Notes: generated from the sequence alone by a model not told the origin. A stretch of 57,900 bases of DNA from Acidobacteriota bacterium (GCA_040005235.1 JBDTZG010000032.1:1-57900), one strand, 5' to 3'; shown: positions 1 through 57,900, counted from the first letter of the stretch. Numbers and translations are program-made.

Positions 1-2
1 CG

Positions 3-1070
3 ATGGAATGGAAGGACCTGTGCACGGCGGACTACACGTTCACCGTCAAGGACACGGACCAGGGCACGCAGACCTGGGTGACCCACGCGTTCCTGGTACC
101 GAAGATCTGCGCCAACCTCTCCTACGCCGGGGTGAGCGCGCCGCGCACGGTGCCGGGCAAGAGCGACGAATGCACGAGCAGCGTCGAGGTGAAGCGCTTC
201 GTACCGCCGCCGCCGAAGGTGAGCTTGAGCGTCACGCCGAGCCAGGCCGGGACGCGGGAAACCGTGGTCGCCCAGTCGGCGGTCGATTCGGTCTGTTTGA
301 AATCGTGCGAAGTGACGGTCACCAGCAACTGCGGCGGGGAAACCGACCACGCGCCTTGCGGTTCTTCGTGGGAGAAGATCTACACGCTTCCGGGCGTCTA
401 CACGTATCGGGCCACGGCCGAGGACGCGATCGGTCAGACCGGCGAGGCCGGTCCGATCTCGGTGCGGGTCCATCCGCGCTGGACGGTGCGCGGCTTCGGC
501 TCGTTCATCGATCCGAAGGACGACGTGATCAGGACCGACCGCTTCCGCACCCGGACGCTGCCCGAACGCACCGCCTGGTCGCTCGAGAAGGGCTGGGGCA
601 TCGGCGCCTCGGTCGAGCGGCGGTTCACGGAGGTCGTCGGAGTCGAAGGGGCCGTGATCCTGTCGCGCGTCGATTCGTCGTTCAAGCTCGACCTCAACAC
701 CGCCTGGGCGATCGCGAAGAAGGACGTGGGCCTGAATCTGCTCATGGTCGGGCCGAACTTCCACGTCCTGCACGAGCCCTGTAAAGCCGATCTCTACCTC
801 GGTCCGTTCCTCGGTTATGCCTTCTTTAACAGCAAGTCCTACGGCGTGCTCGGCGAGTCGCACAGCCGCGACCTCGACGACAAGCTAGGTTTCGGCGTCC
901 AGATCGGTCTCGACCTGCCGATCCACCGGGCGGCCAAGGGCATCTGGAACTTCCACACCGACCTGCGGTACCTGAATCTCTCGACCGACGTAGATCTCGG
1001 CGTGCTCGGCTCGAAGAGCGTTTCGGTCGATCCGCTGATCGCCTCGGCGGGCATCAGCTACTCGTTCTAA
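3..1070 (+). CDS. PKD/Ig-like domain plus C-terminal OmpW-like outer-membrane beta-barrel protein (probably 5'-truncated by window edge)
   Basis: PKD-like motif 'YTLPGVYTYRATAED'; C-terminal alternating beta strands ending 'DPLIASAGISYSF' (terminal Phe, BAM-type signal); no signal peptide visible, so the start is likely upstream. Confidence 0.75.
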   Translation: MEWKDLCTADYTFTVKDTDQGTQTWVTHAFLVPKICANLSYAGVSAPRTVPGKSDECTSSVEVKRFVPPPPKVSLSVTPSQAGTRETVVAQSAVDSVCLKSCEVTVTSNCGGETDHAPCGSSWEKIYTLPGVYTYRATAEDAIGQTGEAGPISVRVHPRWTVRGFGSFIDPKDDVIRTDRFRTRTLPERTAWSLEKGWGIGASVERRFTEVVGVEGAVILSRVDSSFKLDLNTAWAIAKKDVGLNLLMVGPNFHVLHEPCKADLYLGPFLGYAFFNSKSYGVLGESHSRDLDDKLGFGVQIGLDLPIHRAAKGIWNFHTDLRYLNLSTDVDLGVLGSKSVSVDPLIASAGISYSF

Positions 1071-1088
1071 GCCGTAAGCTCCAAACCT

Positions 1089-1120
1089 GCCGGGGCGGCG
1101 TTCGTATCCACCGCCCCGGC
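1089..1120. terminator. GC-rich hairpin between convergent genes
   Basis: GCCGGGGCGG...CCGCCCCGGC inverted repeat between the stops at 1070 and 1193; no strong U tract. Confidence 0.45.
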
Positions 1121-1192
1121 AGTCTCTCGCCTCCGGTTTTCAAGATCTGGCCCCAAGGCAAGGTCCCGTCGCCGCCCTTCGATCGCTCGTTG

Positions 1193-1642
1193 TTAGAACG
1201 GAATGTCGTCGTCCTCGCCGCCACCGTAGCTTGGGCCCTCATCGTAGGAAGGAACGCCGCCCGAGCTGGACCCCGTCCCCGCGGAGTGGCCGCCGTGATC
1301 CCCGTCGCCGCCGCCCTTGGTGCCGAGCATCTGAAAGTTGTCGCAGACGATCTCGGTGCGGTACTTCTTTTCGCCGCTCTGTTTGTCGTCCCAAGAACGG
1401 GTCTGCAACCGGCCCTCGAGGAAGATCTGCTTGCCCTTGGTTAGGTACTGGCCGGCGATCTCCGCCTGCTTGCCCCAAACCACGATGTTGTGCCACTCCG
1501 TCTGTTCCTGGCGCTGTCCGGCTTTGTCGCGCCAGCGACGGGTCGTGGCGAGGCTGAAGCTCGCGACCGGCTGTCCCGAAGGGGTGGAGCGCAGCTCGGG
1601 ATCGCGGCCCAGATTGCCAACCAGAATCACTTTGTTGACCAC
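1193..1642 (-). CDS. ssb: single-stranded DNA-binding protein
   Basis: '[15 protein letters not shown]', 'TEWHNIV', acidic tail 'DDDIPF'; GGAGG RBS. Confidence 0.97.
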
Positions 1643-1789
1643 TTTCTAGCCCTCCTTTAAAGCGAGTGAGTTACGGTATCACAGGGCTCCGGGGCCTCCG
1701 TCGGCCCACTTTTGATCCCGGGAAATACCGCGGTTCGAACCCGGCGACACGGCGCCGCCGGCATTCGCTCCCCTAAAGGACGCGAAACG

Positions 1790-2227
1790 ATGCGTTTGAT
1801 CTTGCAAAGGGTGAAATCCGCTTCAGTGCGGGTCGCGGGCGAGACCGTCGGGGCGATCGACCGGGGTATTCTGGTCCTGGTCGGCGTCGAGCAGGGCGAT
1901 CGTGAGTCTCAAGTGGCGGCGGCGGTCGAAAAGCTCTCCGGCGTGCGCCTGTTCGACGACCAAGCGGGCAAGATGAACCTCGATCTGGCAAGCGTCGGGG
2001 GAGCCTTCCTGGTCGTCTCCCAATTCACGCTCGCGGGGTCGCTCGCCCGGGGAAGGCGTCCCTCCTTCGACGGCGCCGCGGCTCCCGACGAAGCGCGGCC
2101 GCGGGTCGAAGCCTTGGTGGAAGGCCTGCGCCGCCGCGGTCACCGAGTCGAGACCGGCCGATTCCGCGCCGCGATGGAAGTCGAGCTGATCAACGACGGC
2201 CCGGTGACCTTCCTGCTGGAGGTGTGA
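1790..2227 (+). CDS. dtd: D-aminoacyl-tRNA deacylase
   Basis: 'MRLILQRV', 'VSQFTL', 'GRRPSF', 'NDGPVT' signature motifs; ATG at 1790. Confidence 0.96.
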   Translation: MRLILQRVKSASVRVAGETVGAIDRGILVLVGVEQGDRESQVAAAVEKLSGVRLFDDQAGKMNLDLASVGGAFLVVSQFTLAGSLARGRRPSFDGAAAPDEARPRVEALVEGLRRRGHRVETGRFRAAMEVELINDGPVTFLLEV

Positions 2228-2283
2228 AGGAACCCTTCGGCAGCAAGCCCCTGGGCGCGCCAGGCTCCAGCCTGGCGATTTTT

Positions 2284-2570
2284 CGAGGGATCACCGATCT
2301 TGAGCCAAAATCACTCTTCCTCCCGAGGGATCACCGATTTTGAGCCAAAATCACTCTTCCTTCCCGAAGGATCACCGATTTTGGGTCAAAATCACTCTTC
2401 CCTCCCGAAGGATCACCGATTTTGAGCCAAAATCACTCTTCCTTCCCGAGGGATCACCGATTTTGGGCCAAAATCACTCTTCCTTCCCGAGGGATCACCG
2501 ACTTTGGGCCAAAATCACTCTTCCTTCCGGAAGGATCACTGATTTTGAGCCAAAATCGCTGCTCCTTCCC
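2284..2570. repeat. tandem array of 7 x 41-bp units (first unit 40 bp), each containing a palindrome
   Basis: Units start at 2284, 2324, 2365, 2406, 2447, 2488 and 2529; consensus CGA[AG]GGATCACCGATTTTG[AG]GCCAAAATCACTCTTCCTTCC; no spacers. Confidence 0.95.
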
Positions 2571-2628
2571 CCGGGATCGGTGAATTTGGCGGCGGATCGC
2601 CCCACCCTCCGCCAGGAGGGCTCCGCTG

Positions 2629-3633
2629 TCACCGCACCGGCAGAGTCAGAACGCTCATCGGCATCGGGGTGAACGACAGGATCAGAATCAAGAGCGCCAC
2701 CGCCGCGAGCACCTTGCGCCGCGTGTCGAGCGTCGTCTCTTCATCGCGGACGGGCGGGTGCTTGAGGCCGATCACCAGGGTGATAAGGGTCCACAGAATC
2801 CAGCTGGGCGACCAGAACGACAGCGCGGCGAGCGCGATCCAGAGCGGCCGTGCGAGCTGCCGCTGCAGCTTGCCGAAGGTGGCATAGAGCACGTGGCCGC
2901 CGTCCAATTGGCCGAACGGCAGCAGGTTGATCGCCGTCGCCAGCAGGCCGAACCAAGCGCCGAGGGCTGCCGGATGCAGCTCGACCACGGAGCCGGCCGG
3001 CGTCGCGCCGTGAAAGGCGTAGAGGGCGAGCTGCATCGCGAGCGGATGTCCGGGGAGGTAGAGATCGCCGCCGATCGTGGTCGAAGAGAGCGCCACGATG
3101 CGCGAATGGGCGGCGCCCCAGATCAAAACCGGAAGGAGGGCGACGAAACCGGCGATCGGACCGGAGACGCCAACGTCGAACAACTCCCGCTTGTCGGAAA
3201 GCGGCGCCCGGATGCGGATGAAAGCACCGAACGAGCCGAGCGCGATCGGGCTCGGCAGGAAGTAGGGAAGGGTGACGGGCAGGCGGTACCAGCGGCAAGC
3301 GACGTAATGCCCCAGCTCGTGGATCATCAGGATGCCGAGGGAGGTGAGCGAAAACCAAAGCCCTTGGTGGAGCAGGGCGGGGTTGCTCCAGACGGCGCGG
3401 ATCGCTCCCGGAGTGAGCAGCAGGTCGAATGGGCTCACCACGTCGGTGCGGGTCTGCAGCACGTACACCGCGCCCAGGGTGGTAGTACAGAAAAGCGAGG
3501 CCAGGAACAGCAGAAACGCCCGGCCATAGCGTAGAGGAGTAGGGACCAGCGTGGCGCCCGGAGGCGGCAGCAGCTCGATTGAAGGACGCCGAAACTCCGC
3601 GGGCGCGAGCGGCGGGCTTCCTGCCTCGTTCAA
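2629..3633 (-). CDS. site-2 protease family (peptidase M50) intramembrane metalloprotease
   Basis: HELGH zinc motif, 'NLLPFGQLDGGH', multiple TM segments; 4-nt overlap with the HU gene. Confidence 0.92.
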   Translation of the reverse strand: MNEAGSPPLAPAEFRRPSIELLPPPGATLVPTPLRYGRAFLLFLASLFCTTTLGAVYVLQTRTDVVSPFDLLLTPGAIRAVWSNPALLHQGLWFSLTSLGILMIHELGHYVACRWYRLPVTLPYFLPSPIALGSFGAFIRIRAPLSDKRELFDVGVSGPIAGFVALLPVLIWGAAHSRIVALSSTTIGGDLYLPGHPLAMQLALYAFHGATPAGSVVELHPAALGAWFGLLATAINLLPFGQLDGGHVLYATFGKLQRQLARPLWIALAALSFWSPSWILWTLITLVIGLKHPPVRDEETTLDTRRKVLAAVALLILILSFTPMPMSVLTLPVR

Positions 3634-3896
3634 AGGTTTTTGAGGTCCTTGCCGGGCTTGAAGCGCACGGTTTTGCCGGGGCTGATGGCGACCTCGACGC
3701 CGGTCTTCGGGTTGCGCCCGACCCCCTTCTTGCGGTCGCGGACCTGAAACACGCCGAATCCGCGCAGCTCGATCCGCTTGCCCTCGAACAGGGCGTTCTT
3801 CATCGCCTCAATAATCGTGTCCACGGCCTGTGCGGCTTTGACGCGTGGAACGTCCGAGGATTCGGCGATCTTCTCGACGATGTCCGACTTGATCAT
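3630..3896 (-). CDS. HU/IHF family DNA-binding protein
   Basis: 'IELRGFGVF', 'GRNPKTG', 'VRFKPGKDLK'. Confidence 0.95.
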   Translation of the reverse strand: MIKSDIVEKIAESSDVPRVKAAQAVDTIIEAMKNALFEGKRIELRGFGVFQVRDRKKGVGRNPKTGVEVAISPGKTVRFKPGKDLKNL

Positions 3897-3917
3897 CGCT
3901 GCTCCGAAGCTTGAGCG

Positions 3918-3946
3918 AGGATAACAACGGCCCCCGGGGGTGTCAA
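3918..3946 (-). promoter_or_regulatory. sigma70-type promoter for the HU/M50 operon
   Basis: Minus strand TTGACA (3946-3941), 17-nt spacer, TATCCT (3923-3918) with extended TG; 22 nt upstream of the ATG. Confidence 0.7.
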
Positions 3947-3998
3947 CGAAGTCACGGAAACAGATGCACTTGTGGCTCTCACGGTGGCCGACTCTACC

Positions 3999-5492
3999 TC
4001 ACGCGCTCTTGCCGCGTCGCTGTCTGATGCATCGTTCGAGCGCGGCGGCGAAATCTTCGCGCAGGCGATTCAGCACGTCGATGCCGAATCCGTTCCAGCT
4101 CGCATCGTCGCCGTCGGCGTAAAGCACCGCGACCAGACGGTTGCCGAGGCGGATCGGCACCATGCCGGCGCGCTGCGGGAGGGCGCCGCCCCAGGCCTTC
4201 GCCAGCTCGCGATGCGCGGGCATCGGCGGCAACGGTCCGAGGTAGAGGCTGCTACCCCGGTCGAGGTTGAGAAAGATCGACGGCTGATCGAGGCCGATCC
4301 GATATTTTCCGAACGCCTCGCGGTCGACGTTCTTGCCCATCGCGAGCCAGGCAGAGACCTGGCCGCGCGCCACCTGGAACAGTGCCGCGCGATCGAACCG
4401 GCGCACCAGGAAGGCGAGCATCAGGTGGGCCAGATCGTCGCGATCGGTCGTCGCTTCGAGCGCCCGGGAGAGCTCGTCGAGCGTGCTCGGCGGGGCGGCG
4501 GCCGGAGCCGGGGGGCCAGGCACTTCCGCCACCTTCCCCAGGTCGGCACGCTCCTCGGCGGTCAACGGAATGATCTTCGCAATCAGCGGCGGCGGAACGT
4601 GGGGGGCAGGTGCGGCAACCTTCGCAGGTTGATCGGCGACCGGGGCGGCGACCGGTGCGGCGACCGGTGCGGCAGGCCGCGGCGGGGCGGGCCGTGGCGC
4701 TTCCTGGATCGCGGCGGGCCGAGCCGGAGATTGAGCCGACGGATGGGCCGCAGAGGGGGGCGCAATCTGCGTCGTCGCTCTTGCCGGTCCCGGGGGGGGG
4801 CCGGACCCGAGCGGGCGGACCAGGGGAAAAATGTCGGTGAGGACTCTCGGAGGGGCGACCGGCAGATCGAGCAAAGGACCCCGGTTGCGCTCCGGTCCGA
4901 GGGTCGGCAGATCGGAAAAGCGGTCGAGCCCGAGCGCCGGGCGGTGCCGGTTGGGGACCGGCTCCGCCGCCGGCTTCGATTCTGCCGTTTCGCGCTCGAG
5001 CCCTTCGTTCCACAAATAGCGCGCGCGGTTCAGCCGGTCGAGCAGCAGGGTGAAGCGCGAAGGGCACTCTTCGTCGTAATAGCGCTCCAGCGCCTCGAAG
5101 ATCCGTAGCTCGGGCGCCACGTGGACCCGCACGCGCCGCCCCGAAGCGAATGCGACCTCGTCGTGGCCGGTCAGGTTGCGGGGATCGAGCATCGCGACGT
5201 CGAGCCGGTTGCCGATCAATTGAAACGGCACGGCATGGCAGCGGCGCGCCACCTTCGCGGGAAGCACGCCGCGCACCTCCTCAGGTACGGAGCGGAGCTG
5301 CTCGACCATGGCGCCCGGCAGGCCGAGCTGTTCGGCGAGCCCTTTGGCCAGCTGCTCCTCGGTCAGGACGTCCATCTCGAGCAGGCAGGTGCCCAGACGA
5401 CCGCCCACGACGCTCTGGGTCTTGAGCGCACGGGTCAGCTGCGGCAGGTTGATCCAGCCGCGCGAGATGAGGAGCTGCCCTAGCTTGGCCAC
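3999..5492 (-). CDS. MshEN/GSPII_N domain protein with Pro/Ala-rich linker and C-terminal GAF-like domain; no ATPase domain
   Basis: Tandem 'KLGQLLISRGWI...LTRALKTQ' and 'RLGTCLLEMDVL...LAKGLAEQ' motifs; 'VAMLDP'; no Walker A motif. Confidence 0.8.
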   Translation of the reverse strand: MAKLGQLLISRGWINLPQLTRALKTQSVVGGRLGTCLLEMDVLTEEQLAKGLAEQLGLPGAMVEQLRSVPEEVRGVLPAKVARRCHAVPFQLIGNRLDVAMLDPRNLTGHDEVAFASGRRVRVHVAPELRIFEALERYYDEECPSRFTLLLDRLNRARYLWNEGLERETAESKPAAEPVPNRHRPALGLDRFSDLPTLGPERNRGPLLDLPVAPPRVLTDIFPLVRPLGSGPPPGPARATTQIAPPSAAHPSAQSPARPAAIQEAPRPAPPRPAAPVAAPVAAPVADQPAKVAAPAPHVPPPLIAKIIPLTAEERADLGKVAEVPGPPAPAAAPPSTLDELSRALEATTDRDDLAHLMLAFLVRRFDRAALFQVARGQVSAWLAMGKNVDREAFGKYRIGLDQPSIFLNLDRGSSLYLGPLPPMPAHRELAKAWGGALPQRAGMVPIRLGNRLVAVLYADGDDASWNGFGIDVLNRLREDFAAALERCIRQRRGKSA

Positions 5493-5670
5493 TGCGATCC
5501 GATGCTCGACGTCGATCCTTTGGGTTCGAATGCCCCTGCGCGATTTCTCGCGCCGGTCCCGCGGAGGCCACTTAAGTCGTAGATTGCGCTTTAGTTAAGC
5601 GCAGAAGCCGAGATCATAGGGGCACCTCCGCGGCTTGGCAAGCGGCGGGGGCGCTGGTACGCTGCCGGAT

Positions 5671-7740
5671 ATGCGGCTCGCGCGGATCTTCGTCCCCTTC
5701 ATCTTTCTGTTCTGTGCCTTGGCGGTGCTCGCCGTTCCAGCGAACGCGCTGTCTGCGCGGGACGCCGGAGGCGCAGGGAGCGCTTCGTCGGCAAGCCCGC
5801 AGGCTCCCGCCCTGGGTGCCGCGGCTCCGGCGCAGGATCTCGCCGCCGCCTCGTTTCGCTTCGCGGTCGCCAAGTCGCTGGCCGCCGAAGGTTCGTGGGC
5901 CGAGGCTCTCTCCGCTTACGACGAGGCCGAATCTCTCGCCCCGAGCGATCCTTACATCCGCGCCGAGCACGCTCTGCTGTTGGCCCGACTGTCGCAGTCG
6001 CCGGTCGCTCCCGGCGCCGGCGGCGCCGAGCGGGCGAAGGCCTTGATCGATCAGGCCCGCGCCCTTTCCCCCGACGATCTCGACCTCCTGCGCACGGCGG
6101 GGCAGGTCTATCTCACGCTCGCCAGCCGCTCGCCCGAGGCGCTCGACTCCGCCGTCACGGTGCTCGAAGCGGTGCGCGCCAAGGATCCGGCGGACCTGCC
6201 GTCGCTCCTGCCGCTCGGCCGGATCTACCTCGATCGCGGCGAGGCGAAAAAAGCGGCCGACGTGTTTACCGACCTGGTCAGATTCGTGCCGAACAACCGC
6301 ATGGCCGCCGGCCTGCTGGTCGAATCGCTGCTCCGCTCGCAGCAGACCGTGGAGGCCGAACAGGTACTCGGCGATCTGCTGGAAACCGATCCCGAATCGA
6401 TCGAAGCGCGCTCGACCCTCGCCGATCTCCAGGAGCATCGGGGCGACATCGCCGCCGCCAGGAAGACCCTCGAAGGGGCGCCCGAGAGCGTGCGGGCCGA
6501 CCCGCAACTGCGGCGCCAGCTCGCTTCCACCCTCTACTTCGTGGGCGAGCTCGACGCCTCGCTCGCACTGGTCGACGAGCTGCTCCAAACTCCTGAGCCG
6601 AAAGCGGCACCCAATGCCGATCCCAGGGCTGCCGCGGCCGCCGCCGAATCGCACAGCTACCTGCTCCGGCTGCGCGGCATGATTCTAGCCGCCCTGGGGC
6701 GCACCCCGGAAGCGATCGACGTGCTTTCCAAGCTCGCCCAGGCCCAACCGGACGACCTACCGGTGGCGCTCGCCCTGGCGCGCTGTCTCGATCGAGCCGG
6801 CAAGCTCCCGGAGGCCGAAAAAACCCTGCTCACAACGGGAGACGCCCTCGCCAAAGCCGGTAAGGCGGACGAAGCGGCCGCCGCCCGTCTGGAATTGATC
6901 GGCCTGCTCGCCGACGCCAAAGCCTGGCCGCGGGTCGCCGAGGTGGCGAAGCCTTTGCTTGCTTCGACGGACAAAGAGACGCGCGATCGGGCGATCCTGT
7001 TCTCCGTCGACGCGGCGGCCGAGGTGACGGACCCGGCCGCCGGCCTCGCCCTTCTCTCGACGCTGGTCGGGGCGGACGACGCGCCGTCGCCGACCCTCGC
7101 GGCCAAGCGAGCCGAGCTGCTGTTTCGCCAAGGGCACGAGGCGGAGGGGCGCGCCGAAATCGAAAAGCTGGAGGCGGCTGGCCCCGGGTCGGCGTTTGCC
7201 GCGGCCCAGGTCTATCAACGGCTGGAGCGTTATGCCGAAGGGGTGCCGATCCTCAAGCGGCTGACCGCGGCCAAACCGGACCTCGCAGCGGGTTGGTTCC
7301 TGCTCGGCGCGGCGCTCGAGCGCACCGAGGACCACGAGGGGGCGGTCGCGGCGTTTAAAAAGGCGCTGGAGCTGGAACCGGACTTTCACTCGGCGCTCAA
7401 TTATCTCGGTTACCTCTGGGCCGATCGCGGCGAAAACCTTGACGAGGCGCGGGCGCTGATTCTCCGAGCCGTGGCGCTCGATCCGGAAAACGGCGCCTAC
7501 GTCGATTCGCTCGGCTGGGTCCGCTTCCAATTGAAGGAGTACGTCCCGGCGCGCGGCCTGCTCGAACGGGCGGCACGGCTGATGCCGAAAGACGCCTCGG
7601 TGCAGGAGCATCTGGGCGACCTTTACAAGACCACCGGCCAAGTGGCGCTAGCGCGCGACGCCTACCGGCGAGCCCTGGCGCTCGAAAGTGAAAATGCCGA
7701 TCAGGTCAAACGCAAGCTGGCCGAGCTGCCGCGGCGTTAG
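5671..7740 (+). CDS. exported TPR-repeat protein
   Basis: N-terminal signal peptide; many TPR helices; 'ALNYLGYLWAD', 'YVDSLGWV', 'EHLGDLY' typical of the TPR gene that precedes lolB. Confidence 0.88.
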   Translation: MRLARIFVPFIFLFCALAVLAVPANALSARDAGGAGSASSASPQAPALGAAAPAQDLAAASFRFAVAKSLAAEGSWAEALSAYDEAESLAPSDPYIRAEHALLLARLSQSPVAPGAGGAERAKALIDQARALSPDDLDLLRTAGQVYLTLASRSPEALDSAVTVLEAVRAKDPADLPSLLPLGRIYLDRGEAKKAADVFTDLVRFVPNNRMAAGLLVESLLRSQQTVEAEQVLGDLLETDPESIEARSTLADLQEHRGDIAAARKTLEGAPESVRADPQLRRQLASTLYFVGELDASLALVDELLQTPEPKAAPNADPRAAAAAAESHSYLLRLRGMILAALGRTPEAIDVLSKLAQAQPDDLPVALALARCLDRAGKLPEAEKTLLTTGDALAKAGKADEAAAARLELIGLLADAKAWPRVAEVAKPLLASTDKETRDRAILFSVDAAAEVTDPAAGLALLSTLVGADDAPSPTLAAKRAELLFRQGHEAEGRAEIEKLEAAGPGSAFAAAQVYQRLERYAEGVPILKRLTAAKPDLAAGWFLLGAALERTEDHEGAVAAFKKALELEPDFHSALNYLGYLWADRGENLDEARALILRAVALDPENGAYVDSLGWVRFQLKEYVPARGLLERAARLMPKDASVQEHLGDLYKTTGQVALARDAYRRALALESENADQVKRKLAELPRR

Positions 7741-8449
7741 CCGCGCCCTCGCGGGCATCCTTTTTCCTCTCCTGTGGGCCTGCGCGTCGGCCCGGCTTGC
7801 CCCGGCTCCTTCCGAGCCGGCGGGGCTCCCTTGGGAGGTTCCGGCGTCGGCGATCGGCACGCAGCACCTGTTTCGAATGTCCTACTCCGGCCCGCGCGGC
7901 GAAGGATCGTTCCGCCTCGCGCTCAAGCTCCAGGCCGCCGATCGCTATCAAGCCTCCGCCGCCGACCCGCTCGGCCGCGCGCTCTGGAGCCTCGACGTCA
8001 CGGCGGATCGCGGCCTGTTCCTCGACCACCGCGCCCGCGCCGCCTGCCTGCTCGACGGCGCGCTATCCCTCGTCGGAGCGCCGCTCGATCGCATTCGACT
8101 TGCCGACCTGCCGAAGCTCTTGCTCGGCCGCGTGCCGGTCCAGCCGCGCGAAACGCCAATTGCCGGGACCGCCGAAGAGATCGATCTGCCGGGAGCCCCG
8201 GGAGAGGTGTGGAAAGTGAGGCTCGCAGAGGGTCGGCCGGTGCGCTGGACCCTACTCCGCGCCGGAGAGCGCGCCGCCGGGTGGACGCTGGAAAAAGGCG
8301 AATCGATCCTCTCCGACCGGACCGGCGGAAAACTCCGCTGGCGCTCCTCGGTCGCCGAACCGCTCGCGGCACCCCTCGTGCCGCTCAAGGCGCCCGCCGA
8401 TTACACCTCCGGGGGCTGCGCCGCGCTCGCGTTGGGCGAGGAGAGGTAG
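7694..8449 (+). CDS. putative lipoprotein, LolB/LolA-fold-like
   Basis: Lipobox-like 'LLWAC'; 'ADPLGRALWSL' resembles the LolB 'PLG' motif; position directly after the TPR gene; start uncertain. Confidence 0.55.
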   Translation: MPIRSNASWPSCRGVSRALAGILFPLLWACASARLAPAPSEPAGLPWEVPASAIGTQHLFRMSYSGPRGEGSFRLALKLQAADRYQASAADPLGRALWSLDVTADRGLFLDHRARAACLLDGALSLVGAPLDRIRLADLPKLLLGRVPVQPRETPIAGTAEEIDLPGAPGEVWKVRLAEGRPVRWTLLRAGERAAGWTLEKGESILSDRTGGKLRWRSSVAEPLAAPLVPLKAPADYTSGGCAALALGEER

Positions 8450-8483
8450 GCGGGGGACCCCCTCCGCTTCTGCCGCCAACCCG

Positions 8484-10804
8484 ATGACCTTCGGCCTCCT
8501 CTTGGCAGTGCTCGCTTCGGTGCCCGCCTCCGGGGCGGCCGTCGACGTTCTCGCTTCACCTGCGTGCGTTCGCTTCGAGATCGCGGCGAAGAGCGGTTTT
8601 TCGTTACCAAAATCCTGGCAGGGAAACGCCCGGCTGCTCAATTCCGAGACTCTCGAGGTATTGAACAAGAAATCGGCTTCAGCCGGCCGGCCGACGGTTC
8701 TCTGCGCCCCTGCAAGCCATCCGGTGGACGTGTCTTTGGAGATCGCAGGGCTCTGGATCCAGCGTCAATCCTTGATCCTGGGAGGCCCGGGAAGTCTGAC
8801 TCCGGTGGTATTGCGCGCATGGCCTCTCGAAAGGTCACCGGCTTGCTCGGCGGGGACGGGAAAGACCGCCCCCGAGCGGTGCGAGTCACCACCCTGCCCG
8901 TGCGCGGTTCACGTCTCGGCGCCGAGCCTCCTCCCGGTCAACTGGACTGTTCGGTGGACCCGAAAGGGCGCTTCGTTTGCGAGCTCCCGGCGGCCACGTA
9001 CGACCTTCATGTTGCACCGATACCGTTCGTTCCAGCCTACCTGGCCGGAGTGCGGGTCGATCCGGCGGGGCGGCTAGATCTCGGAACGATCCCCTTGCGA
9101 CGGGGAGCATCGGTCGCCGGTTGGGTCGCCGTAGAAGGAGCGCGATTCGAGCCCTCTAAGACCCACGTACGTTTGCGGCCCGCAACGATCACTGGCGCTC
9201 CTCCAGATCCGCGGCGAGCGGCCCAGGAAGAAAGCGCCACGTTCGAAGCTGCGACTCGCGCTGACGGCTTTTTCCAGTTTGTCGGCGTCCCGCCGGGCTC
9301 CTGGGAGCTGGAAGCCGAGCAAACGCCGCTCGCTCCGGCCCGAAAATCCGACCTGCGGGTCGAGCCCGAATCGGAGACTGTGGTGCCCGAACCGCTCATT
9401 CTGCGGCCGAAAGAGGCGCTCGCTCTGAGGGTCGAGCCTCCTCTTGACTGGAGCGGGCGACGCTGGAAGGTTTCCGTGAGGCGCCGGGTCGAAGGCACGG
9501 AACGCCTGGAGCCCGAGTCGACGTTCGAAGGTGCCGCGGATGAAGAGGGTGTGGTTCGGATTGCGTCCGCGCCCCCCGGGCGCTTTCTCGTGAGCGTCGA
9601 GGACGCCCGCGGTCAAAACTTCTTCTCCGACCTCCGTTTCGAGCTGACGGCCGGAGACGAGAAACTGATCAGGATTCGGTGGGTGGACGTGAAAGGCCGG
9701 GTACGCTTGGGCGATCAACCGCTCGCCGCTCGGCTCTGGTTCAGCTTCGGCGGACGCAAGATGGCCGGGGAGCCGATCGAGTCCGACGGCGAGGGATTGT
9801 TCAATCTGGTTTTACCTTTCGAGGGTCGTTGGCCGGTCGAGATCGAATCGGCCGAGAGCGGGGTTCGGGCGCAAGTTGAAGCGAACGTCGAAGCGGATCG
9901 GGATCGGCAGGCAAATCTCGATTTGCGTCTGCCGGACACCCGGTTGTTCGGCGGCGTTTCGTTCGACGGCGGTAAGCCCGCTCCAAACGCCATGGTGTTC
10001 ATTTCGGCGAAGGATGGAGGAACGGGTGATTTCCTTGCGACGGCCGATGGCGAGGGCGCGTTTTCGTTTCGCGGGCTTCCGGCCGGCCGATTGGCGATCT
10101 CGGCGGAACTGCGGGAAGACGAGGGCGTCTGGTCTGCCCCGGCGGCGACAATCCCGGTGGCCGATGGCGAGGAAGCCGGCCCGCTACAGCTGGTCCTGCG
10201 TCGCAGGGTGAAACAGACGGGGCGGGTGATGTCGCCACGGGGACCGGTGGCGGGCGCGGTGATCTCCGCCTGGCCGCTTTCTGGCGCCTCTGGGAGCTGG
10301 GCGAAGGCCGGCTCCGACATCGACGGAACGTTTACGTTCGACAGTCCTGTCGGAAGCGGTCCGCTGGTCATCGTTCCACGTGCTCCCGGCTTTGCCCTGC
10401 GCGCTTTTGTTCGCCCTTCCGGAACCGAACCCATAGTGCTCGATCTCTCGCCGGAGGCGGGCAGCCTCGAAGTCGCCCTGCCTTGGATGTCCGATCGCAG
10501 TTCGATGGGATTCGCCCTCGCCTTCTTCGAGGATGGGATCGCAATTCCGTATGGCAATCTACTCGCTCGCTGGGCGATGAGTGAAGGCGTCGAATCGAAG
10601 TCTTCGGCTGAAGGGGGCACCTCGATCCGGGTCCCGGCTCTGGCGCCTGGACGTTGGGACGTTTGCCTACTTGCTTCCCACGACCTGGCCTTCCGCTTCG
10701 CCAATGGCGACGGAGCGCCACAGACCGGCTGCGTCGGCGGAGCTCTTGAAGCGGGCGCCACCCTCCGCCTCGAAGTACCGAAGCCGGCGGCTATTGAACG
10801 CTGA
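8484..10804 (+). pseudogene. secreted carboxypeptidase-regulatory-like (prealbumin-like) repeat protein, frameshifted near 8826-8834
   Basis: Signal peptide lies in frame 8484; the repeats ('TRADGFFQFVGVPPGSWEL', 'ADGEGAFSFRGLPAG') lie in frame 8564; junction '...RAWPL' / 'KVTGLL...'. Confidence 0.65.
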
Positions 10805-10814
10805 GGCGGCGCTC

Positions 10815-11255
10815 CTAATCGTTGGCTTGTTCCGGCTCCGGCCCGACCCGTCGCTCGAACCGCAGGGCCAAGCGCATGATTTCCCGCCGCTGCTCTTCCG
10901 CCCATTCGGATAATCGCCGGTCGGCCGGGTCGAGCGGCGCGCCGCTGCCGAGGTCCACCGGCGGCGGCTCTACGGCTACCTCCTCCACGAAGTCCTGAAG
11001 GTGCCGCAGTTCGCGGCCCACGGCGCGGATCTTCGCCCGGCGGATTGATTCGCCGAGCCGTTTCGGGTCGAGCGGTTGCTCGCCTGCCCCTTTGTACAGC
11101 GCCTCGGCGACGTACTCGACGATCTTCCGGATGTTGGGTACCCACCGGAATCTCAACAAGGCCGTCTCGCGCAACAGCCCGCCTCGTCGCCGCGCCCTAT
11201 CCATCTTGTCCAGTTCCTTCTCGATCGTTTCCTTGATCGGCCCCGGCTTCTTCAC
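10815..11255 (-). CDS. hypothetical helical protein (146 aa)
   Basis: GTG start overlaps the upstream stop (GTGA); purine-rich RBS 'GAGGGTGGAG'; plausible protein composition. Confidence 0.6.
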   Translation of the reverse strand: MKKPGPIKETIEKELDKMDRARRRGGLLRETALLRFRWVPNIRKIVEYVAEALYKGAGEQPLDPKRLGESIRRAKIRAVGRELRHLQDFVEEVAVEPPPVDLGSGAPLDPADRRLSEWAEEQRREIMRLALRFERRVGPEPEQAND

Positions 11256-11725
11256 GACTCCACCCTCAGATCGCACCAAATCTCGTCGCGCAGTGCGCGC
11301 CGGGCACGGCGCCGCATTCGAAGGAGGTGAAGAAGCGGCCCGGGCTCGATTTGACCCCGGCGCAAAATCGCGGCCCAAACGCGCATCGAAAGGAGACCGC
11401 CTTCGGGCAAGGACTCGGCCCCTTCCTTCAGCAGGTTTTCGATCCGGCCGGCGAGCGCGGGGAGCAGCTCGCCGTGATTCAGATAGAGAAGGCTGCGACC
11501 CAGCTCCAATGTCGCCTCGGCGGCGGCGAGCGGGTCGTTGAGGTATTCGTAGGCCCAGGCGGCCCGTTCGAACTGCACGACGGCTTCGGTGAAATCCCCG
11601 ACTTTCGTGGCGGTTTCGCCGCGGTGCATGAGCATCCGGGCGAAGCGGCGGATTCGGGAAGCATCGGGTTCGCCCCGCGAGGCGGAATGCTGCTTACTCG
11701 ACTTGCGGTAGGGGGCGTCGGCCAT
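11252..11725 (-). CDS. stand-alone TPR-like protein resembling the C-terminus of the neighbouring HTH-TPR regulator
   Basis: 'EAVVQFERAAWAYEYLNDPLAAAEATLELGRSLL' aligns by eye with 'DAAGKLELVWRDFADLEIDYDAALAALDLAVVYL'. Confidence 0.6.
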   Translation of the reverse strand: MADAPYRKSSKQHSASRGEPDASRIRRFARMLMHRGETATKVGDFTEAVVQFERAAWAYEYLNDPLAAAEATLELGRSLLYLNHGELLPALAGRIENLLKEGAESLPEGGLLSMRVWAAILRRGQIEPGPLLHLLRMRRRARRALRDEIWCDLRVES

Positions 11726-11954
11726 GCAGGAGAGGTTAACGACGCGAATGGCCGCCAGCGTTTGCAAACTTCCGAAGGTCGCGCCAGACTACCCAAAGGT
11801 CCTTTTTTTCAATCACCGGGCAGATCGATACCGGATCACACAACAAATTACCCGCGGCTCGGTGATTCGAGGGTTCGCTTGTGGTTACTCTTGTTGTCAC
11901 GTTCGAGGGGGCTGTAACACCCTGTTCTATGAAACCCAACCCCCGAGGTTGACC

Positions 11955-13448
11955 ATGGTCGAAACGAAGCAGCCGCCGGTGCCGCCGAACAATGTTGCGC
12001 TCAAGGTCGTTCGCGTCGTGCTCGGCCTGGACCAGGGCGAAGCGGCCGAGTTGATCGGAATCTCGCCCGGCGCGCTCGGCCAGTTGGAGCTGGGCAAGGC
12101 GAAGAAGGCACTGGAGCGCCAAAAGCTCGAACGCTACGTGGCGAGCCTGAAGCCGGCGCCTGGCGCGGTCGAAAGCGCGCTCACCGCGGTGGATTCGATC
12201 CGTCCCGACGCGGAGGTCGAGGCGCTCGGCGCCGACCTACCGCCGGAGGTTCGTGCCGATCTCGAAAAGGCCGCCGCCACCCATCACCGGCAGATGCGGC
12301 GCGAGCTGTTCGAAGGAGCCCGGGAGCTGAAGTTCGACAAGGCGCGGGCGGAGGCCGTCACGGTCTGGGAGATTCTCCGTCCCCTCCAAAGACATCCCGC
12401 CGACCGGCGCCAGGTGATTGAGGAGAGCCCCCGCTTCGCCACCTGGGCGCTGGTCGAAAAGCTGGCCCACGAAAGCGACCGGGCCACCATCCGGGACGTC
12501 GAAGAGGCGCTCGCCCTCGCCGACCTGGACGTGTGGACCGCCGAAAGGCTCCACCCCCCGGCCGATTATCAGGCGGCCTCCCGCGAATATGCCCAGGTGT
12601 ATCTCGGCAACGCCCGCAGGGTGAAAGGTTGGCTCGATCAGGCCGACGCCGCTTTTTTCCGTGCGAAGGAGGTCGCCGCTGTGGGGGAGATCGTGCCTTC
12701 TCCGTTCTCCCGCGCCCGGATGCTCGACCGCGAGGCGAGTCTTCGTCGGGACCAGCGGCGATTCGACGAGGCCCTCGCGCTTCAAGACCAGGCTTTCAAG
12801 ATCGCACAACCCAGCGAGCTGGGCTCGCTCTGGCTCAACCGATCGGTGCTCCTCCATGCCAGCAACGATCCGGTCGGCGCGATCGAGTCGCTCCAGAACG
12901 CGTGTGCGACATTCGATGAGAAAAGTGACCCGCGAGATCGGCTGGTGGCACAGTTCAACCTTGCGGCGAGCCTGATCGATCTGGGGCGAGGCGATGAAGT
13001 TGAGGCCCTGCTGCCGCAGGTTCGCGCCGTCGCCGAGTCTCAGCGGGCTACCGTCGATCTACTCCGGGTGAATTGGCTCGAAGGAAAGTGTGCAGCGGTG
13101 GTGGGGAAGATTGAGGACGCGGCCGGAAAGCTCGAACTGGTCTGGCGCGATTTCGCCGATCTCGAGATCGATTACGACGCCGCGCTCGCGGCGCTCGACC
13201 TCGCAGTGGTCTACCTGTCGGCCGGCCAGCTCGCGGAGACGAAGGCGCTGGCCCTCCGGACCGCGGTGGTCTTTCGCAGGCTCAAGATCGAGCAGAAAGA
13301 GCTGGCGGCGGTGCGCCTGTTCTGGGAGGCCGCCGGCCGAGAGCGGGCGACGGTCGAGCTGGCCCGTCGAGCGCACCGCGCGTTGGTCGCCTTCGGTGCC
13401 TCGCTGGGTAAAGGGGCCATCCCTTTCGTTGGCGGGTTGCGAGGCTGA
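11955..13448 (+). CDS. XRE-family HTH plus TPR-repeat transcriptional regulator
   Basis: 'LGLDQGEAAELIGISPGALGQLELGK' XRE HTH followed by TPR-like helical repeats; ATG at 11955 after GAGG. Confidence 0.8.
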   Translation: MVETKQPPVPPNNVALKVVRVVLGLDQGEAAELIGISPGALGQLELGKAKKALERQKLERYVASLKPAPGAVESALTAVDSIRPDAEVEALGADLPPEVRADLEKAAATHHRQMRRELFEGARELKFDKARAEAVTVWEILRPLQRHPADRRQVIEESPRFATWALVEKLAHESDRATIRDVEEALALADLDVWTAERLHPPADYQAASREYAQVYLGNARRVKGWLDQADAAFFRAKEVAAVGEIVPSPFSRARMLDREASLRRDQRRFDEALALQDQAFKIAQPSELGSLWLNRSVLLHASNDPVGAIESLQNACATFDEKSDPRDRLVAQFNLAASLIDLGRGDEVEALLPQVRAVAESQRATVDLLRVNWLEGKCAAVVGKIEDAAGKLELVWRDFADLEIDYDAALAALDLAVVYLSAGQLAETKALALRTAVVFRRLKIEQKELAAVRLFWEAAGRERATVELARRAHRALVAFGASLGKGAIPFVGGLRG

Positions 13449-13506
13449 TGCAGCCGGCGTCCCGCGCGGGCACCGGCTGTGGACCTGCCTCTTCAGCTTT
13501 CGGTGG

Positions 13507-13827
13507 TCAGTTCGCGCAGCGGCCTACCGGCTCGATTCCGCAACCCTCGTCCCGCGGAGCCGGGGTGCTCGCATCGGCGCAGCGTCCGACTGGATCGACG
13601 ACGCAACCCTGGTCCCGCGGAGCCGGAGCGCTCGAGTTGCTTTCGCGGCACCCGCCGACGGGCTCGAGAATGCACCCCGTGGATGCCCAGAGGTTCGACA
13701 GGAACCCGAGCCAATCGGGCCAGTGCGGGCCGCCGGCCGGTACGGCGAATCCAGCCGTCGGAGCGGTCAGGCCGAGTACGATGACGAAGACCACGGGAAC
13801 GGCGAAACGGCGGAGCGATGGGTTCAT
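13507..13827 (-). CDS. small secreted Cys-repeat peptide precursor
   Basis: AGGAGG RBS; Sec signal 'MNPSLRRFAVPVVFVIVLGLTAPTAGFA'; three GCxx[DE]PVGxC motifs. Confidence 0.75.
   Translation of the reverse strand: MNPSLRRFAVPVVFVIVLGLTAPTAGFAVPAGGPHWPDWLGFLSNLWASTGCILEPVGGCRESNSSAPAPRDQGCVVDPVGRCADASTPAPRDEGCGIEPVGRCAN
13510..13635 (-). repeat. 63-bp intragenic tandem duplication (21-aa unit)
   Basis: GCAACCCT(C/G)GTCCCGCGGAGCCGG occurs at 13540 and 13603. Confidence 0.8.
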
Positions 13828-13917
13828 GCGCTGCCTCCTTGGAGTGTCGGGCCGGCCGGGAGATCCGGCGCCCGGAAACGTAGCGACGGGGGCGCCCGAA
13901 TAGATGGGTGAAAGGCT

Positions 13918-14322
13918 ATGTCACACTACCCGAAAGCGAAGAAACGACCGATAAATACGGAAATCGCGCCGCCGGGCCGCAGCGCGGTCGATGATCCGGC
14001 GGTCTGGGTGCAGTTCGTCCGCGCCTCGCGGGGCTGGAGCCAAGAGGAGCTCGCCGAGGCCGCTAAAATGCATCCGTCCCAGATCTCGGCCTACGAGACG
14101 GGGCTCAAAATCCCCCGCCCGGCCACCCGCGCCCGGCTGGCCGCCGCGGCGGGCACCACCCCGGAAGCGGTGATCGAAGCGGCCGAAGTCTTAAGGCGCC
14201 GGCCGAAGGTCGGGGCGGGCACGTCGATCTCCCGGCGGGCCGCGTCGTTCGCCGAGCAGACCCGCCGGCAGTTCGAGGCGGCGTTGGACCGCGCCGAAGA
14301 GAGTCTCGCGCCCGGCCTGTAG
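13918..14322 (+). CDS. XRE-family HTH protein (stand-alone)
   Basis: 'RASRGWSQEELAEAAKMHPSQISAYETG'. Confidence 0.8.
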   Translation: MSHYPKAKKRPINTEIAPPGRSAVDDPAVWVQFVRASRGWSQEELAEAAKMHPSQISAYETGLKIPRPATRARLAAAAGTTPEAVIEAAEVLRRRPKVGAGTSISRRAASFAEQTRRQFEAALDRAEESLAPGL

Positions 14323-14466
14323 CAGAGGCGGCCCGGGGACAATGCGCCGTGGACCTGCGAGCTGTAGCGATGAGAGGGAGGCGGGGTTCTGCTGGGGTGG
14401 GGGGCAGAAGACTGAAAGGCGCGGCCGGAAGGCTGGCGGGCCGCGCCCCGATTTCGATCGACAAAT

Positions 14467-14847
14467 CTACTCGATGGTCACCTTCGCCTTGTGTTCGGCG
14501 ATCGTCGCGCCTGCCTGCGTGACGACGACCGAATACGTCGCGGTCTTGGTGGCGGGATCGACCGTCGCTTCCACCTTGCACGCCGAATGTTCCGAAATTT
14601 CGGATTCGACTTCCGCTTTGGAGCCCGCGCGGGCCAGAATCTGCGGCGCCGCGATCAGATCGCCGGTCGCCAGATCGCGGACCTGGACCCGAACCGCATA
14701 GGCGCCGGCGGTTTTTTCACTCTTGGTGATCTGGACATCGGTCGAATAGCCGGGGGCGGCGCCGGTGCCCACGGCGGGCCGGGTGACGAGAAACGCCGCG
14801 AACGCGAGTGCGGCAAGGATTCCCAAGGCCAGTTTTTTGCGGGACAT
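14467..14847 (-). CDS. small exported beta-rich hypothetical protein
   Basis: GAGGAG RBS; signal peptide; beta-strand-like mature part. Confidence 0.65.
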   Translation of the reverse strand: MSRKKLALGILAALAFAAFLVTRPAVGTGAAPGYSTDVQITKSEKTAGAYAVRVQVRDLATGDLIAAPQILARAGSKAEVESEISEHSACKVEATVDPATKTATYSVVVTQAGATIAEHKAKVTIE

Positions 14848-15155
14848 TAGGTTCTCTCCTCTCGGTGTACCTTCCGGGTACCTTTGGGTCGATGGGATCA
14901 GGGAGGCCGTTGCTTCCTTAAGTTAGGTTGCCGCTGAGAGGCCAAACGAGACAATTTTTGCATCTGGAAAGCCCCGAGGGGCAAGTCGGGCGGCTTTCGG
15001 AGCGCCGATTGCAAAATAAGGAGTGGCGTCGGGCGGCAAGGACCAGCGCTAGCTGACCGCCTCGGAGGCTAGATCCGGTGCGAGTTTGCGAGGTCGCCGG
15101 GTTGCGTATGGCCGGCGTCACGGGGGCGTCCCCCGTCCTCCAATCCGCCTCCCGT

Positions 15156-15184
15156 TTGACAGTCCGGCCCCTCGCCTCTAGGAT
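15156..15184 (+). promoter_or_regulatory. sigma70-type promoter for spoVG-tRNA-prs
   Basis: TTGACA (15156-15161), 17-nt spacer, TAGGAT (15179-15184). Confidence 0.7.
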
Positions 15185-15413
15185 TGCGGGCCGCGGAATG
15201 GGGGGAGACCCTCGCCTCGCCTCCAAGATTGTTTTCGATCAACCCCACCGGACCAAGCGGCTCCGTGCGGGGTGTTTGTGTCGCCGCGATAAGCGGTGCC
15301 TCGGGGAAACCCGAGATTCTTTCGTCCCGGTCGCCGTTGCGGTTCGAGGCCTTCGGGGTTCGAAATGGCTCGGACGTGCGTGCGGCGAATCGTCTGGACG
15401 ATGGAGAGGATCC

Positions 15414-15947
15414 ATGGAGATCACGGAGGTCAAGGTCTTTCCCATTCATGAAGAGAAGCTGAGGGCCTTCGTTTCGATCGTCTTCGATCACTGCTTCATG
15501 GTCAACGACATCAAGGTCATCCAGGGGCGGGACGGCTTGTTCATCAGCATGCCGAGCCGCAAGAAGAAGAATGGGGAATTCAAAGACATCGCGCACCCGC
15601 TGAACAACGAGGCGCGGCGCACGATCGAGGATCGAATTCTGGCCGCGTTCGGCCAGACCGCCGATCCGAGCCGCTCGGGCGCTGCCGAGGTCCATCCTTC
15701 GATGGGTTTGGCGAGCAGTCCCTCGATGGGCTCCAACGGCTCCTCGATGGGAGTCATGGCGGCCATGGGGGCGGTGGGGTCGAACGGCCTGGGCGGGTCG
15801 GACGGACAGGAGCGGCGGGCGGAAACGCCGCCGAGCCTTCTCGAACCGCGCGGATCGGGCGCACCGGTCGCCGCGGCGTCGGAGCCGAAGACGCTCGAAG
15901 AGCTTGAAGAGCTACACTTGAGCGACTCGTTCTGGAGCGTCACGTAA
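15414..15947 (+). CDS. spoVG: SpoVG family nucleic-acid-binding protein with C-terminal extension
   Basis: 'MEITEVKVF', 'DIKVIQGRDGLFISMPSRK', 'FKDIAHPLN'; GAGAGG RBS. Confidence 0.93.
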   Translation: MEITEVKVFPIHEEKLRAFVSIVFDHCFMVNDIKVIQGRDGLFISMPSRKKKNGEFKDIAHPLNNEARRTIEDRILAAFGQTADPSRSGAAEVHPSMGLASSPSMGSNGSSMGVMAAMGAVGSNGLGGSDGQERRAETPPSLLEPRGSGAPVAAASEPKTLEELEELHLSDSFWSVT

Positions 15948-16004
15948 GCGGGAGCGGGGTAAAAGGAGTGCCGGCAGGATCGGCAACAGACGGCGAAGCA
16001 ACCT

Positions 16005-16079
16005 TGGGGCGTCGCCAAGCGGTAAGGCACCAGACTTTGGCTCTGGCATACGGAGGTTCGAATCCTCCCGCCCCAACCA
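16005..16079 (+). tRNA. tRNA-Gln(TTG)
   Basis: Acceptor stem TGGGGCG/CGCCCCA; anticodon arm CCAGA-CTTTGGC-TCTGG; T loop GGTTCGAATCC; encoded CCA. Confidence 0.97.
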
Positions 16080-16122
16080 AATTCGTCGGCGAGTCCCCAC
16101 GCCAAAAGGAGCGAGGTCGTAC

Positions 16123-17064
16123 ATGGCAGGAGAGCTGAAGATTTTCGGGGGGCGCGCCCACCCGGCACTGGTGCAGGAGATCTGCGAATACCTCCATCTC
16201 GAAGCGGGGCACGTCAAAGCCCTGAACTTCTCGGATGGCGAGATCTTCTGTCAGGTCACCGAGAACGTGCGCGGCTCGGACGTCTTCGTGGTCCAGCCCA
16301 CCTGCGAGCCGGTCAACGAGAACCTGATGGAGCTGTTGATCCTGCTCGACACGTTCAAGCGCTCGTCCGCCTCGCGGGTGACGGCGGTGATCCCCTATTA
16401 CGGCTACGCCCGCCAGGACAAGAAAGACCAACCGCGTGTGCCGATCACCGCCAAGCTGGTGGCCGATCTGATCTCCCGCGCGGGCGCCGACCGGGTGCTC
16501 ACCCTCGACCTTCATGCCGATCAGATCCAGGGCTTTTTCGACGTGCCGGTCGACCACCTGTTCGCGGCCCCCGTGCTGCTCGAAGCGATGAAGGCGTTCC
16601 CCGTGCCCGACCTGGTGATCGTCTCGCCGGACGCGGGCGGGGTGGAACGCGCCCGGGCGATCGCCAAGCGCCTCGGTGTCGGCCTCGCGATCGTCGACAA
16701 GCGGCGCACCGCGCCGAACGAGGCGGAGGTCATGCACGTCATCGGCGACGTCGAAGGGAAAAACGCCCTGATCGTCGACGACATCATCGATACCGCGGGG
16801 ACACTCACCAAGACCGTCGAAGCGCTGAAAAAGAAGGGTGCCGAGCGCATCCTCGCCGCCGGGGTTCACGGCGTGCTCTCCGGCCCGGCGCTCGACCGGA
16901 TCAACGCATCCCCGCTCGAATCGGTACTGATCACGAATACCATCCCGGTGGAAGCCAAGCTCGCCCGATCGGCGAAGCTGCGCACGCTGTCGGTCGCCCC
17001 GCTGCTTGGCGAGGCGATCCGCCGGATTCACGAAAACAGCTCCGTAAGCTCGCTGTTCGTCTGA
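16123..17064 (+). CDS. prs: ribose-phosphate pyrophosphokinase
   Basis: 'FSDGE', 'PYYGYARQD', 'SPDAGG', 'VDDIIDTAGT'. Confidence 0.98.
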   Translation: MAGELKIFGGRAHPALVQEICEYLHLEAGHVKALNFSDGEIFCQVTENVRGSDVFVVQPTCEPVNENLMELLILLDTFKRSSASRVTAVIPYYGYARQDKKDQPRVPITAKLVADLISRAGADRVLTLDLHADQIQGFFDVPVDHLFAAPVLLEAMKAFPVPDLVIVSPDAGGVERARAIAKRLGVGLAIVDKRRTAPNEAEVMHVIGDVEGKNALIVDDIIDTAGTLTKTVEALKKKGAERILAAGVHGVLSGPALDRINASPLESVLITNTIPVEAKLARSAKLRTLSVAPLLGEAIRRIHENSSVSSLFV

Positions 17065-17090
17065 CGGCGGCTGCCAAAGAGGGTAAGGCG

Positions 17091-17759
17091 ATGAACGAAT
17101 TGACCGTAGAAGTCCAGAAGCGCGAAGGAACCGGCAAGAACGTCAACCGACGGCTGCGGGCCGCCGGAGTCGTGCCGGCCGTTCTGTATGGCGGCGAGCG
17201 CGACACCGTTTCGATTCAAGTGGTGAGGAAAGACATGATCGAGCTGCTCAAGAAGGCCGGCAGCGACCATCCGATCTTCCTTTTGAAACTCGCCGGTTCC
17301 GGCGGCCAGGAGCGCCACGCCATGGTGCGCGAGCTGAAAGTGAATCCGATCACCCGGATTCTTCAGCACATCGATTTTCAACGCATCTTGATGACCGAAA
17401 AGCTGCGCACCTCGGTGCCGATCGAGGTGACGGGCATCGCTTACGGCGTGAAGACCGAGGGCGGCTTGATCGACTTCGTCACCCGCGAGGTGCAGGTCGA
17501 GTGCCTGCCGGCCGACATCCCGAAGAAGATCACTATCGACGTGACGGAGCTTCACATCGGCCAGCACGTCGAGGCGCGCGAGCTGGAGCTGCCCGAGGGA
17601 GTCCAGCTGCTGGAAGATGCCGATCGGGTGATCGTCTCCTGCTCGCACACCCACGCCGAGGAGGCGGCCGCCGGAGCCGAAGGTCTCCTCGAAGCGGCCA
17701 AGGTCGAGCCCGAAGTGATCAAGAAGAAGAAGCCGGACGAGAAGAAGGACAAGAAGTAA
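17091..17759 (+). CDS. rplY: 50S ribosomal protein L25/Ctc
   Basis: 'RRLRAAGVVPAVLYG', 'HIDF', Ctc C-terminal domain; prs-rplY-pth synteny. Confidence 0.96.
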   Translation: MNELTVEVQKREGTGKNVNRRLRAAGVVPAVLYGGERDTVSIQVVRKDMIELLKKAGSDHPIFLLKLAGSGGQERHAMVRELKVNPITRILQHIDFQRILMTEKLRTSVPIEVTGIAYGVKTEGGLIDFVTREVQVECLPADIPKKITIDVTELHIGQHVEARELELPEGVQLLEDADRVIVSCSHTHAEEAAAGAEGLLEAAKVEPEVIKKKKPDEKKDKK

Positions 17760-17773
17760 CAGCCCTCTCTTCG

Positions 17774-17810
17774 GTGCGGGGTCGATCGAGACGGCTTTCG
17801 ATCGGCCTCG
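17774..17810 (+). terminator. stem-loop after rplY
   Basis: GCGGGGTCGATCGAGA...TTTCGATCGGCCTCGC imperfect inverted repeat. Confidence 0.4.
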
Positions 17811-17843
17811 CGCCTCGGGCTTTTCCCTCCCCCCGCCGTTTCG

Positions 17844-18443
17844 ATGCCGCGCCTCGTCCTTGGGTTGGGCAATCCGGGTCCGCAATACCGGGAGACCCGC
17901 CACAACGTCGGCTTTCGCGTGGTCGAAGAGATCGCGCGACGCCTCGGGTCGTCGTTCGACGGCGACGCCGCGGGTGACGAATGCGGCTCGCGGGTCCTCG
18001 CTTTGGGCGATCTGACGCTCGCGCTGCCCCAGACGTTCATGAACCGAAGCGGCTATGCCGCGCGCTGCCTGGTGGAGGTCTACGGCTTCGCGCCGGAGGA
18101 GATCCTGGTCGTCTACGACGAGGTCGTCCTGCCGCTCGGCCGCCTGCGGCTGCGGCGTGGCGGCAGCCCCGCCGGACACCGTGGAATCGAGTCGATCCTC
18201 CAGCAGCTGCGCACCGACCAGATTCCCCGTCTGCGCCTGGGCGTCGGCCGAGGCGAGCGGCCGGCGGGCGAAGAAGGCGCGAACGCGGAACCGGCTCTGC
18301 CGGACCTGGCGGACTTCGTTCTCGCGCCTTTCCTCCCTGAAGAGCAGGACGCCGTGGCCGCGATGATCGAGCGCGCCGCCGAGGCCTGCGCGACGTGGGT
18401 GGCCGAAGGCGTCGATGTCGCGATGACCCGTTGGAACGGTTGA
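17844..18443 (+). CDS. pth: peptidyl-tRNA hydrolase
   Basis: 'GLGNPG', 'TRHNVGF', 'PQTFMNRSG', 'GHRG'. Confidence 0.96.
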   Translation: MPRLVLGLGNPGPQYRETRHNVGFRVVEEIARRLGSSFDGDAAGDECGSRVLALGDLTLALPQTFMNRSGYAARCLVEVYGFAPEEILVVYDEVVLPLGRLRLRRGGSPAGHRGIESILQQLRTDQIPRLRLGVGRGERPAGEEGANAEPALPDLADFVLAPFLPEEQDAVAAMIERAAEACATWVAEGVDVAMTRWNG

Positions 18444-18472
18444 AACGGCCGTTCCAGCGGCTCCTCGCGCGG

Positions 18473-18513
18473 CCCTACTCCGTAGGGTGGTGATGGCACT
18501 ACCCCGTCGGGGC
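18473..18513. promoter_or_regulatory. candidate response-regulator binding boxes
   Basis: CCCTAC-TCC-GTAGGG palindrome and a similar copy CTACCCCGTCGGG 24 nt later, upstream of the DUF2892/two-component operon. Confidence 0.3.
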
Positions 18514-18552
18514 TATCGGAGCTGAGGCGTTGAGCGGACACTCGGCGGCAAG

Positions 18553-18768
18553 ATGCCGAACCTCAATCTGGCGCACTGGGACCGGGGACTTCGCATCGGA
18601 GTGGGCCTCTTGCTGTTGTACGTCGGATTTTTCGCCTCCCCCTCCGGGCTCCTTGCCGCCGCCTGCCGCATCTTTCTTTGGTTGCCGCTGCTGACCGGGA
18701 TCGTCGGCTGGTGCCCGGTCTACGCCTTTTTCGGCTGGAGTACGAAATCCAAGATGCGGCACGAGTAG
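18553..18768 (+). CDS. DUF2892 (YgaP-like) small membrane protein
   Basis: 'NLAHWDRGLRIGVG...LLTGIVGWCPVYAFFGWST'. Confidence 0.85.
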   Translation: MPNLNLAHWDRGLRIGVGLLLLYVGFFASPSGLLAAACRIFLWLPLLTGIVGWCPVYAFFGWSTKSKMRHE

Positions 18769-18814
18769 ACTTTCCTCCGGACGACCCGTGGACTCGGAGG
18801 AGGAAGCGTAGATC

Positions 18815-20176
18815 GTGAAGCTCAAGCGGCTCCGCTGGCTCGCCATCGGCTGGCTTCTCCTCTACCTGGTCGGGGTCGAGGTGGCCCGCAACACCCTGGA
18901 GCCGTATTTCAGCTCCGTCGCCGCTCATCTGGTGATGAATCTGGCCGTGGCGTTCGGCATGATGGTCGTGTTCGGACTCGTTTTCGAGCAGCTGGCGAAC
19001 CTGTACCGGCGGTTGGAGCGCCAGAACCGCGAGCTCGAGGCGTTGCGCACGGCCTCGCTCGCCGTAAACGTCGAGCTGGCTCTCGACGCAGTTCTCCAGC
19101 GGGTGGTCGAGCAGGCTTGTCACCTACTCGGCGCGCGGTACGGCGCGATTTCGGTGCTCGATGCCGGCCAACGCATCCTCGCTTTCGTCACCACCGGAAT
19201 TTCGCCCGAGCAGCGCGACCAGATCGGTCGACCGCCGGAGGGTCGCGGTGTATTAGGCATTCCGCTGCTCGAAGGGCAGAGGATCCGCCTGGCGAATCTG
19301 AGCGCCCATCCACGCTCGGCCGGCTTTCCTGCGAACCATCCGGCGATGAGCTCGCTGCTCGCGGTGCCGATCGTCTGCCAGGGGCCGTTCCGCGGCAATC
19401 TTTATCTCGCCGAGAGCCGGTTTGCCGACGGCTTTACCGAGGAGGACGAGGAGGCGTTGGTCCGGTTCGCCGCGACCGCCGCGGTGGCGATCGAGCTGTC
19501 GCACCTGCACGAACGCCTCCGCTCGCTCGCCGTCTCGGCAGAGCGGCTGCACATCGCGCACGAGATGCACGACGGCATGGCGCAGATTCTCGCCTATGTG
19601 AACACCAAGGCGCAGGCCGTCAAGGAGCATCTGAAACAGGGACGGCCGGCGGAGGCGTCGGCGCAGCTCGCCCAGCTGGCGGTCGCCGCGCGCGAAGCCT
19701 ACGCCGACGTTCGCGAAGGGATTCTCGGCCTGCGCGTTGGCTTGGGCGAGCACGGTACGTTCATCGACACGTTGCGCACCTATCTCGATCGTTGGCGCGA
19801 GCAGAACGAGGTGGAGGCGACGTTCGAGGTCGATCCGGAGATCTCGCTCGCGCCGCCGGTCGAGTTGCAGGTCGTGCGCATCGTCCAGGAGGCGCTGGCC
19901 AACGTCAGAAAGCACGCCCGGGCTAGCCGGGTGAGAATTGCGATTGAGCGTACCGACGGACAGGTGCGGGTCACGGTGGCGGACGACGGTGTGGGTTTCG
20001 ACCCGTCGGCGCTCGGCCGGAGCGTATTTCCCCGCTTCGGCCTCTCGACCATGAGGGAGCGGGCGACTTCCGTAGGCGGTATCTTGCGGGTCGAAACCAC
20101 TCCCGGAAAAGGTTCGCAAGTGGTCGCCGAGCTGCCGGTTGTGGCAAACTCCAGCCCCGAGGGAAGCATTCCATGA
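18815..20176 (+). CDS. GAF-domain sensor histidine kinase (HisKA_3; DosS/NarX-like)
   Basis: Two N-terminal TM segments; GAF 'HPRSAGFPANHPAM'; H box 'IAHEMHDGMAQ'; 'EALANVRKHA', 'DDGVGF'. Confidence 0.92.
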   Translation: MKLKRLRWLAIGWLLLYLVGVEVARNTLEPYFSSVAAHLVMNLAVAFGMMVVFGLVFEQLANLYRRLERQNRELEALRTASLAVNVELALDAVLQRVVEQACHLLGARYGAISVLDAGQRILAFVTTGISPEQRDQIGRPPEGRGVLGIPLLEGQRIRLANLSAHPRSAGFPANHPAMSSLLAVPIVCQGPFRGNLYLAESRFADGFTEEDEEALVRFAATAAVAIELSHLHERLRSLAVSAERLHIAHEMHDGMAQILAYVNTKAQAVKEHLKQGRPAEASAQLAQLAVAAREAYADVREGILGLRVGLGEHGTFIDTLRTYLDRWREQNEVEATFEVDPEISLAPPVELQVVRIVQEALANVRKHARASRVRIAIERTDGQVRVTVADDGVGFDPSALGRSVFPRFGLSTMRERATSVGGILRVETTPGKGSQVVAELPVVANSSPEGSIP

Positions 20177-20832
20177 AGATCTTGATCGCCGACGATCACG
20201 CCCTGTTTCGCGACGGCCTGAGGAGTCTTCTCGAAGCGCGCGGCTATGAGGTGATCGGAGAAGCGAAGAACGGCCGTGAAGCGATCGACCTGGCTCGCTC
20301 GCTACGGCCGTCCGTCGTTCTGATGGATCTCACCATGCCGGAGGTCGACGGCCTCGCGGCCACCCGCGCCATCTGCGCGGAGCTGCCGGATGTGAAGGTG
20401 ACTGTCCTCACCGCCTCGGACGACGACGCCAACCTGTTCGAGGCGATCAAGTCGGGGGCGCAGGGCTACCTGCTCAAGGACTTGGAGGCCAACAGCTTCT
20501 TTGCCCTCCTCGAAGGGCTGGAGCGCGGCGAGCCGGCGCTCAGCCCCGCGCTCGCGCGAAAAGTCCTCGCCGAGCTGGCGCGCCCGGCGTCATCGCACAA
20601 AGAAGCCGAAGACCCCGACGCGCTCACCGAGCGGGAACGCGAGGTGCTGGAGTTGATGGTCTCCGGCGTCACCTCGAACCGGAAACTCGCCAAACAGCTC
20701 GGCGTGAGCGAGAACACGGTCAAATTTCACGTCCGCAACATCCTGGACAAGCTCCACGTTCACAACCGGGCCCAGGTGGTCGGGTTCGCGCTGCGCAAGG
20801 GGATGGTGAGCTCGCAGCCCGACGGGAAGTAG
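20173..20832 (+). CDS. NarL/LuxR-family response regulator
   Basis: 'ADDH', 'MDLTMP', 'GYLLK', LuxR HTH 'SENTVKFHVRNILDKL'; ATGA overlap with the kinase. Confidence 0.95.
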   Translation: MKILIADDHALFRDGLRSLLEARGYEVIGEAKNGREAIDLARSLRPSVVLMDLTMPEVDGLAATRAICAELPDVKVTVLTASDDDANLFEAIKSGAQGYLLKDLEANSFFALLEGLERGEPALSPALARKVLAELARPASSHKEAEDPDALTEREREVLELMVSGVTSNRKLAKQLGVSENTVKFHVRNILDKLHVHNRAQVVGFALRKGMVSSQPDGK

Positions 20833-20837
20833 GGGGC

Positions 20838-20866
20838 TTGCCCCGGCTGCCCTCTGCGGGTAGAAT
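20838..20866 (+). promoter_or_regulatory. sigma70-type promoter for the rpsF operon
   Basis: TTGCCC, 17-nt spacer, TAGAAT. Confidence 0.55.
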
Positions 20867-20902
20867 CGAGGGCTCGCGGCCGGATCGTTCCGGCCCATTT
20901 CC

Positions 20903-20953
20903 ACCCTCTCTGTTCCGCGCCAGGCGCGGGACCGACCCAGGCCATAGGGAGGT
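20903..20953 (+). ncRNA. putative S6:S18 ribosomal protein leader
   Basis: 5' CCCT can pair with AGGG of the SD; inner hairpin CCGCGCC/GGCGCGG; unpaired GCCA before the SD arm; located in the rpsF 5' UTR. Confidence 0.4.
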
Positions 20954-20965
20954 CAGTTTCCCCAC

Positions 20966-21442
20966 ATGCGTACCTACGAGCTCTGTTTCGTCGCCGACCC
21001 TCGTCTATCGGACGAGGACGTCGTGGCGATGACCGAAGATTACAAAACACTGCTCACCTCCAAAGGTGTCGAAATCACCAAGGAAGAGAGCTGGGGCCGC
21101 CGCAAGTTGGCGTACCCGATCAACAAGCTGACCGAAGGCAAGTACGTCCTGATCTTTTTTTCGAGCGAAGGCGGCGCCCAAGGCCTCGCCGACGTGGAGC
21201 GCCGGCTGCTCCAGAACGACAAGGTCCTACGCTTCCTGACCGTCCGCACCGACGAAGATCTGAAGCGTGCCGCGCGGGTGGTTCCGCGGCGCAATCCCAG
21301 CCCTGAGACCGAATCTGGCGACCGGGGTGATCGCGGCGACCGCGACGATCGTGGTGACCGCGGGGATCGTGGTGATCGCGACGACCGTGGTGGTCGCGGG
21401 GATCGTGGCGGTCGCGGCGGCTATGCCGGAAGGGAGGACTGA
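20966..21442 (+). CDS. rpsF: 30S ribosomal protein S6 with GDR-repeat tail
   Basis: 'MRTYEL', 'WGRRKLAYPI', 'VLRFLTVR'. Confidence 0.96.
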   Translation: MRTYELCFVADPRLSDEDVVAMTEDYKTLLTSKGVEITKEESWGRRKLAYPINKLTEGKYVLIFFSSEGGAQGLADVERRLLQNDKVLRFLTVRTDEDLKRAARVVPRRNPSPETESGDRGDRGDRDDRGDRGDRGDRDDRGGRGDRGGRGGYAGRED

Positions 21443-21445
21443 TCC

Positions 21446-21679
21446 ATGGCTCGTCCAAAGAAGGTTTTCTTCCGCCGCCGCAAGGTCTGCAAGTTCTGCG
21501 TCGATCGCATCGAGCATGCGGACTACAAAGACTTGAAACTCCTCCAGGGCTTCGTGCCGGAACGCTCGAAGATCCTTCCGCGCCGCATTTCGGGCACCTG
21601 CGCCCGGCATCAGCGGCTCCTCCAGACGGCGATCAAGCGGGCGCGCCACCTCGCCCTGCTGCCTTTCACCACCGATTAA
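21446..21679 (+). CDS. rpsR: 30S ribosomal protein S18 (Zn-binding type)
   Basis: 'CKFC', '[16 protein letters not shown]', '[13 protein letters not shown]'. Confidence 0.97.
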
Positions 21680-21691
21680 AGGACAACCGAG

Positions 21692-22138
21692 ATGCGTGTG
21701 ATCTTGCTCTCCGATCAGCGGAACCTCGGCAAGCGCGGCCATGAGGTGGACGTGAAGCCCGGGTATGCGCGCAATTTCCTGATCCCCCAGGGGATGGTGC
21801 TGGAGGCGACGAACGCCAACAAGGCGTACTTCTCCCACCAGAAGAAAAAGATCGACGACCGTCACTCGCGCGAGCGGGATGCGGCGGCGGCGATCGCGGC
21901 ACAGCTCGCCGACATCAAGATCGAGATCGCGAAGCGGGTCGGCGAAAACGAAGTGCTCTACGGTTCGGTGACCGCGGCCGATGTCGCGGCGGCGCTCGAA
22001 GCGAAGGGTGTCTCGATCGACAAGCGGCGGATCGATCTGGCCGGCGGCATCAAGAAGCTCGGCGACCATACGGTGCGGGTCGACCTGCATCCGGAAGTCG
22101 TGGCCGAGGTCGTCGTCTCGGTCATTCCGGAACGGTAG
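21692..22138 (+). CDS. rplI: 50S ribosomal protein L9
   Basis: 'VKPGYARNFLIP', 'LYGSVT', 'IKKLG'. Confidence 0.97.
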   Translation: MRVILLSDQRNLGKRGHEVDVKPGYARNFLIPQGMVLEATNANKAYFSHQKKKIDDRHSRERDAAAAIAAQLADIKIEIAKRVGENEVLYGSVTAADVAAALEAKGVSIDKRRIDLAGGIKKLGDHTVRVDLHPEVVAEVVVSVIPER

Positions 22139-22177
22139 GCCTCGCAGTTTTCAGGATACCTTCTCGGGCGATTCGAG

Positions 22178-23446
22178 ATGACAGATCGCGTACCGATCGA
22201 ATCGCCCGACAACTCTTCTTCTTCTTCCCGCTCGAATCCCCGACTCGACGATTTCCTGATCGAGCCGACCCGCAAGCTTTCCGATTGGCGCTGGCTGTGG
22301 AAAGGGGATGTTCCATTCCCGATCCGCAGCCATCGCGGTTTTCTGGGCCGGCTTTTGGTGGCCTGGAAGCGCCTGCTTCGCCCGCTGGTCAAGGTGCCGC
22401 AGAACGACCTGTGGGAGCGCCAGCGGATCTTCAACCTGATTCTGCTCGAACAGCTGGAGCGGCAGGACGCCGAGCGCGTGCGCCATCACGACCGGCTGGC
22501 CTATCTCGAAGAGCTGGATGCCAAGGGCATTCGCGAGCTGATGCAGCACAACGACGCGCTGTTTTCGCGCGTCGACCAGAAGCTCGACCGCGTACGCCGC
22601 GAGTCGCGCGATCTGCTCGCTAGCTTGGGCGCCGCGCTCTCGGTGGCTGAGAACGCTGAAGAAAAGACAGAACGATCTGCGGCTTCCGGCGAGCCCGCTT
22701 CGACAGCGCCCTCAGTCGAAGATCTCATCCGGGTGCGCGAAGAGCACGCCTATCTGGAGCTGGAGCGCCGCTACCGGGGCACCGAAGAAGAGATCGGCGA
22801 GCGAATCTCGATCTACCTGCCGTGGCTTGGGCGACGCTCTCCGGTCCTCGATCTTGGCTGCGGCCGGGGCGAATCGCTCGCCCTGCTGCGCGCCCAGGGG
22901 ATCGCCGGGAGGGGGGTCGACTCCTCCGCCCGGATGGTCGATCTCTGCCGCGAGCGGGGGCTCGAAGCGGAGGTCGGCGACCTGTTCGGCCACCTCGCGG
23001 GTCTACCGGAAGGCCAGCTCGGAGCGATCGTGTCGTTCCACGTCATCGAGCACCTGCCGCCCGAATCTCTCGACCGCCTGGTGCGCCTGGCCTACCGGGC
23101 GCTCCGGCCGGGCGGCGCGCTGATCCTGGAGACGCCGAATCCCTTGTCGCTGGTGGTAGCAGCCCGCAACTTCTGGCTCGACCCGACCCATCGCCGGCCG
23201 GTCCATCCCGAGAGCCTGAAGCTCCACTACGAGCTGGCGGGCTTCGACCCCATCGAGAGGCTCGACCTCCGTCCCTTCCCCTCAGCCGAACGCCTGCCCG
23301 AGATCGATTTGAAGGAAATCCCGGAGGCTCAGCACCTACTCGCCGACCGGGTGAACCGCCTACGCGATCAAATCGACGAGCTGCTCTTCGGCACCCAGGA
23401 TTTCGGGTTGATCGGGATCAAGCCGGGCGGCGCCGGGCGGCCGTGA
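22178..23446 (+). CDS. class I SAM methyltransferase with N-terminal coiled coil (glycan chain-capping type)
   Basis: 'VLDLGCGRGE', 'FHVIEHL', 'ETPNP', 'FWLDPTH'. Confidence 0.85.
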   Translation: MTDRVPIESPDNSSSSSRSNPRLDDFLIEPTRKLSDWRWLWKGDVPFPIRSHRGFLGRLLVAWKRLLRPLVKVPQNDLWERQRIFNLILLEQLERQDAERVRHHDRLAYLEELDAKGIRELMQHNDALFSRVDQKLDRVRRESRDLLASLGAALSVAENAEEKTERSAASGEPASTAPSVEDLIRVREEHAYLELERRYRGTEEEIGERISIYLPWLGRRSPVLDLGCGRGESLALLRAQGIAGRGVDSSARMVDLCRERGLEAEVGDLFGHLAGLPEGQLGAIVSFHVIEHLPPESLDRLVRLAYRALRPGGALILETPNPLSLVVAARNFWLDPTHRRPVHPESLKLHYELAGFDPIERLDLRPFPSAERLPEIDLKEIPEAQHLLADRVNRLRDQIDELLFGTQDFGLIGIKPGGAGRP

Positions 23447-24984
23447 ACCTCCTCGACCTCTTCGCCATCCCGCTCGCTGAAACTCCGGCGAAGCCTGCGC
23501 TCCGTTTTTGCGGGGCGGACGGCATCACGGTGTCGTTGTCCTACGCGGAGCTATTTCTCGCGGCGGAGCGAGTGGCCTCGGGGTTTGCCGCTCGTGGGCT
23601 GGTGCGCGGCGACCGGATCGCGTTCTTCCTCGGGAATCGGCCGGAGTTCGTGATTGCCTATCTGGCGGCGATTCGGCTCGGGGCGATCGTGGTGCCGATC
23701 AATCTCGCCTATCGGAAGGTCGAGCTGGCCCATATTCTCTCGGACGCGGAGCCGCGCCTTCTCCTGACCGAACGGGAGCTGCTGCCGATCGTGGCGGAGG
23801 TGGATGCCGACGCTCGGGGAAGTGTCGAGGCGACGATCGCCGCGGAGGATCTCGGCGATTGGCCGGACGATCCGGCTCCGAGCCTGACGCCGCCGATCGA
23901 CGGTTCGGAGCTGGCTTTTCTGCTCTACACCTCGGGCACCACGGGTCGGAGCAAAGGGGCGCGGATCAGCCACGACAATCTTCTGGCGACGATCACCGGT
24001 TTGCTTGCCGCGTGGGCTTGGGAGCGGAGCGATGTTCTCCTTCTTTCGCTACCGTTGTTTCACACCCACGGCTTGGTGGTGGGCCTTCATTGCGCGCTCG
24101 CCGCCGGGGCGACCGTCGAGCTGCGACGAAAGTTCGAGGCCGCAGGAATCGTGGCCGACCTCACCAAGGCCGATCCCGCGTGCCGGCCGACGCTGTTCTT
24201 CGGCGTGCCCACGATGTACGTCCGGCTGGTCGAGGCGCTGGCCGAACCTGGTGTCGATCGCTCGCCGCTCGCCCGGATGCGGCTGTTCTGTTCGGGCAGC
24301 GCTCCCCTTGCCCCCGAAACCTTCGAAGCGTTTCGCGAGCTATCCGGCCACTCGATCCTCGAACGCTACGGCATGACCGAGGCGGGGATGATCCTCTCGA
24401 ATCCCCACACCGGCGAGCGCCGCGCTGGGACCGTCGGCACGCCGCTGCCGGGAATCTCGGTCCGTCTGGTTCGTTTCGCCGAGGATGGTCTTCTCGACGT
24501 GGCGGACGGGGAAGAAGGAGAGTTGATCGTCCGCGGCGGCAATGTCTTCGACGGCTATTGGCGCGCGCCGGAAAAGACCGCGGAGAGCTTCGTCTCGGAC
24601 TCGAAAGGGAACCGCTGGTTCAAGAGCGGCGACCTCGCGCGCCGCGACCCTCAGACCGGGGCGATTTCGCTGCTCGGCCGGAGCAGCGAGCTGATCCTGG
24701 CCGGCGGCTTCAACGTCTACCCGCGGGAGATCGAAGAGATGCTGCTCGGTTTCCCCGGCGTTCAGGAGGCCGCGGTGGTCGGCCGGCCGCATCCGGACTT
24801 TGGGGCCGTGCCGGTTGCGTTCCTGGTCGTCGAGCCTGCCGCTCAACCCCTCGATCCCGAAGCCCTGATCGCGTTCGGCAAGGAGCGCATCGCCTCGTTC
24901 AAGGTGCCGCGCGAGATTCGGCAGGTCGATTCGCTCCCCCGAAACGCGCTCGGCAAGGTGCAGAAACACCTCCTGCCGCAGTGA
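23443..24984 (+). CDS. AMP-binding acyl-CoA synthetase (malonyl-CoA synthetase-like)
   Basis: 'YTSGTTGRSKG', 'SGSAPL', 'ERYGMTE', 'PRNALGKVQK'; GTGA overlap start. Confidence 0.9.
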   Translation: MNLLDLFAIPLAETPAKPALRFCGADGITVSLSYAELFLAAERVASGFAARGLVRGDRIAFFLGNRPEFVIAYLAAIRLGAIVVPINLAYRKVELAHILSDAEPRLLLTERELLPIVAEVDADARGSVEATIAAEDLGDWPDDPAPSLTPPIDGSELAFLLYTSGTTGRSKGARISHDNLLATITGLLAAWAWERSDVLLLSLPLFHTHGLVVGLHCALAAGATVELRRKFEAAGIVADLTKADPACRPTLFFGVPTMYVRLVEALAEPGVDRSPLARMRLFCSGSAPLAPETFEAFRELSGHSILERYGMTEAGMILSNPHTGERRAGTVGTPLPGISVRLVRFAEDGLLDVADGEEGELIVRGGNVFDGYWRAPEKTAESFVSDSKGNRWFKSGDLARRDPQTGAISLLGRSSELILAGGFNVYPREIEEMLLGFPGVQEAAVVGRPHPDFGAVPVAFLVVEPAAQPLDPEALIAFGKERIASFKVPREIRQVDSLPRNALGKVQKHLLPQ

Positions 24985-25009
24985 CCGGAGGGAGTACAAT
25001 CCCACCTCG

Positions 25010-25900
25010 ATGAAACCCGCACCCTTCGCCTACGAGGCGCCGGACTCGCTGCCGGCGGCGCTGGACCTACTCGCGCGCCACGGCGACGAGGCGAAAATCC
25101 TCGCGGGGGGCCAGAGCCTGATCCCGGTGCTCAACTTCCGCCTGTCGCAGCCGGCGCGCCTGATCGATTTGAACCGGATCGGCGATCTTTCCTACCTTCG
25201 ACGCAGCGCGGACGGCGGTTTGTCGATCGGCGCCATGACCCGCCAGCGGGCGGTCGAGCGGTCGCCTCTGGTGGCCGAGGTCGCTCCGCTGCTCGCCGAG
25301 GCGGTGCCGTGGATCGCCCATCCGCAGATCCGCAACCGGGGTACGGTGGGCGGCAGCCTCGCCCACGCCGATCCCGCGGCCGAGTTGCCGGCCCTCGCGG
25401 TGGCGCTCGACGCGAAATTCCGGCTGGCGAAGAAGGGCTCCGAGCGCTGGGTCGCGGCGCGCGATTTCTACATCGGCCTGTTCGCCACTTTGATGGAACC
25501 CGACGAGCTACTGATCGAGATCGCCATCCCGCCTGCCGCGCCGAAGACCGGGTTTTCGTTTATGGAAATCGCCCGCCGGCACGGCGACTACGCCCAGGTG
25601 GGTCTCGCGGCGAGCGTGACGCTCGACGAGGACGGACGCTGCCGCGCGGCGCGGCTGGTTTTCTTGAGCGTCGGCGATCGGCCGATCGAGGCCCGTGCGG
25701 CCGCTGCCCTGCTGGTTGGGCAGATGCCTTCGCCCGAACCGATGGCTGCCTGTGCAGCGGCGGTGAACGGCGAGATCAACCCGTTTTCCGACGTTCACGC
25801 GACGGCCGAGTTCAAGCGCCACCTCGCCCAGGTCCTGGCGCGCCGGGCGGTTGCTTTGGCGGCCCAACGAGCCGGCCAGGCGACGGGAATCCCGGCATGA
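25010..25900 (+). CDS. xanthine/CO dehydrogenase family FAD-binding medium subunit (CoxM-like)
   Basis: 'MKPAPFAY', 'LAGGQSL', 'RNRGTVGGSLAHADP'. Confidence 0.92.
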   Translation: MKPAPFAYEAPDSLPAALDLLARHGDEAKILAGGQSLIPVLNFRLSQPARLIDLNRIGDLSYLRRSADGGLSIGAMTRQRAVERSPLVAEVAPLLAEAVPWIAHPQIRNRGTVGGSLAHADPAAELPALAVALDAKFRLAKKGSERWVAARDFYIGLFATLMEPDELLIEIAIPPAAPKTGFSFMEIARRHGDYAQVGLAASVTLDEDGRCRAARLVFLSVGDRPIEARAAAALLVGQMPSPEPMAACAAAVNGEINPFSDVHATAEFKRHLAQVLARRAVALAAQRAGQATGIPA

Positions 25901-26391
25901 GCGATTCGATGGTTGATCAGATGAGAATCGGAATCACCGTGAACGGCAATAAGAGCGAGCGAGAGGTCGAGCCGCGGCTGCTGTTGTCGGATTTCCTGCG
26001 CCACGACTTAGGTCTCACCGGCACCCACGTGGGCTGCGAGCACGGCGTCTGCGGCGCTTGCACGGTGCTGCTCGATGGGGAGCCGGTGCGCTCCTGCCTG
26101 CTGCTCGCGGTCCAGGCGGACGGCCACGATGTCGCGACCGTCGAAAGCCTGTCGGGAGACGGCCCCGATCGCCTGCACCCGCTTCAAGAGGCGTTCCGCG
26201 ACAGCCACGGCCTGCAATGCGGCTTCTGCACGCCGGGTTTCCTGATGACTCTGCTTCCGTTCCTGGATGAGAACCCCGATCCCACCGAGCCGGAGATCCG
26301 CGCCGCGATTTCGGGCAATCTCTGCCGCTGCACCGGCTACCAGCACATCGTGGACGCCGTCCTTCTCGCCGCGAAGCGCCGCCGGGCATGA
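25897..26391 (+). CDS. xanthine/CO dehydrogenase family 2x[2Fe-2S] small subunit (CoxS-like)
   Basis: 'GCEHGVCGACTV', 'QCGFCTPG', 'NLCRCTGY'; ATGA overlap. Confidence 0.93.
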   Translation: MSDSMVDQMRIGITVNGNKSEREVEPRLLLSDFLRHDLGLTGTHVGCEHGVCGACTVLLDGEPVRSCLLLAVQADGHDVATVESLSGDGPDRLHPLQEAFRDSHGLQCGFCTPGFLMTLLPFLDENPDPTEPEIRAAISGNLCRCTGYQHIVDAVLLAAKRRRA

Positions 26392-27647
26392 GTACCCTGG
26401 CGGAATTGGAAAACACCTTCGCCGAGCGCGAACCTCAAGTTCTCGCCTTCGTTCCGGAAGAAAATCGCTTCGAACGTCTCCGCCGTGAGGCCGCCGATCT
26501 CGAAGCCCGCTACCCCGATCCCGGCAACCGCCCGCCGCTCTACGGCATGCCGGTCGGGATCAAAGACATCTTCCACGTTCAAGGCTTCGTAACGGAGGGC
26601 GGCAGCCATCTGCCGCCGGAGGTCTTGCAAGGCGAAGAAGGACCGGCGGTCACCGCTCTCCGCGCCGCGGGCGCGTTAATCCTCGGCAAGACGGTCTCGA
26701 CCGAATTCGCCTATTTCGCGCCCGGCCCGACGCGGAACCCCCGGAACCCCGAGCACACCCCCGGTGGATCGAGCAGCGGCTCGGCCGCCGCGGTGGGAGC
26801 CGGCCTCTGCCCGCTCACGCTCGGCACCCAGACCATCGGTTCGATCATCCGCCCCGCGGCGTATTGCGGCGTCGTTGGTTGGAAGCCGAGCTACGACCGG
26901 ATCTCGAAACAGGGCGTCATCCCGCTCGCCCCGTCGTTCGATCATGTCGGACTCTTCGCCCCCGACCTCGCGACCGTCCAGCGGGCGGCCCGCGTGCTCT
27001 GCCGAAACTGGCGCCCGTCGGCGCCCCGCTCGAAAGCCGCGGGAAAGCCTCGCCTGGGCCTGCCCGAAGGGCCCTATCTCGAAAGCGCTTGGCCCGAAGG
27101 GCAATCTCATTTCCAGAGAGTCGCCGAGCGCCTGGCCGGAGCGGGTTTTGAAGTCATTCCGATCCCGATCTTCGCCGACTTCGAGGAGATCGCCGCCCGC
27201 CATCGGCGCATCGTGGCGGCCGAAGCGGCCCGAGCCCACCAGGCGGCCGGCTGGTACCCCCGCTTCGCCGACCTCTACGAACGCCGCACGAAGGAGCTGT
27301 TCGAGCGCGGCCTTTCGATCTCCGACGCCGACCTCGCCCGGGACCTCGAAGACGCCGCGATGCTCCGCCCAGAGATCGAATCCGTAATGGACCGCGAAGG
27401 GATCGACCTGTGGATCTCACCGCCCGCCCAAGGCCCGGCCCCCAGGGGTTTGGGAAGTACGGGAGACCCGATCATGAACATCCCATGGACCCAAGCCGGC
27501 CTGCCCGCTCTCTGCCTCCCGGCAGGGGAGAACGGGGAGAGATTGCCGATGGGGCTCCAAGTCGTAGGACGCTTCGAAAGGGACGAAGAGCTGCTCGCGC
27601 TCGCTGGCGGCGGATTGGAAGCGGAGGTTCGGCGGTCGCGACGGTAG
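26388..27647 (+). CDS. amidase signature family enzyme
   Basis: 'GIKDI', 'PGGSSSGSAAAV', 'TQTIGSIIRPAAYCG'. Confidence 0.92.
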   Translation: MSTLAELENTFAEREPQVLAFVPEENRFERLRREAADLEARYPDPGNRPPLYGMPVGIKDIFHVQGFVTEGGSHLPPEVLQGEEGPAVTALRAAGALILGKTVSTEFAYFAPGPTRNPRNPEHTPGGSSSGSAAAVGAGLCPLTLGTQTIGSIIRPAAYCGVVGWKPSYDRISKQGVIPLAPSFDHVGLFAPDLATVQRAARVLCRNWRPSAPRSKAAGKPRLGLPEGPYLESAWPEGQSHFQRVAERLAGAGFEVIPIPIFADFEEIAARHRRIVAAEAARAHQAAGWYPRFADLYERRTKELFERGLSISDADLARDLEDAAMLRPEIESVMDREGIDLWISPPAQGPAPRGLGSTGDPIMNIPWTQAGLPALCLPAGENGERLPMGLQVVGRFERDEELLALAGGGLEAEVRRSRR

Positions 27648-27666
27648 CAAGGCCGGGAGGCGATCG

Positions 27667-28506
27667 ATGAGCAACCTCGAAACCCATCGACGATGGTTCG
27701 CGCGATTGATCACCGCGAATGCCGGTATTCCGGCGAGCGACCATGCTCTGATCGAAGCCTTCGCGACGACCCCGCGCGAAAGGTTTGTCAGCCCTGGACC
27801 TTGGAAAATCTTCACCCGCCTGGGATACATCGAAACGCCTTCGGACGATCCGGCGCTTTTGTATCAGGACGTGACGATCGGTTTGAAAAGCGAGAAACAG
27901 ATCAACAGCGGCCAACCGACACTCCACGCCCTCTGCCTTTCGGCCGTGGCGATGAAGGAGGGTGAGACCGTTCTTCACGTGGGGGCCGGCGCCGGCTACT
28001 ACTCGGCGATCCTCGCGAAACTCGTGGGGCCGAACGGCTCGGTCGTGGCTTACGAAATCGAAAGCGACCTGGCCGCGCAGGCAGCGGAGAACCTGGCGGA
28101 CGTTTCCCGGGTCTTGGTCCGGCCGGTCTCCGCCGCCGAGGGTCCATTACCGGCGTGCGATGTGATCTACGTCTGCGCCGGGGCCACCGATCCGCTCGAT
28201 ATATGGCTGGATGCGCTCCGCCCCGGCGGTCGCCTGCTCTTTCCCTTGACCCCGAACCAAGGGGCCGGCGCGATCCTGCTTGTCAGCCGCCGAGCCGACG
28301 ATACCTTCACCGCCCGGTTCCTCTGCGGCGCGCTGTTCATTCCCTGCGTCGGAGCGCGAGACGAAGAAACCGAGAAGAACCTCGCTGCGGCGTTTCTCCG
28401 CGGCGACATGGCCAAGGTGCGCTCCCTGCGACGCGGCACCGAGCCGGACGGCACCTCCTGGTGCGCCGGCCGAACTTGGTGGCTCTCGACCGAGTCGGTC
28501 GACTAG
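27667..28506 (+). CDS. protein-L-isoaspartate O-methyltransferase-like
   Basis: 'AFATTPRERF', 'VLHVGAGAGYYSAILA', 'LRPGGRLLFP'. Confidence 0.85.
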   Translation: MSNLETHRRWFARLITANAGIPASDHALIEAFATTPRERFVSPGPWKIFTRLGYIETPSDDPALLYQDVTIGLKSEKQINSGQPTLHALCLSAVAMKEGETVLHVGAGAGYYSAILAKLVGPNGSVVAYEIESDLAAQAAENLADVSRVLVRPVSAAEGPLPACDVIYVCAGATDPLDIWLDALRPGGRLLFPLTPNQGAGAILLVSRRADDTFTARFLCGALFIPCVGARDEETEKNLAAAFLRGDMAKVRSLRRGTEPDGTSWCAGRTWWLSTESVD

Positions 28507-28516
28507 GCAGTCGTCG

Positions 28517-29254
28517 TCACTCCACGTAACCGGTCAGCAGCGCCAGCTCCCAGTCGGGCCGATCGCGCTCCTTCGCGAGCGCGGCCATTGAGCGGTGATC
28601 GTAGGGGACCGTGAGGAGTTCCACGGTCCAGCCGCTTGTCCCGCGTTCGAGGATCGCGTAGCGTGCGTCGGGCGAGCCGTTTTGGACGGCGTGCATCGTC
28701 GGGTGGTCGTGGAAGAAGGCGGGGAGGCCGACGCTTCCGGGGTTCACGATCAGCTGGCCGCGGGCGTTTCGTACCGAGCGGGGGACGTGGGTGTGGCCGC
28801 AGGCGACGACCGGGTAGGCTTCAGGCCCTAGGCGAGTTTCGATCTCGCGGAGGTTCGCGAGGCGCGCTCCGCGGCCTTCGACGGTTTCTAGGAAGTATTC
28901 GTTGTCGCTTTCGGGTGTGCCGTGGCAGAGCAGCACCTCGGAATCGAGGCGCGCGGTGGGGGGGAAGGTGCGAAACCAGGCGAGCGCGTCGCGGGTGAGG
29001 CAGGACATCGCGTATTCGTCCGACGCGCCGCGTTCGCCGGGTCCGAGCGTGAGCAGCTGCCGCTCGTGGTTTCCCGCGATCGTGAGCCACCCTTCGGCCA
29101 TCAGGTACTGCGCGGTTTCAAGCGGCAGGAGCGGACCGGAGACGAGGTCGCCCAGGTTCACGATCTGATCGACGCCGCGTTTCTTGAGGTCGGCCGCGAC
29201 CGCTTCGAGCGCCGCGAGGTTGCCGTGGATGTCGGAGAGTAGAGCGATGCGCAT
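28517..29254 (-). CDS. metallophosphoesterase family protein
   Basis: 'SDIHGN', 'LGD', 'GNHE', 'GHTH', 'NPGSVG'. Confidence 0.92.
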   Translation of the reverse strand: MRIALLSDIHGNLAALEAVAADLKKRGVDQIVNLGDLVSGPLLPLETAQYLMAEGWLTIAGNHERQLLTLGPGERGASDEYAMSCLTRDALAWFRTFPPTARLDSEVLLCHGTPESDNEYFLETVEGRGARLANLREIETRLGPEAYPVVACGHTHVPRSVRNARGQLIVNPGSVGLPAFFHDHPTMHAVQNGSPDARYAILERGTSGWTVELLTVPYDHRSMAALAKERDRPDWELALLTGYVE

Positions 29255-29277
29255 CGGTTCGGATGTCCTCGATCAGG

Positions 29278-30486
<1,209 letters not shown>

Positions 30487-30489
30487 CGC

Positions 30490-31280
<791 letters not shown>

Positions 31281-31284
<4 letters not shown>

Positions 31285-32627
31285 GGTTTGGCGCTCGCCG
31301 TGGCGGTGTCGGTGATGACTTTCATCCCCTCTTTGAGCTCCGGCGAGCTGACCTCGGTAAACCGCCCGTCGGTCGGCCCGACCTTGACGTCGATCGGCAC
31401 CGGTTTGGCGTCCGACTTGCCGCCGCGCAAGATCCAGATCTTCTTGGCGGATTTCTTATCGCCATTCCCCTGCGCCGGACGGCCGCCACGGCCGCTTCCG
31501 CCGAAGCGCGGCGGACGCGGCATCAAGCTGCCGAGCAGCCCGCCGCCGCTTCCCGACGAGCCCTTGCGGTCGGCCGAGGGCGGCGTCCAGCGCAGGGCGG
31601 CGTTGGGCACCAAGAGCACTCCGTCGCGATGCATCGTGGTGATTTCGGCGTTGCCGGTCATGCCAGGTCGCAAAGAGAGGTCGTCGTTGGTGAAGGTGAG
31701 AATCGTCAGATAGGAGACGATCCCCTCGGTGACAGTAGAGCCGAGGCCCACGCGCGTCACATCCGCGGAGTAGGTGCGATCCGGATAGGCGTCGACCGAA
31801 AACGTGGCCTGCTCGCCCGCCCGGACATCGCCTACGTCGGCCTCGTCGACCGCCACCTGCAGCTCCATTTGCGAGAGGCTTTCGGCGATCGTAAACAGCA
31901 CGGGGGCGGAGAGCGAGGCCGCGACCGTCTGGCCCGGTTCCACCTTGCGCGCCAGGACGACGCCGTTGACCGGCGAGCGGATCGTCGCCTTGGTGACGTT
32001 CGTCTCGTTCGATCGCAAGTCGGCGAGCGTGTTCTGGACCGATCCTTGGGAGTTCTTGACGTCGGCCCTTGCCCGCTCGGCGTTCGCTTCGGCCGAATCC
32101 ATCTCGGTTTTCGACGGCACCTTGCCGCCCGAGAGCTTCGACACCTCGCGGAACCGCGCGAGGGTCGCCTGGGATTCCGTAACGGTTGCCTGCGCCTGTG
32201 TCACCCGAGCCTGAGCCGAGGAGAGGTCGGCGCGCGATTTGGCGACCGCGTCGTTGAGCTTCGAGGTGTCGAGCCGCGCGAGAACCTCGCCCGCCTGCAC
32301 CTGGTCGTTGTCGTCGACGTAGACCGTCTCCACCGTGCCCGACAGCTCGCTGCCGACGTCCACTTGATGAGTGGGGGCGAGGCTGCCGGTGGCAGAGACC
32401 GTGACGGTCAGGTTGCCCCGCGTCACCTCGGCGGTGACGTATTCGGGCTTCGCGGCGTTGCGCCGGGATTGGAGGAACAGAAAGAGTCCCAAGCCGGAAA
32501 GGGCGAGCACGAGGAGCACGACGCCCCAGCGCGCGCCGCGCCGCAGCAGGCTCGGCGATCCTTCCGCTGCGAGAATCCGCGCCAGGTCGGCATCTTTTCG
32601 AGCGGTGTCGTCGGTCGGGCTACTCAT
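31281..32627 (-). CDS. MacA-type periplasmic adaptor
   Basis: N-terminal TM; 'VGSELSG', 'IRSPVNG', 'VDEADVG', 'LRPGM'. Confidence 0.93.
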
Positions 32628-34036
32628 CGATTCGTTCCTTGAGGGTTGGCGAGCCCGTCTTCCGAGGCCGACCAGCCGCCGCCGAGCGCTTTGTACAGCT
32701 GGATCAGGGCGGTGGTGAGGTCGGCTTCGGTCGTTTTCAGGTTGTCGGCGGTCGAAAGCTCGGTTCGCTCGGCGTCGAGCACAGTTTGAAAATCGGAGAG
32801 GCCGGTGGAGTAGCGCTGGCGAGCGAGATCGGCCGCGCTGCGGGCCGACTCGTCGGCGAGCCGCAGAGCCTCCCGCCGCTCGCGGGTGCGGGCGAGCGAA
32901 ACGAGCGCGTTTTCTACCTCTTCGAGCGCCAGCAGGACGGTCGAGCGGTAGCTGGCGAGCGCCTGCTGCTCGCCGGCCTTTTGGATCTCGACCTGTTGGG
33001 CCAACCGGCCGCCATCGAAGATCGTCTCGGCGACCGAGAGGGCGAGCGAATGAGCGAGCGAGGTGCCGCCGGTCAAGGCGGCGAGCGAGATTCCGCCGAC
33101 TCCGAGCGAGCCGCTCAGGCGAAGGTTGGGATAGCGCGCCGCTTCGGCGACTCCGATCCGCGCGGTCTGCGCCGCGAGCGTCCGCTCGGCGGCCCGAACG
33201 TCGGGCCGCTGGCGCAGCACGTCGGCGGGAATCGCGACCGTCACCTGCTGGGGAACCGGCGGAATCGGCGCCGACTCCGCCACGCGATCCTCGATCGCTC
33301 CGGGGGCTTGGCCGAGCAGCACAGCGAGCCGGTTCTTCGCCGCTTCGAGACTCGTTTGGAGAGTGGGGATCTGCGCCCGCGTCTGTTCCCGCGCGGCGCG
33401 GGCCTGATCGACATCGAGCTGGCTCACCAGGCCCGCCTGGAAGCGCCAGCCGGTGAGATCGAGAGTCTCGCCCTGGCGCTTCAAGTTCTCCTGGGCGATG
33501 TCGATCCGGCTTTGCAACGAACGGACGTCGACGTAGTTGAGCGCCACCTCGGCGACGAGCGAAACCTGCGTGTCGTGAAGGCTTGCCTCACTCGATTCAA
33601 GATCGGCCCCGGCCGCTTCGATCGACCGCCGGCCGCCGCCGAAGACGTCGGGCTCCCAAGCGGCGTCGAATCCCGCGTCGTAGTGCTCGCCGGAGGAGCC
33701 GTTGCTGCGCGAGGCGCTCGCCGAGGCCGAAGCATCGACCGTGGGCAGCAGACCTGCCGCGGCCAGCTTGCGCCTCGCCCGAGCTTCGCGCAGACGCGCC
33801 CGGGCGAGATCGAGATCGGGGCTTGCCGCCAGGGAGTCCTCGATCAATCCGGTGAGAACGGGATCGCCCAGCTGTTGCCACCAGGCGGAGAGGTCACCGG
33901 CCGCAGCGCCTTCCGGCAGCGGCGAAGCCCAAGTTTCCGGCGCGTGGAGCTCGGCGGGCGTGGGCGCGCGGTAGTTCGGGCCGACCGCGCAGGAGGCGAG
34001 CGCGAGCAACGCGGCGGAGGCCAAGGTCCGCTTCAT
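32624..34036 (-). CDS. outer-membrane efflux lipoprotein (NodT/OprM/TolC family)
   Basis: Lipobox 'LASC', 'VGPNY', 'RPDVRAAE', 'LYKALGGGW'. Confidence 0.95.
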   Translation of the reverse strand: MKRTLASAALLALASCAVGPNYRAPTPAELHAPETWASPLPEGAAAGDLSAWWQQLGDPVLTGLIEDSLAASPDLDLARARLREARARRKLAAAGLLPTVDASASASASRSNGSSGEHYDAGFDAAWEPDVFGGGRRSIEAAGADLESSEASLHDTQVSLVAEVALNYVDVRSLQSRIDIAQENLKRQGETLDLTGWRFQAGLVSQLDVDQARAAREQTRAQIPTLQTSLEAAKNRLAVLLGQAPGAIEDRVAESAPIPPVPQQVTVAIPADVLRQRPDVRAAERTLAAQTARIGVAEAARYPNLRLSGSLGVGGISLAALTGGTSLAHSLALSVAETIFDGGRLAQQVEIQKAGEQQALASYRSTVLLALEEVENALVSLARTRERREALRLADESARSAADLARQRYSTGLSDFQTVLDAERTELSTADNLKTTEADLTTALIQLYKALGGGWSASEDGLANPQGTNR

Positions 34037-34118
34037 TCCGTCCCCTTCTTTCTGGGAAATCGTGGCAGGAGGTCAATCGGCTTTCGAGCTTCTGGTCCTC
34101 GGCCTTCCCTCTTCTTTT

Positions 34119-34292
34119 TCAGCCCTTGAACGCCGCGGCCGCCAAGATGAGGAGGATGAGGATGAAGCAGACTCGGGCGGCGTTGATCAGATGGGTATGC
34201 GCGACATGGCGCGTCCCTTTCGGCTTGATCCCCGTGAGAGCGATCAACGCGGTGACGGCGGCGGCAATCCACAACATGACGATCCAACTCAT
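34119..34292 (-). CDS. 57-aa two-TM small membrane protein (not in ORF track)
   Basis: AGGAGG RBS; MSWIVMLWIAAAVTALIALTGIKPKGTRHVAHTHLINAARVCFILILLILAAAAFKG. Confidence 0.65.
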   Translation of the reverse strand: MSWIVMLWIAAAVTALIALTGIKPKGTRHVAHTHLINAARVCFILILLILAAAAFKG

Positions 34293-34435
34293 GACATCCC
34301 CTCCTCAATCGATACCCGGTATCGAATCCGGGATCCGATGCGCCCCCATGGCGCACGCCTCAACAGGGAGCAAGCCGTGTGCCACGGAGGGGGTTGAGAT
34401 GTAAAGTTAAGGTAAGCGTCGAGGAGGGCGTGTTC

Positions 34436-35422
<987 letters not shown>

Positions 35423-35437
35423 GTCAGGGGCCTGAAG

Positions 35438-35671
35438 TCAAACCCGATCGCGCAGCTCGCTCGAGCCGGACTCCTTCGCGCAGTGGGCGCAGCAGTACAT
35501 CACCCCTGCGGCCTCGACGCCGTGACCGATGATCCGGCAGCCGCAATGGTTGCAGACCGGCGCCAGGGCGTGGATCGCACACTCGAAGCTGTCGAAGGCA
35601 TAGGTCTTGCCGGCCAAGGTGACCTCGAAGCTCTTGTCGTAGTCGTTACCGCACACGGTACAGGTTGCCAT
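35438..35671 (-). CDS. small Cys/His-rich metal-binding (metallothionein-like) protein
   Basis: AAGGAG RBS; CxxC, 'FDSFECA', CxHCGC, CCAHC. Confidence 0.8.
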   Translation of the reverse strand: MATCTVCGNDYDKSFEVTLAGKTYAFDSFECAIHALAPVCNHCGCRIIGHGVEAAGVMYCCAHCAKESGSSELRDRV

Positions 35672-35768
35672 GGTAAGAACTCCTTTCGGCAGGCATATGG
35701 CTGCAATCGCAATGCCGCAATCGAAAACCTCCTCGATGCCGGTGTGGCACGGCCGCGCGCAGGCGGGG

Positions 35769-36545
35769 TCAACCAGCGCCGGGGTAGGGCCTGATTTGGA
35801 AGTTGATCGTCAGGACGTAATAGACCCTAACCGGCGAACCATTCAGCTGAGCCGGCCGGAAGCGCCAGAAGCGAAGCGCTTCGAGCGCCGCCAGATCGAG
35901 CGACGCCGAACCGCTTCCCTGGAGTAGGCGAGGGGACGAAACGTCTCCATCGACCCCGATGATCACCTCCGAGACGACAGTGCCGGTGATGTTTGCGCGG
36001 CGAAGACTGGGTGGGTAGTGGGGATTTTTCCTTGAGACGATCTCCGGTCGCGATACCTTGCCGGGCTCTGGAAGATCGCTAACGCTGGGTACAAGCACGG
36101 TGGCCTTCTCAGTCTCCTTTTCCTCGCTTCCCCGCTCCAGCAGGTCCGCGACCGTCGTACCGTAAGCCGCAGCCCGATCGATCCCTTTGAGCTTGGGGTC
36201 GAAAGAGAGTGCGACGTTCAAGTCCCAGAGGGCGTCGAGCTCCTCTCCCAGGCCGGCCTCGGCGATCGCCCTCTGAAACGTGACGATGGCGAGGATGGTC
36301 GCGGCTCCCTGGCCGCTTTCGACTCCGTCGATCATCTCATCGCGAAGGCGAATGGACTCTTTCTTCGCCTTTCTGAAGCTCTGGTTTCGCAGGAGGGCCT
36401 CGATCTCATCGATCCGGCGTTTCCAGTCGGCCTTGACCTTGGCTGCGTCGATCAAATCTTTGCGGCCGGCGATCCCTGCCGACGGAGCGAAGGCGGCGAG
36501 CGCCAGAGTCAGTCCCAAAGCCATTCGAACCCTTTGTTTCATCAC
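35769..36545 (-). CDS. exported protein with C-terminal TonB_C domain
   Basis: Signal peptide; 'PHYPPSLRRANITGTV', 'LDLAALEALRFWRFRPA'. Confidence 0.82.
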   Translation of the reverse strand: MMKQRVRMALGLTLALAAFAPSAGIAGRKDLIDAAKVKADWKRRIDEIEALLRNQSFRKAKKESIRLRDEMIDGVESGQGAATILAIVTFQRAIAEAGLGEELDALWDLNVALSFDPKLKGIDRAAAYGTTVADLLERGSEEKETEKATVLVPSVSDLPEPGKVSRPEIVSRKNPHYPPSLRRANITGTVVSEVIIGVDGDVSSPRLLQGSGSASLDLAALEALRFWRFRPAQLNGSPVRVYYVLTINFQIRPYPGAG

Positions 36546-36653
36546 TATGGTGCCCTCCTGAGAGATCGGGTTTCTCGCTCAGATCCTATTTGGAGAAAAT
36601 GACACGGAACGGAGGGTGGGGTGTGCGTTTTTTGCGGTGGCCAACGAGTGGGC

Positions 36654-37862
36654 TCAGCGCTTCTTCGGCTTCGGCGCGATCCGGATCGCATCGCCTTCGC
36701 GCTTCCAGGCGTAGCCCTTGCCGTCGAGCACCTGGGTCAACGCCGTTTCCCACGGGATGTCGTCCACCTGCAGGGCGACGCCGAGGTCTGCGATCTTCTC
36801 GTCGAGGCCCTGGATCTTCAATCCAGTGGTCGTCTCGAACATGTGGAGGACGTCGCCGAGGGCGGCGTTGGTGACGTGGATCGTAATGGGCTCACCGGGG
36901 CAGGACCTGTGCTGGAACATGTCGCCCGGAAAGCCGGAGGCGGCGACCAGGCGCTCGCCTTCGGCGCGGTCGGCCGCGGAAAGCTTCGGGGCCAAAGCGT
37001 CGCGCTTTTCTTCGCCTTCAGCGAAGCCGCGTTTCGCGGCGAGGCCGTACCAGGTATAGGCGCAGACTGGGCTTTTCTCGATGCCTCGGCCCAGCTCGTA
37101 TGCTTCGCCCAGGGCGGTCATCGAGGCGTTGTAATCATTTCCGGCGGCGCGGATGAACAGCCGCACGGCTTCCTTGTCGTCTTTGGCGACTCCTCGGCCG
37201 GCGGCGTACATCTCGGCCAGGCTGTGCTCGCCGGAGGCGTTGTTTTGATCGGCGGCCTTCTTGAACCAGAGCACGGCCTCGGCGTCGTCCCGCGCCACGC
37301 CGCTGCCGTAGGCATAAAGCGAACCGAGGCTCGATTGGGCCTCCGGGTTGCCTTGATCGGCGGCGCGGCGATACCACTTGGCCGCTTCGGCCGGATCGAC
37401 CGGCAATCCGCCCTCGCCGAACTCGTAGGAGCTGCCTAGCCAGAATTGTGAGCTCGCCTGCCCCTGGTCGGCCGCGCGGCGGAACCATTGGACCGCCTCG
37501 GCCTGATTTTTCTCGACCACGTCGCCGCTCCACAGCATGAGGCCCAGCTGATGTTGCCCTTCGGCGCTTTCCTTCTCGGCGGCGCGGCGGTACCAAAGAG
37601 CGGATTCGGTTTTGCTTTCCGGCGTCGCCTCCGCGCCATAGGACAGCTCGTCCGCGAGGTCGAGCAGCGCCTGCGGCGCGCCGGACTTGGCGGCAGCCCG
37701 CAATTCGGCGAGAGTTTTTGGGGGAGCCGGATCGTCCGCCCGTAGCGCCGGGGCGAAGATTGAAAGCGCGAACGCGGCGGCGGCGATTGCCGTCCAGGAG
37801 AATCTTTGAAGGCGGGTGGACTGAGAAAGGGAGGTTTGGGCAAATTTCGCAAGGGTCGGCAT
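36654..37862 (-). CDS. Sel1-repeat protein with C-terminal STN/secretin-N-like domain
   Basis: Repeated 'A.xWyRRAAdqG' Sel1 motifs; C-terminal 'ITIHVTNAALGDVL...VDDIPWETALTQVL'. Confidence 0.82.
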   Translation of the reverse strand: MPTLAKFAQTSLSQSTRLQRFSWTAIAAAAFALSIFAPALRADDPAPPKTLAELRAAAKSGAPQALLDLADELSYGAEATPESKTESALWYRRAAEKESAEGQHQLGLMLWSGDVVEKNQAEAVQWFRRAADQGQASSQFWLGSSYEFGEGGLPVDPAEAAKWYRRAADQGNPEAQSSLGSLYAYGSGVARDDAEAVLWFKKAADQNNASGEHSLAEMYAAGRGVAKDDKEAVRLFIRAAGNDYNASMTALGEAYELGRGIEKSPVCAYTWYGLAAKRGFAEGEEKRDALAPKLSAADRAEGERLVAASGFPGDMFQHRSCPGEPITIHVTNAALGDVLHMFETTTGLKIQGLDEKIADLGVALQVDDIPWETALTQVLDGKGYAWKREGDAIRIAPKPKKR

Positions 37863-37877
37863 GGTGCTCGAATTTTT

Positions 37878-39848
37878 TCACGACCCTGAAGCGAACGGAA
37901 GCGGGCGGCTGCGATTCCTTCGCGGACGGTTCGGATGGCGTTGTTGGTTTTCCTGCCTCGCCTCGTCGGGCGGTCCTAGGTACGGCTGCCCGACCCGGCA
38001 GCCGGGGCCTCGCAGGCAGGAGAAGATAATCGTCGAGCCGGTGTCGGACTTTGGCACGGCGGACAGAAATCGGGTCCACACTCTGGAGTCGAGAAGTTGG
38101 AGCGAGCCGCTCCCGGTCTCGCCGGTTTCGATCCGAACCCGCAGGCGCCCCATGCCCCTGGCGGCGGTGAGGTGCGCCGAGATCATCCGGCGCGGGCCGG
38201 GCGGCAGGTGGACCCGCGCCTCCTCGCCGCGCTCCAGAACGAGAGCGAACAGCCCGATCTCCGCGGTCCGGTGCCAGTCGATCTTCGCGGTTCGGTCGCC
38301 CTCGGCGATCGTCGCGAGGAGATCGATCGCGGCGTCGCCCCGTGGCGCGAGGCCGGCCCGCCGGTAGACCGCGAGCGGGGGATCGGGGGTGAGCATCAGC
38401 TGGTCGAGCCGGTAGTCGGCCAGGAAGCGGCGCGGCTCTCCCACGGTCGCCGCCCAGAGGGCGCGCGAGCCGAGCGTCATCATCAACAGGTCGCCCTTCA
38501 GGCGGTCGAGGTTTTGCCGGAGGTCGGCGCGCCGGACCGCATCGAGCGAGGCGCCGTCGCTCACCAAGCCGAGCAGGTCGACCACCGGGCGCTTGCTCTC
38601 CCAACCGAGAAATCCCACCTCCCACGCCGCGATGCGCGTTCCCGGCGGATAGCGCCCGGCCATCTCGGCTACCCGCTTGTAGGCGGGCCTGCGGAGATCG
38701 CCCTGCCGGGTCTTGAGCCACTCGAGGTCCGGTCGCGCGGCGAAAGCCACGATGGCGAGTGCCGCGCCGGCCGCGATCCACGCGCCGCGCCGCAGCCAAC
38801 GGTGCGGCAGATCGACGGCGACCAGAGCCAGGGTCGGCAGAAACTGCTGGGCGAAGCGAAGCGGCGCGGCGTACCAAGGGTAAAACGGCACGCCGAGCGC
38901 GAGTACCAGTGCGAGGTGAGCACCGCCCCAGAGGAGCAACGCGACGCCGGACGTGGGAAACGCGATCTGGCCCCCCTTCCGAAGGCGCTGCACTCCTTGA
39001 AAGCAGATCGCCGCGAGGGCGGCGAGCGCCAGCGGCCACCACCACGAGCTGTGACTGCTCGAAAAAACCCGGTCGGGCTCCCGAAGCGCCGCGGTCCAAC
39101 CGGCGGTCGAGGACCAGACACCGATCGCGCTTTGCGCCTGCGCCCGCTTGGCGGCGAAGGTCGCGGGCAACACGGAACCGGTGAGCGCGTACAGCAGGCC
39201 GAGCCAAACGCCCACGACCAGCATCGAGGTCCCGGCGATCCGCGCGATCCGGCGGAAACTTCCCCGCAGGTCCCCGCGGCGCAGCTCCAAAGCGGCGAGG
39301 ATGGGAGCGGCGAGGCCGCATTCGGCGCGAAACATCGCGGCTAGGGCGAGCAGTACCCCTGCCGAGACGAGCCGGCCGCGCGCCCGCTCGTGAAAGGCCC
39401 AGATCACCGCCGCGATAGCCGGCAGGTATTCGTTGCCGAGCAGGACGTGCGAGGGGAGCCCGATCAGCCAGAAAATGCCCGCCGCCAGCCCGGCCCAAGC
39501 CCACCGCTCCGCGCGGCCGAGGGCGAACAACCCGGTCGAACCGGCGGCGATCGCAATCCACGAGACGGCATTGCCTACGCCCGGAACCTCGAACCCGGTG
39601 ACGGCGGAGAGGCTCCCGAGCACCAGAGCGAAGAACGGCGACGAGGTACCGAGCGCCATCGAGCCGGGCCAGGTGAGCCCATGCCCCGCGGCGAACGATC
39701 GGGCGTAGACATAGGTGATGAAAACGTCGTCGATCCCTGCGTTCTTCGCGGTCCACGACGCGAAAAGGGCGGCGACGATCGAGAAGGCGCCACCGACCAA
39801 GACGAGGGCTCGCCAGGAGCCGCGGGAATCTACTGTGGGTTCGGACAC
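37878..39848 (-). CDS. GT-C-type membrane glycosyltransferase (arabinofuranosyltransferase-like)
   Basis: 'DDVFITYVYARSFAAGHGL', many TM segments, 'RAE', 'VDLLGL'; GTG start inferred. Confidence 0.75.
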   Translation of the reverse strand: MSEPTVDSRGSWRALVLVGGAFSIVAALFASWTAKNAGIDDVFITYVYARSFAAGHGLTWPGSMALGTSSPFFALVLGSLSAVTGFEVPGVGNAVSWIAIAAGSTGLFALGRAERWAWAGLAAGIFWLIGLPSHVLLGNEYLPAIAAVIWAFHERARGRLVSAGVLLALAAMFRAECGLAAPILAALELRRGDLRGSFRRIARIAGTSMLVVGVWLGLLYALTGSVLPATFAAKRAQAQSAIGVWSSTAGWTAALREPDRVFSSSHSSWWWPLALAALAAICFQGVQRLRKGGQIAFPTSGVALLLWGGAHLALVLALGVPFYPWYAAPLRFAQQFLPTLALVAVDLPHRWLRRGAWIAAGAALAIVAFAARPDLEWLKTRQGDLRRPAYKRVAEMAGRYPPGTRIAAWEVGFLGWESKRPVVDLLGLVSDGASLDAVRRADLRQNLDRLKGDLLMMTLGSRALWAATVGEPRRFLADYRLDQLMLTPDPPLAVYRRAGLAPRGDAAIDLLATIAEGDRTAKIDWHRTAEIGLFALVLERGEEARVHLPPGPRRMISAHLTAARGMGRLRVRIETGETGSGSLQLLDSRVWTRFLSAVPKSDTGSTIIFSCLRGPGCRVGQPYLGPPDEARQENQQRHPNRPRRNRSRPLPFASGS

Positions 39849-40206
39849 TGCTGAATTGTACGGTCGATCCCGAAAGAATGTCCGGGCGGGAGGTGGATTC
39901 CACCGGTGCGCCGGCTCTCGGACCTGCTGCGCGGAGTCCCGAAAGTGCCGCGCCGCGTCACCAGCCTGGTGGGCCGAGCTCCGTAAGCACCTCGCAGAAC
40001 CCCGGCACCGCCGCGCGAAATCCGGAGAGTGCGCGGAACCTGTCAACCAGTACGCGGGACCTATCCGTCGGCGCGGGGATCTTGCGCAGCGCTTCCCGGA
40101 GTCGGTCCAGTGGGAGCAAGACGGCTCACTTCTGTCTCATCTTCCTCCCCAGCAGACACTCCTTTCTTTAGATCCACTTTCAGCGTTACCCAGAAAGGAG
40201 CTTTCC

Positions 40207-40398
40207 GTGAAGAAGAAGCTGGCTAAGCTGTCGCTGCACCGCGAGACCGTCCGCGAGCTGGTCGCAGGCGAAACTCCTCAAGCTTTCGGCGGTTTGACGC
40301 CGAGCGACCCGAGGGCCTGCACGGTCAACAGCTGCCCTAACTGCACCGCCTATACGAACTGCGGGGGCACCAACTGCTCCGGCGTCGTCTGCCAGTAG
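40207..40398 (+). CDS. RiPP-like precursor peptide, 63 aa (LxLxRx5L leader, double-Gly, Cys/Ser/Thr-rich core)
   Basis: AAGGAG RBS at 40195-40200; GTG start; MKKKLAKLSLHRETVRELVAGETPQAFGG|LTPSDPRACTVNSCPNCTAYTNCGGTNCSGVVCQ. Confidence 0.8.
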   Translation: MKKKLAKLSLHRETVRELVAGETPQAFGGLTPSDPRACTVNSCPNCTAYTNCGGTNCSGVVCQ

Positions 40399-40655
40399 GT
40401 TGATCGAGGCCTGGCCCGGCGGGAGAATCCTCCAGCCGGGCAAGGCAGCCTATTTCATGCCTTCTCGATTTGTTCGAATCGGGCGAGTAGAGCCGCAAGG
40501 CCCGGGCGCCGTCCTTCCTTGACGCGGCCGTTTGACACCCTTCGCCGGATAGTGGTGAGAATCCCTCGCTATCCTGATCCACCGATCGCCATTCCTCGCC
40601 GGGGCTCCCTAGTCCTCGGCTCGATTTCCGGTTGCTACCCGAAGGAGGAGGTTCG

Positions 40656-41903
40656 ATGCCGCATCTGTCGATCGACACGGGCAATACGGGTTTCATGCTG
40701 TTGTGCTCCAGCCTCGTCATGCTGATGACGCCGGGTCTCGCCTTCTTCTACGGCGGGCTGGTCGGGCGGAAGAACGTGCTCGCGATCATGATCCAGAGCT
40801 TCGTTTCGATGGGGTGGACCACGATCCTCTGGTGGGCGTTCGGCTTCTCGCTCTGCTTTTCGGGCGACGTCAAAAGCCATACCGATTTCGCCGGGATTCT
40901 GGGCAACCTCGATTGGGCGTTTTTGCGCGGCATCACGCTCGATACGCCGTCGCCGATCAATTCGTCGATCCCGATGCTCGTCTTCTGCGGTTACCAGATG
41001 ATGTTCGCGATCATCACTCCGGCCCTGATCACCGGGGCGTTTGCCAATCGGGTGACGTTCAAGGCGTACATGCTGTTCCTCACCGCTTGGCTAGTGCTCG
41101 TCTACTTCCCGTTCGTCCACATGATCTGGGGCGGCGGGATCATGGCGCAGTGGGGAGTGCTTGACTTCGCGGGCGGCATCGTGGTCCATAACATCGCGGG
41201 CATCGCGGCGCTCGCCTCGGTCCTCTACGTCGGTAAACGCGCGGTGGCGGATCGCGGCCCTCATTCGATTCCGCTCGTCGCCCTGGGTACGGGGCTGCTC
41301 TGGTTCGGCTGGTACGGCTTCAACGCGGGCAGCGAGTTTCGCGTCGATTCGGTCACCGCGGTCGCCTTTCTCAACACCGACATCGCGGCGAGCTTTGCAG
41401 CGATCGCCTGGCTCGCGATCGACTGGATGACCACCAAGAAACCGAAGTTTCTCGGGCTCCTGACCGGCGCGGTCGCCGGGCTTGCGACGATCACTCCCGC
41501 CGCCGGGTACGTCTCGCCCGCGGCGGCGGCGCTGATCGGCTTGATCGCAGGCGTCGTCTGCTTCTACGCCGTGGCGCTCAAGAACCGCCTGGGCTGGGAC
41601 GACGCGCTCGATGTCTGGGGGGTCCACGGAGTCGGCGGATTTATCGGCATCATCCTGTGCGGCATCTTCGCGTCCACCGCGTTCAATCCGGCGGGGGTCG
41701 ATGGTCTGCTGCGCGGCAACTCGCATTTCTTCTGGGTACAGGTCGGAGCCGTTCTGCTCTCCTCGGTCTGGGCGTTCGTCTTTACCTACGGCATGCTCTG
41801 GCTGATCGAGCGGGTGACGCCGGTCAAAGTCGAGGCGGCCCATGAGAGCGAAGGGCTCGACTCGGCGCTCCACGGCGAGACGGCGTACATCGAAGCGATC
41901 TGA
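40656..41903 (+). CDS. amtB: ammonium transporter
   Basis: 'MTPGLAFFYGG', 'DFAGGIVVH', 'WFGWYGFNAGS', 'DDALDVWGVHG'. Confidence 0.96.
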   Translation: MPHLSIDTGNTGFMLLCSSLVMLMTPGLAFFYGGLVGRKNVLAIMIQSFVSMGWTTILWWAFGFSLCFSGDVKSHTDFAGILGNLDWAFLRGITLDTPSPINSSIPMLVFCGYQMMFAIITPALITGAFANRVTFKAYMLFLTAWLVLVYFPFVHMIWGGGIMAQWGVLDFAGGIVVHNIAGIAALASVLYVGKRAVADRGPHSIPLVALGTGLLWFGWYGFNAGSEFRVDSVTAVAFLNTDIAASFAAIAWLAIDWMTTKKPKFLGLLTGAVAGLATITPAAGYVSPAAAALIGLIAGVVCFYAVALKNRLGWDDALDVWGVHGVGGFIGIILCGIFASTAFNPAGVDGLLRGNSHFFWVQVGAVLLSSVWAFVFTYGMLWLIERVTPVKVEAAHESEGLDSALHGETAYIEAI

Positions 41904-41921
41904 AGATCACGTGACGCAAAA

Positions 41922-41951
41922 AGAGGGGACGGCCCGCGGGCCGTCCCCTCT
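41922..41951. terminator. intrinsic terminator between convergent genes
   Basis: AGAGGGGACGGCCC-GC-GGGCCGTCCCCTCT perfect hairpin preceded by AAAA (U tract on the minus strand). Confidence 0.8.
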
Positions 41952-41978
41952 CCATTCAAACCGGTTGACCTCAATGCA

Positions 41979-44969
41979 CTACGGGCAGCCGGTCCAACCC
42001 GTGTAGTGGAAGGTGGGCGACGTGGCGCCCGAGTAGTTGGTGTAGGCGTCGAACCAATGGCACTTGTTGGTAGGGCTGCCGTTGGAGATGGTGTTCGACC
42101 AGGTGGTGTCGGGCGACACCGTGGCCGAGTAGGGAACCGTGATCCAAGAACCCCAGACTCCCGCAGTGCTGCGCTCGCGGAAGGTAAGGGTAACGGTCCC
42201 CGTGCCGTTGGTCGCGTAGCCCGCGGCGGTCAGCGTGCCCGGGGTCCCCCAGGCGGTTTCGGCCGGCTGAATCCAGGCGATGCTGGTGGCCGCCGTCGGC
42301 GGGTTATAGCCGGTTGAATAGACGCTGTTGCGCCACACGCCGCCGCAGGTCTGGGCGGAGTTGGCGGTGCAGGTCGTATTGCACTCCGAGTCGGCGACTT
42401 GGGAATAGCCGAGCGTGTTGCCGGCGAAACAATAACCGTAGTACTGGAGACCGGCGTACTTGTAGCCGGCGTTGTAGGCCGCCTGCTTGCAGCTCTCGAT
42501 CGTGTTCGTCGTGTTGCCGAGCTGGACCGGCAAGGCGCGAGTCGCCGTATCGGTATAGCAGCCGAGGTAGCCCGCGCCGTTGGTGGGGTTGATCACCAGC
42601 AGCGACACGATATTGCTGTAAGTGGAGCTGCCGGCCGCGTTATATGCGCGGACCTTGAACTGGTACGAGCCGACGGGCGGGTTGGCGCCGCTCACGTACG
42701 TTGTGACGTTGGCGCCCACCGGGTTGATCAGATCGGAAAAGGCGCTGCCGGAGTAGGAGAACTGGGCCACGAACCCCTGTTCGGTGGTGCTGTTGTCGAT
42801 CCAGGTCAGAGTGAACTGGCGGGTGGTCGCGTTGTAGGAGGCGGCCAAGCCGGACGGGGCCACGGGAACGGGCTGGCCGGTCGTCGCGGTCGCGAGGTTC
42901 GAGAAGCTCGATCCGCCGGCGCTGTTCAAGGCGCGGACCTTGTACTCGTACGAGGTATTCCCGGCGGCCGACGTGTCGGTATACGAGACGACGTTCGCTG
43001 CGGTCGTCACCGTCACGCCGAATACGCCGGACGGGAGGATGCGGCGCTGCACCTCGAAATTCGTCTCGTTGCTGCTGTTGTCGGCCCAGGAAAGCGCCAC
43101 GGAAGTGGTGGATTGCGGGGTGGCGACCAGCGAAGAAGGCGCCGCGGGCAGGGTCGCGTTGGTCGTGGCCGTGACGACGTTGGAGAACGGGGAGGCCGCG
43201 CCGGCGTTCAAGACGCGCACCTTGTAGTCATATGCAGTCGCCGACTGAGCCGTGGCGTCGGTGTAGGTCGCGGTGGTGGAGGAGACCGTCGTCAGCCAGG
43301 CGAACGATCCGACCCCGGAGACGCGGCGCTGGATTTCGTAACCGGTCTTGTAGGTGTTCGAGTCGGTCCAGTTGAGGCGGACCGACGTCGAAGAGAGGAC
43401 CGTGGCGCCGAGCGCGGGCGCCGTCGGGGTGGCCGCGGTGACGTTCACGACCCGGCTGTACGGCATCTGAAGGTTGCGGCCGAACGAGTCGGACACGGCG
43501 GTTGCTACGAGGGTGTTGTTGCCCGCGGTGGCCAACGTGCCCTGCACCGTGGCGGTGCCGGTCGGAGACACGGAGGTCGGGCCGGTCCAGGTGCCGGGCG
43601 CGAGAGAGTAGTTGACGGTCTGCGTGTACGGGTAGCAGGGACGCATCTTGACCGTATATGGCGTGGGCGTTCCCTGAGGCGCCGTGGCGGGCCCCGAAAG
43701 CATCGGCTGGAGCGCGGTCGACCCGCCGGTTCCGAGGAGATCCTGCCAGCCGATCGGGTACTCGCTGCCGCCGGTGTAATTCAAACTGTCGGGAAGCAGT
43801 CAACCTCCCCAGCCGTAGGCGAACTTGTAACCCCAGATCAGGTCGGCGGCCAGAGCGCGGACCGTCTCGTTGGTGCCATCGCCATCCGCATCACCGCAGG
43901 TGTTACCGATGTAGCCCCAGACGCCGGCCTTGGCGTACGCCTTCAGGCCTCCTTCGAGGTAGGCGATGTGCTCGTCGTAGATACCGACCCGCAGCATCAC
44001 GCGGGCGTGGGCCTGGGCGCTCAAATCGACTGTGACGCTCGCGTTCGGACCGGTGAACGAGAAGTTGTCGGTGAAGTTGCTGGTCCCCGAACAGCTGTGC
44101 GTCGTGCAGGTATAGGTGAACGTGCCGGAGGCGGAGGCGTTTAGATGCGCCGACAGCTGACCCGTGATCTTCGCGTTCAAGTCCACGCCGGCGAAGATGG
44201 GAAGCGTGAAGACAAGGCGCACGGGAATCACGCCGACGGTGAACTCGACCTCGCCGAGCTCCGGCTCCGTGAGCAGCCATTCCTTGGCGTATTGGGCGCT
44301 CGCGTTTGCGGACGCCGAAAGATCGCCCGTGCCGGCGATCGTCGCGTTGCCGCTCGCCACGGCGTCGATGAACTCGAAGCCCGTGGGTACCCCTGCGCAC
44401 TTGCGGATCTTGTACCTCGCCGCGATCGTGACGCTGCCCGAGAGCGGAAGATCGAGGTTCAGCTGGCCGGTGATGCCGCCTGAGAAAGGCAGGTTTTGAT
44501 TGAGCAGGCTCTTGGAATAGTTCCAAGTCCGGTTGCGGGTCTCGTCGTGCCAGCCGCAGCCGAAAAGGCTTTTGTCGTCCAGTACGGTCGGCTCGTTCGG
44601 ATCGATATACTGTTCGTATCCGGCCGGAAAATCGGGATTCTCCATCGCCTCCAGCATTTCCTGCGACATGAACAGGAGGCCCTCGGAGCCGTCCGGATCG
44701 TTGGCGAAGGTTTCCTGAACAATGTCCTTTTGGGCCTGCGTCACGGGGAGGAACTTGACTCCTCCTTCGCTCACTTCCCACATCATGGTGCCGGGTCTTG
44801 CAGCGACGGTCGGATCATCGACTTCGAGGAGACGCCAACCCTGGCCGATGGACATGACCTTGGCGTTGATCGTGGATTGGGCTTCGACCCTCTCTACAGC
44901 TCCCAGACCCATCGCCAGCAAGAGCAAGAGCAAGGGTAAGATTTTATGAACGCGACGAACGATAGACAT
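41979..44969 (-). pseudogene. large secreted protein (N-terminal beta-rich domain, three FN3, WSC) interrupted by one in-frame TGA at 43800-43802
   Basis: AGGAG RBS and signal peptide at 44969; both track ORFs share one frame ('...GWGG*LLPDSLNYT...'); FN3 'LNWTD...YKVRVLN'; WSC 'YLGCYTD...AGLQYYGYCF...CGG'. Confidence 0.8.
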
Positions 44970-45217
44970 CGGACTCTCCTTGTTGTCTGACAATCGCCGC
45001 GCCGCGCCGAAATCAAATCGGCGGGAGCACGGCGACCCCGGCGGTTTCCTCTCCGGTTCCGCGCACCACTCCGGGTTGATGAGAGAGTAGCGAGATCGAA
45101 ACTCGAATGCTGTCGAAATCGTGATCAGTTGGGTGGTGATTTTTTTGGGAAGGGTTTCAAGCCGCCTCAAGAGCCGGCCCCTTGCTTCTGGAGTGCTTCT
45201 GTCGCATGCTCCTCGGC

Positions 45218-45481
45218 ATGACATGGACTGACATCCGTCGGCAATTTCCTCATCAGTGGCTCCTGGTCGAGGCCCTGCAAGCGCGCTCGATTCGCGGGAA
45301 GCGGCAACTCGACGAACTGGCCGTGGTCGACGCTTGCCAAGACGGAGAAACCGCCCTTCGCACCTATCTGAAGATTCACCGTGACGCTCCGGGTCGGGAG
45401 CTGTACGTCCTCCATAGCGATCGGGAGCAACCGGACATCGCCGAGCGGTTCTGGCAGGGTCTCCGCGCCGCCCAGGGATGA
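45218..45481 (+). CDS. small hypothetical protein, partner of the retropepsin gene
   Basis: 'MTWTDIRRQFPHQWLLVE'; ATGA overlap with the next gene. Confidence 0.7.
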   Translation: MTWTDIRRQFPHQWLLVEALQARSIRGKRQLDELAVVDACQDGETALRTYLKIHRDAPGRELYVLHSDREQPDIAERFWQGLRAAQG

Positions 45482-45858
45482 AAGTTCGCCTCGCACACGG
45501 CCTGGTCTACGTGGAGGTGGTCGTCAGCTTTCGCGGTCGCAGTCTTCACCTCTCCGACGTCATTCTCGACACCGGTTCCGCCGGAACGATCTTCGCAGCC
45601 GACCGGATGCTCGAGATCGGCGTCGCTCCTGAGCCGGCGGACGCCATCCGTCGAATTCGAGGAATCGGTGGAACGGAGTTCGTATTCACCAAGGGTCTGG
45701 ATCGGTTGGTCTTGGGTGAGATCCAGATCGACAGCTTCGAGGTCGAAATCGGAGCCATGGACTACGGATTTCCCGCCGACGGAATTCTGGGGCTGGACTA
45801 CCTCCTGAAAGTCGGAGCTGTCATCGATCTACGACGCCTGGAGATCCACAGAACCTGA
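45478..45858 (+). CDS. retropepsin-like aspartic protease
   Basis: 'ILDTGS' catalytic motif, 'GIGG' flap, 'GILGLDYL'. Confidence 0.88.
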   Translation: MKVRLAHGLVYVEVVVSFRGRSLHLSDVILDTGSAGTIFAADRMLEIGVAPEPADAIRRIRGIGGTEFVFTKGLDRLVLGEIQIDSFEVEIGAMDYGFPADGILGLDYLLKVGAVIDLRRLEIHRT

Positions 45859-45921
45859 TCCGCAGGGGTCCGGCCCCTGGAGGCAAGGACCTGGCCTCCG
45901 TAGTAATCTCCGCCGCAGGCT

Positions 45922-47643
45922 ATGGCCACCTTCCTCCGCACCTCCGTCCGCGCCGGGTCGTACCACGACTCGGTCGTCTTGATGCGCCTCCAGCAGGCGC
46001 TCTCCAAGCTCCCCGGCGTGCTCGATGCCGGGGTGGTGATGGCAACCGCTGCGAACCGGGAGATCCTCGGCGCCAGCGGGTTGTTGGGCGAAGGGGCGGA
46101 GGCGGCCGGGCCGGGGGATCTGCTGATTGCGGTTCGCGCGGAATCGGACGGCGCGGCGGCCGAGGCTTTGGCGAAGGTCGATGCGTTGCTCTCTTTGCGG
46201 GCCGGCGGCTCCGGGGAATCAGGCTATCGGCCGCGAAGCCTGGACGGCGCGCTACGGGCTCTCCCCGAGGCCCGCTGGGTGCAGATCTCGGTGCCCGGGC
46301 GTTTCGCGGCGGAGATCGCTCACGAGGCGCTCGACCGCGGGAAGAACGTCTTCCTCTATTCCGACAACGTGACGCTCGGAGACGAGGTGGCGCTGAAAGA
46401 TAAGGCGCGCGCCCGCGGGCTCTTCGTCCTAGGTCCCGATTGCGGCACGGCGATCGTGGGTGGGGCGGGGCTCGGCTTTGCGAACCGGGTGCGGCGCGGT
46501 CCGGTGGGGATCGTGGCCGCCTCCGGCACGGGGCTCCAGATGGTCGCGAGCCGCCTACATGCGCTCGGTTCCGGCGTGTCCCAGGCGATCGGCACGGGGG
46601 GCCGCGATCTGAGCGTCGAGGTGGGGGGCATCTCAGCGCTTCAGGCGCTCGATCTGCTCGCCCGCGATCCCGAGACGAAAGTCATCGTCCTACTCGCCAA
46701 GCCTCCGGCGCCCGCTGTAGCCGCGAAGCTCCTTTCCGCGGCGCGGGCGGCGGGCAAGCCGGTGGTGGTCAATTTCCTTGGGAAGAATCCACCGCTCTGG
46801 CGGCTTGGCAACGTGCGTTTCGCGGTGAGCCTCGCCGAGGCGGCCGATCTCGCGGCGGCGGCGGGAAGCCTCGAATCATCCGAGGGGATCGGGGAGGATT
46901 TGGGCGAACGGCGGCCGGCCGGTTTCTTCCGCGGCCTGTTCGCCGGAGGAACCCTCGCCTACGAGATCCAGCTCGGGCTCCAGATCGCCTTCGATCCGAT
47001 CTACTCGAACGCCGCGATCGGCACTTCCCGGCCGCTCGACGATCCAGGGCGCGGATCGGGTCCCGGCCACGCGATCCTCGACCTTGGAGCGGACGAATTC
47101 ACCGTCGGCCGGCTCCACCCGATGATCGATCCCGACCTGCGGCTGCGGCGGCTCCGCGCCGAGGCCGCCGACCCCAACGTCGGCCTGATCCTCCTCGATG
47201 TCGTGCTCGGCGACGGTTCGCACGCCGATCCGGCCGGGGCTCTGGCGCCTGAGATCGAACGAGCGCTTGGCGAAGCCGGCCGTACTGGCCGCGTCCTGGA
47301 GATCGCGGTGCTGGTCGTCGGGACGGACGAAGATCCGCAAGGCATGGACGAGCAGATCGAGACCCTCCGCCGCGCGGGAGCCCAGATCGCGGCCTCGGTC
47401 GAAGAGCTGGTCGGCATTGCCTGGGATCGCCTCGGTCCCCTGTCCGCCGCCTTTGCCGAGCCCGTGCCGCTCGAAGCGGTAGCCGCGCCGCTGGCGGCGA
47501 TCAACGTCGGCGTCGAGACGTTCTGCGATAGCCTGCTCGCCCAAGGGATTACCGCCCTCCAGGTCGATTGGCGCCCCCCCGCCGGAGGGGACGAGCGGCT
47601 GGCAGGAATTCTCCGAAGGATGAAGGCCCGGAGACCGGAATGA
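45922..47643 (+). CDS. fdrA: FdrA-family acyl-CoA synthetase-like protein
   Basis: 'YHDSVVLM', 'ISVPG', 'GPDCGT', 'GTGGRDL', 'GRLHPMIDP'. Confidence 0.9.
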   Translation: MATFLRTSVRAGSYHDSVVLMRLQQALSKLPGVLDAGVVMATAANREILGASGLLGEGAEAAGPGDLLIAVRAESDGAAAEALAKVDALLSLRAGGSGESGYRPRSLDGALRALPEARWVQISVPGRFAAEIAHEALDRGKNVFLYSDNVTLGDEVALKDKARARGLFVLGPDCGTAIVGGAGLGFANRVRRGPVGIVAASGTGLQMVASRLHALGSGVSQAIGTGGRDLSVEVGGISALQALDLLARDPETKVIVLLAKPPAPAVAAKLLSAARAAGKPVVVNFLGKNPPLWRLGNVRFAVSLAEAADLAAAAGSLESSEGIGEDLGERRPAGFFRGLFAGGTLAYEIQLGLQIAFDPIYSNAAIGTSRPLDDPGRGSGPGHAILDLGADEFTVGRLHPMIDPDLRLRRLRAEAADPNVGLILLDVVLGDGSHADPAGALAPEIERALGEAGRTGRVLEIAVLVVGTDEDPQGMDEQIETLRRAGAQIAASVEELVGIAWDRLGPLSAAFAEPVPLEAVAAPLAAINVGVETFCDSLLAQGITALQVDWRPPAGGDERLAGILRRMKARRPE

Positions 47644-48884
47644 CGGAAACGACGCCAGACATCGACCAAGCCAACCGCACCGCCGTCGAGCGGATGACCG
47701 CCGCGCGGCCGCGACTGGTGGGGGTGGCGTCCGCCCGCGAGGCGATCGTCGATTTTCCTGATCATCTGTTGCTCCACGCCGGACCGCCGATCGAGTGGCC
47801 GCGCATGTCGGGGCCGCTGCGCGGCGCGGTGATCGGCGCGCTTCTCTACGAAGGAAGGGCCCAGACGGAGGCGGAGGCGGTGGCGCTGGTCGAGAGCGGC
47901 GAAGTGGCGTTCGAGCCCTGCCATCATCGCGGCGCGGTCGGTCCCATGGCCGGGGTGATCTCCCCCTCCATGCAGGTCTACGTGCTGGAGGACGAGACCT
48001 CCGGCCGCCGCACGTTCTCGAACCTCAACGAGGGATACGGCAAAGTGCTGCGCTACGGCGCATTTTCCCCAGAGGTGCTCGCCAAGCTCCGGTGGATGAA
48101 CGAGACGATGGCGCCCGCACTTTCCGCGGCGATCAAGGCGGCGGGGGGACTCGACCTCCGCGCGTTGATCGCCGAAGCGCTCCACATGGGAGATGAAGGG
48201 CACAACCGCAACAAGGCTGGGTCGCTCCTGTTCTTGAAGGCGCTCGCGCCCCACCTGGTGGGAAGCCCCGATGCGCGCGAGATCCTCGATTTCATGGGCG
48301 CGAACCCGCTCTCGGTGCTCAACCCCGTGATGGCGGCCTGCAAGTCGATGGCGGACGCGGCGCACGGGGTGGAAGGGAGCACGATCGTCTCGACCATGGC
48401 GCGCAACGGAACCGAATTCGGAATCCGCGTCTCGGGGTTGGGCGACCGCTGGTTTACCGCCCCGGCCGCGGTGCCCGATGGACTCTACTTTCCCGGCTTT
48501 TCGAACGCCGACGCGAACCCCGACATCGGCGACTCGACGATCACCGAAACGGCGGGAATCGGCGCTTTCGCGATGGCCGCAGCCCCGGCGATCGTCACCT
48601 TCATCGGCGGCCGGCCGGAAGACGCTCGAGACGCGACGCTCGAAATGTACGAGATCACGGCGGCCGAGCATCCCCACTGGACCATTCCCGCGCTCGGCTT
48701 CCGCGGCACCCCGGTGGGCATCGATCTCAGAAAAGTCGTGGAGCTGCAAATCCCGCCGCGCGTCAACACCGGCATCGCCCACAAGGAAGCGGGAGTGGGC
48801 CAGGTGGGCGCCGGTCTAGTCCGCCCGCCGCTCGCGCTGTTCGAAGAGGCGCTGGTGGCTTTTGCCGAGCGGTACGACATCTGA
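47640..48884 (+). CDS. DUF1116 (YlbE/YahG-like) protein
   Basis: 'LHAGPP', 'GDEGHNRN', 'MARNG', 'DIGDSTITET', 'NTGIAH'; overlaps the fdrA stop. Confidence 0.9.
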   Translation: MTETTPDIDQANRTAVERMTAARPRLVGVASAREAIVDFPDHLLLHAGPPIEWPRMSGPLRGAVIGALLYEGRAQTEAEAVALVESGEVAFEPCHHRGAVGPMAGVISPSMQVYVLEDETSGRRTFSNLNEGYGKVLRYGAFSPEVLAKLRWMNETMAPALSAAIKAAGGLDLRALIAEALHMGDEGHNRNKAGSLLFLKALAPHLVGSPDAREILDFMGANPLSVLNPVMAACKSMADAAHGVEGSTIVSTMARNGTEFGIRVSGLGDRWFTAPAAVPDGLYFPGFSNADANPDIGDSTITETAGIGAFAMAAAPAIVTFIGGRPEDARDATLEMYEITAAEHPHWTIPALGFRGTPVGIDLRKVVELQIPPRVNTGIAHKEAGVGQVGAGLVRPPLALFEEALVAFAERYDI

Positions 48885-48915
48885 AGCCAGGCATCGTAAC
48901 ATTGGAGGAGCAACC

Positions 48916-49740
48916 ATGTACGTCCCGTACGACATGAGCAAGGTGAAGGTCCTCGACCTGTCGCAGAACTTCAGCGTCGATTCCCCGTCGTTCGCTTTTT
49001 ACGAGGGGCCGACGGTCAAGTGGGTGAAGCGGATGGCGTTCGAAGGGGTGAACGCGCAGTTCATCTCCACCACCAATCACATCGCGACCCATCTCGATTC
49101 GCCGTACCACTTCTACGATCCGGGTCCGGACATCTCGGGTATCTCGCTCGACACACTGGTAGGGCCGGCGTGCATCGTCGACATTTCGCAGTTCGGGATC
49201 GGCGACTATCAGATCTACGGACCCGAGCACTTCGAGGAGTGGGAAAAGAAGACCGGCATCCGCATCGAGCGGGGCGACATTCTGATCATCCATACGGGAT
49301 ACCATCACTACTACAACGAGGATTGGTACAAGGTCCACAACCAGGAAAAGCCGGACCTGCCGAAGATGTTTTTGAAGCACCCGGGGCCGCAGGCGCGCTT
49401 CTGCCAGTGGATCTTGGACCGCGGCATTCGCTGGCTGGGGGTCGATTGCATCGCCGCGGATCATCCCTGGAACACCAACGTCCGCAAGGCCCGTCCGGAT
49501 CTGATCCCGGAAGTCGAAGCCGCTCTCGGCATGACGCTCGAAGAGGCGTTCCCCTGGCCCGCCGACTACCAGTGCATGCACGTCAAGCTCTTCCCCCACG
49601 GCGTCTTCCACGCCGAAAACGTCGGCGGCCAGATCGACGAAGTGCTCGACCAGCGCGTCTGGCTCGGCTGCTTCCCGTTCCGCTTCAAAGGGGGAGAAGC
49701 GGCGTTCGCTCGGATTGTGGCGTTTGTCGAAGAGAAGTAG
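48916..49740 (+). CDS. cyclase family (kynurenine formamidase-like) metal hydrolase
   Basis: 'HIATHLDSPYHF', 'IIHTG', 'GVD', 'HAEN'; GGAGG RBS. Confidence 0.88.
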   Translation: MYVPYDMSKVKVLDLSQNFSVDSPSFAFYEGPTVKWVKRMAFEGVNAQFISTTNHIATHLDSPYHFYDPGPDISGISLDTLVGPACIVDISQFGIGDYQIYGPEHFEEWEKKTGIRIERGDILIIHTGYHHYYNEDWYKVHNQEKPDLPKMFLKHPGPQARFCQWILDRGIRWLGVDCIAADHPWNTNVRKARPDLIPEVEAALGMTLEEAFPWPADYQCMHVKLFPHGVFHAENVGGQIDEVLDQRVWLGCFPFRFKGGEAAFARIVAFVEEK

Positions 49741-49747
49741 GTTGCTG

Positions 49748-50599
49748 ATGCCCGAGACCGCCGTCCCCACTCCGTTCACCCTTCAAGGCCCCCACTGTCC
49801 CCTCCACGGCCTAATCGATTTCCCCGCCGAGCCGGGCCTCCGGCCTACCGTGGTGATCTGCCACGGGTTCAAGGGCTTCATGGAGTGGGCGTTCTTTCCG
49901 TATCTGGCTCATCTGCTCGCCGAACGAGGCTTCGTCGTCGTGCGGTTCAATCTTTCAGGGAGCGGCCAGCAGCCGGGCGAGGATCGGGTGAGCGATCTCG
50001 ACGCGTTTCGCTCAAACACGCACAGTCGGGAGTTGGCCGATCTGCTGGCAGTGGTCTTCGCGGTGGGCGAGGAGGTTGCGCCCGGGCGGGCCGACCGGAA
50101 CCGGATCTCGCTCGTCGGCCATAGCCGCGGGGGAGGTAACGCGATTCTCGCTTCGGCGCGGCCGGAGTTGGCAGGACGTGTCAAGGCGCTCGTCACCTGG
50201 GCGGCGGTGGCGACCTTCGATCGGTTCTCCGAAGAACAAAAGGAAATGTGGCGCGCTCTCGGCGAGTATCCGGTCCAAAACACGCGCACCAAGCAGGAGC
50301 TCGCTCTCGGGCTGGGGCTGCTCGAAGACCTGGAGGCGAACCGCGAGGCGCTCGACATCGAACGAGCCGCCGCGTCGCGAGCCTGCCCCTGGTTGATCGT
50401 CCACGGCGACCGCGACGACTCGGTCGGTATTGCGGATGCGGAGAAACTGGCGGCTGTTGCGGCCCAGCCGTTTGAGCTGCAGCGGATCGAAGGGGGCGAT
50501 CACGGCTTCGGGGCAAAGCACCCGTTCCGGGGGCCGACGCCGCAGCTGATTCAGGCGTTGAACGCGACGCAGCGTTGGCTGGTGCGGTTTGGGATGTAG
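49748..50599 (+). CDS. alpha/beta hydrolase
   Basis: 'HGFKGF', nucleophile elbow 'GHSRGG', 'HGDRD', 'GDHGF'. Confidence 0.88.
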   Translation: MPETAVPTPFTLQGPHCPLHGLIDFPAEPGLRPTVVICHGFKGFMEWAFFPYLAHLLAERGFVVVRFNLSGSGQQPGEDRVSDLDAFRSNTHSRELADLLAVVFAVGEEVAPGRADRNRISLVGHSRGGGNAILASARPELAGRVKALVTWAAVATFDRFSEEQKEMWRALGEYPVQNTRTKQELALGLGLLEDLEANREALDIERAAASRACPWLIVHGDRDDSVGIADAEKLAAVAAQPFELQRIEGGDHGFGAKHPFRGPTPQLIQALNATQRWLVRFGM

Positions 50600-50615
50600 A
50601 GCCGGAAGATCGGGA

Positions 50616-51308
50616 CTACGCGAAAACGGTCGTCGCGGCGATCTCGAAAACCAGCGGGCCCGAGAGATCCGGCACCACCCGATCCGCACCCGCCGCGTGC
50701 AGCTCCTTTGCGGGAGTCCTGCCGGTCGCGACCGCCAGGCAGGGGATGCCGTGGGCCCGGGCGCAGGCCACGTCGTGGATGCTGTCTCCCACCACCAGGG
50801 TGTCCGCCGCGGCGAAGCGCCGGCCGAGGTGGCTCTCCGCCCGGTCGAGCGCGAACGGCGGTAAGTCGCACCGATCGATCGCGTCGCAACCGAAGGCTCC
50901 GAACGGGAAGAACCGGTTGAGATCGAACGGCGCGAGCTTGGTGCGGGCGCAGGGCTCCCAGTTGCCGGTGAGCAGGGCGAGCTCGACTTGGGGGTCGGCG
51001 GCCAGCTCTTCGAGCCGTTCGACCACTCCCGGTAAAAGCGTCATCCGGCTGGGATCAAGCCGCGCTGCGAGGCGCTCGCGGTAGATCTCCCGGATGTCCG
51101 GGATGCACGCGATCGCTTCGTCCCGGGCGACGCCGCCCGAGGTGGCCAGCTCGACCACGATCGTCGGATCGGTTTTTCCGGCGAAGTCGTAGGCATCGAG
51201 ATCCCCCGCCGTACCGAACACGTCGAGCAGGGCGGAGGCGAAGATCGGCCGCACCTGCGGTCCGCAGGAGAGCAGAGTGCCGTCGATGTCGAACAGGATC
51301 AGGCGCAT
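50616..51308 (-). CDS. HAD-family hydrolase
   Basis: 'FDIDGTL', 'LLTGN', 'VGDSIHDV'. Confidence 0.9.
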   Translation of the reverse strand: MRLILFDIDGTLLSCGPQVRPIFASALLDVFGTAGDLDAYDFAGKTDPTIVVELATSGGVARDEAIACIPDIREIYRERLAARLDPSRMTLLPGVVERLEELAADPQVELALLTGNWEPCARTKLAPFDLNRFFPFGAFGCDAIDRCDLPPFALDRAESHLGRRFAAADTLVVGDSIHDVACARAHGIPCLAVATGRTPAKELHAAGADRVVPDLSGPLVFEIAATTVFA

Positions 51309-51332
51309 GCTTGAGTGGAGATCGAGGGCAGT

Positions 51333-52118
51333 CTACCGCCAGCGGGGCGGTTTCTTCGTTTCGAGGAACGTCGCGACGCCGTGGCGGCAATCTTCGGTGC
51401 CGCGCGCTTGGGCGTTCGCTTCGGCGGCGCGGGAGAGCGCCTCATCGAGCGGCCGGCCGAGGGCGTCGAGCAATAGGCGCTTGGTCCGCGCGATCGATTC
51501 CGAGCTGGCGTTCCTGAGGATCGCTCCCGCCAGATCGTCTCCGGTCTGGGCCAGGTCGGTCGCCGGAACCACCCGGTTCGCAAGGCCGATTTCGAGCGCC
51601 CGGGCGGCGCCGAGCGGCTGCGGGAAGAGCAGCAGCTCGCGCAGGTCCGCGCCTTTCACCCGGAGCGGCAGGTAGGTCGCGACGAGCGCCGCGACGAAGC
51701 CGATCCGTACCTCGCTGTAGAGAAACATCGCGTCGTCCGCCGCCACCACGAAATCGCAGGCCGTGGCGAGACCGCAGCCCCCCGCGACGCAACTGCCGTG
51801 GACCAGGGCGAGGGTGAGCGCCTCTTGCCGGAGGATTGCTGCGAACAGGGCGCGTAGCTTTTCGGACTCCGCCCGGTTCTGTTCGATGTCGGCGTCGGCC
51901 AGCGAGCGCAGATGATCGAGATCGGCGCCGGCCGAGAAGTGCTTGCCGGCCCCGGAAAGGATCACCGCGCGCACCCCTTCGGCGCGCAGGTCGCGGCGGT
52001 AGAGGTCGGTCAGATCCCCGACGAGTGCGGGGGAGAGCGCATTGGCGCGCGCCGGATCGTTCAGCCGGACGCGCAGCAGATCGCCGTCGCGTTGGACCTC
52101 GAGCAGGGGAGAGGTCAT
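51333..52118 (-). CDS. enoyl-CoA hydratase/isomerase (methylglutaconyl-CoA hydratase-like)
   Basis: 'FSAGADL', 'GGCGLATACD', 'SEVRIG'. Confidence 0.9.
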   Translation of the reverse strand: MTSPLLEVQRDGDLLRVRLNDPARANALSPALVGDLTDLYRRDLRAEGVRAVILSGAGKHFSAGADLDHLRSLADADIEQNRAESEKLRALFAAILRQEALTLALVHGSCVAGGCGLATACDFVVAADDAMFLYSEVRIGFVAALVATYLPLRVKGADLRELLLFPQPLGAARALEIGLANRVVPATDLAQTGDDLAGAILRNASSESIARTKRLLLDALGRPLDEALSRAAEANAQARGTEDCRHGVATFLETKKPPRWR

Positions 52119-52125
52119 GCGGGGT

Positions 52126-52467
52126 TTACGCTCTAGACGGCGGGACAAGATCGCCGGGGACTTCGATCTCCATCATCAGCATCCCTTGGGCGTGGGTCTT
52201 GCCTTGGGCGTCGGTCTTCAAGCTCTCCGTTCCGCCACCGCCCAAGGCATCGTGGAGGATGAAGTTGAGCGCGTTTAAGTTCGGCAATTCGTAGCGATCG
52301 ACCGGTCCGCGGCAGATTTGGGCGAAGTGGGCCTTCACCCGCTCCCCCGTCACTTCGCGGCGGATCACCTCGTAGAGCGCAGCCGAGGCGGCGATCAGAC
52401 CGACGTTGCTCGCGTCTCCCTTGTCGCCCGACCGGGCATGGGCGATGTCGCGCAGACGAACTCTCAT
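52126..52467 (-). CDS. small AtuA-associated protein (AtuA C-terminal-like)
   Basis: 'AHARSGDKGD', 'ALGGGG', 'DAQGK'. Confidence 0.85.
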   Translation of the reverse strand: MRVRLRDIAHARSGDKGDASNVGLIAASAALYEVIRREVTGERVKAHFAQICRGPVDRYELPNLNALNFILHDALGGGGTESLKTDAQGKTHAQGMLMMEIEVPGDLVPPSRA

Positions 52468-53834
52468 GCCTCCTCCACGTCGACCTGGATGCGGCTTTCG
52501 ATCTCTTCCCGCGCCAGAAGCGCCGGCCAGTAGGCGACGACCTCCTGCGGCTTGGGCCGGCCTCCGGCAAATCCCGTCACGCCCGGCGGCCCGGCGGTGA
52601 TCAGCGGCGCAATCTCCTGACCGAAGCGCTCCACCTTCGCGCGGTCCGCGCCGCGGACGCCGAGACGGAGCACCACTTCGGCCGGATCTTCCGGCGTGGC
52701 CAGAATGCCGGGCAGGCAGGCGGCTAGGCCGAGCATTTCGGTCGAGCGATCATCGTCGGGGAAGGTCACCCCCGCGCGCTCCAGCCGCTTCCAGACCACC
52801 TCGGCGGCGAGCTTCGCCTTCTCGATCGCGCGCGGGCCGGAGAGGGTGATCTGGCCGCTGCTCTTCCACCCGGCGAGGTAGGAGGCCGAAACTTTAAGGA
52901 AAGGCGTCCGCGGCCGGCCACCAATGCCGGAGACCCGGACCCGGTCTTTCCCCTGCTGTTCCAGGCGGATCGAGGTGAAATCGGCGACCACGTCGGGCGT
53001 GATGTATTCCTGCGGATTGCCCATTTCGTAGAGCAGCTGCTCGGCGACCGTTTCGGTGGTCACCATGCCCCCCGTGTGGGGGTGCTTGGTGACGACGAAC
53101 GTGCCGTCGGAGGACGCCTCGGCGATCGGATAGCCGACGTTCCAGAGGTCCGGGACCTCCCAGAAGCGGCTGAAATTGCCGCCCGTGCACTGGGCGCCGC
53201 ATTCGAGGATGTGGCCGGCGATCGTCCCCGCGGCCAGGCGGTCCCAATCGTCTTGCCCCCAACCGAATTCGTGGATCAACGGCCCGAGGGCCAATGCCGT
53301 GTCGGTAACCCGTCCGCACAGGACGATCAACGCTCCCTGGTCGAGCGCCTGGGCGACCGGCCGGGCGCCCAGGTAGGCGTTCGCGCTGGTCAGGCGATCG
53401 GTCACGTTGGAGATCGGCTCGCCCGTGTCCATGTTCGCCATTTTGTGGCCCGCTTCGACGAGCGAGGGAAGCCGGGCGAACACGTCGTCCCCTTCGACCA
53501 CACCGACCCGGACGCCGGAAACGCCCAGCTCGCGGGCGATCTCGAAGATCTTTTCGCGGCAGCCGCGGGGGTTCAAACCGCCCGCGTTGGTGATGATCCG
53601 AACGTTCTTCTCTTTGAGCTCTGGGAGCACCCTGCGGACGAAGGCCGGAAAGTCGCTCGCGTAACCGAGCCGCGGGTCTTTGAGGCGCTGTCGCATCATG
53701 ATCGACAGGGTGACCTCGGCGAGGTAGTCCAAGCCGATGTAGTCGATCGGTCCGCCACGCAACAGCTCCACCGGGGCGTCGATACTGTCGCCCCAGAAGC
53801 CCTGGCCGTTGCCGATGCGGATCGTCTTATTCAT
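52464..53834 (-). CDS. acyclic terpene utilization AtuA family (DUF1446)
   Basis: 'GFWGD', 'DYLAEVT', 'GRVTD', 'GHILECG', 'EQLLYE', 'YITPDV'. Confidence 0.9.
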   Translation of the reverse strand: MNKTIRIGNGQGFWGDSIDAPVELLRGGPIDYIGLDYLAEVTLSIMMRQRLKDPRLGYASDFPAFVRRVLPELKEKNVRIITNAGGLNPRGCREKIFEIARELGVSGVRVGVVEGDDVFARLPSLVEAGHKMANMDTGEPISNVTDRLTSANAYLGARPVAQALDQGALIVLCGRVTDTALALGPLIHEFGWGQDDWDRLAAGTIAGHILECGAQCTGGNFSRFWEVPDLWNVGYPIAEASSDGTFVVTKHPHTGGMVTTETVAEQLLYEMGNPQEYITPDVVADFTSIRLEQQGKDRVRVSGIGGRPRTPFLKVSASYLAGWKSSGQITLSGPRAIEKAKLAAEVVWKRLERAGVTFPDDDRSTEMLGLAACLPGILATPEDPAEVVLRLGVRGADRAKVERFGQEIAPLITAGPPGVTGFAGGRPKPQEVVAYWPALLAREEIESRIQVDVEEA

Positions 53835-53884
53835 GAGGCTGGGAAGGTTAGCACGGGGGCCTCCGGGCCAACCCTGCAATCGTT

Positions 53885-54116
53885 GCGGCTATCTGGCCCT
53901 GGATCTGCGCATCGCCCGTCTATACCCGCTATCGGCGCCTGGATCGCGGCAGCGCTCTTCGAAAGCCGCTATCGCCCGCAGAGCGCGACGTTGCAGCGGC
54001 GGATAGCGGCTATCGGTCTCGGCCGGCCGCCAGCGGCCAAGGAATCCCGCGTTTTTCCTTCCGCAGCCCGCTCTCCGCGCCGGATGGCCGAATCCAACGG
54101 CCGAAAGCCGCTATCG
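53885..54116. repeat. degenerate ~20/40-bp periodic intergenic repeat
   Basis: GCTATC at 53888, 53928, 53968, 54009 and 54110; CGAAAGCCGCTATCG exact at 53960 and 54102. Confidence 0.5.
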
Positions 54117-54262
54117 ACGGTCGCGCCGCGAGCGCGGCGGGCGCCAACGCCCGGCGAAGCTCGCTGAGCGCATTCTCCGCTCGGCACTGAGTCAGCCGGA
54201 GCGCATAGCTCTAGGGAAAGGGCGGAAATGGCGGGCGCCGGAAGCCGCGGACTCTCGCGGCT

Positions 54263-56116
54263 TCAACCGGCGCGTTCGGTGGCAACCACCGCATGATCGC
54301 GGAGCTTTGCGGCGGCGGGGGAGAGCGGCGCGTGGGTGAGGATGCGCTGGATCCGATCGAGCGCTTTGACCGTCTCTCCCACCCCTTGGTACAGCACGAC
54401 TTCGCCGTAGAGATCGTCGGCCAGTTTGTTCAGCCGCTCCATCACCACCGGCACGTGAATCCCTTCCGGGTAGCGGTGCAGGTACTCGGCGCCGTTGGCG
54501 AGATCGTCGTAGACCTTCGCCTGGGCGGCCAGCCGCTCCTCGGCTTTTTTGCGCATCTCGGGCTCTTTCTCGCGATCGACCAGATCCTGGAGCGCGGCGA
54601 GCATTTCGAGGTTCGGCGCCAGGTTGCGCAGCCCCGTGTGGGCTTTGATCCCCGCCGGGCTGTCGGGTCCGGCTTCCGAAGCGCGCAGGTACTGCGCCAC
54701 GGCCTCGGTCTGGTTGCCCAGCCGGGCGTAGGCGTTGCCGAGCGAGAGCGCTACTTCGGGCACCCGCGGCGAATCGGGGTAGTTGGCGAGGAACGCCTGG
54801 AGGAACGAGGTCTCGTAGATCCCCCCTTCGAGCGTTTCGACCGCCTTGGGATAAGCGTCGTGCGACTTCGCTTCGAGATCGGTGATCTCGGCGTCGAGCT
54901 TCGCCAGCAGCGGGCTCTCCGGAGTGAGCCCCACGACCTGCTCGCGCTGCGCGCGGTAACTCTTGAGCACGGTGCCGAAATCGCGGGCGAGCAGCGGCTT
55001 GGCGAGCGTGTCGTCGCGCAGGACGTGGAGCTTTTCGAGGCGCAACGACTCGGCGACCGGCCCGGTCGGCCAGGTGGCGAGCGACGCCGCCTTGACGAAG
55101 CCCAGCTCGGGACCCTTCGGACGGTTCTTGTCGATCCAGGTCATCAGCTGGCCCTGCGTCTTCTGGCGCAGCGCGTCGGCCACGCCGCGCTCTTGGATCT
55201 TCAGCTCCGCTGCACGAACCGTCGCGTACTTCGCCCGATCCTCGGCGAACGGGTGGGTTTGCAGGTAGCCGTATTCCTTCGTCTGCGGCGCTCTGGAGTT
55301 GAGGAGCGCCCAGAATTTCTGCGCTCCCGCCGGGTCGTAGCCGGCCTGCGCCGCCAGCCGCTGCCCGTTTTCGTCCGCATCGTCCTCGTTTTCGCGGCTG
55401 TAGCTGCGCAGCAGCAGCTCGCTCACCACGAGGCTCGCGGCGGCCGCCCCCTGGAGGATGTCACCCGAGTTGTCCTGGTGGTCGAGCGGATCGTGGCCCG
55501 GGTTGGTGTACTGGCGGTTCGAGCCTGCGCCGACGATTACGCCGAGCATCAAGGCGTTGCTGAGGATGCTCATCAGCGTCGCCTTCTTCTTCATTTTGAG
55601 GTAGTGCTCGTGGGAGACGTGGGTAATCTCGTGGCCGAGGACGTTGGCTAGCATGTCGTCGTCCGGTTCGAGGTCGAGCAGGCCTCGGGTGACGAAGATC
55701 TGCCCGCCGGGTAGGGCGAATGCGTTCGGCACCGGCATATCGACCATGCCGAACGAGAACGGATAGCGGTCGAAGTCGGCCTTGGCGAGCAGTTGGAACG
55801 CGATCCGATTCACCCGTTCCAGCTCTTTGGGATTGTCGTACGCCCCGTACTCCTCGACCGCCTCCTGTGCCGCTTTGACGCTTTCGGCAAACAGATCCGC
55901 CTTGGCCTTCGCTCCTGGCTGGACCGGCGCGGAAGTGGCAACCGGGCTTCCCGATCTCTCGTCCGGCTGGGGAGGCGTCGAGGGGACCGGATCGGCCGGC
56001 GGAGTCGCCGTGCCCAGCTGCGCCAAGAGGGACGTTGGAACCGCGAGGGCCGCAACGAGAGTCCAAGCGGCCAGCCGGTAAAGGCGCGAAGACGGGCTTC
56101 GGCGGAGCGTTCTCAT
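54263..56116 (-). CDS. M48 family metalloprotease (BepA/YfgC-like) with C-terminal TPR-like region
   Basis: Signal peptide; 'NAFALPGG', 'HEITH', 'YSRENE', 'THP'. Confidence 0.9.
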   Translation of the reverse strand: MRTLRRSPSSRLYRLAAWTLVAALAVPTSLLAQLGTATPPADPVPSTPPQPDERSGSPVATSAPVQPGAKAKADLFAESVKAAQEAVEEYGAYDNPKELERVNRIAFQLLAKADFDRYPFSFGMVDMPVPNAFALPGGQIFVTRGLLDLEPDDDMLANVLGHEITHVSHEHYLKMKKKATLMSILSNALMLGVIVGAGSNRQYTNPGHDPLDHQDNSGDILQGAAAASLVVSELLLRSYSRENEDDADENGQRLAAQAGYDPAGAQKFWALLNSRAPQTKEYGYLQTHPFAEDRAKYATVRAAELKIQERGVADALRQKTQGQLMTWIDKNRPKGPELGFVKAASLATWPTGPVAESLRLEKLHVLRDDTLAKPLLARDFGTVLKSYRAQREQVVGLTPESPLLAKLDAEITDLEAKSHDAYPKAVETLEGGIYETSFLQAFLANYPDSPRVPEVALSLGNAYARLGNQTEAVAQYLRASEAGPDSPAGIKAHTGLRNLAPNLEMLAALQDLVDREKEPEMRKKAEERLAAQAKVYDDLANGAEYLHRYPEGIHVPVVMERLNKLADDLYGEVVLYQGVGETVKALDRIQRILTHAPLSPAAAKLRDHAVVATERAG

Positions 56117-56211
56117 GGTCGAAGCTTACTCCCGGGAGATGCCGCTCGCGCGGCGGACACGGAGATTTGGATGCACGGTCGGTGCCCGGGAGCGGCCCTG
56201 CGCCTTTACCG

Positions 56212-57681
56212 CTACCGCTCGCCGGGTTGCTTGACCCCTCCGAAGCGGAAAGAAAACCTGCCGATCGTCCGGACGGGCTTGCCGTCTACGACGAACGGCT
56301 GAAATTTCCACCGGAGGGCGGCTGCTTCTGCTGAGGTGTCCAGCCTCATGGAGAGCCGGGTGACCCGGGCGCAAGAGACGCTGCCGGTCTCGGAAACGAC
56401 GACTTCGACCTCGACCGTTCCTCGAAGGCGAGCCCGCTTCGCGATCTCGGTGTAGGTCGGCAAAGGCCGTTCGATCGAGTGGTCGTAGAACGAGGGGGGA
56501 GGCTCACGGACAAGCTCCGATGAAAAGGCAAGCTCCGGCTCGATCGCATCGCTTGGGCCGACGCAAACGGGAGGATTCCAGGCCGGTCCGAGAATGCCGG
56601 TCGGAAGACCGCTGCTGATCGTCAACCGCATGTGAGGAAGCAGGTCACGCCGAGGGGTGAGCAGAGTCCCGGTTTTGAGGTCGATCGCGATCTCGTGGGG
56701 GATTGTGCTTTCGTTGAGCTTGAGGATCAGCAGATCGCGACCGTCGTCGAGGGCAGCCGATAGGCGACCGGGGACGCTGCCGCAACTAGAGACGCTCCAG
56801 CTACTGCGGAGCGCTTCGAGATCGTCGGGTGTGAGGAGGTCGTCGAGGGTCAGGCGAGCGACCAGACTGCCCTCAGCGCGATAGATCAGAGTGTTTCCCT
56901 TGCGACCTCCTGCGGTTGAGTCGCGGAGGTCGAACGCGACGACGAAGAGCCCATCGTCGGTGACCAGGAATCGCTCGGGAAGCGTCTCGTCGGCGAGTCG
57001 AAAGCTCGACAGTCTTTCTTCCTCGCCGTCGGCCGAGAGCGCCAACAACGAGCCCACGGGCTGGGGGTCCGACGGTTCGAGCCTGCCGTTTGGAGCGAGC
57101 GCGGAGAGGTAGCGCTCTCGGGCCTCCGGATGGTTCGGCGGAAGCTCGAAAGCGAAGCGATTTTGGGCCGAGAGGGTTCGCACGGGATTGCAATCGCCGC
57201 CCCAATTGGCGGAGATCGCTTGGCCGAGAAGGTCGATGACCGCCCCCAAGAGGATGTTTGGGGTCTCCCGGACCGCCGCGGGGAGAACCTTGGTGAGGAC
57301 GTCTCTTTCGCTCTTCGGCTTTTCACTGAAGGAAGCAAAGTCTTGCGCCTCGGTTCCGCGCGATGAGAGGGCGATCAGGATTTCGTTGTCGGAGCCATTG
57401 AGGATTCCGATGCGGAGATCGCGTCCTTCCCGATCGATCGCGATCCGGTTCTCGCCCAACTTGCGATTCGCCGCGGACTCCAACCGGCGTTCGAAAGATT
57501 CGGCCCGTACTCGGTCCCCCGGGAAGAGGGCCCCTGCGTCGACCGCAATGCTCAGAGCCACGGACTCCGCGCATTGGATGGGCCTGGCTAAGAAGGGGAC
57601 CAGCGAGCAAGCCGCCGCGAGGCTCGGCCTGACGAGGCCAAGGAACAAGACGATGAGGGCGCTCCGTGTCGTCCGGCGCAT
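56212..57681 (-). CDS. exported multidomain protein with C-terminal TonB_C domain
   Basis: AAGGAGG RBS; signal/lipobox-like 'LAAAC'; 'PTYTEIAKRARLRGTVEVEVVV', 'WKFQP'. Confidence 0.78.
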   Translation of the reverse strand: MRRTTRSALIVLFLGLVRPSLAAACSLVPFLARPIQCAESVALSIAVDAGALFPGDRVRAESFERRLESAANRKLGENRIAIDREGRDLRIGILNGSDNEILIALSSRGTEAQDFASFSEKPKSERDVLTKVLPAAVRETPNILLGAVIDLLGQAISANWGGDCNPVRTLSAQNRFAFELPPNHPEARERYLSALAPNGRLEPSDPQPVGSLLALSADGEEERLSSFRLADETLPERFLVTDDGLFVVAFDLRDSTAGGRKGNTLIYRAEGSLVARLTLDDLLTPDDLEALRSSWSVSSCGSVPGRLSAALDDGRDLLILKLNESTIPHEIAIDLKTGTLLTPRRDLLPHMRLTISSGLPTGILGPAWNPPVCVGPSDAIEPELAFSSELVREPPPSFYDHSIERPLPTYTEIAKRARLRGTVEVEVVVSETGSVSCARVTRLSMRLDTSAEAAALRWKFQPFVVDGKPVRTIGRFSFRFGGVKQPGER

Positions 57682-57814
57682 GAGATCCGACCTCCTTAGA
57701 GACTGCGAGAGATCGATTGCAAGTCTCGGGCCGCGACGGACGGCTACGCCTCAAGGGCGGTTCCGTCCGCTCCGGAGGGCGGACCTGTCCTCGTTCGTTC
57801 GGCGGCAGTCCGGC

Positions 57815-57900
57815 TCAATCCGCTCCGGGCGGAGGCTTCGGATGTTCCATGCCCTCCATGCCCTCCATGCCCTCCATGCCCTCCATGCCCTCCATGCCCT
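57815..57900 (-). CDS. 3' end of a gene with a Met-rich (MEG)n tail, truncated by window edge
   Basis: Minus frame reads ...MEGMEGMEGMEGMEGMEHPKPPPGAD-stop. Confidence 0.55.
   Translation of the reverse strand, partial: GMEGMEGMEGMEGMEGMEHPKPPPGAD
57847..57900. repeat. 9-bp tandem repeat (CCATGCCCT), at least 6 copies
   Basis: Six perfect copies run to the end of the window. Confidence 0.95.

Follow-up and report, generated by a model that had tools for sequence, protein, structure and literature searches.

A multi-copy cassette of HTH–TPR regulators and a secreted multi-core peptide precursor in an Acidobacteriota genome

Does a Gram-negative bacterium sense a secreted peptide with a cytoplasmic receptor of the kind known from Gram-positive bacteria? 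The question is raised by a locus within a 57,900-nucleotide stretch of DNA from an Acidobacteriota bacterium (hereafter, the window). An initial annotation, made from the sequence alone, proposed an HTH–TPR receptor, a secreted peptide precursor with repeated cysteine cores, and separate HTH-only and TPR-only partners, and read them as a circuit analogous to RRNPP systems. In the passages cited here, RRNPP(A) is described as a family belonging to Bacillota and to the mobile elements of that phylum (PMC12700828, PMC9765709, PMC10075063, PMC11343458). In its arrangement, the cassette resembles peptide quorum sensing, which to date has been reported from Gram-positive bacteria alone. Our analysis supports the proposed circuit in part, and the observation is larger than first reported: this soil Acidobacteriota genome holds about 15 paralogous copies of a small, self-contained, putative peptide-signalling cassette.

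Gene content, linkage, and duplication of the cassette

All five genes proposed for the locus were recovered at their original positions (Table 1). The regulator REC1 converges on the precursor gene PEP, from which a stand-alone XRE-HTH gene diverges; on the other side of REC1, a small TPR-like gene reads away from it and is followed by a fifth gene, whose GTG start (11255–11253) overlaps the TGA stop of the small gene (11254–11252) as GTGA, with GGAG just upstream, in keeping with the proposed translational coupling.

Table 1. Features of the cassette in the window.
Feature	Coordinates	Strand	Description
Coupled gene	10815–11255	-	146 aa, soluble, charged
Small TPR-like gene	11252–11725	-	157 aa, paralogue of the receptor C-terminal repeats
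Small gene/REC1 spacer	11726–11954	.	229 bp, divergent
REC1	11955–13448	+	497 aa, cytoplasmic XRE-HTH + TPR regulator
REC1/PEP spacer	13449–13506	.	58 bp, convergent, G+C-rich hairpin (read directly)
PEP	13507–13827	-	106-aa precursor
PEP core 3	13516–13545	-	GCGIEPVGRC
PEP core 2	13579–13608	-	GCVVDPVGRC
PEP core 1	13648–13677	-	GCILEPVGGC
PEP/REC2 spacer	13828–13917	.	90 bp, divergent
REC2 short form	13918–14322	+	134 aa, XRE-HTH + one following helix, no TPR domain

The host genome spans 6.2 Mb at 66% G+C. In this genome, each of the 22 peptide-family genes has a receptor-family gene within 2.3 kb, whereas 2000 rounds of random placement gave 1.15 co-locations on average and 6 at most; 15 of the 22 ORFs are convergent with a receptor gene at a distance of ≤150 bp (random mean, 0.42). 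Conversely, a peptide gene flanks each of the 20 full-length or near-full-length HTH–TPR matches, namely 15 REC1 (counting a partial copy on C107) and five full-length REC2, and no other recurring target genes were found near these members. Similarly, at the best peptide matches in 15 other genomes, a receptor-family ORF lies within 1.5 kb at 20/20 loci; REC1 is convergent at 17 of them, a divergent REC2 being present as well at 14 of these. The enrichment of peptide homologues beside HTH–TPR genes, which had been put forward as a test of the circuit, is therefore massive, and the architecture first described, an HTH–TPR regulator beside a short secreted multi-core peptide gene, is supported.

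In the general layout, REC1 and PEP converge, PEP and REC2 diverge, and a small C-terminal-TPR paralogue usually lies upstream of REC1. REC2 is present in all 15 cassettes but full-length in only five. A phylogenetic tree splits 14 REC1 copies from 13 REC2 copies on a single branch (support 96/97), and the sister pairs of one group mirror those of the other, pointing to two anciently separated receptor lineages that were duplicated together, the whole unit diverging as one. Six further TPR paralogues in this genome lack an HTH, carry another N-terminal domain, and lie co-directionally, no more than 700 bp from a peptide-family gene; the same holds for 3/3 loci of a sister family (f4). Thus, the peptide gene goes with the TPR domain rather than with the HTH.

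The block 10819–14335 is syntenic with one other genome at 89.4% identity. Measured against this orthologous cassette, the five genes have dN/dS ratios between 0.19 and 0.41 (coupled gene, 0.19; PEP, 0.24, its gap lengths being multiples of three; small gene, 0.26; REC2 short form, 0.41) and are under purifying selection. The cassette genes almost certainly form one functional module.

Receptors, precursor, and intergenic spacers

REC1 consists of an HTH (residues ~11–64), a long linker helix (97–144), and about eight TPR-like hairpins (148–483), with no predicted membrane segment as judged by eye. Paralogues align from residue 1–12 onward, and an identical 497-aa protein has already been called in a public collection. 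At E ≤ 0.1, Pfam returned only HTH_3, TPR_12, and Pex26, with HTH_3 and TPR_12 under their gathering cut-offs (19.4 bits vs 23 and 19.3 vs 30.1, respectively); the domains could be assigned because the family profile and the predicted structure secure both. Positions 6–83 of the receptor-family profile match ClgR (1.2e-7), HipB (4.3e-7), and the 434 repressor, and homologues carry PF01381 and PF13560.

The modeled C-terminal region is a TPR-type solenoid of the peptide-binding kind expected of RRNPP(A) receptors (5–9 repeats). It matches the solenoids of LGN, Rap, and NprR equally well and, since the fold match to Rap and NprR is no better than that to the eukaryotic LGN, it indicates a type of peptide-binding solenoid rather than kinship. 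No Rap, NprR, PlcR, AimR, Rgg, or PrgX chain is found among the best 60 of 183 PDB profile matches. The initial annotation's likeness to PlcR, NprR, and AimR holds for fold and gene layout but not at the sequence level, as judged by Pfam and these best 60 of 183 matches. Residues that are invariant (N219, R222, R265, R371, W374) or nearly invariant (E260, S262, R264) in the receptor family sit in helices 203–224, 253–266, and 366–382 of the predicted structure. TPR A helices line the groove, and from the Pfam TPR_12 register we infer that these three are A helices. In this respect, the receptor resembles a peptide-binding protein.

The HTH-only gene had been regarded as an accessory partner. 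Its product exceeds the Pfam cut-offs for HTH_31 (E 2.4e-11) and HTH_3 (E 3.4e-11), aligns to positions 11–102 of the receptor profile, and clusters with 12 other REC2 copies, away from the 14 REC1 copies, on the 96/97 branch, all of which identifies it by sequence as a truncated REC2 rather than an accessory. The ortholog retains the short form, as does the closest paralogue (C127). With the TPR domain missing from REC2 in this copy, at most REC1 can sense a peptide here. A type II toxin–antitoxin module with an XRE antitoxin (HipB, MqsA, HigA) was also considered and rejected: the partner gene encodes a signal-peptide protein, NCBIfam HipB- and MqsA-type models reach 15–21 bits against cut-offs of 62–72, and Pfam, NCBIfam, and PADLOC searches found no toxin family.

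The description of the single-domain partners as paralogues stands for the small TPR-like gene as well. A profile of 10 small-gene paralogues aligns to receptor residues 377–464 (hhalign probability 80.6%, E 1.3e-5), while the single sequence gives a weak match to the receptor (probability 4.4%). Copies found by tblastn adjoin REC1 in 12 further cassettes, with two more matches elsewhere (C95 and C8:120363–120809), and an identical protein is present in the public collection. The coupled gene has no Pfam, NCBIfam, PADLOC, or PHROGs match; full-length paralogues lie beside three other cassettes (C18, C107, C118), and a fragment is found on C111.

As originally noted, PEP encodes a signal peptide and three cysteine cores. 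AAGGAGG lies 6 nt upstream of its ATG, and Shine–Dalgarno sites precede the peptide paralogues too. Read from an alignment of 10 paralogues, the precursor comprises a predicted signal peptide (residues ~1–28, likely cleaved between GFA and V), a Trp-rich helical leader (36–47), and Cys-bracketed cores at residues 52–60, 75–83, and 96–104 separated by Pro/Ala-rich linkers. Each core is a 9-residue loop, C-x-[ILV]-[DE]-P-x-G-x-C; in the DNA, cores 2 and 3 make up a tandem repeat of 63 nt (13514–13571/13577–13634, 83% identical). In the single orthologous pair, the core region gives no sign of positive selection (dN/dS 0.19).

The PEP family, for which there is no Pfam or NCBIfam model, numbers 1269 cluster representatives among 1.84 billion proteins. 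Among 148 short representatives, 144 have Cys-bracketed cores and 139 a signal-like N-terminus; cores occur 2–5 in tandem, most often three (87/148) or four (28/148), and only loop positions 2, 6, and 8 vary. The best-conserved part outside the signal is the leader, L..LW..L..LW, with W at position −5 in 113 aligned representatives and at position −12 in 73. A structure model (pLDDT 60.9) contains only helices 3–21 and 36–47, the latter being the sole confidently helical segment of mature PEP, and no compact fold. Long relatives of 731–783 aa (P0167, P0193) contain Cys-less xIDPNG[RK] repeats, ten or more of them. Overall, PEP looks like a pro-peptide.

The two short spacers are more conserved between the orthologs than the cassette genes (96.6–96.7% vs 84–93%) and hence are constrained. 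The REC1/PEP spacer, 96.6% identical and thereby exceeding every coding region, holds a hairpin in which CAGCCGG (13451–13457) pairs with CCGGCTG (13473–13479); it is probably a bidirectional terminator, missed by a terminator scan because it has no T run. The PEP/REC2 spacer is 96.7% identical, and all three differences fall within a degenerate palindrome, CCCGAATAGATGGG (13895–13908), a candidate operator that reads CCCGATTAAACGGG in the ortholog. The perfect palindrome CCCGTTTAAACGGG occurs only twice in the 6.2 Mb, both times in PEP–REC2 spacers of paralogous cassettes (C76, C107). In a longest-palindrome test against shuffles, just 3/15 PEP–REC2 spacers reached P ≤ 0.05, so the operator idea is statistically weak. 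The small gene/REC1 spacer presumably holds the promoters of both genes. Together with the small-gene 5′ end (11641–11954), it shares 86.7% identity with the ortholog, and blocks in 11750–11954 are almost unchanged; neither a sigma-70 consensus site nor an Rfam family was found in the spacer.

Candidate roles of the secreted peptide

Whether a PEP-derived peptide is the ligand of the neighboring TPR domains is, in our judgment, evenly balanced. In such a scheme, Sec would export PEP and the signal peptide would be removed; periplasmic disulfide formation would close the three 9-residue loops, which would then be cut apart at the Pro/Ala-rich linkers, build up outside the cell, re-enter, and become reduced inside. 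The loops would dock in the concave TPR groove of REC1, and of REC2 if full-length, where the family-invariant Asn, Arg, Glu, and Trp on inner A helices seem fit to grip the invariant Asp-Pro-x-Gly. Once bound, they would switch the regulators at operators, one in each divergent spacer, so that PEP as well as the regulator genes would come under feedback control. The TPR-less REC2 of this copy may act as a peptide-blind competitor at the operator, and the small TPR fragment could cap or titrate REC1 via its C-terminal repeats. The many divergent copies per genome would serve as many private channels, like Rap–Phr in Bacillus.

The cell could supply the other steps, as Omp85, DsbA-like (two matches), and OppA-type (one binding protein) proteins are encoded in the genome. 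Several observations weigh against signalling: the nine-residue loops would have to cross both the outer and the inner membrane, a single OppA-type protein would have to serve 15 or more cassettes, and adjacency and co-duplication are equally expected if the peptide is just a regulated product. The lack of a sequence match to RRNPP receptors in Pfam and among the best 60 of 183 PDB profile matches, the missing sign of positive selection on the cores, the weak palindrome statistics, and the TPR-less REC2 of this copy count on the same side. We know of no precedent among RRNPP systems for a disulfide-closed pheromone sensed in the reducing cytoplasm.

A rather unlikely but substantial alternative is that PEP is not a signal but a regulated product, a small peptide that is secreted or periplasmic. 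It might be a matrix component, bind metals or surfaces, or act as an antimicrobial or in competition, and the HTH–TPR regulators would control its transcription upon another cue sensed by the TPR domain, for example a partner protein such as the small TPR paralogue. The divergent PEP/REC2 arrangement with its conserved spacer resembles that of a regulator and its target, and both the variable loop positions on a rigid scaffold and the patchy presence of the cassette among congeners also fit diversifying extracellular interactions. The Cys-less repeats of P0167 and P0193 suggest that the repeat can be a structural or binding element by itself. Comparing neighbor genes among cassettes, we found no recurring protease, exporter, or importer, and the lack of import or processing genes fits a product better than a signal; but immunity, export, and modification genes do not recur either, which counts against this alternative. 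Moreover, the peptide gene stays beside the TPR domain even where the HTH has been replaced, which is easier to explain by a direct peptide–TPR link, the 20 HTH–TPR members counted above, full-length or nearly so, are all dedicated to a peptide gene with no other recurring targets nearby, and the PEP model shows no folded domain.

It is improbable that the TPR domain instead binds unexported precursor, for example through the Trp-rich leader or the unfolded cores; the regulators would then gauge the load on export or the state of the envelope, and not population density. In favor of this reading, the precursor is synthesized in the very compartment that holds the receptors, so that no re-import is needed and the main difficulty of quorum sensing in a diderm disappears; the conservation of the leader and its helical prediction point the same way. 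However, this leaves unexplained the 2–5 tandem cores with variable positions and the 15 or more divergent copies per genome, and no chaperone or Sec-related gene was found within the cassettes.

Finally, although long overlapping opposite-strand ORFs (13090–13911 and 13448–13903) are usual at this G+C content and a crude G+C-third-position gene picker preferred an overlapping ORF to the PEP frame, the chance that PEP is a spurious frame in a coincidental neighborhood is negligible, being refuted by the family size, the Shine–Dalgarno sites, the dN/dS ratio and in-frame gaps, the co-location with receptor genes, and the same ORF being called in public records.

Distribution and comparison with known systems

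The peptide family is present in 26/41 relatives' genomes, 14/301 genomes of a class sample, and 3/401 of a phylum sample, all within the class. In the same genus, one of seven other genomes has the cassette at 89%; the rest stand at 72% or less. The attribution to a Gram-negative lineage holds: the host lineage is diderm, given the Thermoanaerobaculia/Acidobacteriota names of homologues on related records and four Omp85 matches in the genome.

In RRNPP(A) systems, extracellular maturation turns the propeptide into a short, unmodified linear oligopeptide, which an oligopeptide permease brings back into the cell. Like the RRNPP(A) systems of Bacillota (Rap–Phr, NprR–NprX, PlcR–PapR, AimR–AimP, Rgg–SHP, PrgX), the cassette combines a cytoplasmic receptor of N-terminal XRE-HTH and C-terminal TPR domains (the HTH being absent in Rap) with a small neighboring Sec-type propeptide gene, and occurs in many divergent copies per genome, patchily among close relatives. 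Tandem candidate pheromones in the propeptide are another shared feature, multi-pheromone propeptides being described for Rap, NprR, PlcR, and AimR systems in the passages cited (PMC9765709, PMC11343458). Unlike RRNPP(A), the cassette resides in a diderm Acidobacteriota with Omp85, had no tblastn match in plasmid and phage collections, and has no sequence match to RRNPP families (Pfam at E ≤ 0.1; best 60 of 183 PDB profile matches). It also has receptors of two lineages flanking a single peptide gene, REC1 in convergent and REC2 in divergent orientation, adds truncated HTH-only and C-terminal TPR-only paralogues, and encodes Cys-bracketed 9-residue loops with an invariant D-P-x-G in place of short linear tails.

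Other likenesses are more limited. LGN/Pins is a eukaryotic polarity protein with no DNA-binding domain, and its TPR domain resembles that of the receptor in repeat geometry only, at 14% identity. In filamentous cyanobacteria, which are diderm, PatS/HetN–HetR is a ribosomal peptide signal acting on a cytoplasmic DNA-binding protein; HetR is not an HTH–TPR protein, PatS lacks a Sec signal and tandem Cys loops, and the system is not a multi-copy cassette.

Tentatively, a diderm counterpart of RRNPP quorum sensing may operate in one Acidobacteriota family, as an independent invention or as the family's long-sought outgroup: 15 or more private channels per cell, a propeptide yielding several disulfide-stabilized DPxG loops, two anciently diverged flanking HTH–TPR receptors, and the same peptide-sensing TPR module also coupled to another, non-HTH output domain. 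REC1 and REC2 may have an analogy in Rgg2/Rgg3–SHP of streptococci, where short peptide genes diverge from a receptor gene and two paralogous receptors respond, in that system one as activator and one as repressor. Rgg has a shorter repeat domain, and SHPs are short, single-core, linear hydrophobic peptides.

Composition and linkage of the cassette

The window holds one of about 15 paralogous copies of a gene cassette, in which REC1, encoding an HTH-TPR regulator, converges on PEP, encoding a secreted-type peptide precursor, and PEP is divergent from REC2, a member of a second receptor lineage. A small gene usually lies upstream of REC1 and, in the window, is followed by a coupled gene; the GTG start of the latter and the stop codon of the former share the sequence GTGA, preceded by GGAG. 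PEP has a Shine-Dalgarno sequence (AAGGAGG) 6 nt before its ATG, and similar sites precede its paralogues.

Genes and spacers of the window cassette and their identity to the orthologous cassette
Feature	Position	Strand	Basis	Identity to ortholog
Coupled gene	10815-11255	-	ORF reading	92.1%
Small gene, 157 aa	11252-11725	-	ORF reading	90.8%
REC1, 497 aa	11955-13448	+	ORF reading	88.6%
REC1-PEP spacer				96.6%
PEP, 106 aa	13507-13827	-	ORF reading	84.1%
PEP-REC2 spacer				96.7%
REC2 short form, 134-aa HTH gene	13918-14322	+	ORF reading	92.6%

The 497-, 106-, 134- and 157-aa proteins all have identical entries in public protein collections. HTH_31 and HTH_3 exceed the Pfam cut-offs in the 134-aa protein, the HTH_3 and TPR_12 scores of REC1 fall under them, and no Pfam or NCBIfam family was found for PEP, the small gene, or the coupled gene. 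PADLOC and PHROGs gave nothing beyond generic HTH matches, REC1 had no match in plasmid and phage collections, and the closest ESM Atlas clusters, at scores of 0.90 or less, consist of unnamed Acidobacteriota ‘hypothetical proteins’. The small-gene profile aligns with receptor residues 377–464 (hhalign probability 80.6%, E 1.3e-5); as a single sequence, the small gene reaches a probability of only 4.4%.

The initial annotation had proposed that an HTH-TPR receptor and a secreted multi-core peptide form a module resembling RRNPP(A), the peptide quorum-sensing receptors of Bacillota (Rap, NprR, PlcR, AimR, Rgg, PrgX), and the predicted co-localisation of the two genes was borne out across the 6.2-Mb genome. 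Using hmmsearch on all six-frame ORFs, we recorded 22 peptide-family and 76 receptor-family matches. Every peptide match lies within 2.3 kb of a receptor match (22/22), 21 within 700 bp, and 15 within 150 bp and convergent; in 2000 random placements, the mean counts at 2.3 kb, 700 bp, and 150 bp were 1.15, 0.63, and 0.42, and the highest counts 6, 4, and 4, respectively. By position, the receptor matches divide into 15 convergent (REC1), 18 divergent (REC2 pieces), 6 co-directional, and 37 located elsewhere. All full-length or near-full-length HTH-TPR matches adjoin a peptide gene, namely 15 REC1 (one, on contig C107, being partial) and 5 full-length REC2, and the 37 ‘orphans’ are HTH-less TPR proteins or generic HTH matches. 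REC2 is present in 15/15 cassettes, as a full-length gene in five, of medium length in six, and short or fragmentary in four (window copy included). By tblastn, small-gene copies adjoin REC1 in 12 further cassettes, and the coupled gene has full-length copies by three other cassettes and one fragment elsewhere. No transporter, protease, or modification gene recurs in the cassettes. It is nearly certain that the cassette genes make up a single functional module.

Among relatives, the peptide profile matched 26/41 genomes, counting the one that the window comes from: 22/24 in its family, where a single genome can have as many as 37 matches, and 3/16 in the other families of the order. Wider sampling gave 14/301 genomes for the class and 3/401 for the phylum, all three inside the class, in searches that scored few candidates per genome and may miss weak copies. 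Homologue records are named Thermoanaerobaculia, Acidobacteriota, or Acidobacteria bacterium. In 15 other genomes, 20/20 loci around the best peptide matches have a receptor-family ORF no more than 1.5 kb away; REC1 is convergent in 17 of these, 14 of which also have a divergent REC2, and in three loci of family f4 a co-directional HTH-less TPR protein stands in place of the convergent REC1. In the nearly closed genome G009, by our reading, the eight full-length receptor matches listed all flank a peptide match, and at least six of seven peptide matches have a receptor neighbour among those listed, with 127 receptor matches beyond them. At loci L046 (genome G013) and L049 (genome G022), receptor genes beside peptide genes are split over two or three frames, being either decaying copies or assembly errors.

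A single-protein locus search found one orthologous cassette, in one other genome, syntenic over 10819-14335 at 89.4%, a span almost equal to the 10815-14322 of the initial annotation; no convincing terminal repeats marking a mobile element were found around it. Of the seven further genomes in the genus, a single one carries the cassette at 89% and the rest reach ≤72%; individual cassettes therefore turn over quickly. Between the orthologs, dN/dS is 0.19 for the coupled gene, 0.26 for the small gene, 0.25 for REC1, 0.24 for PEP (0.19 for its core region alone), and 0.41 for REC2.

The peptide and receptor families

The N-terminus of PEP is positively charged and leads into a hydrophobic stretch, followed by a leader with spaced Trp and Leu and by three loops, GCILEPVGGC, GCVVDPVGRC, and GCGIEPVGRC, separated by Pro/Ala-rich linkers; loops 2 and 3 form a 63-nt tandem repeat at the DNA level. 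A profile of ten paralogues, searched against 1.84 billion proteins, retrieved 1269 cluster representatives at E≤0.001, of which 396 remain at E≤1e-10. Of the 150 best matches, 148 are no longer than 200 aa, and these were used for loop statistics. A signal-like N-terminus is found in 139/148 and at least one C-x2-[DEN]-[PSGT]-x-G-x-C loop in 144/148, with exactly three loops in 87 and four in 28. Loop positions 2, 6, and 8 vary, and G-C, [IL]3, D4, P5, G7, and C9 are almost invariant; in 84 of the 144 loop-bearing representatives, exactly two residues follow the last Cys. A few relatives retain the DPxG motif and lack the Cys pair. An AlphaFold2 model of PEP (75 sequences; mean pLDDT 60.9) contains only a signal helix and a leader helix, and its core region has no compact fold, which fits a string of independent loops without proving it.

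The V,V,V at position 6 in the window copy raised the possibility that this position is a cassette-specific determinant, which we rejected since position 2 is stronger: in 139 precursors, within-precursor identity is 0.30 versus 0.19 shuffled at position 6, and 0.50 versus 0.10 at position 2. The core repeat also exists outside small precursors, as two long secreted-looking metagenome proteins (P0167, 731 aa; P0193, 783 aa) each match the core section of the peptide profile ten times or more, across extended arrays of x[IL]DP[ND]G[RK] repeats that mostly lack Cys.

The receptor model, computed from a 40-sequence family alignment (pLDDT 90.7), comprises an HTH at about residues 11–64, a long helix (97–144), and 16 helices that pair, as far as residue 483, into about eight TPR-like hairpins. 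The N-terminus of the family profile matches the XRE proteins ClgR, HipB, and 434 repressor, and positions 206–360 match consensus TPR proteins; no RRNPP receptor is among the best 60 of 183 PDB profile matches. Residues N219, R222, R265, R371, and W374 are invariant in the family and E260, S262, and R264 nearly so, and by the TPR_12 register all sit in ‘A’ helices, which line the concave groove in TPR proteins. These conserved residues may thus mark a putative ligand site.

REC1 and REC2 were labelled by gene position, and position predicts clade: in a maximum-likelihood tree of the HTH region (27 rows), one branch with support 96/97 separates 14 REC1 from 13 REC2. Sister pairs are mirrored in the two halves (C85/C127, C79/C8a, C18/C118, C10/C8b, and C59a/C111, named by contig), and the cassette therefore goes back to an ancient pairing of REC1 with REC2 and has been duplicated as a whole. 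The 134-aa gene, which the initial annotation took for a separate HTH-only partner, is indeed present, but tree and profile identify it as REC2 minus the TPR domain. This short form is common to the window copy, its paralogue C127, and the ortholog, and, being under purifying selection as well, is not a fresh pseudogene.

Possible roles of the peptide

The four RRNPP(A) papers that we consulted (PMC10075063, PMC9765709, PMC12700828, PMC11343458) treat peptide quorum sensing through cytoplasmic HTH-TPR receptors as belonging to Bacillota and the mobile elements of these bacteria, and one of them suggests looking for remote structural homologues in order to root the family and infer its ancestral state (PMC12700828). 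Our literature search returned no paper joining RRNPP with Acidobacteriota; candidate lists in the supplements of the RRNPP(A) papers might include non-Bacillota matches. Publications that mention Thermoanaerobaculia together with quorum sensing are surveys, judging from title and abstract.

We favour a peptide-signalling loop of the RRNPP type, a reading to which we give about an even chance. It is suggested by a cytoplasmic receptor with a peptide-binding-type solenoid and conserved polar residues on the inner helices, by a PEP built like an exported multi-core propeptide, by a peptide gene that stays with the TPR domain also at loci where another domain takes the place of the HTH, and by a cassette copy number and turnover resembling those of Rap-Phr. 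The main rival, that PEP is merely a regulated secreted product, appears distinctly less probable, if still a serious contender. A predicted complex of REC1 95–497 with peptide 34–106 scored 0.00 in a run without control pairs and is informative neither for nor against binding. The genome encodes four Omp85-family, two DsbA-like thioredoxin, and one OppA-type binding protein match, and thus has an outer membrane, possible periplasmic disulfides, and possible oligopeptide import, none of it cassette-specific. Sensing of the unexported precursor inside the cell would avoid the re-import problem, and we consider it improbable.

The cassette defines a large unannotated receptor-propeptide family, with hundreds of natural variants in a fixed gene layout, in a soil phylum that is abundant, largely uncultured, and equipped with an outer membrane. 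Should the peptide prove to be the ligand, this type of peptide-based cell–cell signalling would reach into the diderms, where the passage of such peptides through two membranes would call for an explanation; it would also bring a new pheromone chemistry of tandem disulfide loops with an invariant Asp-Pro-x-Gly, and a natural set of orthogonal peptide–regulator pairs. Otherwise, the cassette would still stand as a module without an explanation, strongly conserved, highly amplified, and a visible part of the regulatory repertoire of these genomes.

Spacers, flanks, and HTH-less paralogues

The REC1-PEP spacer contains a G+C-rich hairpin, read directly from the sequence, that is plausibly a two-way terminator; a terminator consensus scan gave 2 sites versus 3.4 expected, and a consensus scan for sigma-70-like promoters gave none. 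In the PEP-REC2 spacer, all three differences from the ortholog fall within a 14-bp element at 13895-13908, which reads CCCGAATAGATGGG in the window and CCCGATTAAACGGG in the ortholog. The genome has two copies of the perfect palindromic form, CCCGTTTAAACGGG, one in the PEP-REC2 spacer of C76 and one in that of C107; copies with two mismatches lie in the C127 PEP-REC2 spacer and, in C76, between the small gene and REC1. Other cassettes have different A/T-centred palindromes at the same place. Since only 3/15 PEP-REC2 spacers pass a longest-palindrome test at P≤0.05, the palindrome at 13895-13908 is a candidate operator as a lead only. A 16-nt inverted repeat (13850-13865/14226-14241, 94% complementary) has one arm in this spacer and the other in the 3' part of REC2.

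The left flank of the window cassette is unrelated to the ortholog locus; directly left, at 8564-10804, lies a gene whose 746-aa product contains three CarboxypepD_reg domains (E 9e-26). On the right, 14336-15149 is absent from the ortholog locus (246 bp there versus 814) and holds a 126-aa ORF (14467-14847, minus strand) that has a signal-like N-terminus, matches no known family, and lacks paralogues elsewhere in the genome. The adjoining 15150-16445 is kept in the ortholog at 91.9% identity. Rfam detected only a tRNA-Gln (anticodon TTG; 16005-16079), 1.7 kb right of the cassette, beyond which lie ORFs that, by eye, resemble PRPP synthetase, ribosomal protein L25, and peptidyl-tRNA hydrolase. 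The sole OppA/SBP_bac_5 match of the genome (contig C8, 64502-65602) is about 3.7 kb from the C8b cassette (REC1 57982-59451, PEP 59556-59861), which may be coincidence.

The genome also encodes 23 HTH-less receptor-family TPR proteins, on contigs C24, C103, C81, C20, C104, C126, C42, C63, and others (e.g., loci L063-L066). In six ORFs read fully, an alternative N-terminal domain of ~100 aa carries an H-x4-C-x2-C motif; this domain is unrecognised by Pfam or PDB sequence search, the PDB search with one such domain reaching a best E of 0.49. Six of the 23 are co-directional with a peptide-family gene within 700 bp, some of these peptides lacking the Cys pair. The idea that they are zinc anti-sigma factors is retained as a side remark at most: in 4/4 tested, Pfam gives TPR families only. 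Sigma-70 region 2 genes adjoin these paralogues on contig C103 only, where three ECF-like genes (at 11850, 13858, and 14971, within 11850-16838) are interleaved with HTH-less TPR paralogues at 12569-13663 and 15456-16799 and a peptide-like gene at 14491-14778, which hints that some TPR paralogues may act on sigma factors.
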